This document shows positions 1-64,000 of a DNA stretch of 64,000 nucleotides, piece by piece (the first letter of the stretch is position 1; each line of letters starts with the position of its first letter). The notes beneath the pieces are model-generated. The model ran no database searches, had not been told where the DNA came from, and saw nothing but the letters and a program-made list of their open reading frames with translations. The position numbers and the translations under genes are program-made. The stretch is from Eledone cirrhosa (lineage: Eukaryota), in the NCBI GenBank assembly GCA_964016885.1, contig OZ024742.1, positions 356,190,001 to 356,254,000 on the forward strand, in the 5' to 3' direction.

Positions 1-724
1 GGCTTGTATAGCTCTCACAAGACATTCGTCAACACCTAGTTTTCTACCAGATAATGGAACGGGGGACTCTGTCGAAGGCTTTCTCCAAGTCAACAAAAGC
101 TAATATAGGGGTTTACTTTTAGCTAGGTACTTCTCCTGTAGTTGTCGTACAATGAAAAGAGCGTCTGTGGTACTTTTGCCTGACACAAACCCGAACTGCA
201 TTTCATCTCGATCAATTCTCTCTCTGATTAGTTGCGCTACTACTTTTTCCGTGACCTTCATGACCTTGTCGATTAATTTAATGCCTCTATAGTTACACCT
301 ATCTAGGGCATCTCCTTTACCCTTGTAACAGGTAATGATGATGCTGCTATGCCAGTCCTTCGGAACAACCCCATTCTGTATGATTGGTTTACTATCCGGG
401 TGACCATGGTGTGTCCCACCGTTCCAGAGGTTTTCAGCATCTCAGCAATTATTTCCGAAGGCCCAGCTGCCTTACCCGTCTTCATATCTTTGATTGCCTT
501 ACTTATTATACTACCTTCGACTAACACTGCTGGTCCCTCTATTGGGTCGATGTGTGGGAGACTGTCTTTCTCCCATTTGTTCTCCTCATTTAGAAGCCTT
601 TCGTAGTGACACTTCCAAGCTACCTTCTTATCAGCGTCAGTGATGGCAAGTATGCCATCATCATTAAGTACACACTTCTCCCCGACAATATCACGGTTTT
701 CCTTGACACATTGCCTAGCAATCC
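1..724 (-). mobile_element. RTE-clade LINE fragment (linker plus RT N-terminal part), degenerate, running off the window
   Basis: Reverse complement is nearly identical to 42055-42755 (IARQCVKENRDIVGEKC...KTGKAAGP..., LEKAFDRVP); contains a frameshift and a 9-bp deletion. Confidence 0.92.
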
Positions 725-806
725 TGTAAACAAACTGACTGCCTGAATTTATGCCGTACGGTGTTAAGTCAACCACGTCACCTTTTTGTTCAACACTGAC
801 ACAGGA

Positions 807-849
807 ACGATGTACTAGTTTCAAGCTTCTTAGCTATCATCAGCACCGT
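807..849 (-). ncRNA. Minimal type I hammerhead ribozyme
   Basis: Minus strand reads ACGGTG-CTGATGA-t AGCT aaga AGCT t-GAAA-CTAG-TA|CATCGT: intact core, stem I ACGGTG/CATCGT, palindromic stem III ACTAGT, GUA cleavage triplet. Confidence 0.8.
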
Positions 850-1050
850 ATACCCTTCTGCCAGATGGTTGAAAGTTCGAAAGTATATACTTTCCTTATG
901 AAAATTAACGGATGAGCAGCCTAATTTGCATATCGAGTGAGTTCAGTCGGCCAGGCGCACCGAAAACGATAAGTTGTAATAAAATGAAAACGAAATTTCA
1001 TTTCTCACTCTATATACTTTCGAACGTTCAACCATCTGGCAGAAGGGTAT

Positions 1051-1093
1051 ACGGTGCTGATGATAGCTAAGAATCTTGAAACTAGTACATCGT
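1051..1093 (+). ncRNA. Minimal type I hammerhead ribozyme
   Basis: ACGGTG-CTGATGA(1057-1063)-tagctaagaatctt-GAAA(1078-1081)-CTAGTA|CATCGT; predicted cleavage after A1087; stem II has one extra mismatch relative to the 807-849 copy. Confidence 0.75.
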
Positions 1094-1240
1094 TCCTGTG
1101 TCAGTGTTGAACAAAATGGTGACGTGGTTGCTTTAACACCGTACAGCATAAATTCAGGCTGTCAGTTTGTTTACAAACCGACAAAGCGGGCGTTATAATA
1201 AACGTCCGTTAAACTGATACGTACATATATGTATGTGTAC

Positions 1241-1293
<53 letters not shown>

Positions 1294-1410
1294 TGCTACT
1301 GTACGTCTGTATACATATATGTATGTACGTATACATACATACTTACATTTAAGTAAGTGCCGTACTAAGAGTGAGAAATGAAATTTCATTTTCATTTTAT
1401 TACAACTTAT

Positions 1411-2095
<685 letters not shown>

Positions 2096-2096
<1 letters not shown>

Positions 2097-2980
2097 AGTA
2101 GAGTAGCTAGAGTCAGAACTGGATGGAAAAGTTCAGAGAGCTTATACCACTATTAGCCGCTAAAGGGTTCTCCCTAAAAATGAGAGGCAGGCTGTATGAT
2201 GCCAGTATACGAACAGCAATGTTGCATGGCAGTGAGACCTGGGCATTGTGTGCAGAGGATATACGCAGACTAGAGAGGAACGAAGCTTGCATGCTCCGCC
2301 GGATGTGTAAACGGCAAAGCATAAACGAACTAAGGGAAGAATTAGAAATAAGAGGAATCAGATGTTGTTTACTCGAGGGAAGGCTACGTTGGTATGGTCA
2401 CGTGATGCGCATGAAAGACGACAGCTGTATAAAAAAGTGCAGGGCAATAAAAATAGACGGTAGCTACGGAGTAGACAGACCCAGAAAAACCTGGGACGAC
2501 CTGATAAATTCCGACCTCACACACTTACACCTCTCCAAGACAATGTCACTGGACCGAGATCTTTGGCACTACACAGTAATAGAGAAGACCCGCCTTACCT
2601 AAATACAAAGTAAAACCTACTACAGTCAGTAGGCACCTCTAACAAAATATACCCCGTCCGACTACCCCCACCCCATCCACACCACCCCTTTCAATGTAAA
2701 GTTATGTTGGTACCACAACATCCAGCCCGAAACAAATGAGGTCGTGTAGGTATCACGACAAAAAAACACAGTCCACGCTGTAAGGTGGCCGTGTAGGTAA
2801 CACGGTAAAAACCTCCGAGTCCCACACTGTAAATGTGGTTGGTGTTAGGAAGGCCATCCAGCCGTAGAAAACCCGCCAGACAGTCCTATGCGAGCAAGAC
2901 AACCACTCTTGCCTCAAGTGGGAAAACTCCCGTCCAAACCCATGCAAGCGTGGAATATGGACGTTAAACGATATGATGAT
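2096..2980 (+). mobile_element. 5'-truncated RTE LINE (ORF C-terminus, 3'UTR, GAT tail)
   Basis: ORF 2123-2602 (FRELIPLL...LHGSETW...RLRWYGHVMR...RPRKTW); 3'UTR matches 43880-44272. Confidence 0.93.
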
Positions 2981-3021
2981 ACGATATTAACAAATGGAAA
3001 CTATATTTATAAAACCATGTT

Positions 3022-3086
3022 TATTTCATTATACATATTTCAAGGACACCAAGTTAAATTATGGTGTTCTTTCATCAGATAAAATA
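3022..3086 (-). ncRNA. Type I hammerhead ribozyme (long stem II, minimal stem III)
   Basis: Minus strand reads TATTTTAT-CTGATGA-AAGaACACCA taatttaact TGGTGTcCTT-GAAA-TATGTA-TA|ATGAAATA. Confidence 0.78.
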
Positions 3087-3238
3087 TAATATAGACCAGT
3101 TTTATAAATAAATATTGACATACCTTTAAAGAATGCGAACATTACTGTTGGAAGCTCCCGGATAGTAATGGTTGCAATAGTAATGGTGGCATTCGTTAAG
3201 GGTATGTCAATATTTATTCATAAAACTGCTCTATATTA

Positions 3239-3303
3239 TATTTTATCTGATGAAAGCACACCATAATTTAACTTGGTGTCCTTGAAATATGTATAATGAA
3301 ATA
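3239..3303 (+). ncRNA. Type I hammerhead ribozyme (long stem II, minimal stem III)
   Basis: Stem I TATTTTAT/ATGAAATA (8 bp, one GU); CTGATGA 3247-3253; stem II AAG..CACCA/TGGTG..CTT; GAAA 3284-3287; stem III ATA-tg-TAT; AUA triplet with cleavage after A3295. Confidence 0.78.
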
Positions 3304-3389
3304 AATATGGTTTTATAAATTTAGTTTCCATTTGTTAATATCGTATTTTTACTCCAATCGCTAAAGTTGAGTGCAGATGTGGTACCTCC

Positions 3390-3830
3390 GTGATCTTATC
3401 TGCCAGCTCGGCGAGTTCTTCGATGGTGGTGGACTCCCTGGTGGATGCTAGTACAACTTGTGTGGAGGTACCAAATCTGCACTCAACTTTAGCGAATGTG
3501 ACGCCAGCCGTGCCTTCCACCAATCCATTCCTTCAGCGCTCCAGTGCCACAGAGATGCCCGATCTACACCAGTTACTGGCACAGCAAGACACACAGATAC
3601 AGGCCTTGACGCAACAAATTCAGGCCTTATCACTGGGCAACCCTGCCACGGGTCGATCCAACAGTCGAACTCGCCGATTTGGTGTTCGCTCAAGAAGTTC
3701 CAGCGCATCTCGAGATTCACCAGAAATGTGTTGGTAACACCAAAGATTCGGGAGACGAGCGCAAAAGTGCAGCCATCCCTGTTCATTTGTTTCGAAAACG
3801 AATCAGGGAAACGACACAGCCAGAAACTGA
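3390..3830 (+). pseudogene. gag: Gypsy gag C-terminus; the first ~75 bp are inverted
   Basis: [17 protein letters not shown] zinc knuckle with a premature TAA at 3735-3737; the typical gag peptide VLAS..IEELAELADKI reads on the minus strand at 3390-3463. Confidence 0.8.
3806..3812 (+). promoter_or_regulatory. -1 ribosomal frameshift slippery heptamer G GGA AAC (gag-pol)
   Basis: X XXY YYZ phased in the gag frame (Q-G-N); the -1 frame is the pol frame (G-K-R). Confidence 0.75.
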
Positions 3831-6800
3831 ATGCGACGGACGTTTCTGGCCCTCATAACCAAAGTCGCCTATTTTTCATTCAGGATCGCGTCACAGGCAT
3901 GCGTTTCCTTGTCGTCACCGGTGCTGAAGTGAGCATCATCCCGGTTTCCTGCGTTCCTGGAAAAAGGAGAGAGACACCAGCCTGGCTCCAGGCGGTGAAT
4001 CAGTCACATATTCCGACCTACAGAGAACAGTCCCTGACACTAAATTTGGGGCTACGCCGCACTTTCCAGTGGGTATTCGTTGTGGCTAAGCTGCCAACCC
4101 CTATTTTAGGAGCTGATTTTCTTCAGCACTTCTCGCTTCTAGTGGATCTGAAAAACCAACGACTCGTTGACAACTCCACTGGTCTCGCTTTGCGCGGCAT
4201 AGCCGCTAGGACAGCCACAGTCAGTCCAGTCATTTCACGATCGACAACAACAACCCGGCACAACCACATCATCAACAAATACCCAGACGTAGCTCGACCA
4301 CTATTCAACGCTTGCCTTGTAAAACATGACGTCACACACCACATAAAAACTCACGGCCCACCTGTCGCTGCACGACCTAGACGGCTACCACCAGACCGGC
4401 TGAAGTCCGTCAAACAAGAATTTCAGCACATGCTGGATCACGGCATCATACGTCCGTCCAGCAGCAATTGGTCCTCACACATACACTGTGTACCCAAGAA
4501 GTCGTCGAACGACTGGCGAATCTGTGGCGACTACCGTGCACTAAACAACTGCACCGTTCCTGACTCTTATCAAGTGCCTCATCTACAGGACTTCTCTAGC
4601 TCGCTGCACGGGGCTCGCATGTTTTCGAAGATCGATTTTGTGCGAGCTTACAATCAGATACCCGTTGAGCCCGCAGATATTCTAAAGACCGCAGTCACAA
4701 CACCCTTTGGAATGTTCGAATTTCTGCGTATGCCTTTCGGTTTGCGAAATACAGCGCAGACATTCCAGCGATTCATCGATACAGTCACCAGACGTCTACC
4801 TTTTGTCTACGCATACATTGACGACTTACTGGTGGCCAGCAGCTCCGATGAAGAACATGAGAAACACCTGGATCTCCTATTCACACGTTTGCGTGAATAC
4901 AGAATTGTTATCAACCCCAGCAAATGCGAGTTCGGTGTTGCGTCCCTTCATTTTCTGGGACACATCATTGACAAAGGTGGAATTCGCCAACTTAAGGAGA
5001 AAGTCAAATCCATCATTGATTTTCCACAACCTACATCTCTCCGCAAACTGCGAGAATTTCTTGGCCTGGTAAACTTCTACAGAAGATTTATACTCCACTG
5101 TGCAGAGACAGCCCAACCACTCATAGATTTGCTGCGGCAGCGTACAACCAAAAACGCAAACATCAAGCTCAGCGAAAAAGAATGTACCGCTTTCGCTGAG
5201 TTGAAGAAAATGTTGTCCGAGGCTACAATGCTGAGTTACCCCAAACCTGACGCCCCAATGTGTTTATTGACTGATGCATCCGATTTCGGAGTTGGAGGTG
5301 TGCTTCAACAACTCTCTGGCGATATGTGGCGACCTGTATCCTTTTTCTCTAAGCGATTAAAACCCGCCAAAACTAAGTACAGCACATTCAGTCGTGAATT
5401 ATTGGCAGCATACCTTGCTGTCAAGCATTTTCGACACATGCTAGAAGGTCGTGTGTTCTCTATATACACCGACCACAAACCACTAGTGTACGCGTTCAGT
5501 GCCAAGCCTGACCGACATTCACCCAGGGAGGTCCGACATCTGGACTTCATTTCTCAGTACACTACTATATTCGGTACATTAAGGGTTCCACCAATTCAGC
5601 AGCTGATGCCCTATCGCGCATGGAGCTTAACGCAATCCACACCACTGCCACTATCGACCTCCAGAGGATTGCAGCGGATCAACAGAATGACGAGGAACTG
5701 CTGCAACTCCGGAAATCATCCTTGAAATTGAAGGAATGCCCGCTGTCCTCTTCTTCGGGTTATATTTGGTACGACATCTCCACAGGCCACGAGCGCCCAT
5801 ACGTGCCCCGGAAACATCGACGCGACGTTTTATCGGCACTGCATTCTCTGGCACATCCTGGCGTCCGCGCCACGCAGAAACTGATGGTTGCCCGCTTTGT
5901 GTGGCCCAACATCAACAAGGACACCCGCGAATGGGCTAGGAACTGCATCGCGTGCCAGAAGGCGAAAATTCACCGGCACATCAAAGCCCCGATCGGTTCT
6001 TTCCCAACACCTGATGCACGATTCCAACATGTGCATATAGACATCGTTGGACCTTTGCCCCCTTCTCACAACTACACTCATCTTCTCACCTGTGTCGACC
6101 GATTTTCTCGCTGGCCAGAAGCTTTTCCCCTGACGGATACTACTGCGGAAACTGTCGCCAAAACGCTAGTGTTTCACTGGGTTTCGCGTTTCGGCACACC
6201 CGTGACCATCATTACGGATAGAGGACGTCAGTTCGATTCGCACCTATTTACCGAGCTAACTCGTCTCCTCGGGTGCAAACACATCCGTACAACAGCGTAT
6301 CACCCTGCCGCTAACGGCATGGTAGAACGCTTACACCGCCAGCTAAAATCATCTATCAAGGCTTACGAAGACTCTACTAACTGGTTCGAATACCTCCCAC
6401 TCATTCTTCTTGGTATTCGTTCCACTGTTAAGGAGGGAGTCGGACATTCTCCGGCTGAAATGGTGTGTGGCACCGTACTCACTCTACCCGGACAAATGAT
6501 TGCTCCTGTTTCGCCACAAGAACTTCCAGACCCTACAAAATATGTGCACCGTTTACGGTCATCGATGTCGCATCTGTCTCCTTCAGCCCCCAAACAACAG
6601 CACGTTACTTCACACATACCAAAAGACATCGATACATGGACGCATGTTTTCGTTAGAAATGACGGTATTCCATCGCAATTTCGTCCGCCGTATTCCGGGC
6701 CCTATAAGGTGATACAGAAATGCCCTAAGTATTTCGTCCACGACTTGAACGGGAAACGAAATACAGTCTCCATTGATCGTTTAAAAAAAGCGTTCATAGA

Positions 6801-6921
6801 ACAGGAATTGCCACCAGTACCCACCGTTTCTCCAGCAGACTCACCAACAACTTTGCCCGACACACCAAATCTGGAAGAACAGTCCGATGGCCCACGCGAT
6901 ACATACAAGTTTATCGGGTAA
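3806..6921 (+). pseudogene. pol: Gypsy pol: protease, reverse transcriptase, RNase H, integrase
   Basis: [10 protein letters not shown] (catalytic DTG mutated to VTG); [20 protein letters not shown]; TDAS..., YTDHKPL; frameshift near 5570 (IRYIKG..N.AADALSR); [41 protein letters not shown]. Confidence 0.93.
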
Positions 6922-7319
6922 GTACAAATTATGCATCTGGTCGACATTTCGGCTAATTTGTACATTTCAACGAATCGGCCAATTTCTGTGGTCATGAACT
7001 ATTGCTACACACAAATCAATTAACTCTGTGCATCACCCACATCAAAAGAACAGACAAAAGAATATTTTTCCGTTTCTATGAAATGCATGAACTTTTAATC
7101 AACAAACTTTTCGTACGAACATTTTCAATTTTATGTAACATCACAGTACATTTTCCTGCATGTAAATTTCTTTTGCTTTGCATGTTTTCTTTCATTTCTC
7201 CAGTTTGTAAATGACTTTCATGTGTTTATTATTTTTACTGATTTTCTTCAACAACACACCTAGTCATACCTATCTTCATTTCATATGCACCTAGATCGTT
7301 CAATCTTAGCTTTCTCACT

Positions 7320-7800
7320 GGGCGAATCACTCGAAACCGAATCTGAGCTTTCCCGCCTCTGGTAAAGCCGTGGTAACTTGTTTACGCTCAAGAGACTAAC
7401 CCCTTGGGAGAGGCTAAACACAGGTCAGAGGTGTTTACGCCTGACAGAAAATAGGTCAGAGGATATATCCATCTTTCTGACTTGTTTACGCTTGGCAAAC
7501 TAATCCCTTGGGAGACTAACCAAAGTTCAGAGGATATATCTATCCTTCTAACTTCAACTCTTATAAATACAGGGAATGTTTACGCCTCGAGTAGAAAAGA
7601 AGTGAGATACAGACAAAACAAGTCGTTTTTACAAGCTCTCGTCACGAAAAACCAGTCTGCCACTTATTCTCACCTTCCTGGCTGATCGCTGACTCCTGCA
7701 ATACAAATAAGTAAATATACTGATACGCCACACACACGCATTCATAGTGAGTCCAGCATTTTACACGCCCCATTCATTTCTGTTTACACATATTATAATC
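7320..7800 (+). repeat. Probable partial 3' LTR
   Basis: Follows the Gypsy 3'UTR; short internal duplications, 5x TGTTTAC and TATAAATA at ~7562; PPT and TG start not seen; no 5' LTR available for comparison. Confidence 0.4.
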
Positions 7801-8023
7801 GTATTCTGTGATACTTGAATTTACGTGGCTCAAAGAGCGACCAAATTATTGTATGAATATTTTGTGTCAATTATTTTATCATTCAATATTCAAATTGAAT
7901 ATTGTTGTAATAAAATAAACTTTGTAACAACACAATCCTGGTATTTTTCTTTACATCGAAACCACCATACCAACAGTTACATCCATCCATCCACTTATCG
8001 TTACAACCACACATAATATTCCG

Positions 8024-8028
<5 letters not shown>

Positions 8029-8103
<75 letters not shown>

Positions 8104-8440
8104 GCCCACATACATATTATGTCTGTATGATGACCATAATATATATGTACCCACATACATTATGTCTGTGTGATGTCCATAATATATATGTGCCCTCACA
8201 CATATTATATCTGTCTGATGTCCATGATATATTTGTGCCCACATACATATTATATCTGTGTGATATCCATAATATATATTTACCCACATACACTATGTCT
8301 GTATGATGACCATAATATATATGTGCCCTCACATACATTATGTCTGTGTGATGGCCATGATATCTATGTGCCCACATACATTATATCTGTATGGTGTCCA
8401 TGACATATATGTGCCCACATACATTATGTCTGTGTGATGA
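8029..8440. repeat. (TA)n followed by a ~42-44-bp minisatellite (ATATATGTGCCCACATACATATTATGTCTGTGTGATGTCCATA), ~8 copies
   Basis: Direct inspection. Confidence 0.88.
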
Positions 8441-9341
8441 CACTTGAGAATTAAGATAACATTTCTTTCAACTGAAAGCTTCAAGTGGCAGAATGCATCA
8501 AATTTTCTTAGTGAAAATATTTCATTTTAGCTTTGAATAAAAATTAGCTCCACAACAGAATAATTAAGATATAGTTCCAATCTGCCGTGTACAGGTAATT
8601 GAATCTAATAAAGTAGGATTACAATACTGTATCTGTGTATAACAGAACAGCCTGAATGAAAAACTGATATGGAGAGAGAGAGCATCAATTATTTAGAAAG
8701 TCAAAGCCACTGTAACATTCACCAGTTCCAGATATGTTAAGTAGCTCTTGAAGAAGCTTTGTGTGCAAATACTACAGTAGCTAATGAGACAAATTAAAAA
8801 CTATAACACCCTTGACAATTTCAACATCTTCGTCACATGTAATTTTTGGCATATATAACTTTTTTTATTAATCTTTACTTTATTAACACTGAATCCCCAA
8901 ACTCATTTATAGTTGTTTTCTATTATCTTGCATAAACTAATATCTAATTAGTACCAACTGATACAAGTAATTATTACTATCAAGATATTCTTATTAGGAA
9001 TAGCAACCAAGTTGCCACACACACACATAACACCTATCATATTAAGAGGAAAAACACATTAATAATGGTGTCTTTATGCGCTGTCTTACAAAAGAAAACA
9101 TATGGCAATGTCAGGACTTCAACAGTTTTATAATAGTTAAATATGATCAGTACAGACATGTGCTTAAAGTACATCTACATAGTTGTTTCCTATTGTTTTT
9201 GTAATAATCATATTTTCATGATATTCATTTTTAATGTTTGTCACATATTCTTCCTACATATCTCTATGATGTTGTGATTAAAACATGGACATATATAAGA
9301 ATCCAGCTTCTATAATTTGCGGCAAAAGTAAGAGAGTACAT

Positions 9342-9383
9342 GGCTCTGATGGATGCCAACCAGCGTGAAACAGACTGTCAGCT
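9342..9383 (+). ncRNA. Hammerhead ribozyme-like motif with an A9G core change (probably inactive)
   Basis: GGCT-CTGATGG-ATGC caacca GCGT-GAAA-CAG a CTG-TC|AGCT: all three stems and a GUC triplet are present. Confidence 0.62.
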
Positions 9384-9489
9384 TCTCTCCCTTCTTTCGC
9401 TGAAAAGAAGTGACATAGTCACTATTTTAAAACTGAGTGCGTATGGTCTTCTAAAAGTTTTTAATTAAACAGACGGTATATTGCCAAAT

Positions 9490-10092
9490 ATACGAAGCCT
9501 GCATGCTCCGATGGAAGCGTAATAGTAATATACAGGAACGGCAAAGCATAACCAAATTGAGAGAGTGACTGAGGATAAGAGGAATCAAATACTGTATGCA
9601 GGAGAGGCGGTAGCATTGGTATGGACATGTGATGTGTATGAAGGATGACAGCTGCATAAAAATGTGTAGAGCACTAGAAGTCGATGGAAACCGCGGAGTG
9701 GGAGACCCAAGAAGACCTGGGACGAGGTGATAAAAGCCAACCTTGCCTAATTAATCCTCTCAAAGGTGATGACCCGTGACCTCTGGCGTCTTGCAGTAAT
9801 ACAGAAGACACCCCCCTCCCCATGGGTACAAGCCAAAGCTGAAGCATATAGACAATATGCCCCTACACACTCCCACTGCAAAGTGGTCATGGAGGTGCCA
9901 CGGCAAAAAAGCACCCAGCCCACACTGTAAATGAGGTTGGTGTTAGGAAGAGTATCCAGCTGTAGAAATGAAGCCAGAATCAGTTCCCGTATAAGCAAGG
10001 CATGGTCAGTCGACCGGCTACTGCCCACAACAGGACAACCTGTCTAACCCATGCTAGCGTGGAAGAACGGATATAAAACGGTGATGATGATA
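9490..10092 (+). mobile_element. RTE LINE 3' fragment (same subfamily as 26.6-29.9 kb)
   Basis: Matches 29290-29933, including the GAT tail. Confidence 0.9.
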
Positions 10093-10204
10093 CTATACAT
10101 ACATTCATGTATACATCGCTATTTCAGAGCACCAATACTAATACATCATTTTTGCTGGACCGGCAATCGCTCTGTATAATCAGCTCCTGATTATTACTGG
10201 AATT

Positions 10205-10297
10205 CTATAAGAATCCACCTTCTATAATTTTCGGTGGAAGCAGAGGAGTACATGGTTCTGATGAACACCAACCAGCATGAAACATGGACATATATAT
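10205..10297 (+). repeat. Paralog of the 9280-9383 hammerhead-bearing repeat, truncated after GAAAC
   Basis: Shares TAAGAATCCA.CTTCTATAATTT...GAGTACATGG.TCTGATG and CAACCAGC.TGAAAC; the core CTGATGA is intact here. Confidence 0.6.
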
Positions 10298-10594
10298 TTT
10301 TATATGGTTAACTAGGGGCTTAACCCTACGATGGATTGATGTTTTATCCAGTCTTGTACTCTTAGTTGCTTCACATGGAATCCAAGATAACCACCGGCCT
10401 GAAGAACTCCCAAGCTCAAGACATACTTTAGACTTTTTATAATATATTGTCCAACAATAATTGAACAAATCAATGAGGCTTGATGATTTTAAGGTTTAAA
10501 AATCTGAATGGATTTAAAATTACTTGAATAATTTTCATATTTTTCTTTCTCCATTGCCCATCTATTAATACGTAAACATAGATTCCATCTAGAC

Positions 10595-10896
10595 CAGGGG
10601 CATGCAATAGGCGGCTCATGTGCCACATCTGGCCTGCCAGACCAGTCAGTGGCTCATCATGATCCTTTTTTATTTTTACCTTGTAGGCTTATTTAGAATT
10701 TTTTTCGTAACCGTAATATAATTTTCCTATACTAAAGGGCTTCACTGATAGGGATATGTGTGTTATAATTTCCCAGTTCCATGTTATGAAAAGTTGTGTT
10801 GAATCTTTGGAATAGTGCTTAATAAATATTAATGGCCCTAATAGTTGTTTCAATGTTTAAAAGTGGCCTGTCAATGGAATATGTTGCACACCCCTG
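10595..10896. mobile_element. hAT (Charlie-type) MITE
   Basis: TIRs CAGGGGCATGCAA / TTGCACACCCCTG; 8-bp flanks ATCTAGAC / GTCTAGGC. Confidence 0.8.
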
Positions 10897-11004
10897 GTCT
10901 AGGCCATCCTATTTCCTCACAAATAGATTAAAATTATGCTACTATAGTTTAACAATTTAGCATTTACATTACTCTATATTCACAATTGTAATTTCCCAGA
11001 GAAG

Positions 11005-11137
11005 GCTTTATCTCACATAGTACTGAATCTATGAGATTTTCATATTTAATTTGAGAACAATACTACAACTGGTTTGAATAGAAAAAGGTGAAATAATTCT
11101 GGCTGGACATGGCCGGTTTAAATGTTAAAGGATTTAA
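11005..11137 (-). mobile_element. piggyBac-like MITE end; related copy at 20807-20955
   Basis: Inverted homolog of TTAA-CCCTTTAGCATTTAAACTGGTCATATTCGGCCAGAATT. Confidence 0.5.
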
Positions 11138-11141
11138 TAAA

Positions 11142-11232
11142 ATAATTGTTTCTACTTTTGGCACAAGGCCAGCAATTACCCAGTACATTATGGTACTTTA
11201 TTTTCTCGACCCCCATAAGAATGAAAGGCAAT
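11142..11232 (-). mobile_element. SINE family 2 (Meta-domain-like), 3' fragment
   Basis: Reverse complement of GCCTTTCATCC..GGGGTCGATAAAATAAAGTACCA...GCCAAAAGTAGAAACAATTAT. Confidence 0.8.
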
Positions 11233-11699
11233 AGCCATAAAGGCTAGAAAGAATGGCGCCAACACTCTATCAATATGACATATAAAAAAGTATTGTTTAA
11301 CCTTTATGATACCAAACCAATGCTTTTAATAAAAGTTTTATACCCCAAGCTCCACAAAAACAATATATACCACAGTGCAGCAGTTCATTGTGTCAATAAA
11401 CATCAGTTAATTATTTCATTCACAGTTGTATAAATAATATTACAAATACATAAATAACATGACAAATATCTCACAATTCTTTCAGAATAACATTATATAT
11501 AATATTGTTGATAAATACAAATATAAACACATAACAAATACAATTAACTATATGTACCAAAATATCTGACCAGAGGGAGAGAAAGAAGAAAAACGAAAAA
11601 AAAAACCCAAAAAACATCAGTTTGTATCAGAAAGAGTATCTGGTCATTAAATATCGCCTCAATATGTATTGTCCAATTCATGGCAGCTTGGAATATCAG

Positions 11700-11836
11700 G
11701 GTGGTGATGATATGATGGTGGTGGAGATATGATGATGGTAATGATATAGTGGTGGTGATGGTATGATGTTGATGATGGTATGCTGATGGTATGGTGATAT
11801 AGTGATGATATGATGGTGATTATATAATGATGATGA
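11700..11836. repeat. (GAT/GGT)n low-complexity tract
   Basis: Direct inspection. Confidence 0.8.
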
Positions 11837-12485
11837 GCAACTAGGATTTTATTTCATCCTCAAGTGCACGGAATAGATGAAGACAAGACACCAAATGTAT
11901 CATTACAATTGATACCACTTGAAAAGTAAGTCTGGATGACCAAATATAACCTAACACAATAGCGAAAGATGGGGATCGATGGAGACAGTGGGATATTGGT
12001 TGCATTGTGTTTGTAACTACACTGGAAAGCATGTCCGAGTATCGGTAGAGGTTCGGACATGCTTTCCAGCGTAGTTACGTCCCTTTATGATATGAGTTGA
12101 TAAAATAAAGTACCAGTAATGTACTGGATAATTGCTAGCGTTGTGCCAAAAGTAGAACCAATTGTGTTCAGACCTGATGTATATATTTTCTTCATGCTCA
12201 ATGAGGCCGGGGTCCCAAAGCATCGTCATGTGTAGAGCTAAGAATCAATTTCTCATTGGTGGGAGGTATGAGGGGGTGTGTTCTGCTGCAGTCTGGTTTC
12301 TTCTAGTAAGTTTTGTAACAAGTTAATGGTTCCTCTGGGTGGGTTGTTGGCCCTCCATAGAATAGTGAGATGATAGGGCTGCCATCTTGGTGGTGAGCTG
12401 ACATGCCTAACATCACTGTTAGTTTGGAACCTCCCCAGGAGACTGGCTTGTCTAGGGTGGCCCTATCAGGAGCAAAGCTCGAGAC

Positions 12486-13097
12486 CAGTGGTTATCAACC
12501 TTTTTTTGCTAACGGCACACCTTGGAAGACATGAAAATATAGTGGCACACCTGGCTAAATATATATAAAAAATATTTGAATTTTACAAAATAAAAACATG
12601 GCAAGTCATAGACGGCATACAACTGTAGACACAGACTAGTGATAGATGGCATACAACTGTAGACACAGACTAGTCATAGACGGCATACAACTGTAGACAC
12701 AGACTAGTGATAGATGGCATACAACTGTAGACACAGACAAGTCATAGACGGCATACAACTGTAGACACAGACTAGTGATAGATGGCATACAACTGTAGAC
12801 ACAGACTAGTCATAGACACATAGAATGACTCGAACTAAATAAAGAAAAACACTGCTATGAACTTACTTTATTGCAGTGTTTTGAATTTCATCAGTCTGGC
12901 TTCTTTAGTGAGAAATTTGTGCTTGGCTTTTATTCATAATTTCCTCAGTTTGGTTGAATATGTGACATACACATCTCATTTCTTCTTCCATTGTACGTAA
13001 TTTCTCACACTTCTTGTTTTTGATGTTGTTTAATGTTGAGAACCCTTTTCTTAGTGTGCTGTTCAAAGTTTTGTGGCACACTGGTTGAGAATCACTG
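12486..13097. mobile_element. Non-autonomous hAT element with a transposase C-terminal remnant and an internal minisatellite
   Basis: TIRs CAGTGGTTATCAACC / GGTTGAGAATCACTG; TSD CTCGAGAC / CTCTAGAC; subterminal GGCACAC repeats; minus strand ~12960-13050 reads GFSTLNNIKNKKCEKLRTMEEEMR (hAT dimerization-like). Confidence 0.85.
12605..12820. repeat. 34-bp minisatellite with alternating A/B units (68-bp higher-order repeat), ~6 copies
   Basis: GTCATAGACGG.../GTGATAGATGG...CATACAACTGTAGACACAGACTA. Confidence 0.93.
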
Positions 13098-14668
13098 CTC
13101 TAGACAGTAATGTTCTCTCAGATATATGGAACACCCAAGCCCCCTTGCCACAGCAAGGCCAGACACAGGAAGGTGTGAATATGTATATATTTATTTACCA
13201 CACCACTTATTTGTTTGTTACTAAGGCAATCATCCCTCTGTTCTGTTATGTCATTATGTGGAATGAGAACAATTTCTTGCTATGAAAAAAATCATTTGAC
13301 TAATAATGTTTTTAGAATATCCGAATGATTTCCGGGTACTTAGCATAGATTTGAAGCCCAGCTGAAAGAAATACAACTAACATAATATATTATGTAGATA
13401 GTGGCTAAGGACATGTGAATGATGTTGAAACATAATCATCTTATTTCCTATAAAACTTATTTCCTATAAAACTTATTTCCTATAATATTTTTAAAACAAT
13501 AGTTTAAACTATATTCCTCTCTGAATGGTTGCATAAACATAATTATTAAGATATTTTTATGAATATAAAGAATGTTATTTTATTTTTTCGTTTCAAATGT
13601 TTTATGGTAAACTTAAGAAAAACGAGAAAAGACTGTCTGGGAAACATCGATAATTTGCATAAGAATATTCCTCTGACATACCATTAACTTATAGTGGCAT
13701 AACTTACAATTTATCATTATCCTCACTGTTTTAAATCCATCTTCATATACGTATAAGCAAGATAAGGTTTCTACTAACTGTCTAGTCTTGAACCTTGAAA
13801 ACCCATCCAGCTCATGGAAACTGGACATACATTGATGATGATGAGGATTTCCATGTTGGCATGGGTTAGACAATTATCATATATCATATATTATATATGA
13901 CTTCTAATTTCAGTGCAAGACCGAAGAATCTGGCAGAAGGGCAAAGTTGATTAAATCAACCCCATTATTTATTATTCTTCATCTTAGCAATAGATTGACA
14001 GCATCTGTAGAGCATCAGACAATTTGCTTTGCAGTATAGTTACAGCCTTTTATGCTCAGAGTTCAAATCTTACAGGTTAGCTTTGCCTTTCATACATATG
14101 GTATCAATTAAATAAAGCACCGGGATTGCACTGGGATTCATTTAATCAACTTTCCCCCTCCACAAACTTATTGGCCTTATGCCTAAATCAGAAATCATTA
14201 CTCTTCATCATTTTTTTTTAATCTCACCCTTTACTCCTGCCATAGAATAATCCATGTACCAACCAATCTTCTTTCATGCCGACATCAACAAAGAAATTAG
14301 AATGATTACATCTGTATTTAAAACTAAGTGAAAAGATGCACTGAATGTTACATGCAGAATGATTCCTGATTAATTTGAATTTCTCATAGTTGAAGAGACA
14401 GAAATCAATCACTAAATGGAAATTGTTAATGATTCTGAAACAAAAGCTGGGATAATTTCATGAGATTAATATCTCGGTTTATTTACATGCTCAGGTAGAG
14501 GAAAGTCTGATTGAGCTTTATTAGCCAACATGGGACAGTGTTCAGAGCAGTTTCAATCTAATTTCTTGAAAATGTCTCCCAAATATTTTTTGTGGAGATG
14601 TCACTAACAAACCAATTGACACCAGATTTTTATTTTTTCTGATAAATTTGAAAAATTTGAATTAATTT

Positions 14669-14706
<38 letters not shown>

Positions 14707-14739
14707 ATTTGTATATGACATTCAATACATCAACATTTA

Positions 14740-14990
14740 ACTTCTTCTTCTCCCACATATTCCTGAGAGGGCCATGGGTGCAGTCCTTAAAACATTCCTT
14801 CCAGCTGGATCCCTAAGCATGACCAGTCAAGCTCATGGATGTTATCCAACTATTTTGCTCAGGGTCTACACCTGGGCCTCTTGCCAGTTGGTTTTGCCAG
14901 TAACATCTATCCAGCAATTCTTTTCCAATTCTAACTACGGAGCTGTGATGTCTTAATTCAGTGATGTAGTGGCTGTATCTGGAGTGACTC
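14740..14990 (-). mobile_element. Old RTE-type LINE 3' remnant
   Basis: Minus strand reads GKRPRCRP*AK*LDNI, a decayed GKRPRGRP..W.D.I motif. Confidence 0.5.
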
Positions 14991-15599
14991 TCTGATCTCT
15001 GAGCTATGCACTCCATTGGGTAACATTACTCCAAAGACCCTTTGGAGGAACCCCATTTTGGCCACTTATATTTGTGATCATATTCAATATCTAACTTAAT
15101 TATCGAAATCCATGTCATTGGCCCATTAGATTATTTCCTGTAGTTCATTTTATTTTTATTTGAATATCACCAATCAATAAACTCATCTGTTGCAACAAAT
15201 GAAGTCTTCAATATTTTACATTAATTTTATCATGCCAATATAGATAAGATAGGTTTTTGTAAATCTGGACAATTGTATAATGCTGCAGCAATTAACTTCT
15301 ACAACTTGACAGCCTCCGTACCAACCTTAACATAAGAACATTTTTTTTTTTACTCAATCAATCAAAATAGCATGTCCTGTCTAGCAGAACTAAGCAGTTA
15401 CTAAAGTAAGACATGCAATATATACATTTATTAATTCATACACATTATATATGTATATGTCAATAACTTTAGAATAGAAATCATAGTTTCACTGTAGGAT
15501 ATATTGACCTGCTTGAGCATGTTAGTGGCAGATTAGACCAAGGACATTTGCATAATTTTATTCAGAAATATCTGGTAGTATTTTTCTAGCTTGTCATCT

Positions 15600-16000
15600 A
15601 TAACTAGTTCAGTTTTCAATGCTGCATAAGACGGTCAGTATATCTAAGATCTTGATCTTCATATACCCAACTTCTCACAGAACTAAAGGTTACATTGTCA
15701 CATTTGCTTGTATTAGATCACCCCCTCAATATTGATATTCTGTGTTAGGTGACTGTGCAGATTTTGGGAATGCTGTACATGTTCAATCTCTCTATATGTC
15801 CAAAGTACATGCTGGTTGGTTAGTATGATCTTTATTTCACTTAAGATGAGTTAGATCACAGCTTGCATAAGTATCAGAGAAAATGTTGGTGATTCTAGCT
15901 GTATAGCCAAAGTCACACTAGCTGTGGTATGCATCATCGTTATGGAATTGAAGATCAATTTTTTATAGTCATGGTCTTTGTTCATGCATGGAGTCCATCT
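15600..16000 (-). pseudogene. Highly decayed LINE RT remnant
   Basis: Faint DDA..., HQP-like and YLG-like motif spacing on the minus strand; many stops. Confidence 0.3.
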
Positions 16001-16205
16001 GCTAGTGTTGAAAATCTTACTATCCATGAAATATATTATCTTGTCTAAATGTGGGAGGTACTCATAATGAGCTCTAATACCACCGAGGAGAAGCTAAAAA
16101 ACATGACTTTTATATATCAACATTGATGAGCTGGTCATGCTGTGTAAATGACACCATATCAGTTGTAAAAACACACTTTTATATATATATATATATGAGA
16201 GAGAG

Positions 16206-16236
<31 letters not shown>

Positions 16237-16439
16237 TACACATACTGTAAAGTGGTTGTGTAGGCATCAAAACAAAAAGCTCTCAGTACTCAGTGGTTGA
16301 CATTAGGAAGGCATCCAGCTGTAGAAATCAAACCAAAATCAGTTCTGTATGTACAGGACATGGTCCGACTTGGCATTTCTCACAACAGGTAAATTCGTCT
16401 AGCCCATGCTAGCAGAGTAAAAATGGGCGTTTAGTGGTG

Positions 16440-16477
<38 letters not shown>

Positions 16478-17120
16478 TAAAAATTGTCTTGTATTGAGAC
16501 AAGTATGTTAAAATTCATACAAAAATGTGAAAACTCAATGGTAAAACAGCCAAATACTGTCAAAGACAGAGATGGGTAAAAATACCTCATGACAGAGACC
16601 AGCAGCCGGTGGTCACCAGAGAGTAAATCCACGAGTTGGGTGATAGGAGATGGAATACAGAAGTGACTGGAAGAAGGCAATAAAGAAAGGTGATATACAA
16701 GACAAGTTCACACACACATCTACTCATTAGCTCTCAAATCAACAAAAGGTTTTGACATGATTTAACTGAGAGAACCATTTTAAAAAAGCAGGATCGGGCA
16801 ACAGAAAAATAATAAATTCGTTGGTTAGGATGATGTGTAAGTGACAAAACAAACAGAAAACGCATAGACACATACAGACACATACAGACACAGACAGACC
16901 AGCGAGCGAAGCAAAATGTGTGTGAGTGTGTGTATATGTGTTACACGACCTCGACAAAGAGCAATAACCCAGAAACAATATTATTGTTGATTGTTTCTCT
17001 CTGTCCCTGCTAGAACAAAATGATGACCATCTATAAAACAGCATTATTAGACTGTTTGCTTGTATACAAATCAAATATTATTATTGCTCGATATATAATT
17101 CACGAATGCATATATATATA

Positions 17121-19953
17121 TATCAAAAGGCCTTAAAGTTAACTTGTCTAAGACTAAAGTTCTAGTTTGTAGGAAGGAAAATAGGGCACCGGTCCCATCT
17201 GGGAAATGGCCATGCTCAGTGTGTAGCAAAGGAGTAGGCAGAAACTCCATTATATGTCCCAAATGCAAAGTATGGGTGCATAGTGGGATCACAGGTAAGC
17301 TAACTAAGAATATAGATTTTATATGTGGCCGGTGCTCTGGTGAAATAAGTAGCAACAAGTGCCCACAGAATACTAGCTCATTCCATTGCACAGAGGGTTC
17401 TATAGAAATAGTGGACAGCTTCCGTTACCTGGGTGACAAAATCGGCAGTGGGGGAGGATGCTCTGAAAGTACAGTAGCTAGAGTCAGAACGGGATGGAAA
17501 AAGTTCAGAGAGCTTATATCACTATTGGCCGCTAAAGGGTTCTCTCTAAAAATGAAAGGCAGGCTGTATGATGCCTGCATACGAACAGCAATGTTACATG
17601 GCTGTGAAACCTGGGCATTGTGTGCAGAGGATATACGCAGACTGGAGAGAAACAAAGCTTGCATGCTCCGCTGGATGTGTAATAGTAATATACGTGAATG
17701 GCAAAGCATTGTAGCAGTTGCCTCCCTTGTTGTGACACTCACAACACCATCTAGACAGGAAGTAGAACCCTTTCTGTAACTTCCGGTCAGAACCCTATAA
17801 AACTAACAACTTTAAGTTCTCCCTCTCTCATTTGCCCTTCCGGCGCCTGGCCTTCTGCCAGCCGCGTTTGCCGAAAAAATATAGCGGAAAACTGGGTTGT
17901 ATGAATGTAACAAGGAGACATGGTTTGTGTGTATAATATTTAATTAACAATTTAACAGTATAGTTGACATGTCAATGAATAAACGAAATAATGAAGCAAA
18001 GTTAGTAGTTACTGTTTTGATTGCCTGCTCGCGCGTTAGAAATATTATTTTTTAAACCTAACTTAACCTTGTATTGGCACGTGTAGGCAGTACAAATTCT
18101 CGACTCACAGAGATAGCCGCACGCCAGAGATAACGTTTCTCGCCAAGGATTATTCAGCCTTAAGCTATATTCTCCTATTTGCCGGTTTAAAAATTTACCA
18201 CGTAAATTTGCCGTTGAAAACTGCGCATTTATTCAGGGTGCTTATTTCTTTGGTCGCTGGCCTCTTAACCCTTCCAGGTCAACGCATTCTCAACATCGAC
18301 CATCAACTTTGGCTGTTATTTCTAGCACTTTGCGCAACTCATTTTTTCTGAAAAAAATTTTTTTACTGTGAATTTAAACACCGAATACGCTCACTCCGCG
18401 AGACAACATCAACAGCAACACAGCTTCACCAACAACCAAAACCAGCAGAACAAGCCAGAGAATTTATTTTTGCAGCACTCTTCCTGTGAGAAAATCCATT
18501 CGGAGGTTGGAAATTTCACGATATACCACAGAACAGAAACCACCTGCATTCATTCTCTGGAACACACTTTCTTTCCTGCTGTCATGTGATTGCACACCTG
18601 TGAACTATATTTTGTACATTTGAACTTTGAGCTCTTCTCTTGCTTTATTACATTGTATATTTGGGTGATGGATAGATATATGTCCAGTCGTTCTCTGGCC
18701 AAGAGCGGTTGGCTACCTTGATATCTATCATTGATTTTTGCAAACATTCTTTTGTCGTAATTTTCATGCCTGTTACAACATTCTCGCCAACTTGCTACAT
18801 ATTTCATTCGATTTTTATATTCTAAAATTCTGGCGGGAGGTTATGTAGCAGTTGCCTCCCTTGTTGTGACACTCACAACACCATCTAGACAGGAAGTAGA
18901 ACCCTTTCTGTAACTTCCGGTCAGAACCCTATAAAACTAACAACTTTAAGTTCTCCCTCTCTCATTTGCCCTTCCGGCGCCTGGCCTTCGCCAGGCGTCT
19001 TCTGCCAGCCGCGTTTGCCTGGCAATCAAAACGGTAACTACTAACTTTGCTTCATTCTTTCGTTTATTCATTGACATGTCAACTATACTGTTAAATTGTT
19101 GATTAAATATTATACAAACAAACCATGTCTCCTTGTTACATTCATACAACCCAGTTTTCCGCTATAGCATAAACGAACTAAGGGAGAAATTAGGAATAAG
19201 AGGGATTAGATGTTGTTTACTCGAGAGAAGACTACGTTGGTACGGTCGCGTGATGCGCATGAAAGACGACAGCTGTATAAGAAATTGCAGGGCGATAAAA
19301 ATAGACGATAGCCACGGAGTAGGCAGACCCAGAAAAACCTGGGACGACTTGATAAATTCCGACCTCACACACTTACACCTCTCCAATACAATGTCACTGG
19401 ACCGAGATCTTTGGCGCTACACAGTTATACAGAAAACCCGCCATGCCTAAGTACAAAGCGAAACCTACAGTCAGTAGGCACCTCTAACAAAATACACCCC
19501 TGTTACACTACCCCCACCCCATCCACACCACCCCCTTAAATGAGAAGTTATGTTGGTACCACAACATCCAGTCCGAAACAAATGAGGTCGTGTTGGTGTC
19601 ACGATAAAAAAAAACACACAGTCCATGCTGTAATGTGGTTGTGTAGATAACACGGTAACCCCCCCCAGTACACACTGTAAACGTGGTTGGTGTTGGGAAG
19701 GGCACCCAGCCGTAGAAAATCCACAAGACGTGTAGGTGTCACGACAATAAAACACCCAGTCCACGCTGTAATGTGCCCATGTAGGTAACACAGTAAAAAC
19801 CTCCCAGTCCACACTGTAGGAAGGGCATCCAGCCATAGAAAACTCGCCAGACAGTCTTGAGCAAGACAACCAATCTTGCCTCAAGTGGGACAATTCCCGT
19901 CCAGACCCATGCTAGCGTGGAAAATGGACGTTAAACGATGATGATGATGATGA
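17121..19953 (+). mobile_element. 5'-truncated RTE LINE interrupted by an LTR element (pieces 17121-17709 and 19167-19953)
   Basis: The ORF halves join at GCAAAGCAT|AAACGAAC; (GAT)n tail. Confidence 0.93.
17710..19166 (+). mobile_element. Non-autonomous LTR element (TRIM/LARD-like), 1457 bp
   Basis: 4-bp TSD GCAT (17706-17709 / 19167-19170); ends TGTAGC...GCTATA; 3' LTR 18844-19166 preceded by purine-rich GGCGGGAGG; 5' LTR 17710-18025 with its second half inverted. Confidence 0.85.
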
Positions 19954-20806
19954 TATAAGAAAGAGATGATTAGTTTGAAAGTTCATTGTCTAATCAGAGC
20001 TAACCTGGGCTAAACATCAACATCAACAACAACAACAACACATTTTGAAGTCAATAAGGTGGGCAATCATCCATTGACATGTAATTGTTATTATGAAAAG
20101 TGAGACAATTGAATCTATTAATAAATTCAAACGAGATGTGTTTGTATACATAATGTAATTTTCTATTATTATTATATATTTTTCTCTCTTATATATCCTA
20201 CCACTCACCCAAAACTGTCTGTCATAAATTAATATCAAACTTGAGGTATTGATAAAATAATGATGACCAAGATAGAAACAATAAATTACTGGAATGCAAT
20301 GAACTTGTTAATCTATTTTTTCAGCTCTAATGAAGCATCTCTGATTATTTGACACCCAATTGTCAGTTATTTTGATATTAAAATAGTTTCTCTTAATTTC
20401 TGTAATTGCTTCTTTAAATATTTGATTTTTTGGAAATCTTGATGGCTGATAACATAAATGATAACCAAATTATTTATTATCTTCAACTTTATTTATGATT
20501 CATGACATGAGGAAGAAAGTCTTATCTATTGTTCAGGTTTCATATCTGTATAAATGAGCAGCTTTTATTTATGTCATGTGTAAATAATTTAATAGTCTCA
20601 TATGAAACAAAAAAATACTTGTCTAACAAATCTATATCATTTATTGTTTATAGAAAAAATATTTTATTATTGAAGTATAGTGAAAAGTGTGAATATTAAT
20701 TAGCAAAATTGAAAGAGAAATGTACAAACATTGTGTTCAAATCCTATTGATGTGAACTTTACCTTTAATCCTTCCACAATGAAGTGAACAAGTGCCATCG
20801 CATCTT

Positions 20807-20955
20807 TAACCCTTTAGCATTTAAACTGGTCATATTCGGCCAGAATTCTCTCACCTATTTCTGTTCAAATCGGCTGTAACTAGCTAATGTTAAGGTATTG
20901 TTCTCAAAGTAAATATCAAAATCTCATAGAATCGATATTATGTGAAATAAAGTGT
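20807..20955 (+). mobile_element. piggyBac-like MITE end (TTAA|CCCTTTAGC)
   Basis: TTAA target followed by a CCC terminus; homolog at 11005-11137. Confidence 0.5.
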
Positions 20956-21499
20956 TTACTATGAAAATATAATAGTAAATATAGAGTAATGTAAATGATA
21001 AAGTGTTAAACAGGGTTTTGACACTGTTGATTATTCCTTCTCAGCTGAAGCTGGTGGGAATTTGACTGAGGGGACAGAAAGGGCAAAATGACATCATTCT
21101 CTTCCTTTTCCATGCTAGTAAACTCCTTTTCTAGTGTCACTTTTTCTAGTGGAAATCTGGTGTATTCAGCAAGAAAACCAGGTTTCGTTGCCCAACATGC
21201 TAAAGATTGCAAGTTGTTGAAATACTTAGTGCTTTCCAAAAAGTTTATTTTTGATTCTATAGCAGTGAAGATTTCTGACATAGTCAATTGACATTGTTAG
21301 TACCTCTCCATTAATGTAATGGACGAGGAATGTGGTGCTTAAACTTGAACTGTTATCCAGTTTAACACGTGCTGGCCCTTATGTACCTTTAGCAGAGACC
21401 ACTTTGTTGCAACCATCCAGTTTAAGTCTACAGTTGTAGATAATTTCCTCCTTTTGTGCCACATGATTTGGATGTTCTGACAAACATCATAGCAGTGGG

Positions 21500-21695
21500 G
21501 TCAACAATTTCTGAGAGGAGAAAGTCGATTAAAGCAACCTCAGTGCATTACTGGTACTTTATTTTGATGACACCCGTAAGGATGAAAGACAAAGCTAACC
21601 TTGGAAGGATTTGAATTCAGAATATAAAGACCATAACTCTATGCTGCAAAGCATCTTGTCCAAAACTCTACCAATTACTGCAAGTCCACCACCCT
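21500..21695 (-). mobile_element. SINE family 2, older copy
   Basis: ACTGGTACTTTATTTT...TAAGGATGAAAGACAAAG motif. Confidence 0.7.
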
Positions 21696-22029
21696 ATTGA
21701 TACTACCATTTAATAAATTTACAATAATCAATAATAGAGACTTCTTAGAAATATGCAGCATTTTCATCTTCCACATTTGAAATTTTTTATTTCATTCTTT
21801 TGTTCACAATTATTCCAGGCTGTGGATATAACCACAAATAATAAATATAATTAACTATTGCTAGGAACCTTACAAATACAACACACCAAAATATATGATC
21901 AAAGTGAGAGAAAGAAACAAAAACGACCATCGATTCACCACCAATTTCCACAATCAGCTGCAGAGCACATTACAAGTGTCAACGGAATATTCTGAGGCAA
22001 TCCAACATACTGGCAACATTACCACATGT

Positions 22030-22275
22030 GATGACATGGCAAATGTGCTGAAACAGCAAGGCACATTTATAGGCATCCCCTGACACCACAGTAAAGCCGG
22101 TGGTTGGTGATGCTAACGTGCTGTAACAGCCAGGCACCCTCATGGGCATTCCCTGACACCTCAGTAAGGCCAGGTGATGGTGTGACTAAGGCACTGTAAC
22201 AGCCAGGTACTCTCTCAGGCATGACCTGACACCTCAGTGAGGCCGAGTGATGGCAAGACTAAGGTGTTGAAACAT
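22030..22275. repeat. ~73-bp tandem repeat, ~3.3 copies
   Basis: CTGTAACAGCCAGGCAC...CCTGACACCTCAGTAAGGCC recurs at ~22047, 22120, 22193 and 22265. Confidence 0.8.
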
Positions 22276-23029
22276 TATCTTCTCATTAATTATCAAAACC
22301 TTCAATCACTAGAGAAGGGGTGGAGTGTGAAGCTAGAAATCTTAGCTCCATTAATCAAAATTGCTACAGAAATGGTCAGTTAGTAGGTCTATGGACAACG
22401 GAGATCTTTTATTGACCAGTGCTCCATAACAAACAAGAACTGAAGAGGATAATGCTGAAACATCGAGGTATTAGCAAAATTGTTAAAGTAGTGGCTAGAA
22501 TGCCTTGTGGTATTGGATCATTGCACTCTGAGTTCAATTCCTATCAAGACAGTCTTTACCTTTTATCTTTGTGGGGTCTATAAGGAAACACCATTCTAGT
22601 GTAGGGGTTGATTCTGCTACATGTGTCCTTTCTTTCTCACACTCAAGATTACACCTGCAATTCAAAGGTCCAGTCAGGTTATATTATATCATGTTGATTC
22701 AACCTGAGAATTATGTTATATGTATACATATTTGTGGAATACTCAGCCACTTACATGCTAATTTCATGTGTAGCAATTCAGTTGGTTGAACAATTGAACG
22801 TTCATTGTTGACTGGTGGACATTCAACTGATTTGTCTTAATAGTATGTTGTAGTTAGCTTGTAGCATTGTATATAGTATACAATATAGAAAATATGTTTA
22901 AGAAGGTTAAGAGAATGACAAATGGACGGTTGAAATAAAGGCAATGAACAAGTTTGTTACCTGCTATTTATGGTTGTCCTTTGCTTTTGCCCTTAAATTG
23001 TTTGGCAATGACTGTTGTTTTTTAATCAA

Positions 23030-24400
23030 CTAGTTACTGCATAACACAATATAGCTTTAAACTAGTTTTCACCCACAATAAAGCTTTAAACCAGTTCTCA
23101 CCCATAGAGTAGCTTTAAACCAGTTCTCACCCATAGTGTAGCTTTAAACCAGATCTCTCCCACAGCATAACTTTAAACCAGTTACTGCATATCACAGTAT
23201 AGCTTTAAACCAGTTACTGCATATCGCATAGCTTTAAACCAGTTACTGCATATCACAGTATAGCTTTAAACCAGTTACTGCATATCACATAGCTTTAAAC
23301 CAGTTACTGCATATCACAGTATAGCTTTAAACCAGTTACTGCATATCACAGTATAACTTTAAACCAGTTACTGCATATCACAGTATAGCTTTAAACCAGT
23401 TACTGCATATCGCATAGCTTTAAACCAGTTACTGCATATCACATAGCTTTAAACCAGTTACTGCATATCACAGTATAGCTTTAAACCAGTTACTGCATAT
23501 CACAGTATAGCTTTAAACCAGTTACTGCATATCACAGTATAGCTTTAAACCAGTTACTGCATATCACAGTATAGCTTTAAACCAGTTACTGCATATCACA
23601 TAGCTTTAAACCAGTTACTGCATATCACAGTATAGCTTTAAACCAGTTACTGCATATCACAGTATAGCTTTAAACCAGTTACTGCATATCACAGTATAGC
23701 TTTATACCAGTTACTGCATATCACATAGCTTTATACCAGTTACTGCATATCACAGTATAGCTTTAAACCAGTTACTGCATATCACAGTATAGCTTTAAAC
23801 CAGTTACTGCATATCACATAGCTTTAAACCAGTTACTGCATATCACAGTATAGCTTTAAACCAGTTACTGCATATCACAGTATAGCTTTAAACCAGTTAC
23901 TGCATATCACAGTATAGGTTTAAACCAGTTACTGCATATCACAGTATAGCTTTAAACCAGTTACTGCATATCACATAGCTTTAAACCAGTTACTGCATAT
24001 CACAGTATAGCTTTAAACCAGTTACTGCATATCACATAGCTTTAAACCAGTTACTGCATATCACAGTATAGCTTTAAACCAGTTACTGCATATCACAGTA
24101 TAGCTTTAAACCAGTTACTGCATATCACATAGCTTTAAACCAGTTACTGCATATCACAGTATAGGTTTAAACCAGTTACTGCATATCACAGTATAGCTTT
24201 AAACCAGTTACTGCATATCACATAGCTTTAAACCAGTTACTGCATATCACAGTATAGCTTTAAACCAGTTACTGCATATCACATAGCTTTAAACCAGTTA
24301 CTGCATATCACAGTATAGCTTTAAACCAGTTACTGCATATCACAGTATAGGTTTAAACCAGTTACTGCATATCACAGTATAGCTTTAAGCCAGTTCTCAA
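23030..24400. repeat. Homogeneous minisatellite: 32-bp unit TAGCTTTAAACCAGTTACTGCATATCACAGTA with a 29-bp variant (lacking GTA), ~43 copies
   Basis: Direct inspection; edges are degenerate. Confidence 0.97.
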
Positions 24401-24414
24401 TTATGGAAAAAATA

Positions 24415-24826
24415 GATGGACTTTTTAAAAACAAAGGACGAAGACATCTTATAAGCCACTGAAATGAGAATGTTATGGAGAATAAAAGGAGTTTCGTTTT
24501 TGGATCATAATAAAGGTGAAGATATCAGAAAAGAAAGGAATGTAGACCCTATAATCAAAGAGATTTGAGTGGTCTGTTTAAGGTGGTTTAGGCACAGTGT
24601 TAGGGTGAGTGAAAAAACCCTGTCAAGCAAGCATGAATGATAGAGATACATGGCCGAAGGCATGTTGGAAGGACCAGAAAAGGTTGGAACGATAATATGA
24701 GATCCTCTCTCAAGAAATGGATTGGCATAGGAGGATGATTTAGAAAGGGATAGTTGGAGAGATCATATCAATTTACGAAGGTCATGATAGAGTAGCATTG
24801 ATAGAGAAAATAGATCATGATGATTT
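24415..24826 (+). mobile_element. Old RTE LINE 3' fragment from a different lineage
   Basis: ATEMRMLWRIKGVSFLDHNKGEDIRK...LRWFRH; GAT tail. Confidence 0.7.
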
Positions 24827-25469
24827 CTTAATTCAGAATATCATTTTCAACGATGTTTGTACATGCATGAAATGTCTAGAAAGAGAAAGAAAGAGAAATG
24901 TGTTAAATCTGTTCTTTTAGAAACCAAATGAGGGATATTTGCAATAGTTCAATAAAGAGATATTGGGCAAAGGCTTTGAAATATATTTCTTTAATATAAT
25001 TATGTCAACCATATAGTTGCACATGGATTTCTAATTCACATCTATTTTTATTTGATAGTGGAACACTCAAATATCATTTAATGGGGTTCAATAAGGAATC
25101 AACTCTCTCAACAGGAGTCAATGAAATGATTATCTAATAAAAAGATGAATATAATTCATTATAAAATGCTGTTCAATCTTTTTTTTTTACTTTTTATGTT
25201 TAGCTAGAATTGGAGTAGCAACCCCTCTGACACTTTCCAGGGCTCTTGAGACTGATGGAAATGTGTGATAGAGGAAACTATCCTTAAGCTAGAAACCTGC
25301 TCCAAAAGACCAACAGGTGTTAAACTGGGTGAATAATTAATCTACTGCTTTTCAGGGTCAATCCCATTGTACAGTATCTGTGCAAGTTTCTTCTGTTCTA
25401 GCCTCATTTTGACCAATAATTTGTCAGTGAATTTCCAAGATACAACTTTGAGGAAGCCTGTCATATATA

Positions 25470-26015
25470 TATGTAAATGTGGTTGGCATTAGGAAGGGCA
25501 TCCAGACATAGAAATCTAGCCAGAAACAATCCTATATGAGCAAGACATGGTCATCTGACCCAACTTGCCCCAAATGGGACAACCTTTCTTACTCATACTA
25601 GCAGGGAAAATGGACATTAACTGATGATGGTGATATATATCATCATCATCCTCATCATCATTTAACGTCCATCTTCCACGCTAGCATGGGTTAGACAGGA
25701 GTTGTCCCACTTGAAGCAAGATTGGTCAGGTGACCGTGTCTCACTCATATAGGACTATCTGGCAGGTTTTCTATGGCTGGATGCCCTTCCTAACACCAAC
25801 CACATTTACAGTGTGGACTGAGAACTTTTTACCGTGTTACCTACACGATCACATTACTGCGTGGGCTGTGTTTTTGGCGTGACACCTACACAATCTCTTT
25901 AGTTTGGACTGGATGTTGTGGTACTAACATAACTTTATAGAGAAAGGGTGGTGTTGGTGGGAGTGAGAGGATGGAGGAGGGGTAGTGGGTTGGGTGTATG
26001 TTTGGTTTGGAGGGG
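25470..26015. mobile_element. Two RTE 3'-tail fragments, tail-to-tail (25470-25635 +, 25640-26015 -)
   Basis: Both carry AGGAAGGGCATCCAG...CCATGCTAGC.TGG...GGAC-(GAT)n and meet at GATATATATCATC. Confidence 0.85.
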
Positions 26016-26599
26016 TATATATATATATAAAGTTAATTACAATGTTGTTTATCTGTAAAAATTGTGTTATGTTTTGTTGATAAACAGGTGTAAGTAGGTA
26101 AGAGCTCTCCACGTCACTCATATCTATCCAGCATAATGGTGGCAATCAAATAAGATGGAGTTTCCATGTATGAAATAAATGTTAAGACAGATGTTACATA
26201 ATCATATTTATTGGATCTAATATGCAATAATTACAACAGTAACCAGAAGCAATATGATATCATCAGTTAATACAATTATGTGATGGAGTTGATATGTCAC
26301 AGCCAAACACTTTCATGTTTGGTAAAGTTCAGTGAATATCTGTGGTGAAAAGACAAGGAAGACCCCCAAATCAGGGTAGTACTCGGTGCTGGATACATTG
26401 AAAATGTGGAATTGCAACAGCAAGCCCAGCAGAATTTTCAGCTTGTGTCCATAATTGTTTTCAAATGTAAGTCTTGAAAATCCTGAGGAAAAAAATTGAA
26501 AAACCTGGGCTCACTCCTTAGATTTTAACTAATATATATATATGTATATATAGAAATTTAATTCTTATATAGATAGATATATAGATATAATAGATATAA

Positions 26600-29500
26600 A
26601 ACTCTGAGTTGGTACCATCAATGTAAGCACAATTAAAAGAAGAGCAGGAGAAATTGTAGAAATGCTAGAGTGAAAGGAAATTGATGTATGCTGTGTGCAA
26701 GAGACTAGATGGAGAGGAGAGTCTGCTAGAGTCCTTGTAGGAAAAAGTTGGTGCTACAAAATTTTTCTGGGTGGGAAATGACGATGGGATGGGTAGTGTA
26801 GGTATACTACTAGCTGACAAGTGGGTAGATAAAGTAATCTCAGTGTACAGGGTAAATGCAAGAATCATTAAACTCAGACTAGTCCTGAATAAAACAATTA
26901 CCACAATAATATCAGCTTACGCACCCCAATCTGGGTTGACAGGCGAACTTAAGGATAGGTTTTACGAGTCCCTAATGCACACTACTGCTCTAACAAACGA
27001 CAATGACTGCCTAATCATTGCAGGAGATTTTAACGGAGATGTAGGTAAACACTGCGACGGCTTCAATAGAGTCCATGGAGGTCATGGGGTTGGCACAAGA
27101 AATGAGGAAGGATTCAGACTTCTAGAATTCTGCGACGCCAATGACATGTCGATATGTAACACAAACTTCAAAAAACCCGACAACCACCTGATCACCTATA
27201 GATCAGGCGAGCATTCTAGTCAGATAGATTTTATCCTCATCAGAGGACGTGACAAATGGACGGTCGTAAACACAAAAGCCTTCCCTAGTGAGGAATGTAC
27301 ATCCCAACATAGCTTAGTTGTCAGCGACCTCACAGTCAGAACTAGACGAACCTGGAAACAGAGGCCAACCTGGAGAAGAAAGATCTGGAAGCTGAATGTC
27401 CCCTCAACCAGTAACAGATTTAAAGATATTTTACTCAACGCCTACGACAGTAAAGAAGAACAGATAGAGACATTCAATGTAGAAGAGAACTGGGAGTTCC
27501 TAAAACATAAATTACTAGAGGCGACGGATGAGGTCTGTGGCTGGAGTAAGACCACAAGCAGGAGGTGAGTGACTTGGTGGTGGAACAATAAGGTAGATGA
27601 GGCAGTTAAGGCCAAGAGACAGGCATGGAAAGAATGGAAGAACGGGGGGAGCAGGGTACATTACATAGAGACCAAGAGGGAAGCTAGGCGACAAGTATAC
27701 TTAGCTAGGAGGGAAGCAGAGGATAGAAAATTCAAGCATGTTTTGCAACGTGAGGACCATAAACAGGAGGTGTTCAAGATTGCGAGGCAGTGTGTCAGAG
27801 AGAATTGTGATGTCATTGGAGAGAAGTGTATCCGGAATGATAAAGGTGAGCTTGCCCTCACAAGTGCTGAGAAGAAAGATGCATGGAAGAGTCATTATGA
27901 TAGATTACTAAATGAGGAGAATGCATGGGAAGAAGAGACCCTACCCCAAGTAGACCCTATAGAGGGGCCAGCAGTACAAGTCAGCAGCAGTGTAGTAAGT
28001 AAGGCAATCAAATATATGAAGATGGGGAAGGCAACCGGTCCATCGGGTATAGCTGCCGAGATGCTGAAGGCATCTGGGTCTGTAGGTCACACTATAACCA
28101 CGCGTATTGTTAACCAGGTAATACCAGAAGGTGTCATACCAAAAGATTGGTGCAGTAGCATCATTGTCATCTGCTACAAAGTTAAAGGTGATGCACTAGA
28201 TAGAGGAAACTATAGAGGTATAAAGCTGATGGACCAGGTCATGAAAGTAACAGAAAGAGTTATAGCTCAGTTGATTAGGGACCGGGTGAAACTAGATGAG
28301 ATGCAATTTGGGTTTGTACTAGGAAGAAGCACCGCTGATGCCCTCTTCCTTGTCAGGCAGTTACAGGAAAAGTACCTAGCTAAAAGTAAGCCACTCTACC
28401 TGGCATTTGTCGACCTTGAGAAAGCCTTTGACAGAGTTCCACGTGCTGTAATCTGGTGGGCTCTTAGAAAACTAGGAGTAGATGAATGGCTTGTGAAAGC
28501 GGTACAAGCCATGTATAGGGGAGCAGTTATCAAAGTTAGGATTAGCAATGAGTATAGCGAGGAATTTAGCGAACAGGTTGGGGTCCACCAGGGCTCTGTT
28601 CTTAGCCCCCTCCTGTTCATTATAGTCCTGCAGGCAATAACGGAGGAGTTTAAGACCGGATCCCCATGGGAACTCCTGTATGCTGATGACCTCGCACTTG
28701 TAGCTGAATCTATGGTAGAACTAAAGAAATTCCAAACTTGGAAGCAGGGACTAGAAAGAAAGGGTCTCAAAGTCGACATGACAAAGACTAAGGTCCTTGT
28801 AAGTAGACGAGAAAACAGAACCCAGATCCCCTCAGGGAAATGGCCTTGCTCAGTATGTAGGAAAGGTGTAGGTAGGAACTCCATTCTCTGTCCCAAATGC
28901 AAACAATGGGTACACAAGAGATGTAGCAGGATCTCAGGAAGCTTAATTAAGAATGTAGGATTCATATGCAACAGCTTTGCTGGGACAGCAAGCAGCAAAC
29001 AGCCAGAGGAAACAAGTACCACCAATCTCTGGGAGGGCTCTGTAGAAACAGTAGACAGCTTCTGCTATCTAGGTGACCGAATTAGCAGTTGAGGTGGGTG
29101 TTCAGAAAGTACAATAACTAGGGTAAGAACAGGATGGAAGAAGTTTAGGGAACTACTACCACTGCTAGCTGCAAACGGCTTCTCCCTCAAAATGAAAGGC
29201 AGACTATATGATGCGTGTATCCGAACAGCGATGTTGCATGGTAGTGAGACCTGGGCGTTGAAGGTGGAAGACTTACGTAGATTAGAGAGAAACGAAGCTT
29301 GCATGCTCCGATGGATGTGTAATAGTAATATACGTGAACGACAAAGCATAAATGAATTGAGAGAGAGACTGAACATAAGAGGAATCAAATGCTGTGTGCA
29401 GGAGAGGCAGTTGCGTTCGTATGGACATGTGATGCGTATGAAGGATGACAGCTGCATAAAAAGGTGCAGAGCACTAGAAGTCGATGGAAACCGCGGAGTG

Positions 29501-29933
29501 GGGAGACCCAAGATGACCTGGGATGAGGTGATAAAAGCCGACCTTACCGAATTACACCTCTCAAAGGTGATGACACACGGCCGTGACCTCTGGCGTCACA
29601 CAGTAATACAGAATACCCGACCTCCCATGTGTACAAGCTGAAGCATATAGACAATATGCCCCCACACCCTCCACTGCAAGGTGGTCGTGGAGGTGCCACG
29701 GCAAAAAAGCACCCAGCCCACACTGTAAAGTGGATGTGTAGGCGCCACGGAAAAGCACCCAGCACTCACTGTAAATGAGGTTGGTGTTAGGAAGGGCATC
29801 CAGCTGTAGAAATCAAGCCAAATCAGTTCCTGTATGAGCATGGTCAGCTAACCAGACACTGCCCACAACAGGACAACCCGTCTAACCCATGCTAGCGTGG
29901 AAGAACGGACGTAAAACGGTGATGATGATGATG
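26600..29933 (+). mobile_element. Near full-length RTE LINE lacking its 5'UTR
   Basis: One long reading frame, a 3'UTR with internal repeats and a (GAT)n tail. Confidence 0.95.
26608..29641 (+). pseudogene. RTE ORF: APE endonuclease, reverse transcriptase, PHD-like finger
   Basis: GTINV, VQETRW, SAYAPQ, AGDFNG, QIDFIL, SQHSLV (APE); NYRGIKL, QFGF, FVDLEKAFD, GVHQGSVLSP, LLYADD (RT); in-frame TGA at 27566 and 29090; a stop and a frameshift near the 5' end. Confidence 0.95.
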
Positions 29934-30834
29934 AATCCTCCTCATCGTGGATATCTCAGATTAATTTCATTTTTTTCTGTTAATATCTTTAATGTAACTA
30001 ATCTAACAATAATATTCAAATCAGATTATATAAAAATATGTTTAAAAGTTAATATAGTTTACATATACTCATCTTATTAAACATCTAGAAAGGTTGCTTA
30101 GAAACAATGTGATAAAATTTGATTGCCTTCATCAGACTGTTTAAAAGTAAAGCTACGCCTTTATATCAAGGAATCAAGGGATATTTGGTATAAAATTTAA
30201 TTAGCAATTAAAATGTATTCAGCTTTAGAACTTCTATGCAAAACAGTGATAAAATTAGGTTCTGAAAACTAACAGTTTTAACATGAAATATTGGGATATA
30301 TTTTTCATTTTTCCTTTGTGATGTTAAATCAATAGATGTAGAGAATTGATTTTTCTTTAAAATAAGTGCCTTTATATATTAGCTAAATTTTCAGTTGTAT
30401 AAAGTAACTTTGAAAAAGTAAGTGTGTGGTGTGTGGAGTATATTAAAATTGTTGATATTATTAAAAACTTTCAGTGCTATGACCTGTTTCAATTTAATGT
30501 TATTTACATTTTGACCTACCAGGCATCAGAATGAGGTCATCGATGTTAGTCTATGATTTTCCATAACAATCATTAAATCTTTTCATGTGAAATCATCAAA
30601 TTTTCAGACCCAAATTTTACAATTTTTATTTTTTGTGCTGGCATAAGAGGGAATGGATTTTTTAGAAAAAAAAGTATTTCAAATTTATCAAGTTTCATCA
30701 GTTGTTAAGGCACATTTAGTTTTGTTAAGTTGCTATGAAAAAATATTTAAATATAAAGAACTACTGTATATACTCAAATATAAGCTAAGGAATATGTGAC
30801 AAAAAATTGATGGTAAAATGAGGTGGGATTGGTT

Positions 30835-32347
30835 TCATCATCTCATCATCATCTTCGTTTAACGTCCATTTTCCACGCTAGCATGGGTTAGACAGGAGTT
30901 GTCCCACTTGAGGCAAGGTTGGTCAGGTAACCGTGTCTCGCTCATATAGGACTATCTGGCAGGTTTTCTACGGCTGGATGCCCTTCCTAACACCAACCAC
31001 ATTTACAGTGTGGAACTGGGAACTTTTTGCCGTGTTACCTACACGGCCAAATTACAGCGTGAACTGTGTTTTTTTCTCGTGACACCTACACGATCTCGAT
31101 CTCATTATCTCATTTATTTGGACTGAATGTTGAGGTAGCAACTTTATAGAGAGAGGGTGGTGTTGGTGGGAGTGGGAGGATAGGTAGGGGTAGTGGATTG
31201 GGGTGTATATTTAGTTAAGAGGTGCCTATTAACTGTAGGTTTCGCTTTGTACATAGGCAAGGCGGGTCTTCGGTATTACTGCATAACGCCAAAGATCTTG
31301 GTCCAGTGACATTGTCTTAGAGGGTGCAATTGTGTAAGGTCAGAATTTATCAGATTGTCCCAGGTTTTTCTGGGTCTATCTACTCCATAACTACCATCAA
31401 TTTTGATTGCCCTGGACTTTTTTTATACAGCTGTCGTCTTTCATGTGCATCATGTGGCCATACCAACGTAGTCTTCTCTCGAGTAAACAGCATCTGATCC
31501 CTCTTATTCCTAATTTCTCACTTAGTTCATTTATGGTTTGCTGTTCACGTATATTACTATTACACATCCAACGGAGCATGCATGCTTCATTCCTTTCCAG
31601 TCTACACAGGTCCTCTGCACGTAATGCCCATGTCTCACTGCCATGTAGCATTGCTGTTCGTATACAGGCATCATACAATCTGCCTTTCATTTTTAGAGAG
31701 AAACCTTTTGTGGCCAACAGCGGTATAAGCTCTCTGAACTTTTTCCATCCTGTTCTGACTCTGGCTACTGTACTTTCAGCACACGCTCGACCATTGCTGA
31801 TTTCGTAACCCAGGTAACGGAAAGTGTCTACTAAAGTGTCTATAGAACCATCTGGGCAATAGAAGGGGCTAATATCCTGTGGACACTTGCTACCTATTGC
31901 ATCTGAGCATCGGCCACATATAAAGTCTACGTTCTTAGATAGTTTACCTGTGATCCCACTACATTTTTTATGCACACATACTTTGCATTTGGGACATAAA
32001 ATGGAGTTTCTGCCTACTCCTTTCCTACACACGGAACAAGGCCATTTCCCTGAGAGTACCTGTGCCTTATTTTCCTTTCTAAAAACGAGAACTTTAGTCT
32101 TAGACAAGTTAACTTTAAGGCCTTTTGATTCTAGGCCATGCTTCCATGTTTGGAATTTCTCTTCTAGTGCAGCTATTGATTCAGCTATGAGCGTTAGATC
32201 ATCTGCATATAGGAGTTCCCATGGGCAGCCGGTCTTGAACTCCTCTGTTATAGCCTGAAGGGCAATAATAAATAGGAGGGGGCTAAGGACAGAGCCTTAG
32301 TGAACACCAACTTTTACACTAAATTCTTCATTATATTCATTGTTAAT
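30835..32347 (-). mobile_element. 5'-truncated RTE LINE (third subfamily)
   Basis: Minus-strand LLYADD and ORF 31397-32107 with an intact CSVC..CPKC..H..C..CGRC; (CAT)n at the left end. Confidence 0.93.
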
Positions 32348-32454
32348 TGCCATTTAAACATAAGGTGTTGATTAACTTCCTTGACTTATAAATAGGGCTT
32401 GGGGTTTTGCCCATTTCTTACACATTAAATAGGTGGAGGTCAGCTTATATTTGC

Positions 32455-32489
<35 letters not shown>

Positions 32490-32491
<2 letters not shown>

Positions 32492-32923
32492 GGCACATGG
32501 GTTAGTGGTTAGAGCATTGGACTTGCAATCAAAAGGTTGTGAGTTCAATTCTCGGGTCGGGTGATGTGTTGTTTCCTTGAGCAAGATACTTTTTCACATT
32601 GCTCCAGTTTACTCAGCTGTAGAAATGAGATGATAGGACTGGGGTCCCTATCATTCCACTGTAAAGTGGTCATGGAGGTGCCATGGCATAAAAGCACCCA
32701 GCCTACACTGTAAAGTGGACGTGTAGGCAGCACTGAAAAAAAGCACCCAGCACTCGCTGTAAATGAGGTTGGTGTTAGGAAGAGCATCCAGCTGTAGAAA
32801 TCAAGCCAGAATCAGTTCCCGTATGAGCAAGACAAGGTCAGCCAACTGGACACTGCCCACAACAGGACAACCCGTCTAACCCATGCTAGCGTGAAAGAAG
32901 GGATATAAAATGATGATGATGAT
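32490..32923 (+). mobile_element. Full-length tRNA-derived CORE-like SINE (family 1) with an RTE-derived tail
   Basis: A box TGGGTTAGTGG, B box GTTCAATTC; CCTTGAGCAAGATACTT core; 3' ~270 bp match the LINE 3'UTR 29670-29933; (GAT)n. Confidence 0.88.
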
Positions 32924-33139
32924 ACATATATGTGTGTGTGTGTGTGTGTAGTGAATCTGAGGAAATTGATGGTAGTTGAACATTTTCAATCCTGAGATGT
33001 TAGAATAAATATTTGCATTTTATGCAAATATTTATCCTATGCTCTAGTGTAATAAATTGTATATTGAGTCCTCTTGTCTTACTTGAGCAGAGTTTCCGTT
33101 ACACTTTTGGTATTGGAGGGGCTTAGTAGATATACAATA

Positions 33140-33430
33140 ATCATCATCATCGTTGTTTTTATGTCTGCTTATCCATGCTTGCATAGGCTGGATGGGTCCT
33201 TCTTTGCACCACATCTCCCTACTCATTGTGTTCCTTCAGCATCTCCTCAGCATGTCTCAGTGATTTGAGGTCAGCAATCACAACCTCTGCCCAGGTCATA
33301 CTTGGTCTACCTCTGCTGCAGCTTCCCTCCACTGGCATTTCTTGTCACTTTTTCACCCAATGATCATTGTCCATGTACAACACATGTCCAAACTAAATCA
33401 GTCTTCTCTCCTGCACACTGCCCCAGATTC
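33140..33430 (-). mobile_element. Old RTE 3' fragment
   Basis: (CAT)n, CCATGCTTGCATAGG tail stem and decayed FGHV..RGRP motifs. Confidence 0.6.
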
Positions 33431-33449
33431 CTCTTCAATATATATTATC

Positions 33450-33486
<37 letters not shown>

Positions 33487-33494
<8 letters not shown>

Positions 33495-33760
33495 TATAAC
33501 GAACGTGCTCAAGTACACAATCTATAAAGTTAGCTTATAGAATTGGGTGAAGTCCCTTAGAAGATGGAAAAAGAAGTTGCCACCATCTGCTATGAAGAAT
33601 TGAACTCCATATCTTCTAGCTGTTATCTGGAAGATATAGGGTTCTATTCCTCCTAGTGGCCAATGGCAACTTCTTTTTCCATCTTTTAAGTGTCTTCACT
33701 CTATTTTATAAGCTATCTTTATAATATTTCTGTGCTTAAGCACTTTTTAATACTTATATA
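33487..33760. mobile_element. ~270-bp imperfect palindrome (MITE or foldback) inserted in (TA)n
   Basis: For example AAGATGGAAAAAGAAGTTGCCA / TGGCAACTTCTTTTTCCATCTT and ATATCTTCTAG / CTGGAAGATAT; centre ~33623. Confidence 0.75.
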
Positions 33761-34949
33761 CACATATATTCTCAGTGCTTCAGAAGTCAAATATTTGGAT
33801 TCATATATTGTTTGTATATTATATTTAGCTCACACTTTTTTTTATCACCAAATACAAGACTAAGAAAGACATGATCATACGAACCTTTTGAGAGTCAATA
33901 GAAAATCAGTGTAGTAAAAACGAAAGATCATTTAATAGGTTTCTACATTATTGTAGTACCTAATGACCCTTAGCACCGGAAGGCTTGTTGCAGTACCCAA
34001 CATTGAATGATCCGACCTTTTGACTTTTTCCACATTCCTAAGACTCACAATAACAAATTGGATTGAAACAAAAATATCATATATACCCACTTGTATAGGA
34101 CTGCAACTTGATACCACTCATTGAATGGTTCAACCATCATTATGCCTTTACATTTTACTTGAATAGCTTCACAAATTGTCTAGGTACTTAATGTAATTAA
34201 TTTAACCAATACCATATTATGACTTTTAATAAATGTTAAGTACAAAAGCTCCATTCAACAGTTCCATTTATACCAATTATCAATTTCTTCCATAATTAAG
34301 GTTTTATTGTATCTTCTAATTGTCATTTTACAATCTGTAATATTTAACATGATGATTAAGAATTACCATGCATTACCTTCTCAGAATCATTCTTCATTAG
34401 GCCCACTTCTCATTACATTATATTTTACTGTCTTTAGAAATCTCTCCGGGAAATCATATAATTTTAGCAGCTTTTTTCCTTGAGAGATGGAGTGATGGTG
34501 ACGGTAGAGTTTATTTTATTCAGGATCATAAATGTTTATATTTTAAGCACCATAATTAACACTACACATAACCTACACTGCATCAGTATGTATCAATGCC
34601 TTATTTATTCAGACCCTCTTCTTAGTCATCAGATATTTTTCTGAGTGAGAAAGTTCTTTTCACACAGAAACCTTCAAAGCTTAGTTGCCATTTCATGCTT
34701 CTTCATTCCATTATTTTTTCTACTACTGCAATGGATTTTCGCCTTCTTTACATTCTTGTCATTTCAGAATTACAATGGTAACAATTTCATACATTATGTT
34801 CTATTTTTCTTGACTCTATAATTAATATCATGTGACAGAACCATCTCAGATGAATATTTTCTTCCTTTCACATGTAAGCTTTGAACTGCTAGAATTTTCA
34901 TGAGGTCTTTATAGTGGGGACATGAATTATTTCTTTCTTGCAAGATCGA

Positions 34950-35370
34950 TAATAATGGTTTCTGATTTAGGCACAAGGCCAACAATTTTGGGAAAGGGGA
35001 AAATCGATTAAATCAACCCCAATGCATTACCAGTACATTATTTTATTGACAGTGGATTGGCAGAGTTGGTAGAGGGTTGGACATGCTTTCCAGCATAGTT
35101 ACGTCCCTTTACGATCTGAGTTCAAATCCCGCCAAGGTTAACTTTGCCTTTCATCCTAACGAGGTCGATAAAATAAAGTACCAGTAATGTACTGGGTAAT
35201 TGCTGGCTTTGTGCCGAAAGTAGAAACAATTATTTTATTGACTCTGTAAGGATGAATGGGAAAGCTAACCTCAGTGGGATTTGAACTCGGAATATAATAG
35301 GACATATTTATATACTGCAAAGCATGTTGTCAGATGCTCTACCACCTCACTGTGCCACTGCCCTTCACAT
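34950..35370. mobile_element. Nested SINE family 2 copies (+ copy 35050-35235 inside a - copy)
   Basis: Flanking duplication ATTTTATTGAC; tRNA-like head GGATTGGCAGAGTTGGTAG..GTTCAAATCC. Confidence 0.8.
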
Positions 35371-36239
35371 GGTCCATAATAATAATAATATATTTATCAA
35401 ATATATTACAAACGGTTGGGAGGACACTCAGTTGTGTCAAAGACATGACAACCTCACCTGCTTATGATCGTACGTAAGTGAGGTGACAGATCCTTGACTT
35501 ATCTGTGAGGTCAGTAGCTACCACTTCAGTACTGACTTGATCTATGTAGACCTGTCCAACCCTTGCTAGTAGGGAAAGTAGACTTTAAAATAGTGATGAT
35601 GATTACATCAATTTAATTCACAAAATATGCTTTGGAAGTAGATCCTTATTTAAGTAATTTATTCAAATTTATCACTGGACATCTGGTGCCTAGATACCTT
35701 ACAATGTATAACTCAAGTGAAAAGTAAACTGTATTAAACCACTGGCTATAGATAACACCTAACATTAAATAAATGATACAAGAGAAACATAGAGTTAAAA
35801 AACACAGACTAATAAAAAAAATTGTGTCTGGGAAGGAGCAACTGGCAAAATTGATTAGGAGCACTCAAGTGTGTGAATCTATATATACACGCACAGGTCC
35901 CTGGCCTGCCTGGGAAATCAGTGGCTCTACTTCTGTAATGACTTGGTTTATATAGACATGTCCAATTCTTGCTAGCAAGGAAAGTGGACATTAAAATGGC
36001 AATGATGATGATAATGATGATGCCTGGTTTAAGGGGACATTATGGGTGATGAAAAGTAGAAAGCTGCTGGAGTCTAGAAGGCCTAACTGATAATAATTGT
36101 AATATCTGGTAAAATGATAGAATAAAGAAACATCTCATTAGAATGACAGAGGCTGGAATGTGTTGGCAATTAATGAAGTTTTATTTTTGCTTAGGGCCAA
36201 GGAAGTGCTAATATATCCAGCAGTGCTATCTTGTATATG

Positions 36240-38040
36240 ATTTCTAATTTAAGCACAAGGCCAGCTCATTTGGAGGAAGGCCAAAATTGATTAAATCAAC
36301 CTCAATACATGACGCATGGCTTGGTGGTTAAAGCATTGGGCTTGCAATCGAAAGGTAGTGAGTTCAATTCTCGGACCAGGTGATGTTGTTTCCTTGAGAA
36401 AGACACTTTATTTCATGTTGCTCCAGTTTACTCAGCTGTAGAAATGAGATGATAGGACTGGGGTCCCTATCATTAAATTGCTAGAATGCCATCTTTTCTA
36501 TACTAACATATTTTCACTTATTTTGACATGAATTATCACATCTAATAATTGTTTCTACTTTTGGCACAAGGCCAGCAATTACCCAGTTCATTACTGGTGC
36601 TTTATTTTATCGACCCTGTAAGGATGAAAGGCAAAGTTAACCTCAGCGGGATTTGAACTCAGACCATAAAGGGACGTAACTATGCTGGAAAGCATGGCGT
36701 CCGATCCACTACCGATACTGCCAATCCCCTGCCCTTCATCACATCTAATAATTGTTTCTACTTTAGGCACAAGGCCAGCAATTATCCAGTGCATTACTGG
36801 TACTTTATTTTATCGACCCCGTAAGGATGAAAGGCAAAGTCAACCTCGGCGGGATTTGAACTCAGATCGTAAAGGGACGTAACTATGCTGGAAAGCATGG
36901 CGTCCGACCCTCTACCGATACTGCCAAATAATGCTTTCAAATATATATCAGCCATTCTGCTAATGGTTGGATACTGCAAATTGTAATACACACTTACTGG
37001 GATAATATATACTATACTTGAGCATTCATATAGTGACACCAGGGCAGCAAGGAGCTGACCATCGATCCCAGACCCCTGCAGAACCTTCAACAGCAGGTCC
37101 AGAGGAATACAGTCATATGATCAACAAAACAAGAACATACTTCTTGGCAATACTATTACAATTTCTCAAAGAACTACCACAGAGTGAATGAGAGGGAAAA
37201 GGAGATGATATATAGAGAACTCTTCAACTGAATTTACATCTTTCAAATCCTAGACATATAGTATATTATTCATGGGGAAAAATTGAATAAGATTTATTGC
37301 AATGATTTATCTTCCTGTAGGCCACATTTTATATATTTTCAAATTCTATGAATTTCATGAAATCAATTTTATTTAAGCAGTGAATTTACCTAATTAGTTA
37401 GATCCACTAGATGAATATTTAAAGTGCCTAAATTATATCTCATTATTCAATATATTTGCTGTTATTATTAAAGGTCAACTTTGCATTTTATCCCTGCGGG
37501 GTCAATAAAATAAAATACCAGTAATGCACTGGGGTAGATTTAACCAACTTTCCCCTCCCTAAAATTGTTAGCCTTTTACCTAAATCATAAACCATTATTA
37601 ATCAAACTATATTTTATTGACCACTCTTTTTATTTTTATAGGATTGATAAAATAAAGCACCAGTAACGTACTGGGGTATAATTTAACTGACTGTCCCTTC
37701 CCTAAAATTGTTAGCCTTGTACCTAAATCAGAAACCATTATTGGCATGCTTTCTAGCATAGCTACGTGCCTTTACAGTCTGAGTTCAAATCCCGCCGAGG
37801 TTAACTTTGCCTTTCATCCTTATGGGGTCGATAAAATAAAGTACCAGTAATGTACTGGGTAATTGCTGGCCTTGTGCCTAAAGTAGAAACAATTATTAAC
37901 GAAACTAAATTTTATCAACTCCTTCTGTTATTCTTATGGGGTCGATAAAATAAAGTAGCAGTAACGCACTGGGATCAATTTAATTGTCTTTCCTGTCCCC
38001 TAAAATTGCTGGCCTTGTGCCCAAAAGTAGAAATAATCTA
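36240..38040. mobile_element. SINE cluster: family 1 head at 36311-36475; tandem family 2 minus copies at 36543-36737 and 36746-36928; family 2 plus copies at 37470-38037
   Basis: Repeated matches to the two SINE consensus sequences within the window. Confidence 0.85.
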
Positions 38041-38539
38041 TATATTACTAAAACTCTGTGATTGCTTGCTTGCTTGTCTGTAATGTAATACAGCCAAAAG
38101 GGAGCATAATGGAAAAATACTTTGAAAGGAAGTTGACCCTGAAATGGGAATACAAATGGAATAAAATAAGTTTTGCGTAAATCGAAGCACAGGTTCACGA
38201 GATATGGGTTTTTTCCGGGTACCTTCATAAATAGAGAGAGAGAAATATCGAGTGAAAGAGATAGTGGTTGTGAGAGAGTAGAATGAAAGAGAGACATATA
38301 GAGATAGAGAAGTAGACAGAGAACGAGAATGGGAGAGAGAGCTGGTGGTGTTGTGTATATATATGTGTGTGTGTGACCAGTGTATATAGATCAGACACCC
38401 ATACATAGATACATATATACATATGTGTGTGTACATATGTACACACGCACACATTTATATATATACATACATGTATGTATATAGGCCTACCAGTTTCATT
38501 TCACATTATATTCATGTCTGTTGGGCAGCAGTAAGGGAC

Positions 38540-38747
38540 GTTGGGTTGGCAGTAGGGGTGTTGGGTTGGCAGTATCGGTAGAGGGTCGGACGCCATGCTT
38601 AGCAGCATAGGGTTACGTCCCTTTGCGGTCTGAGTTCAAATCCCGCCAACATTAACTTTGCCTTTCATCCTTACAGGGTCGATAAAATAAAGTACCAGTA
38701 ATACACTGGATTAATTGCTGGCCTTGTGTCAAAAGTAGAAACAATTC
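38540..38747 (+). mobile_element. SINE family 2, full length
   Basis: TGGCAGTATCGGTAGAG...GAGTTCAAATCCC...GCCTTTCATCC...GTAGAAACAATT. Confidence 0.85.
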
Positions 38748-39388
38748 TATACATGTCTGTGTATAGTACTTTAATTATTTAAAAAATATTTTGAAGTGAA
38801 CGTGACTCGATGGGTCATGCGTGGTCTAGTTATTAATAAAAACAAGATTAATGGATAGTTAGTTGTCAGAACACTGGACAAATGATTTGCTGTATTTGTT
38901 CTGAATCTTTATAATCTGAGTTTATATCCTCCTGAGCTCAACTTTGTTGGTCATTCTTTCAAAGTTGATAGAATAAAGTTCCATTACCTTCATGGCTGGA
39001 TTTAGACTTTTGGGACGATGGCACTTCAGGTTTGGAAGGCTTCTCATACAAAAAGCCTCCATGCTTCCTGAGTTTCGCCAACACTACACCAAATATTCCC
39101 CTCCATACACACGCACACATATATATCATGACTAACACTATTCACTTCCCTGACTTTTGTATGTACTATACATACACCTTTGATGCGTTGTAGTGCACCT
39201 AAGCACTGTACACATTAATTTCATTATATTATTATTATTTTTATTATTATTAAAACAATTAGAATACATAGCAACCCACCCACCCTAATTTTACATATCA
39301 AAGTTAGATTGGTGCAAGTAGAGAAAGAGAGGGAGAGAAAGAAAGGGCACAATTAGACCATTATTCAACAGAGTACTTGATACTTGAG

Positions 39389-39875
39389 ATAATAATTGTT
39401 TCTACTTTTGGCACAAGGCCAGCAATTACCCAGTACATTACTGGTACTTTATTTTATCGACCCCGTAAGGAGTCACATGGCTTAGTGGTTAGAGCATTGG
39501 CCTTGCAATCGAAAGGTTGTGAATTCTATTCTCAGACCGGGCGATGTGTTGTTTCCTTGAGCAAGGCACTTTATTTCACATTGCTCCAGTTTACTCAACT
39601 GTAGAAATGAGATGATAGGGACTGGGGTCCCTATCATTCCACTGCAAAGTGGTCGTGGAGGTGCCACGGCAAAAAAGCACCCAGCACTCACTGTAAATGA
39701 GGTTGGTGTTAGGAAGGGCATCCAGCTGTAGAAATCAAGCCAGAACTAGTTCCCGTCCCACCCTTGCAAGCAGGGAAAAGTGGACGTAAAATGAAATGAT
39801 GATGAAGGATGATAGGCAAAGTTAATCTCGGCGGGATTCGAACTCAGATCATAACGGGACGTAACTACGCTGGAT
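39389..39875. mobile_element. Family 1 SINE (39471-39805, +) nested inside a family 2 SINE (-)
   Basis: The host SINE is split at AAGGA, which is duplicated on both sides. Confidence 0.85.
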
Positions 39876-41069
39876 TTACTAATCTAGGTTATCCTTACCA
39901 ATGAACACATTGTGTTTGTAGTTACTTGTATGTACTAAGCACAGATTCAGTATTTCACTGTGTATGTCTATAGATTTATGGGTGAATATGTATGTACACA
40001 CACATAGAATTACACAAGTTTATATTTACATAGACCAATTTTGCTGGTTGCACAGAAACACATACACAGCTGCCTAAGTAATGGAGGGAAGTGTGTGTAT
40101 ATATATATATATATAAGTGAAAAAGAAAACCTGAATGGCAAAGTGTGTGAGAATAAGAAGGAAAAGAAACAGATGAGACTTATATTAGTCTCCATTGTAT
40201 AAACTATATGATGCAGACAGTGTGAATATGTGACTTATGGATTGGCAGATTGTCTAGCTGAAGGCTTTGAAATATCCATTTTATAAGGTGGTTTTGTAAA
40301 AGAAATCACCTATCCTGTGGCTATTAGTATCAATAAAATGCAGATTGTAGAATTTACTTGAAAATCAAAGAAAGTAGGTGATCTGTGAAGATTTTTTTTA
40401 TTGAAGTATTTTCTCTAAGCATAGAATTTGACCCACACAAACACACAATTGTAATATATCCTAGCAGAATATCTGAATGATTTAAGCTAATAATGAGGAA
40501 AAGGGACATTAAATGATGATGTTTATTTAAGATATTTACAAAATAATTTGTAAAATGAAAGATTGATTTAATGTCAGAATTCTGGGAATTTATATTATGA
40601 GTTGCTGTAAAAACCTAAACAAATATGAATATAGTTACTTACTAGTAATTGTAGTGGTGTCCACCTGGGGTGGGTTGAGCCAGCTCCATCATAGGAATTA
40701 ATGATATAAGTTCATTTCAATGGATTTTCTTCAGGCGATTAGTTTCACAAGTGGTGCCCAGCTGTAAGTATATGCACTATAGGATAGTTCAATCCAAATA
40801 TTGAATTGTTTAAAGTGCAGAGCTCTTGGTTTCACAACCAATCCTATTTGATGGACCTAGTGCCGCAATGGGGACACATGGGAAGGAGAGAGTCCTACAG
40901 AGGTGATAAACACAACCTATTTGAGCTATTTTGTAGGCCAGCAGGAGCTCACCACACTGTACAGCTCAGGCATACCAACCCATATAAATATATGTGGGGT
41001 TTGATTTCTTGTAATCACTTCTGTCCACTTTTTTTTATTCCCAGGGCTAATTTACCTGATATTGTTCCA

Positions 41070-41480
41070 CTCTTACTTATAGTGAACAACTCTTACTTAT
41101 AGTGAAGAGCTCCTACTTATACTGAACACCTCTTAGTTATAGTAAACAACTCTTATTTATAGTGAACAACTCTTATAGTGAACAACTCTTATTTATAGTG
41201 AACAATTATTATAATGAACAACTTACTTATAGTGAACTGTTCTTCTAGTGAACAGCTCTTCTACTGAACAGCTCTTCTAATGAACATTTCTTCTAGTGAA
41301 TGGCTCTTACTTTTAGTGAACAACTCTTACTTTTAGTGAACGGCTCTTACTTTTAGTGAACGGCTCTTACTTCTAGTGAACGGCTCTTACTTCTAGTGAA
41401 CGGCTCTTACTTCTAGTGAACGGCTCTTACTTCTAGTGAACGGCCCTTTCTTATAGTGAACAACTCCTATTTCTAGTGAT
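41070..41480. repeat. 20-bp minisatellite TAGTGAACGGCTCTTACTTC, ~20 copies with 15-16-bp variants
   Basis: Direct inspection. Confidence 0.92.
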
Positions 41481-42054
41481 CATTTATAGTTATCAACTCT
41501 TAATTATAGTGATGGAGTATACATACATTTCACATTTCCCAAATGCTTCTGAAGTGAACTTTTTTTTTTTATACACAGAAAAATATTGGCATTTTCTTTT
41601 CATATATCACAACTTATTGACTATTCATATGAAGACAGTTATTCTCAATTTAAAGTTCACAAAGAGAACCAGGGTGAATATTTATATTAAACACAAAGCA
41701 GGAGTCGTCTGAACTGACTAGTTTCTTGTTCAGTGGTAATATGTTTGGTTAATATTTATTATATAAATATTTATCTTATATTTAATCAACAATTGTCTGG
41801 ATGTTTTTGGTTTGCCAATCTAATATTAAATAGATTTAATCTGCATTATTGCTTTCAACAGAGACAGATTAGTCACAGAAACAAGTTCATTTTAATATCC
41901 AAGAACACGATTTTTCTGTTATTTAGGTAGAGTAAAAGTAGTGCGGGACTTAAATATAAACTGCAGCTTAGTGCCACACACCCTCGGAGGCCTCATTTAA
42001 AAAACAATATGGTTTTATTATTTAACACTAAATCCTAAAAATATTCCATATATA

Positions 42055-44272
42055 TATTGTCGGGGAGAAGTGTGTACTTAACGATGACGGCGTACTTGCC
42101 ATCACTGACGCCGATAAGAAGGTAGCTTGGAAGTGTCACTATGAAAGGCTACTAAATGAAGAGAATAAATGGGAGAAAGACAGTCTCCCCCACATCGACC
42201 CAATAGAGGGACCAGCAGTGTTAGTCGAAGGTAGTATAATAAGTAAGGCAATCAAAGATATGAAGACAGGCAAGGCGGCTGGGACTTCGGAAATAGTTGC
42301 CGAGATGCTGAAGGCATCTGGTACGGTGGGACACACCATGGTCACCCGGATAGTCAACCAAGTCATACAGAATGGGGTTGTTCCGAAGGACTGGCATAGC
42401 AGCATTATCGTTAACTGTTATAAGGGTAAAGGAGATGCCCTAGATAGGAGTAACTATAGAGGCATTAAATTAATCGACCAGGTCATGAAGGTCACGGAAA
42501 AAGTAATAGCGCAACTAATCAGAGAGCGAATTGATCTAGATGAAATGCAGTTCGGGTTTGTGTCAGGAAAAAGTACCACAGACGATCTTTTCATTGTACG
42601 ACAACTACAGGAGAAGTACCTAGCTAAAAGTAAACCCCTATACTTAGCTTTCGTCGACTTGGAGAAGGCCTTCGACAGAGTCCCCCGTTCCATTATCTGG
42701 TGGGCTCTTAGAAAACTAGGTGTTGATGAATGGCTTGTGAGAGCTATACAAGCCATGTATAAAGAAACAGTCAGCAAGGTTAGAATTAACAACGAATATA
42801 GTGAAGACTTTAGTGTAAAAGTTGGTGTTCATCAGGGCTCTGTTCTTAGCCCCCTACTATTTATTATTGCCCTCCAGGCTATAACAGTGGAGTTCAAGAC
42901 CGGCTGCCCATGGGAACTCCTATACGCAGATGATCTAACGCTCATAGCTGAATCAATGGCCAAGCTAGAGTAGAAATTCCAAACATGGAAGCACGGCCTA
43001 GAATCAAAAGGCCTTAAAATTAACCTGGCTAAGACTAAAGTTCTAGTTTGTAAGAAAGAAAATAAGGCGGCGGTCCTCTCCGGGAAGTGGCCATGCGCAG
43101 AGTGTAGGAAAGGCGTAGGTAGAAATTCCATTTTGTGTCCCAAATGCAAAGTTTGGGTGCATAAAATATGTAGTGGGATCACAGGTAAGCTAACTAAGAA
43201 CATAGATTTTACATGTGGCCGGTGTTCTGGGGCAATAAGTAGCAGCAAGTGCCCACAAAATACTAGCTCTTTCAACTGCACAGAGGGTTCTATAGAAATA
43301 GTGGACAGCTTCCGTTACCTGGGTGACAAAATTAGCAGTGGGGGAGGGTGCTCTGAAAGTACAGTAGCTAGAGTCAGAACTGGGTGGAAAAAGTTCAGAG
43401 AGCTTATACCACTATTAGCCGCTAAAGGGTTCTCCCTAAAAATGAAAGGCAAGCTGTACGATGCCTGCATACGAACAGCAATGTTGCATGGCAGTGAGAC
43501 CTGGGCATTGTGTGCAGAGGATATACGCAGACTAGAGAGAAACGAAGCTTGCATGCTCCGCTGGATGTGTAATAGTAATATACGTGAACGACAAAGCATA
43601 AACGAACTAAGGAAAAAATTAGAAATAAGAGGGATCAGATGTTGTTTACTAGAGAGAAGGCTACGTTGGTATGGTCACGTGATGCGCATGAAGGACGATA
43701 GCTGTATAACAAAGTGCAGGGCAATAAAGATAGACGGTAGCCACGGAATAGGCAGACCCAGAAAAACCTGGGACGAGCTGATAAACTCCGACCTCACACA
43801 CTTACACCTCACCAAGACAATGTCACTGGACCGAGACCTTTGGCGGTACTCAGTAATAGAGAACACCCGCCTTACCTAAATACAAAGTAAAACCTACTAC
43901 AGTCAGTAGGCATCTCTAACAAAATACACCCCTGTCCCACCACCCCCACCCCATCCACACCGCCCCCTTCTATGTAAAGTTATGTTGGTGCCACACCATC
44001 CAGGCCGAAACAAATGAGATCGTGTAGGTGTCACGACAAAAAAACACACAGTCCACGCTGTAATGTGGCCGTGTAGGCAACACGGTAAAAACCTCCCAGA
44101 CCCACACTGTAAATGTGGTTGGTGTTAGGAAGGGCATCCAACTGTAGAAAACCTGCCAGACAGTCCTATGCGAGCAAGACAATCACTCTTGCCTCAAGTG
44201 GGAAAACCCCCGTCCAAACCCATGCAAGCATGGAACACGGACGTTAAACGTTGATGATGATGATGATGATGA
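42055..44272 (+). mobile_element. 5'-truncated young RTE LINE (RT, PHD, C-terminus)
   Basis: Frame open from ~42056 to 43879 except one TAG at 42971; LLYADD; (GAT)n tail. Confidence 0.95.
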
Positions 44273-44344
44273 TATATTGGTGCACTTCCAATAATATATT
44301 CTTCCACAAATAAATGAAAACATGGTAGGGAGAACTTTATAGAA

Positions 44345-44488
44345 ACGAGTATAGATAAAATATTTGTTTTGTTTATCTGACATGTACTCGCATAAATAGA
44401 TTTTCTTACTTAAATTTGATATATAATATTGATTCTCTGAGGGATTCCACTCGAAATGTTTAAGTATTAGAGACTAATTAACCTTTAA

Positions 44489-44519
<31 letters not shown>

Positions 44520-45130
44520 TGATACAGATCCTGAGTGAAATTGGGGGTAACAATAATAATTTATATATAATTATTTAACATTACTTTACTCAAACAGTCG
44601 AGAGGTCTCAGCAAGGGAAAGTCTGACCCTGAATAAAAGCATTTCATTCTATAGTTTATCCAATCTTCATTATAACATAGAAAAGCTGGTGTAATATAAT
44701 GTAACATAATACACAGGTTTTATTGGAATTGATTCTTTGTTTTTAGTCTACCAAACGCTTGGATAATTTTAGGGTGTTCAAAGATTTTAATTCATTATAT
44801 TGAATATGTGTATTTGTAGAGTGAGCGAGTGCAGGCATGCGTGCACACACGCTCATTCGCTCTCTGCGATTAGAAAAGAGAAGAACACAGTGGAATGATA
44901 CAGAACAATGATGGTGTATATTTAACATTAGACACAGTAGGACAAGTGTTAACATTTCAAATATTGCTCCTTCATCAGGAGATGGAATGAGAGAGGAAAG
45001 TAAGAGGAGGAAGAATTGAATGAAAAGAGTCAGGACCTCGATGGCTGAGCTCCGACCGTTTCGACAACTAGATTTGTGTCCTGGCTCTTTTCATATTACC
45101 CACTCTACTACCTTAAGTATTGAGTATATA
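44345..45130. repeat. Cluster of decayed hairpin and hammerhead-like remnants (Penelope pLTR-like)
   Basis: 44434-44471 TCT-CTGAGG[A]-GA..TC-GAAA-TGTTTAAGTA-TT-AGA; a minus-strand CTGATGA..GAAA at ~44945-44980; 45035-45127 is related to 55962-56097. Confidence 0.35.
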
Positions 45131-47188
45131 TATATATATATATAAATCAACGGAGAAAAGTCATTTCCAGCCATTTCTGGAATATAGACAGAACAAAGTG
45201 TGTGTGTTCACAAGCATAATCTCTCTCTCTTTCTCTCTCTCTCACATACACACATACACACACATATATATATATATACACACACACATTCACAATACAA
45301 ACTCACAAACAAGAGCAAGCAAGCATGTGCAAAAAAACATACAATTAACAGTTGTACAATGGATGTTTTATGTAGTTGGCAGGTCTACTAGAAATATCTG
45401 CCAATTTCCCTGAAAACTCTTCTATGTTATAACAACAAACACATTGACCAACATAACATTATGTTCAATATACAGAGGAAGTGATTGGAGCTGCCAGGCA
45501 TATCATAAGATGCCTCCTTAATTAGAACTGACTTAGGGCTAAACACAAAAACAGAACTATCAAACGAGTTAATGGGCCTTTAGTGCAGGAACTAGAACCA
45601 CTACAAGTAGCAGCAACATTATTCTTAAGACTACATTATCCAGTCTGCCCTTCTTTTTAATAAGTATAATTTATGTTATTTTATACACACTACAGCTAGT
45701 CTTAGTATATGACCCAGGCTGGCCAGGACACTCTCAGTTTTAAGGGCGCTATCCTAGTGTCTCGATTGTCATTGTTGACATTGAATTGTCCCATAATGTC
45801 CTGGTTTTTTATGAAAGTCATAAAGTTCCAGAAATTAAAACAGGACATTTTAAAATCCACATAAGGTTCTGGTTTAGTGTTGACCAAAGATAATTACTAT
45901 TCTTTATAAATTAATTTTCTTTGTTTTTGCTGACTCCATTAAAGTTATGAGGTACAAGTGCAATATAATTTTCACAATATTCCTTGAATATTTAATTTCT
46001 GCGAATTTTAATCTGGTTTAAATATTCTTTAAAAATATCTTATTTTTAACAATGACACATTTTGTATTATTTAGTTTTTCAAAAGTGATTTGACATAACC
46101 TAATGTTAAATTAATTCTTTTAGCATAAGAAACTCTTGAGAGAGTGTTAGTTAGCAGAAGGTCATCAAAAAAGAAGCCACCCTCATGTGTTTTGGCTTGT
46201 AACTTCTAATACTCTAAGACAGCCAGGACACATCCCAGTCAAGACTCTGGGGTACACCCCTGCTGACACCTTATAGCCACTTGAATATCAGAGATTTGTT
46301 GTTTATTCAAACTGTATGAGGATTTTGTTCTTCCTTGACAAGAATTAGCTGGAACTTCTCTCCTCTCTTTTCAAACATATATTTAAATGCTTTCGTAAAT
46401 TTTATTAGAAAAATGTCATGGTAGCGGTGCAATGACGACAATGTCACCACCACTGGTAACACTACTATCATTAAACATTTTATTAAAACAAGATGGTGTA
46501 GGAGAGAATAACAGATTAGTTACCGAGCAGGTCACACAATGAGTTTGACAATAAGCAAATAAACAACCATCCAGTTATTAAACTGACTGATTTTGTGTTT
46601 ATAATAATTTGAAGTGAAAACTGACAGGTGCATGTATATTTGTTGGCAGCATGCCCATCCTAGCGTATAACAATGTTTCAACACACGTTTTAGTATAAGA
46701 AATCTTGCCAAAACAAGGGCAATAATTGTAGACTTCTGGTGTCCTTGGCCCTAGGACCACCTCCCTACTCACTACCATTGGCATGGAATTGGCTACTTGC
46801 ATGTGTGAGCTTCTTGAGCTGGAATGGCTCTTCCAATGTGTTTACTTCACCATCCTCCAGCGAAATGCCTTCTCTATTCTGCCTGCCAAGGTCATGGGTG
46901 GCCCATTTGCTTATAATAGTGAGAAATGGGGAGAGTGAGAGAGGCAGTGAATGAAAGAGAGAGATATCAACACTTATTTACTTATTTATATATTTATAAA
47001 ACGAAATTTAGTAAAACATTTAAAGATATTTTTCAGAATTTAAAAACTCATCCCTCACATACCAGTTGAAGTATTTTACGAATAAAATTATTTCTGAAAA
47101 GAATAGTCAATTTGAGAGTTATATTAGAAATCAGATAAGATTTCTAGAGTACTCAAATTATTATAGTGTTTAAAATAATAGTTTTTAT

Positions 47189-47907
47189 ACCGCTGGATGT
47201 GTAATAGTAATATACGTGAACGGCAAAGCATAAACGAACTAAGGAAAAAATTAGAAATAAGAGGGATCAGATGTTGTTTACTCGAGAGAAGGCTACGTTG
47301 GTATGGACACGTGATGCGCATGAAAGTCGATAGCTGTATAACAAAGTGCAGGGCAATAAAGATAGACAGTAGCCACGGAATAGGCAGACCTAGAAAAACC
47401 TGGGACGAGCTGATAAACTCCGACCTCACACACTTACACCTCTCCAAGACAATGTCACTGGACCGAGACCTTTGGCAGTACTCAGTAATAGAGAAGACCC
47501 GCCTTACCTAAATACATAGTAAAACCTACTACAGTCAGTAGGCATCTCTAACAAAATACACCCCCGTCCCACCACTCCCACCCCATCCACACCACCCCCT
47601 TCTATGTAAAGTTATGTTGGTGCCACACCATCCAGGCCGAAACAAATGAGATCGTGTAGGTGTCACGACAAAAAAAAACACACAGTCCACGCTGTAATGT
47701 GGCCGTGTAGGCAACATGGTAAAAACCTCCCAGACCCACACTGTAAATGTGGTTGGTGTTAGGAAGAGTATCCAACTGTAGAAAACCTGCCAGACAGTCC
47801 TATGCGAGCAAGACAATCACTCTTGCCTCAAGTGGGAAAACCCCCGTCCAAACCCATGCAAGCGTGGAACACGGACGTTAAACGTTGATGATGATGATGA
47901 TGATGAT
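47189..47907 (+). mobile_element. 5'-truncated RTE LINE
   Basis: Nearly identical to 43558-44272. Confidence 0.95.
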
Positions 47908-49019
47908 ACCTAATATAACTTGTGCTGTTGAATTTTTCAATTCAAAGGAATTTATTACATTTATTTTGAATGCTTGTAAATATTTGTGCATGATATTGTA
48001 TATGGATATCCATTAAATTTGATTGTAAATATTTTTATTCACATTTTTATTGAAGATCTGTATTACTCATTCTTAGAGTTAAATATATATAACATATTAT
48101 AATTTTATAGCTGATAAAATATGATGTTTATTAAATTTGATAAAATATTTTTCATGTTTCATTAAATATTTTTACAAATTGTTCTAATCATTACAAATCT
48201 GTAAGTATTTCTATACCTAATCTCAGGCAGGTTACAGAGTATATATTTTGTTTACCAGACTTTTCTACCTCTCTTAAAAGAGTTTTTCAATGATAAATAG
48301 CATTTGGTCTTAACAAAAGCTCTAATAAACAAATTAACAGTTAAAGGACTGTTGCATTGTAAGCTCAATATTGATTTGAGTTTCAGGGAGAGCTTTGAAT
48401 ATATAAAACTTAGTAAAGATATTTTTTAAAAAGTTCACCTCACTGAAAAATATGATCAATATGTGTTCTGAGAAAATTAATGAAATTTTGATATTTCATG
48501 GCTGGCTGAATTTAAATAAGTGTTAAAGATGAGAATAATAGATATTCTATATGAATGATGAAGAGGTAGAGTAAGACAGAACCAAAGTTTCACTGTACCC
48601 CTCTTCTTTATCTGACATTACTCAGGCCCCTTTTTACCTCATATCAGATTGGTAAATCACACTATACTTCTTATCCCTTATCAGGTTTTGTGGTGGGGAG
48701 GTTAATGCCCTTTTCTTTCAAGTAGGATATTAACTTTCAGTTTGGTAAGCTGATAAACCTCATTTTTTTCACTTCTTGCTCCGATCATTTTACAAAAATT
48801 ACAAAGCCACCATTTTTACTAGAGTCTACACTCACCCACATGAAATAATGTTACAGTATGGTATGGTCCCGTAACTCCTGGTACCCCCCCTCCATGGCAG
48901 GATCCGGGGGCAATTGCTCTTCATTAAATCCATCCCGAATATGCCTATGATAATGATTAATAATTGTTATAGCACAAAATTGGATAAGTATACATATAAC
49001 ATTGGGTTTTTGTTTGTTG

Positions 49020-49390
49020 GTATAGTATTTGAAGCCTCATAACTGGAATTGGGGTAAAGACCCCCTTCAGTCAAAAATGGCCATGGGATTTGCACCTAGA
49101 AAGTTTCCCTCTGAGGCACAATTCCAGGCAAGTTTGTTTGTGAAAGACCAGCAGTCACCCATATATATGTCTCCCCTCTCTAAATCACTGATGTTGTCCA
49201 AAGGAAAGGCAATGGCTGATAGAGCTTCACACCAGTAACATTGCAACTCCTTTCTACAGCTGAGTAAACTGGAGCAATTCAAAATAAAGTGTCTTGTTCA
49301 ATTCCTCAAAGACATCACCCAGTCTGGGAATCAAACTCATAGCTTCCTGATTGCAAGCTCAATGCTCTAACTATGAAGCAATGCATCTTA
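49020..49390 (-). mobile_element. CORE-like tRNA SINE with a different, older tail (octopus OR-type)
   Basis: CTACAGCTGAGTAAACTGGAGCAA...AAAGTGTCTTG core plus a tRNA head; the tail GCACCTAGAAAGTTTCCCTCTGAGGCAC resembles an abundant octopus SINE as recalled. Confidence 0.7.
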
Positions 49391-49539
49391 TAAATTATAA
49401 TTAACACAGACAGACAATGTGTATTCTGAATTTCTAAAAGATAGTTGTGAGAAGGAATACATGGGTGAGACAGAGTTGCTTTTACAGATGGTGGCCATCC
49501 TGGAGTAGTCTAAAGTCTGTTTTAAGCCAAAAGGTTTGT

Positions 49540-49755
49540 TATGCCAGTGCTTATCACAGTTTCATGGCATGAAGTGACTGAGAGTACAAGACTTCCTCTT
49601 GGATGCCAGTTTTAAGCTAAGTATACTGGAGCAACATAAAATGAAATGTTTTGCTCAAGAACACTAAACGCATCCCAGCCCAGGAATCAACCCCACAACA
49701 TTATCATTGTATGTCCAACACACTTACCACTAGGCCATGCGCATCCATGCATCTT
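49540..49755 (-). mobile_element. Old CORE-like SINE
   Basis: CTGGAGCAAC..TTTTGCTCAAGAACAC..GGAATCAA..ACCACTAGGCCATGCGC. Confidence 0.6.
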
Positions 49756-50662
49756 CACACTGCTGGAATAACTTATAATTAACACACAGAAAATGTGTAT
49801 TTTGAAATTCTAAAAAAATAGTTATGAGAAAGAATATATGGGTAAGATAGAGTTGCCTTTACAGATGGTGGCCATTCTGGAGTAGTACCTACTTAAATTG
49901 TAATCTCATAATTGCCAGAACCGGAGATGTGGGCAACAGGCCTGTCTGTAAAAACAGTTACTTCAATTAAATACAGAAATGGTCCTTGAATGACCTGTCT
50001 AACTTATACCATGACAGAAAAATGGGCATTAAATGGTAATGATGATGATGATGGTAGGCGTTTTTATATTTAACAAAACATATTATTAAACATCTAAATT
50101 TACACTTCAAATTGTTAAAAAGAAAATTAAACTTCAAATAAATACAAAAAACATACAAACAAACAATTAATAAACAGAATAAATTGATAAATAAAAGATA
50201 ATGAAGAGAGAAATAAAGAGAATACATCAAATCTTGCCAACTTGTCATTTTGCTTTATGCATTCATTGTAAACAAATAAATCAAGTTAAAAGTTAGCTAG
50301 AAAACATGTGCTCAAAATAACCAAACAATTTTCTTTAGAAAACATATTGTCTAGCATCACTGAACTTCTATTTATAGTATATGGCTTTTCATCTTAAACT
50401 GATGCCATGTGAGTTGCTTTAAAAATTCTTAAATGTTCTTAGATAAAATGTAAAAAAAAGTGGAAAAAAACCATACCGTGTATAACTATATCATATATTT
50501 TAAATATGTACTCCAGCGATGGCCGTAGCTGAGCTTAGTTTTAGGATGTTTAGAATTTTTGAATTTAATACCTGTATGTGTGTGTGTGACAGCTCACACC
50601 TATGCATGTTTAGCTGGCCTCCTCCAAAGTATATCTTGTTGGAGGTGTCTTGGGTAATTTAA

Positions 50663-50830
50663 TGATAGGGACCCCAGTCCTATCATCTGATTTCTAAGGC
50701 TGAGTAAACTGGAGCAATGTGAAATAAAGTGTGTTGCTCAAGGAAACAACACATCACCCGGTCCGAGAATTGAACTCACAACCTTTCGATTGCAAGCTCA
50801 ATGCTCTAACCACTAAGCCATGCGCCTTCA
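50663..50830 (-). mobile_element. SINE family 1 (head and core, no tail)
   Basis: Reverse complement of 32490-32655. Confidence 0.88.
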
Positions 50831-52027
50831 CTGTATATACCTATATGTATAACTTTTCAATTTCAATTACTTGCACCAAGCTAACTTTGATATGTTAAGT
50901 TGGGGGTTTGCTTTGTATTCTAATTTTTGGTGTATGAGGGGCTCCCTCAAACCTGAAATGCCCTGGGCCCTAAAAAAAGGTCTAAACCCAACTCTGAGTG
51001 TATTGTTCATAATTTACATATTAAAACAGAAAACATGGCATCAACAGTTCACAGATTTTTAGGGACTTGAAAATGGTTGTATCCCACAGACCAATTCTGG
51101 TAACCACTTGAAAACTACTTTACACATTCTAATACATTAGAAAGCTTCTATGATATTCTTATTCTTTTATTGTCTTTTACTACTGAATATATTTTGTTCT
51201 AGAGATATATTTATAATCTATTTATAAATTGATTTTGAAAACAAAATGTTATCTGAGACCAGGTTTCTATATCTAGAGTATTTTATTTATGACTGTTGTA
51301 GGCTTCATCTCCAAGCACAACACTTTGGGAAAATATCTATCTACTCTTATAGTTTTAAATTTATCAATATATATTGAGTGGAATTCAGTAAACAGAAATT
51401 GTGAACAAGATAATCACACATGGCCACTCACACACGTATGCATGTTTGTGTATAATCACACACATTTGCATGTCTGCGTATAATGACAAACACATATGTG
51501 CATGTCTGTATGCATATTTCTGTTTGTTTACTCTGATCTCAATAGCTTTAAGTTTAATAATACATTTTGAGTGGAATTGTGCAGAAGATAATCACAGATA
51601 TATGTGTGCAAGTCTGTGTGTGTTTCTATGTTTATGTTTAGTGTGTGTGTGTTTCTATGTTTAGTGTATGTGTGTGTGTTTCTATGTTTATGTTTAGACT
51701 GGTATAAATAGCTGTTATCTATTTTATCTCTTTTTATTCACATAAATTAACCGTTTGACAAATAGATATTGATAAAATAAGTAACATTGGTGTTGGCAAA
51801 GTTTCATGATGATGAGGATGATAATATATATAAATTGATATTTTAGTTATATTTCAAGTTGTTACCTATACTTTGATCTTAGCTGAAAAGCCATTTTTTG
51901 TCCTTTTAATTAAGAAAATAAAAGTGACAAAGTGTAGTCTTCAAATTATTAAAATTTACTAAAATTATAATGTTTACATAACAAAATCACATCTATACAA
52001 ATATAAATGACTAGTAGTCAATGGAAG

Positions 52028-52260
52028 CCAGGCACCCAGCCCACACTGTAAAGTGGTCGTGTAGGTGCCACGGCAAAAAAGCAACCAGCACTCACTGTAA
52101 ATAAGGTTGGAGTTAGGAAGGGCATCCAACTGTAGAACTCAAGCCAGAATCAATTCCCATATGAGCAAGACAAGGTCAGCCGACTGGACACTGCCCACAA
52201 CAGGACAAGCTATCTAACCCATGCTAGCATGCAAGAACGGGCATAAAACGATGATGATAA
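52028..52260 (+). mobile_element. RTE/SINE 3' tail fragment
   Basis: Matches 29700-29933. Confidence 0.85.
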
Positions 52261-52414
52261 ACGCATAAAAGAGAGATAAAAAAAGAAGAAACAAATGGGG
52301 TGCAATTCACCACCAAGTATGACAAACGGCCACAGATCACAACATAATAGCCATGATGTGTGGCTGTTGCACTTGGTGGTGATTTGCCATCCCTTTTTTC
52401 TAAGCATTATATTG

Positions 52415-53125
52415 GGTGGTGAATTGGCAGTATCGGTGGAGGGTCGGACGCCATAATTTGCAGCACAGTTACGTCCCTTTATGGTTTGAATTCAAATCCT
52501 CTCGAGGTTAACTTTGCCTTTCATCCTTACGGGGTCGATAAAATCAAGTACCAGTAATTAACTGGGATAATTGGTGGCCTTGTACCAAAAGTAGAAACAA
52601 TTATATTATATTTTTATAGAATTGCAAATAAAATTTTTGATTTAAAATTTACTTGATTTTCTGTAAGAGTGGAATTACAGACCTTATCCCCAAATTAGTG
52701 AACATTCTCATCAATTTCTTTAATTGTTGAATTCTTTAACCTAAGTCTCCATAATGTGTATGTCAGTGGGGGAAATGGTCTGTATTTGGAATATCTCTTT
52801 TCTCAACATATGGTGGTTAGTTCCTGGGGTATTAGGGCACCTCACCTTCTCAATTGTCAAAAATAAGCAAAATTATCAGAAGAGGTTATATATAGTGGGT
52901 TACACTAATTTTCAGGATTGCTTGCTATTATTATTTTAATTTGGGCGGTGGTTTGGCAGTATCGGTAGAGTGTCGGACACCATGCTTTGCAACATAGTTA
53001 TGAGTTCTGAGTTCAAATCCCGCCGAGGTTAACTTTGCCTTTCATCCTTATGAAGTCGATAAAATAAAGTACCAGTGATGAATTGGAGTAATCGCTGGCC
53101 TTGTGCCAAAAGTAGAACAACTATT
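52415..53125 (+). mobile_element. Two SINE family 2 copies (52415-52605, 52945-53125)
   Basis: Match to the family consensus. Confidence 0.85.

Positions 53126-64000: not shown

Follow-up and report, generated by a model that had tools for sequence, protein, structure and literature searches.

What kind of sequence carries a hammerhead ribozyme motif on each strand of a single long hairpin, and how did the two copies come to lie head-to-head? The question is raised by a locus at 2979-3358 of the stretch of Eledone cirrhosa DNA analysed here (the window; 64,000 nucleotides of contig OZ024742.1), which a first-pass annotation had read as a second, unrelated ribozyme hairpin. We trace its arms to a family of Penelope-like retrotransposons (PLEs), and the value of the hairpin lies in the statistics of that family, which offer a clue to the mechanism of integration.

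Structure of the hairpin

The locus holds two inverted arms, at 2979-3153 and 3172-3346, each 175 nt long and 94% complementary to the other, with 18 nt between them. The arms differ at 11 of the 175 positions, six of which fall within the outer 151 bp, the length to which the arms had originally been confined; the inverted pairing is real, the arms are longer, and what had been taken for a partly paired spacer is arm sequence plus a 15-nt duplication. The 368-nt rod (2979-3346) is predicted to fold at -233.9 kcal/mol (z -34), a stability equalled by 0 of 100 shuffles. With both inverted arms present and an intact type I motif in each, the description of the locus as a 368-bp rod with one hammerhead per strand is upheld, as is its left boundary at 2979; the right boundary moves from 3346 to 3358 to take in 12 nt of the family tail.

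In terms of the family described below, the left arm (2979-3167, minus strand) is a pLTR copy that runs from a short 3′ end at 2979 to the common 5′ stop 187 nt upstream and is 95% identical to natural copies. The right arm (3168-3358, plus strand) is a sense pLTR copy of the long-ended type, 96% identical over 3175-3358 and cut 12 nt into its tail; these nucleotides (3347-3358, plus strand) are the first 12 of an 88-nt tail, the other 76 nt being absent from the window. The two copies meet at a head-to-head junction (3162-3191) formed by about 5 nt common to both arms and a 15-nt tandem duplication (3162-3176 and 3177-3191; D18).

On the left, the copy is flanked by the AT/GAT-rich 3′ end of a LINE (2940-2978, plus strand), which we take to be of the RTE type; it is the likely insertion target, has AT in common with the short end and is not a (TA)n tract. 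On the right, 3359-3465 (minus strand) is a piece of a neighbouring LTR-retrotransposon-like element, presumably Gypsy-type to judge from its motifs, which is inverted at this locus; in the remaining 39 of the 40 scored copies it runs in line with the piece downstream. The local inversion spans 3359-3493, comes with a 31-bp inverted duplication and was seen, among these 40 copies, at this locus only. The Penelope copy has lost its right end, likely through this later rearrangement of its neighbour.

A type I hammerhead motif in both arms

The letters CTGATGA...GAAA occur at 3247-3287 on the plus strand and at 3078-3038 on the minus strand, and both arms have the core (CUGANGA, GAAA, UH) and the three stems of a type I hammerhead. 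In the right-arm motif (3239-3303, plus strand), stem I pairs 3239-3246 with 3296-3303 over 8 bp, CUGAUGA occupies 3247-3253, in stem II a C.C mismatch separates 3 bp from 5 bp, GAAA lies at 3284-3287, stem III (3287-3294) is self-complementary with 3 bp and a 2-nt loop, and the AUA triplet stands at 3293-3295; on this strand the original description, with its long stem II and near-palindromic stem III, proved accurate. In the left-arm motif (3022-3086, minus strand), CUGAUGA lies at 3078-3072 and GAAA at 3041-3038, and the predicted cut falls after 3030.

An Rfam search over window 1-8000 gave no hammerhead match at E ≤ 1, only chance miRNA matches on a TA tract, and when the motif is folded in isolation its minimum-energy structure is not a hammerhead. 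Without stem III, the ribozyme fold amounts to -7.7 kcal/mol, and the stem III dimer to -2.2 kcal/mol. As monomers, hammerheads with a small palindromic helix III are described as cleaving weakly, if at all (PMC4209133), and a loop III of 2 nt, as in the present motif, suggests that a second ribozyme is required. A common palindromic stem III and a fourth stem II position that is unpaired recur in at least five sibling hammerhead families (L143, L144, L146, L133, L158, L059, L141), whose stems I and II covary; judging by the common stem III, dimers could form between families.

Among 15 hand-picked motifs of the sibling families, in which the invariance of the core holds by construction, 12 of 19 stem pairs have changed on both sides and 93.7% of cells are paired. 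Slid controls pair 33-53%, and 0 of 500 shuffles reach the covariation score, which is inflated by the relatedness of the motifs. In 26 more distant, blast-derived arms, which include a few deleted copies and one antisense match, 16 of 286 core letters have changed, compared with 216 of 780 in stem II and 10% in the flanks; position 7 has changed in 10 of the 26. The motif was thus maintained in active lineages, a result that is uninformative on the window copy. The core is also intact in 118 of 139 close arms, with 20 of 1,529 core letters changed vs. 248 of 10,904 in the flanks, although many of these copies were chosen by exact core match, so the comparison was not counted as evidence of selection. 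The ribozyme motif, maintained in the active donors, is a passenger in the copy at 2979-3358.

Upstream of the hammerhead, a motif at 3200-3208 resembles a 5′ splice site, and the tail of another copy (L016) has a motif resembling a 3′ splice site. If sites of these two kinds were used together, splicing could remove the ribozyme from the 5′ UTR; a spliced joint was absent from the contigs of three runs of one sample, contigs that may be DNA.

Affiliation with Penelope-like elements

An exact-match search of the 3.0-Gb genome with a 31-nt probe over the hammerhead core returned 3,924 matches, and 0 with the reversed control. Among 20 copies selected for an ORF, an arm lies within 10 kb in 20/20 and, in 16/20, stands in sense downstream of an ORF for RT and a GIY-YIG endonuclease. 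In one copy (L067), an inverted short-ended repeat and then a sense repeat precede the ORF, a UTR and a tailed repeat come after it, and (TA)n stands at either extremity; the ATG lies 47 nt past the long end of the sense repeat. In another (L031), a 5′-truncated RT/endonuclease ORF is followed by a long UTR and then by the arm with its tail, and an inverted 365-bp copy stands at the 5′ end. The pLTR flanks the ORF on both sides, in partial tandems, in L067, L056, L057 and L063, and the unit is about 4 kb long with a long 3′ UTR. As in EN+ Penelope-like elements, a single ORF with, by motifs, an RT plus a GIY-YIG endonuclease at the C-terminal end is linked to the repeat, and an inverted 5′-truncated copy occurs at the 5′ end (49 head-to-head pairs at 81 loci).

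The natural ORF pieces contain RWR, DKT, YRDD, CxCX5C, IVY..YVG, CxxC-E and CxH. DKG has become DKT in L067, L056 and L063, and RWR, a conservative variant, takes the position of the Hydra RWK in L067 and L056. The CxCX5C linker, found in L067 and L049, has the same layout as the alignment rows given in PMC8557442. The L049 endonuclease has one Cys inside the GIY-YIG core, CDLCIEE and CRH, and CCHH is absent. Insertion is of the Hydra type, into (TA)n, at 123 of 134 fixed ends in the position-ordered sample defined below. The Neptune and Nematis clades were ruled out by the linker, which is CxCX5C instead of CX2-5CxxC, and by the absence of CCHH. Pfam returned 0 families for two partial ORFs, and the 55 relatives found by a protein search (32-42% identity) provide no clade label, since nearly all of them are unnamed.

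Because the arm lies in sense beside the ORF and L067 has the layout given above, the arm is almost certainly the pLTR of an EN+ Penelope-like element, assigned by its motifs to the Hydra clade. The locus is therefore no stand-alone ribozyme element; it belongs to a retrotransposon of a known kind that is present in thousands of copies. A non-LTR retrozyme was also considered for 2979-3358 and ruled out, the arrangement being head-to-head, not head-to-tail, and ORF-linked. More distant Penelope-like ORFs adjoin copies of the pLTR family at L032:4117-6148, L034:6359-7908 and L057:554-1771 (all on the minus strand), where they are likely nested in the same (TA)n tracts.

Two fixed 3′ ends and their pairing

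Ends were counted in a position-ordered sample, the first 100 exact 31-mer matches along contig C1, which after removal of four overlapping or duplicated loci comprised 81 loci with 49 head-to-head pairs. By eye, 13 compact head-to-head pairs (within 300 bp) were counted among the first 100 matches listed. Among 145 arms with at least 88% identity, 64 have a short 3′ end, 70 have a long one and 11 end elsewhere; the two end sites are 88 nt apart, and the stretch between them constitutes the tail present on one end. TA repeats follow directly after 60/64 short ends and 63/70 long ends, and contigs from an independent run have TA loose ends at both sites.

The two kinds of end are combined almost without exception: 38 of the 49 pairs are short+long, one is short+short, none is long+long and 10 have one unscorable end, so that short+long accounts for 38 of 39 fully scored pairs (p 7e-11 vs. 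one half). One selected set gave 15 short+long, two long+long, one short+short and three unscorable pairs, and another seven short+long, one long+long, no short+short and two unscorable; together, three long+long and one short+short exceptions stand against 22 short+long. The window copy follows the rule, with its left arm short-ended and its right arm reaching 12 nt into the tail before the inversion. The suggestion that the palindromic form might recur with fixed ends is thereby confirmed, in the shape of two fixed 3′ sites and a short+long rule that dozens of loci follow. The idea that the long arm stalls on reaching the short site was rejected, as tail-only arms are, by eye, not commoner than an even spread.

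The element at 725-1410 of the window belongs to a separate hammerhead family (loci L098-L122), retrozyme-like in its head-to-tail tandems of about 490 bp, with inversions. This family has two 3′ ends, 59 nt apart and beside (TA)n, and is short+long in 12/12 scorable loci of 23. The first-pass annotation had pointed out that the two elements have the same fold-back architecture; it was right, and the inverted-pLTR insertion explains the likeness, the pairing rule being common to both.

Whole palindromic insertions of the Penelope-like family have also been duplicated locally, as seen in a mirror pair in L092 (G000:C1:56024544-56025800) and in the identical junctions, 11 kb apart, of L170 and L171.

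Variants and 5′ stop common to both arms

The arms of a pair agree at 198 of 211 polymorphic sites (80 pairs), compared with 63% when partners are shuffled (maximum 73% of 1000), and both arms therefore come from one source. At the 5′ side, the stop falls between -187 and -182, counted from the short end, in 40 of 143 arms, while 32 run on upstream. Among 48 pairs scored for 5′ extent, both arms reach -180 in 16, of which both stop in seven, both run on in nine (five of these from the ORF-selected set) and none is mixed, vs. an estimated eight or so mixed pairs if the arms were independent. The 5′ stop is thus likely a property of the template, namely its 5′ end.

In 31 compact pairs, the short arm extends further upstream in 22 and the long arm in six, with three ties. 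In those 22, each arm holds sequence absent from its partner, and therefore neither can there have been copied from the other. In most compact pairs the junction gap is close to zero, and the inner junctions are asymmetric and differ from copy to copy. Larger palindromes enclose ORF sequence; compact ones like 2979-3358 would be copies of the transcript leader.

A probable integration mechanism and its alternatives

We conclude with considerable confidence that the insertion at 2979-3358 consists of two head-to-head pLTR copies, likely made when both cut ends in AT-rich DNA primed RT on the same RNA at sites 88 nt apart. Two-ended priming itself we regard as probable, since the short+long pairing, the shared variants and the shared 5′ stop favour two priming events on one RNA over fold-back. 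The element protein, probably a dimer, would cut both strands of a (TA)n-like target; one DNA end would then prime at the short site, its counterpart at the long site, aided by AT microhomology; both cDNAs would pass through the uncut hammerhead toward the 5′ end of the RNA, likely the transcription start at -187; and microhomology would join the two cDNA ends into a palindrome. The template may be one RNA or two RNAs of the same donor, and strand displacement synthesis is assumed for overlapping arms on one RNA. The in vitro behaviour reported for a PLE of Anolis (PAc, Poseidon of Anolis carolinensis; PMC11167929) resembles this proposal in that both strands of an AT-rich target are cut and extended, synthesis starts at two tail-bounding sites of an uncut RNA template, and a dimer is predicted; it is from this behaviour together with the genomic counts that we infer one priming site for each DNA end. 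That PLEs at large integrate in this manner, with a dimeric protein, one RNA, two start sites and both target strands extended at once, is a generalization towards which we lean only slightly.

In a published alternative for inverted pLTRs, argued from palindromes at inverted junctions (PMC3846280), the same element would have gained its second arm when the first cDNA, or an antisense template, primed itself or folded back. Such an event would also yield arms with common variants and accords with the near-zero junction gaps, but we consider it unlikely, because in 22/31 compact pairs the short arm reaches further upstream while the long arm alone has the tail, both outer ends lie at fixed sites beside (TA)n, and the junctions vary and lack symmetry. 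That a non-autonomous palindrome, MITE-like or retrozyme-like, moves as a unit might be suggested by the abundance of the compact form and its fixed outer ends; it is very improbable given that the inner junction varies between copies, the arms are unequal (an 88-nt tail on one), the same ends flank ORF-containing copies, and each palindrome looks freshly made and not copied from a master palindrome. The chance of an assembly chimera is negligible: short-read assemblies reportedly have difficulty with inverted PLE structures (PMC8557442), but the arms differ at 11/175 positions and have unequal ends, and the palindrome and its end rule repeat at dozens of loci, as the first-pass annotation had already argued from the arm mismatches.

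A different kind of explanation would see in the locus a functional ribozyme/antisense switch or a selected source of dsRNA, ADAR-edited or diced. As had been proposed, a transcript in either direction would contain one ribozyme and its antisense, since the arms are head-to-head; both cores are intact, the 368-nt rod would form upon transcription, and similar rods are many, the 13 compact pairs counted by eye among the first 100 matches listed being examples. The accompanying idea of a competition between cleavage and rod formation stands insofar as the geometry allows both forms, but the contest is lopsided (-7.7 vs. -233.9 kcal/mol). Because of the head-to-head order the antisense arm is always transcribed first, and with these energies read-through RNA is predicted to keep the ribozyme inactive, locked within the rod; if transcribed, the rod could serve ADAR or Dicer as a substrate. 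Intact cores are moreover normal in a young pLTR family (118/139 arms, part of which were picked for the core); at about 3% change per arm the estimated chance that both survive is near even, and the genomic copies are without an A>G excess (4.5 per 1000 vs. 5.4 for T>C). We therefore find a selected function at this locus hard to credit, and return to two-ended priming.

The pairing rule, the shared variants and the shared 5′ stop form a genomic argument for two-ended priming on one RNA. If this is true, the tail and the inverted repeat of PLEs, two long-standing oddities, are one event, which as a side effect has scattered through the genome hundreds of ribozyme hairpins that silence themselves. 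Two-ended priming would also explain the fold-back shape common to unrelated hammerhead families in the Eledone cirrhosa genome.

Relation to known systems

Head-to-head pLTRs with a hammerhead on each strand are already published. As described by Craig et al. 2021 (PMC8557442), the Hydra clade resembles the window family in DKT, CxCX5C, the lack of CCHH, CxxC/CxH around conserved E and N, (TA)n targets and a sense hammerhead near the 3′ end, and Penelope-13_HM, like the window hairpin, has a 5′-truncated inverted copy with a hammerhead on both strands. The window family differs in having RWR where Hydra has RWK, a unit of about 4 kb where Hydra elements are 'generally <3 kb', and a tail of 88 nt compared with 30-40; its hammerhead sequence is unlike those tabulated there, Hydra-1_Obim included. 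The same paper calls the origin of PLE inverted repeats and the one-sided tail an open question.

Penelope and Poseidon likewise have head-to-head inverted pLTRs with a tail on one (PMC3846280; PMC8557442, Fig. 2 legend), but there the arrangement is described as optional or frequent and explained by self-priming, whereas here it is a near-strict rule in two families. PAc belongs to another clade, and its hammerhead overlaps the ORF start, unlike the window family with its ATG 47 nt past the long end; the portion of that study covered here leaves inverted pLTRs unexplained (PMC11167929). As in the PLE hammerheads of Cervera and de la Pena 2014 (PMC4209133), the motif is of type I with a long helix II and a palindromic helix III, whereas the 8-bp stem I and the fourth-position mismatch of stem II, conserved across sibling families, set the window family apart from those described there. 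In Schistosoma, the same source reports dual hammerhead motifs 100-700 bp apart on opposite strands. A counted pairing rule or a twin-priming model was found nowhere in the literature searched, outside of which lay older subscription papers and some supplements.

Other sequences in the window

When a near-full natural copy was compared with the window by blastn, the matches were the two arms and a sibling at 62429-62651, and none fell in 725-1410, in keeping with the earlier statement that the two elements have no sequence in common outside the catalytic core. The sibling (minus strand), 84% identical, represents a related pLTR subfamily and has a tail and a hammerhead variant of its own. The surrounding 58000-64000 has a GC content of 0.09-0.19 and a strong G skew, and probably consists of simple repeats.
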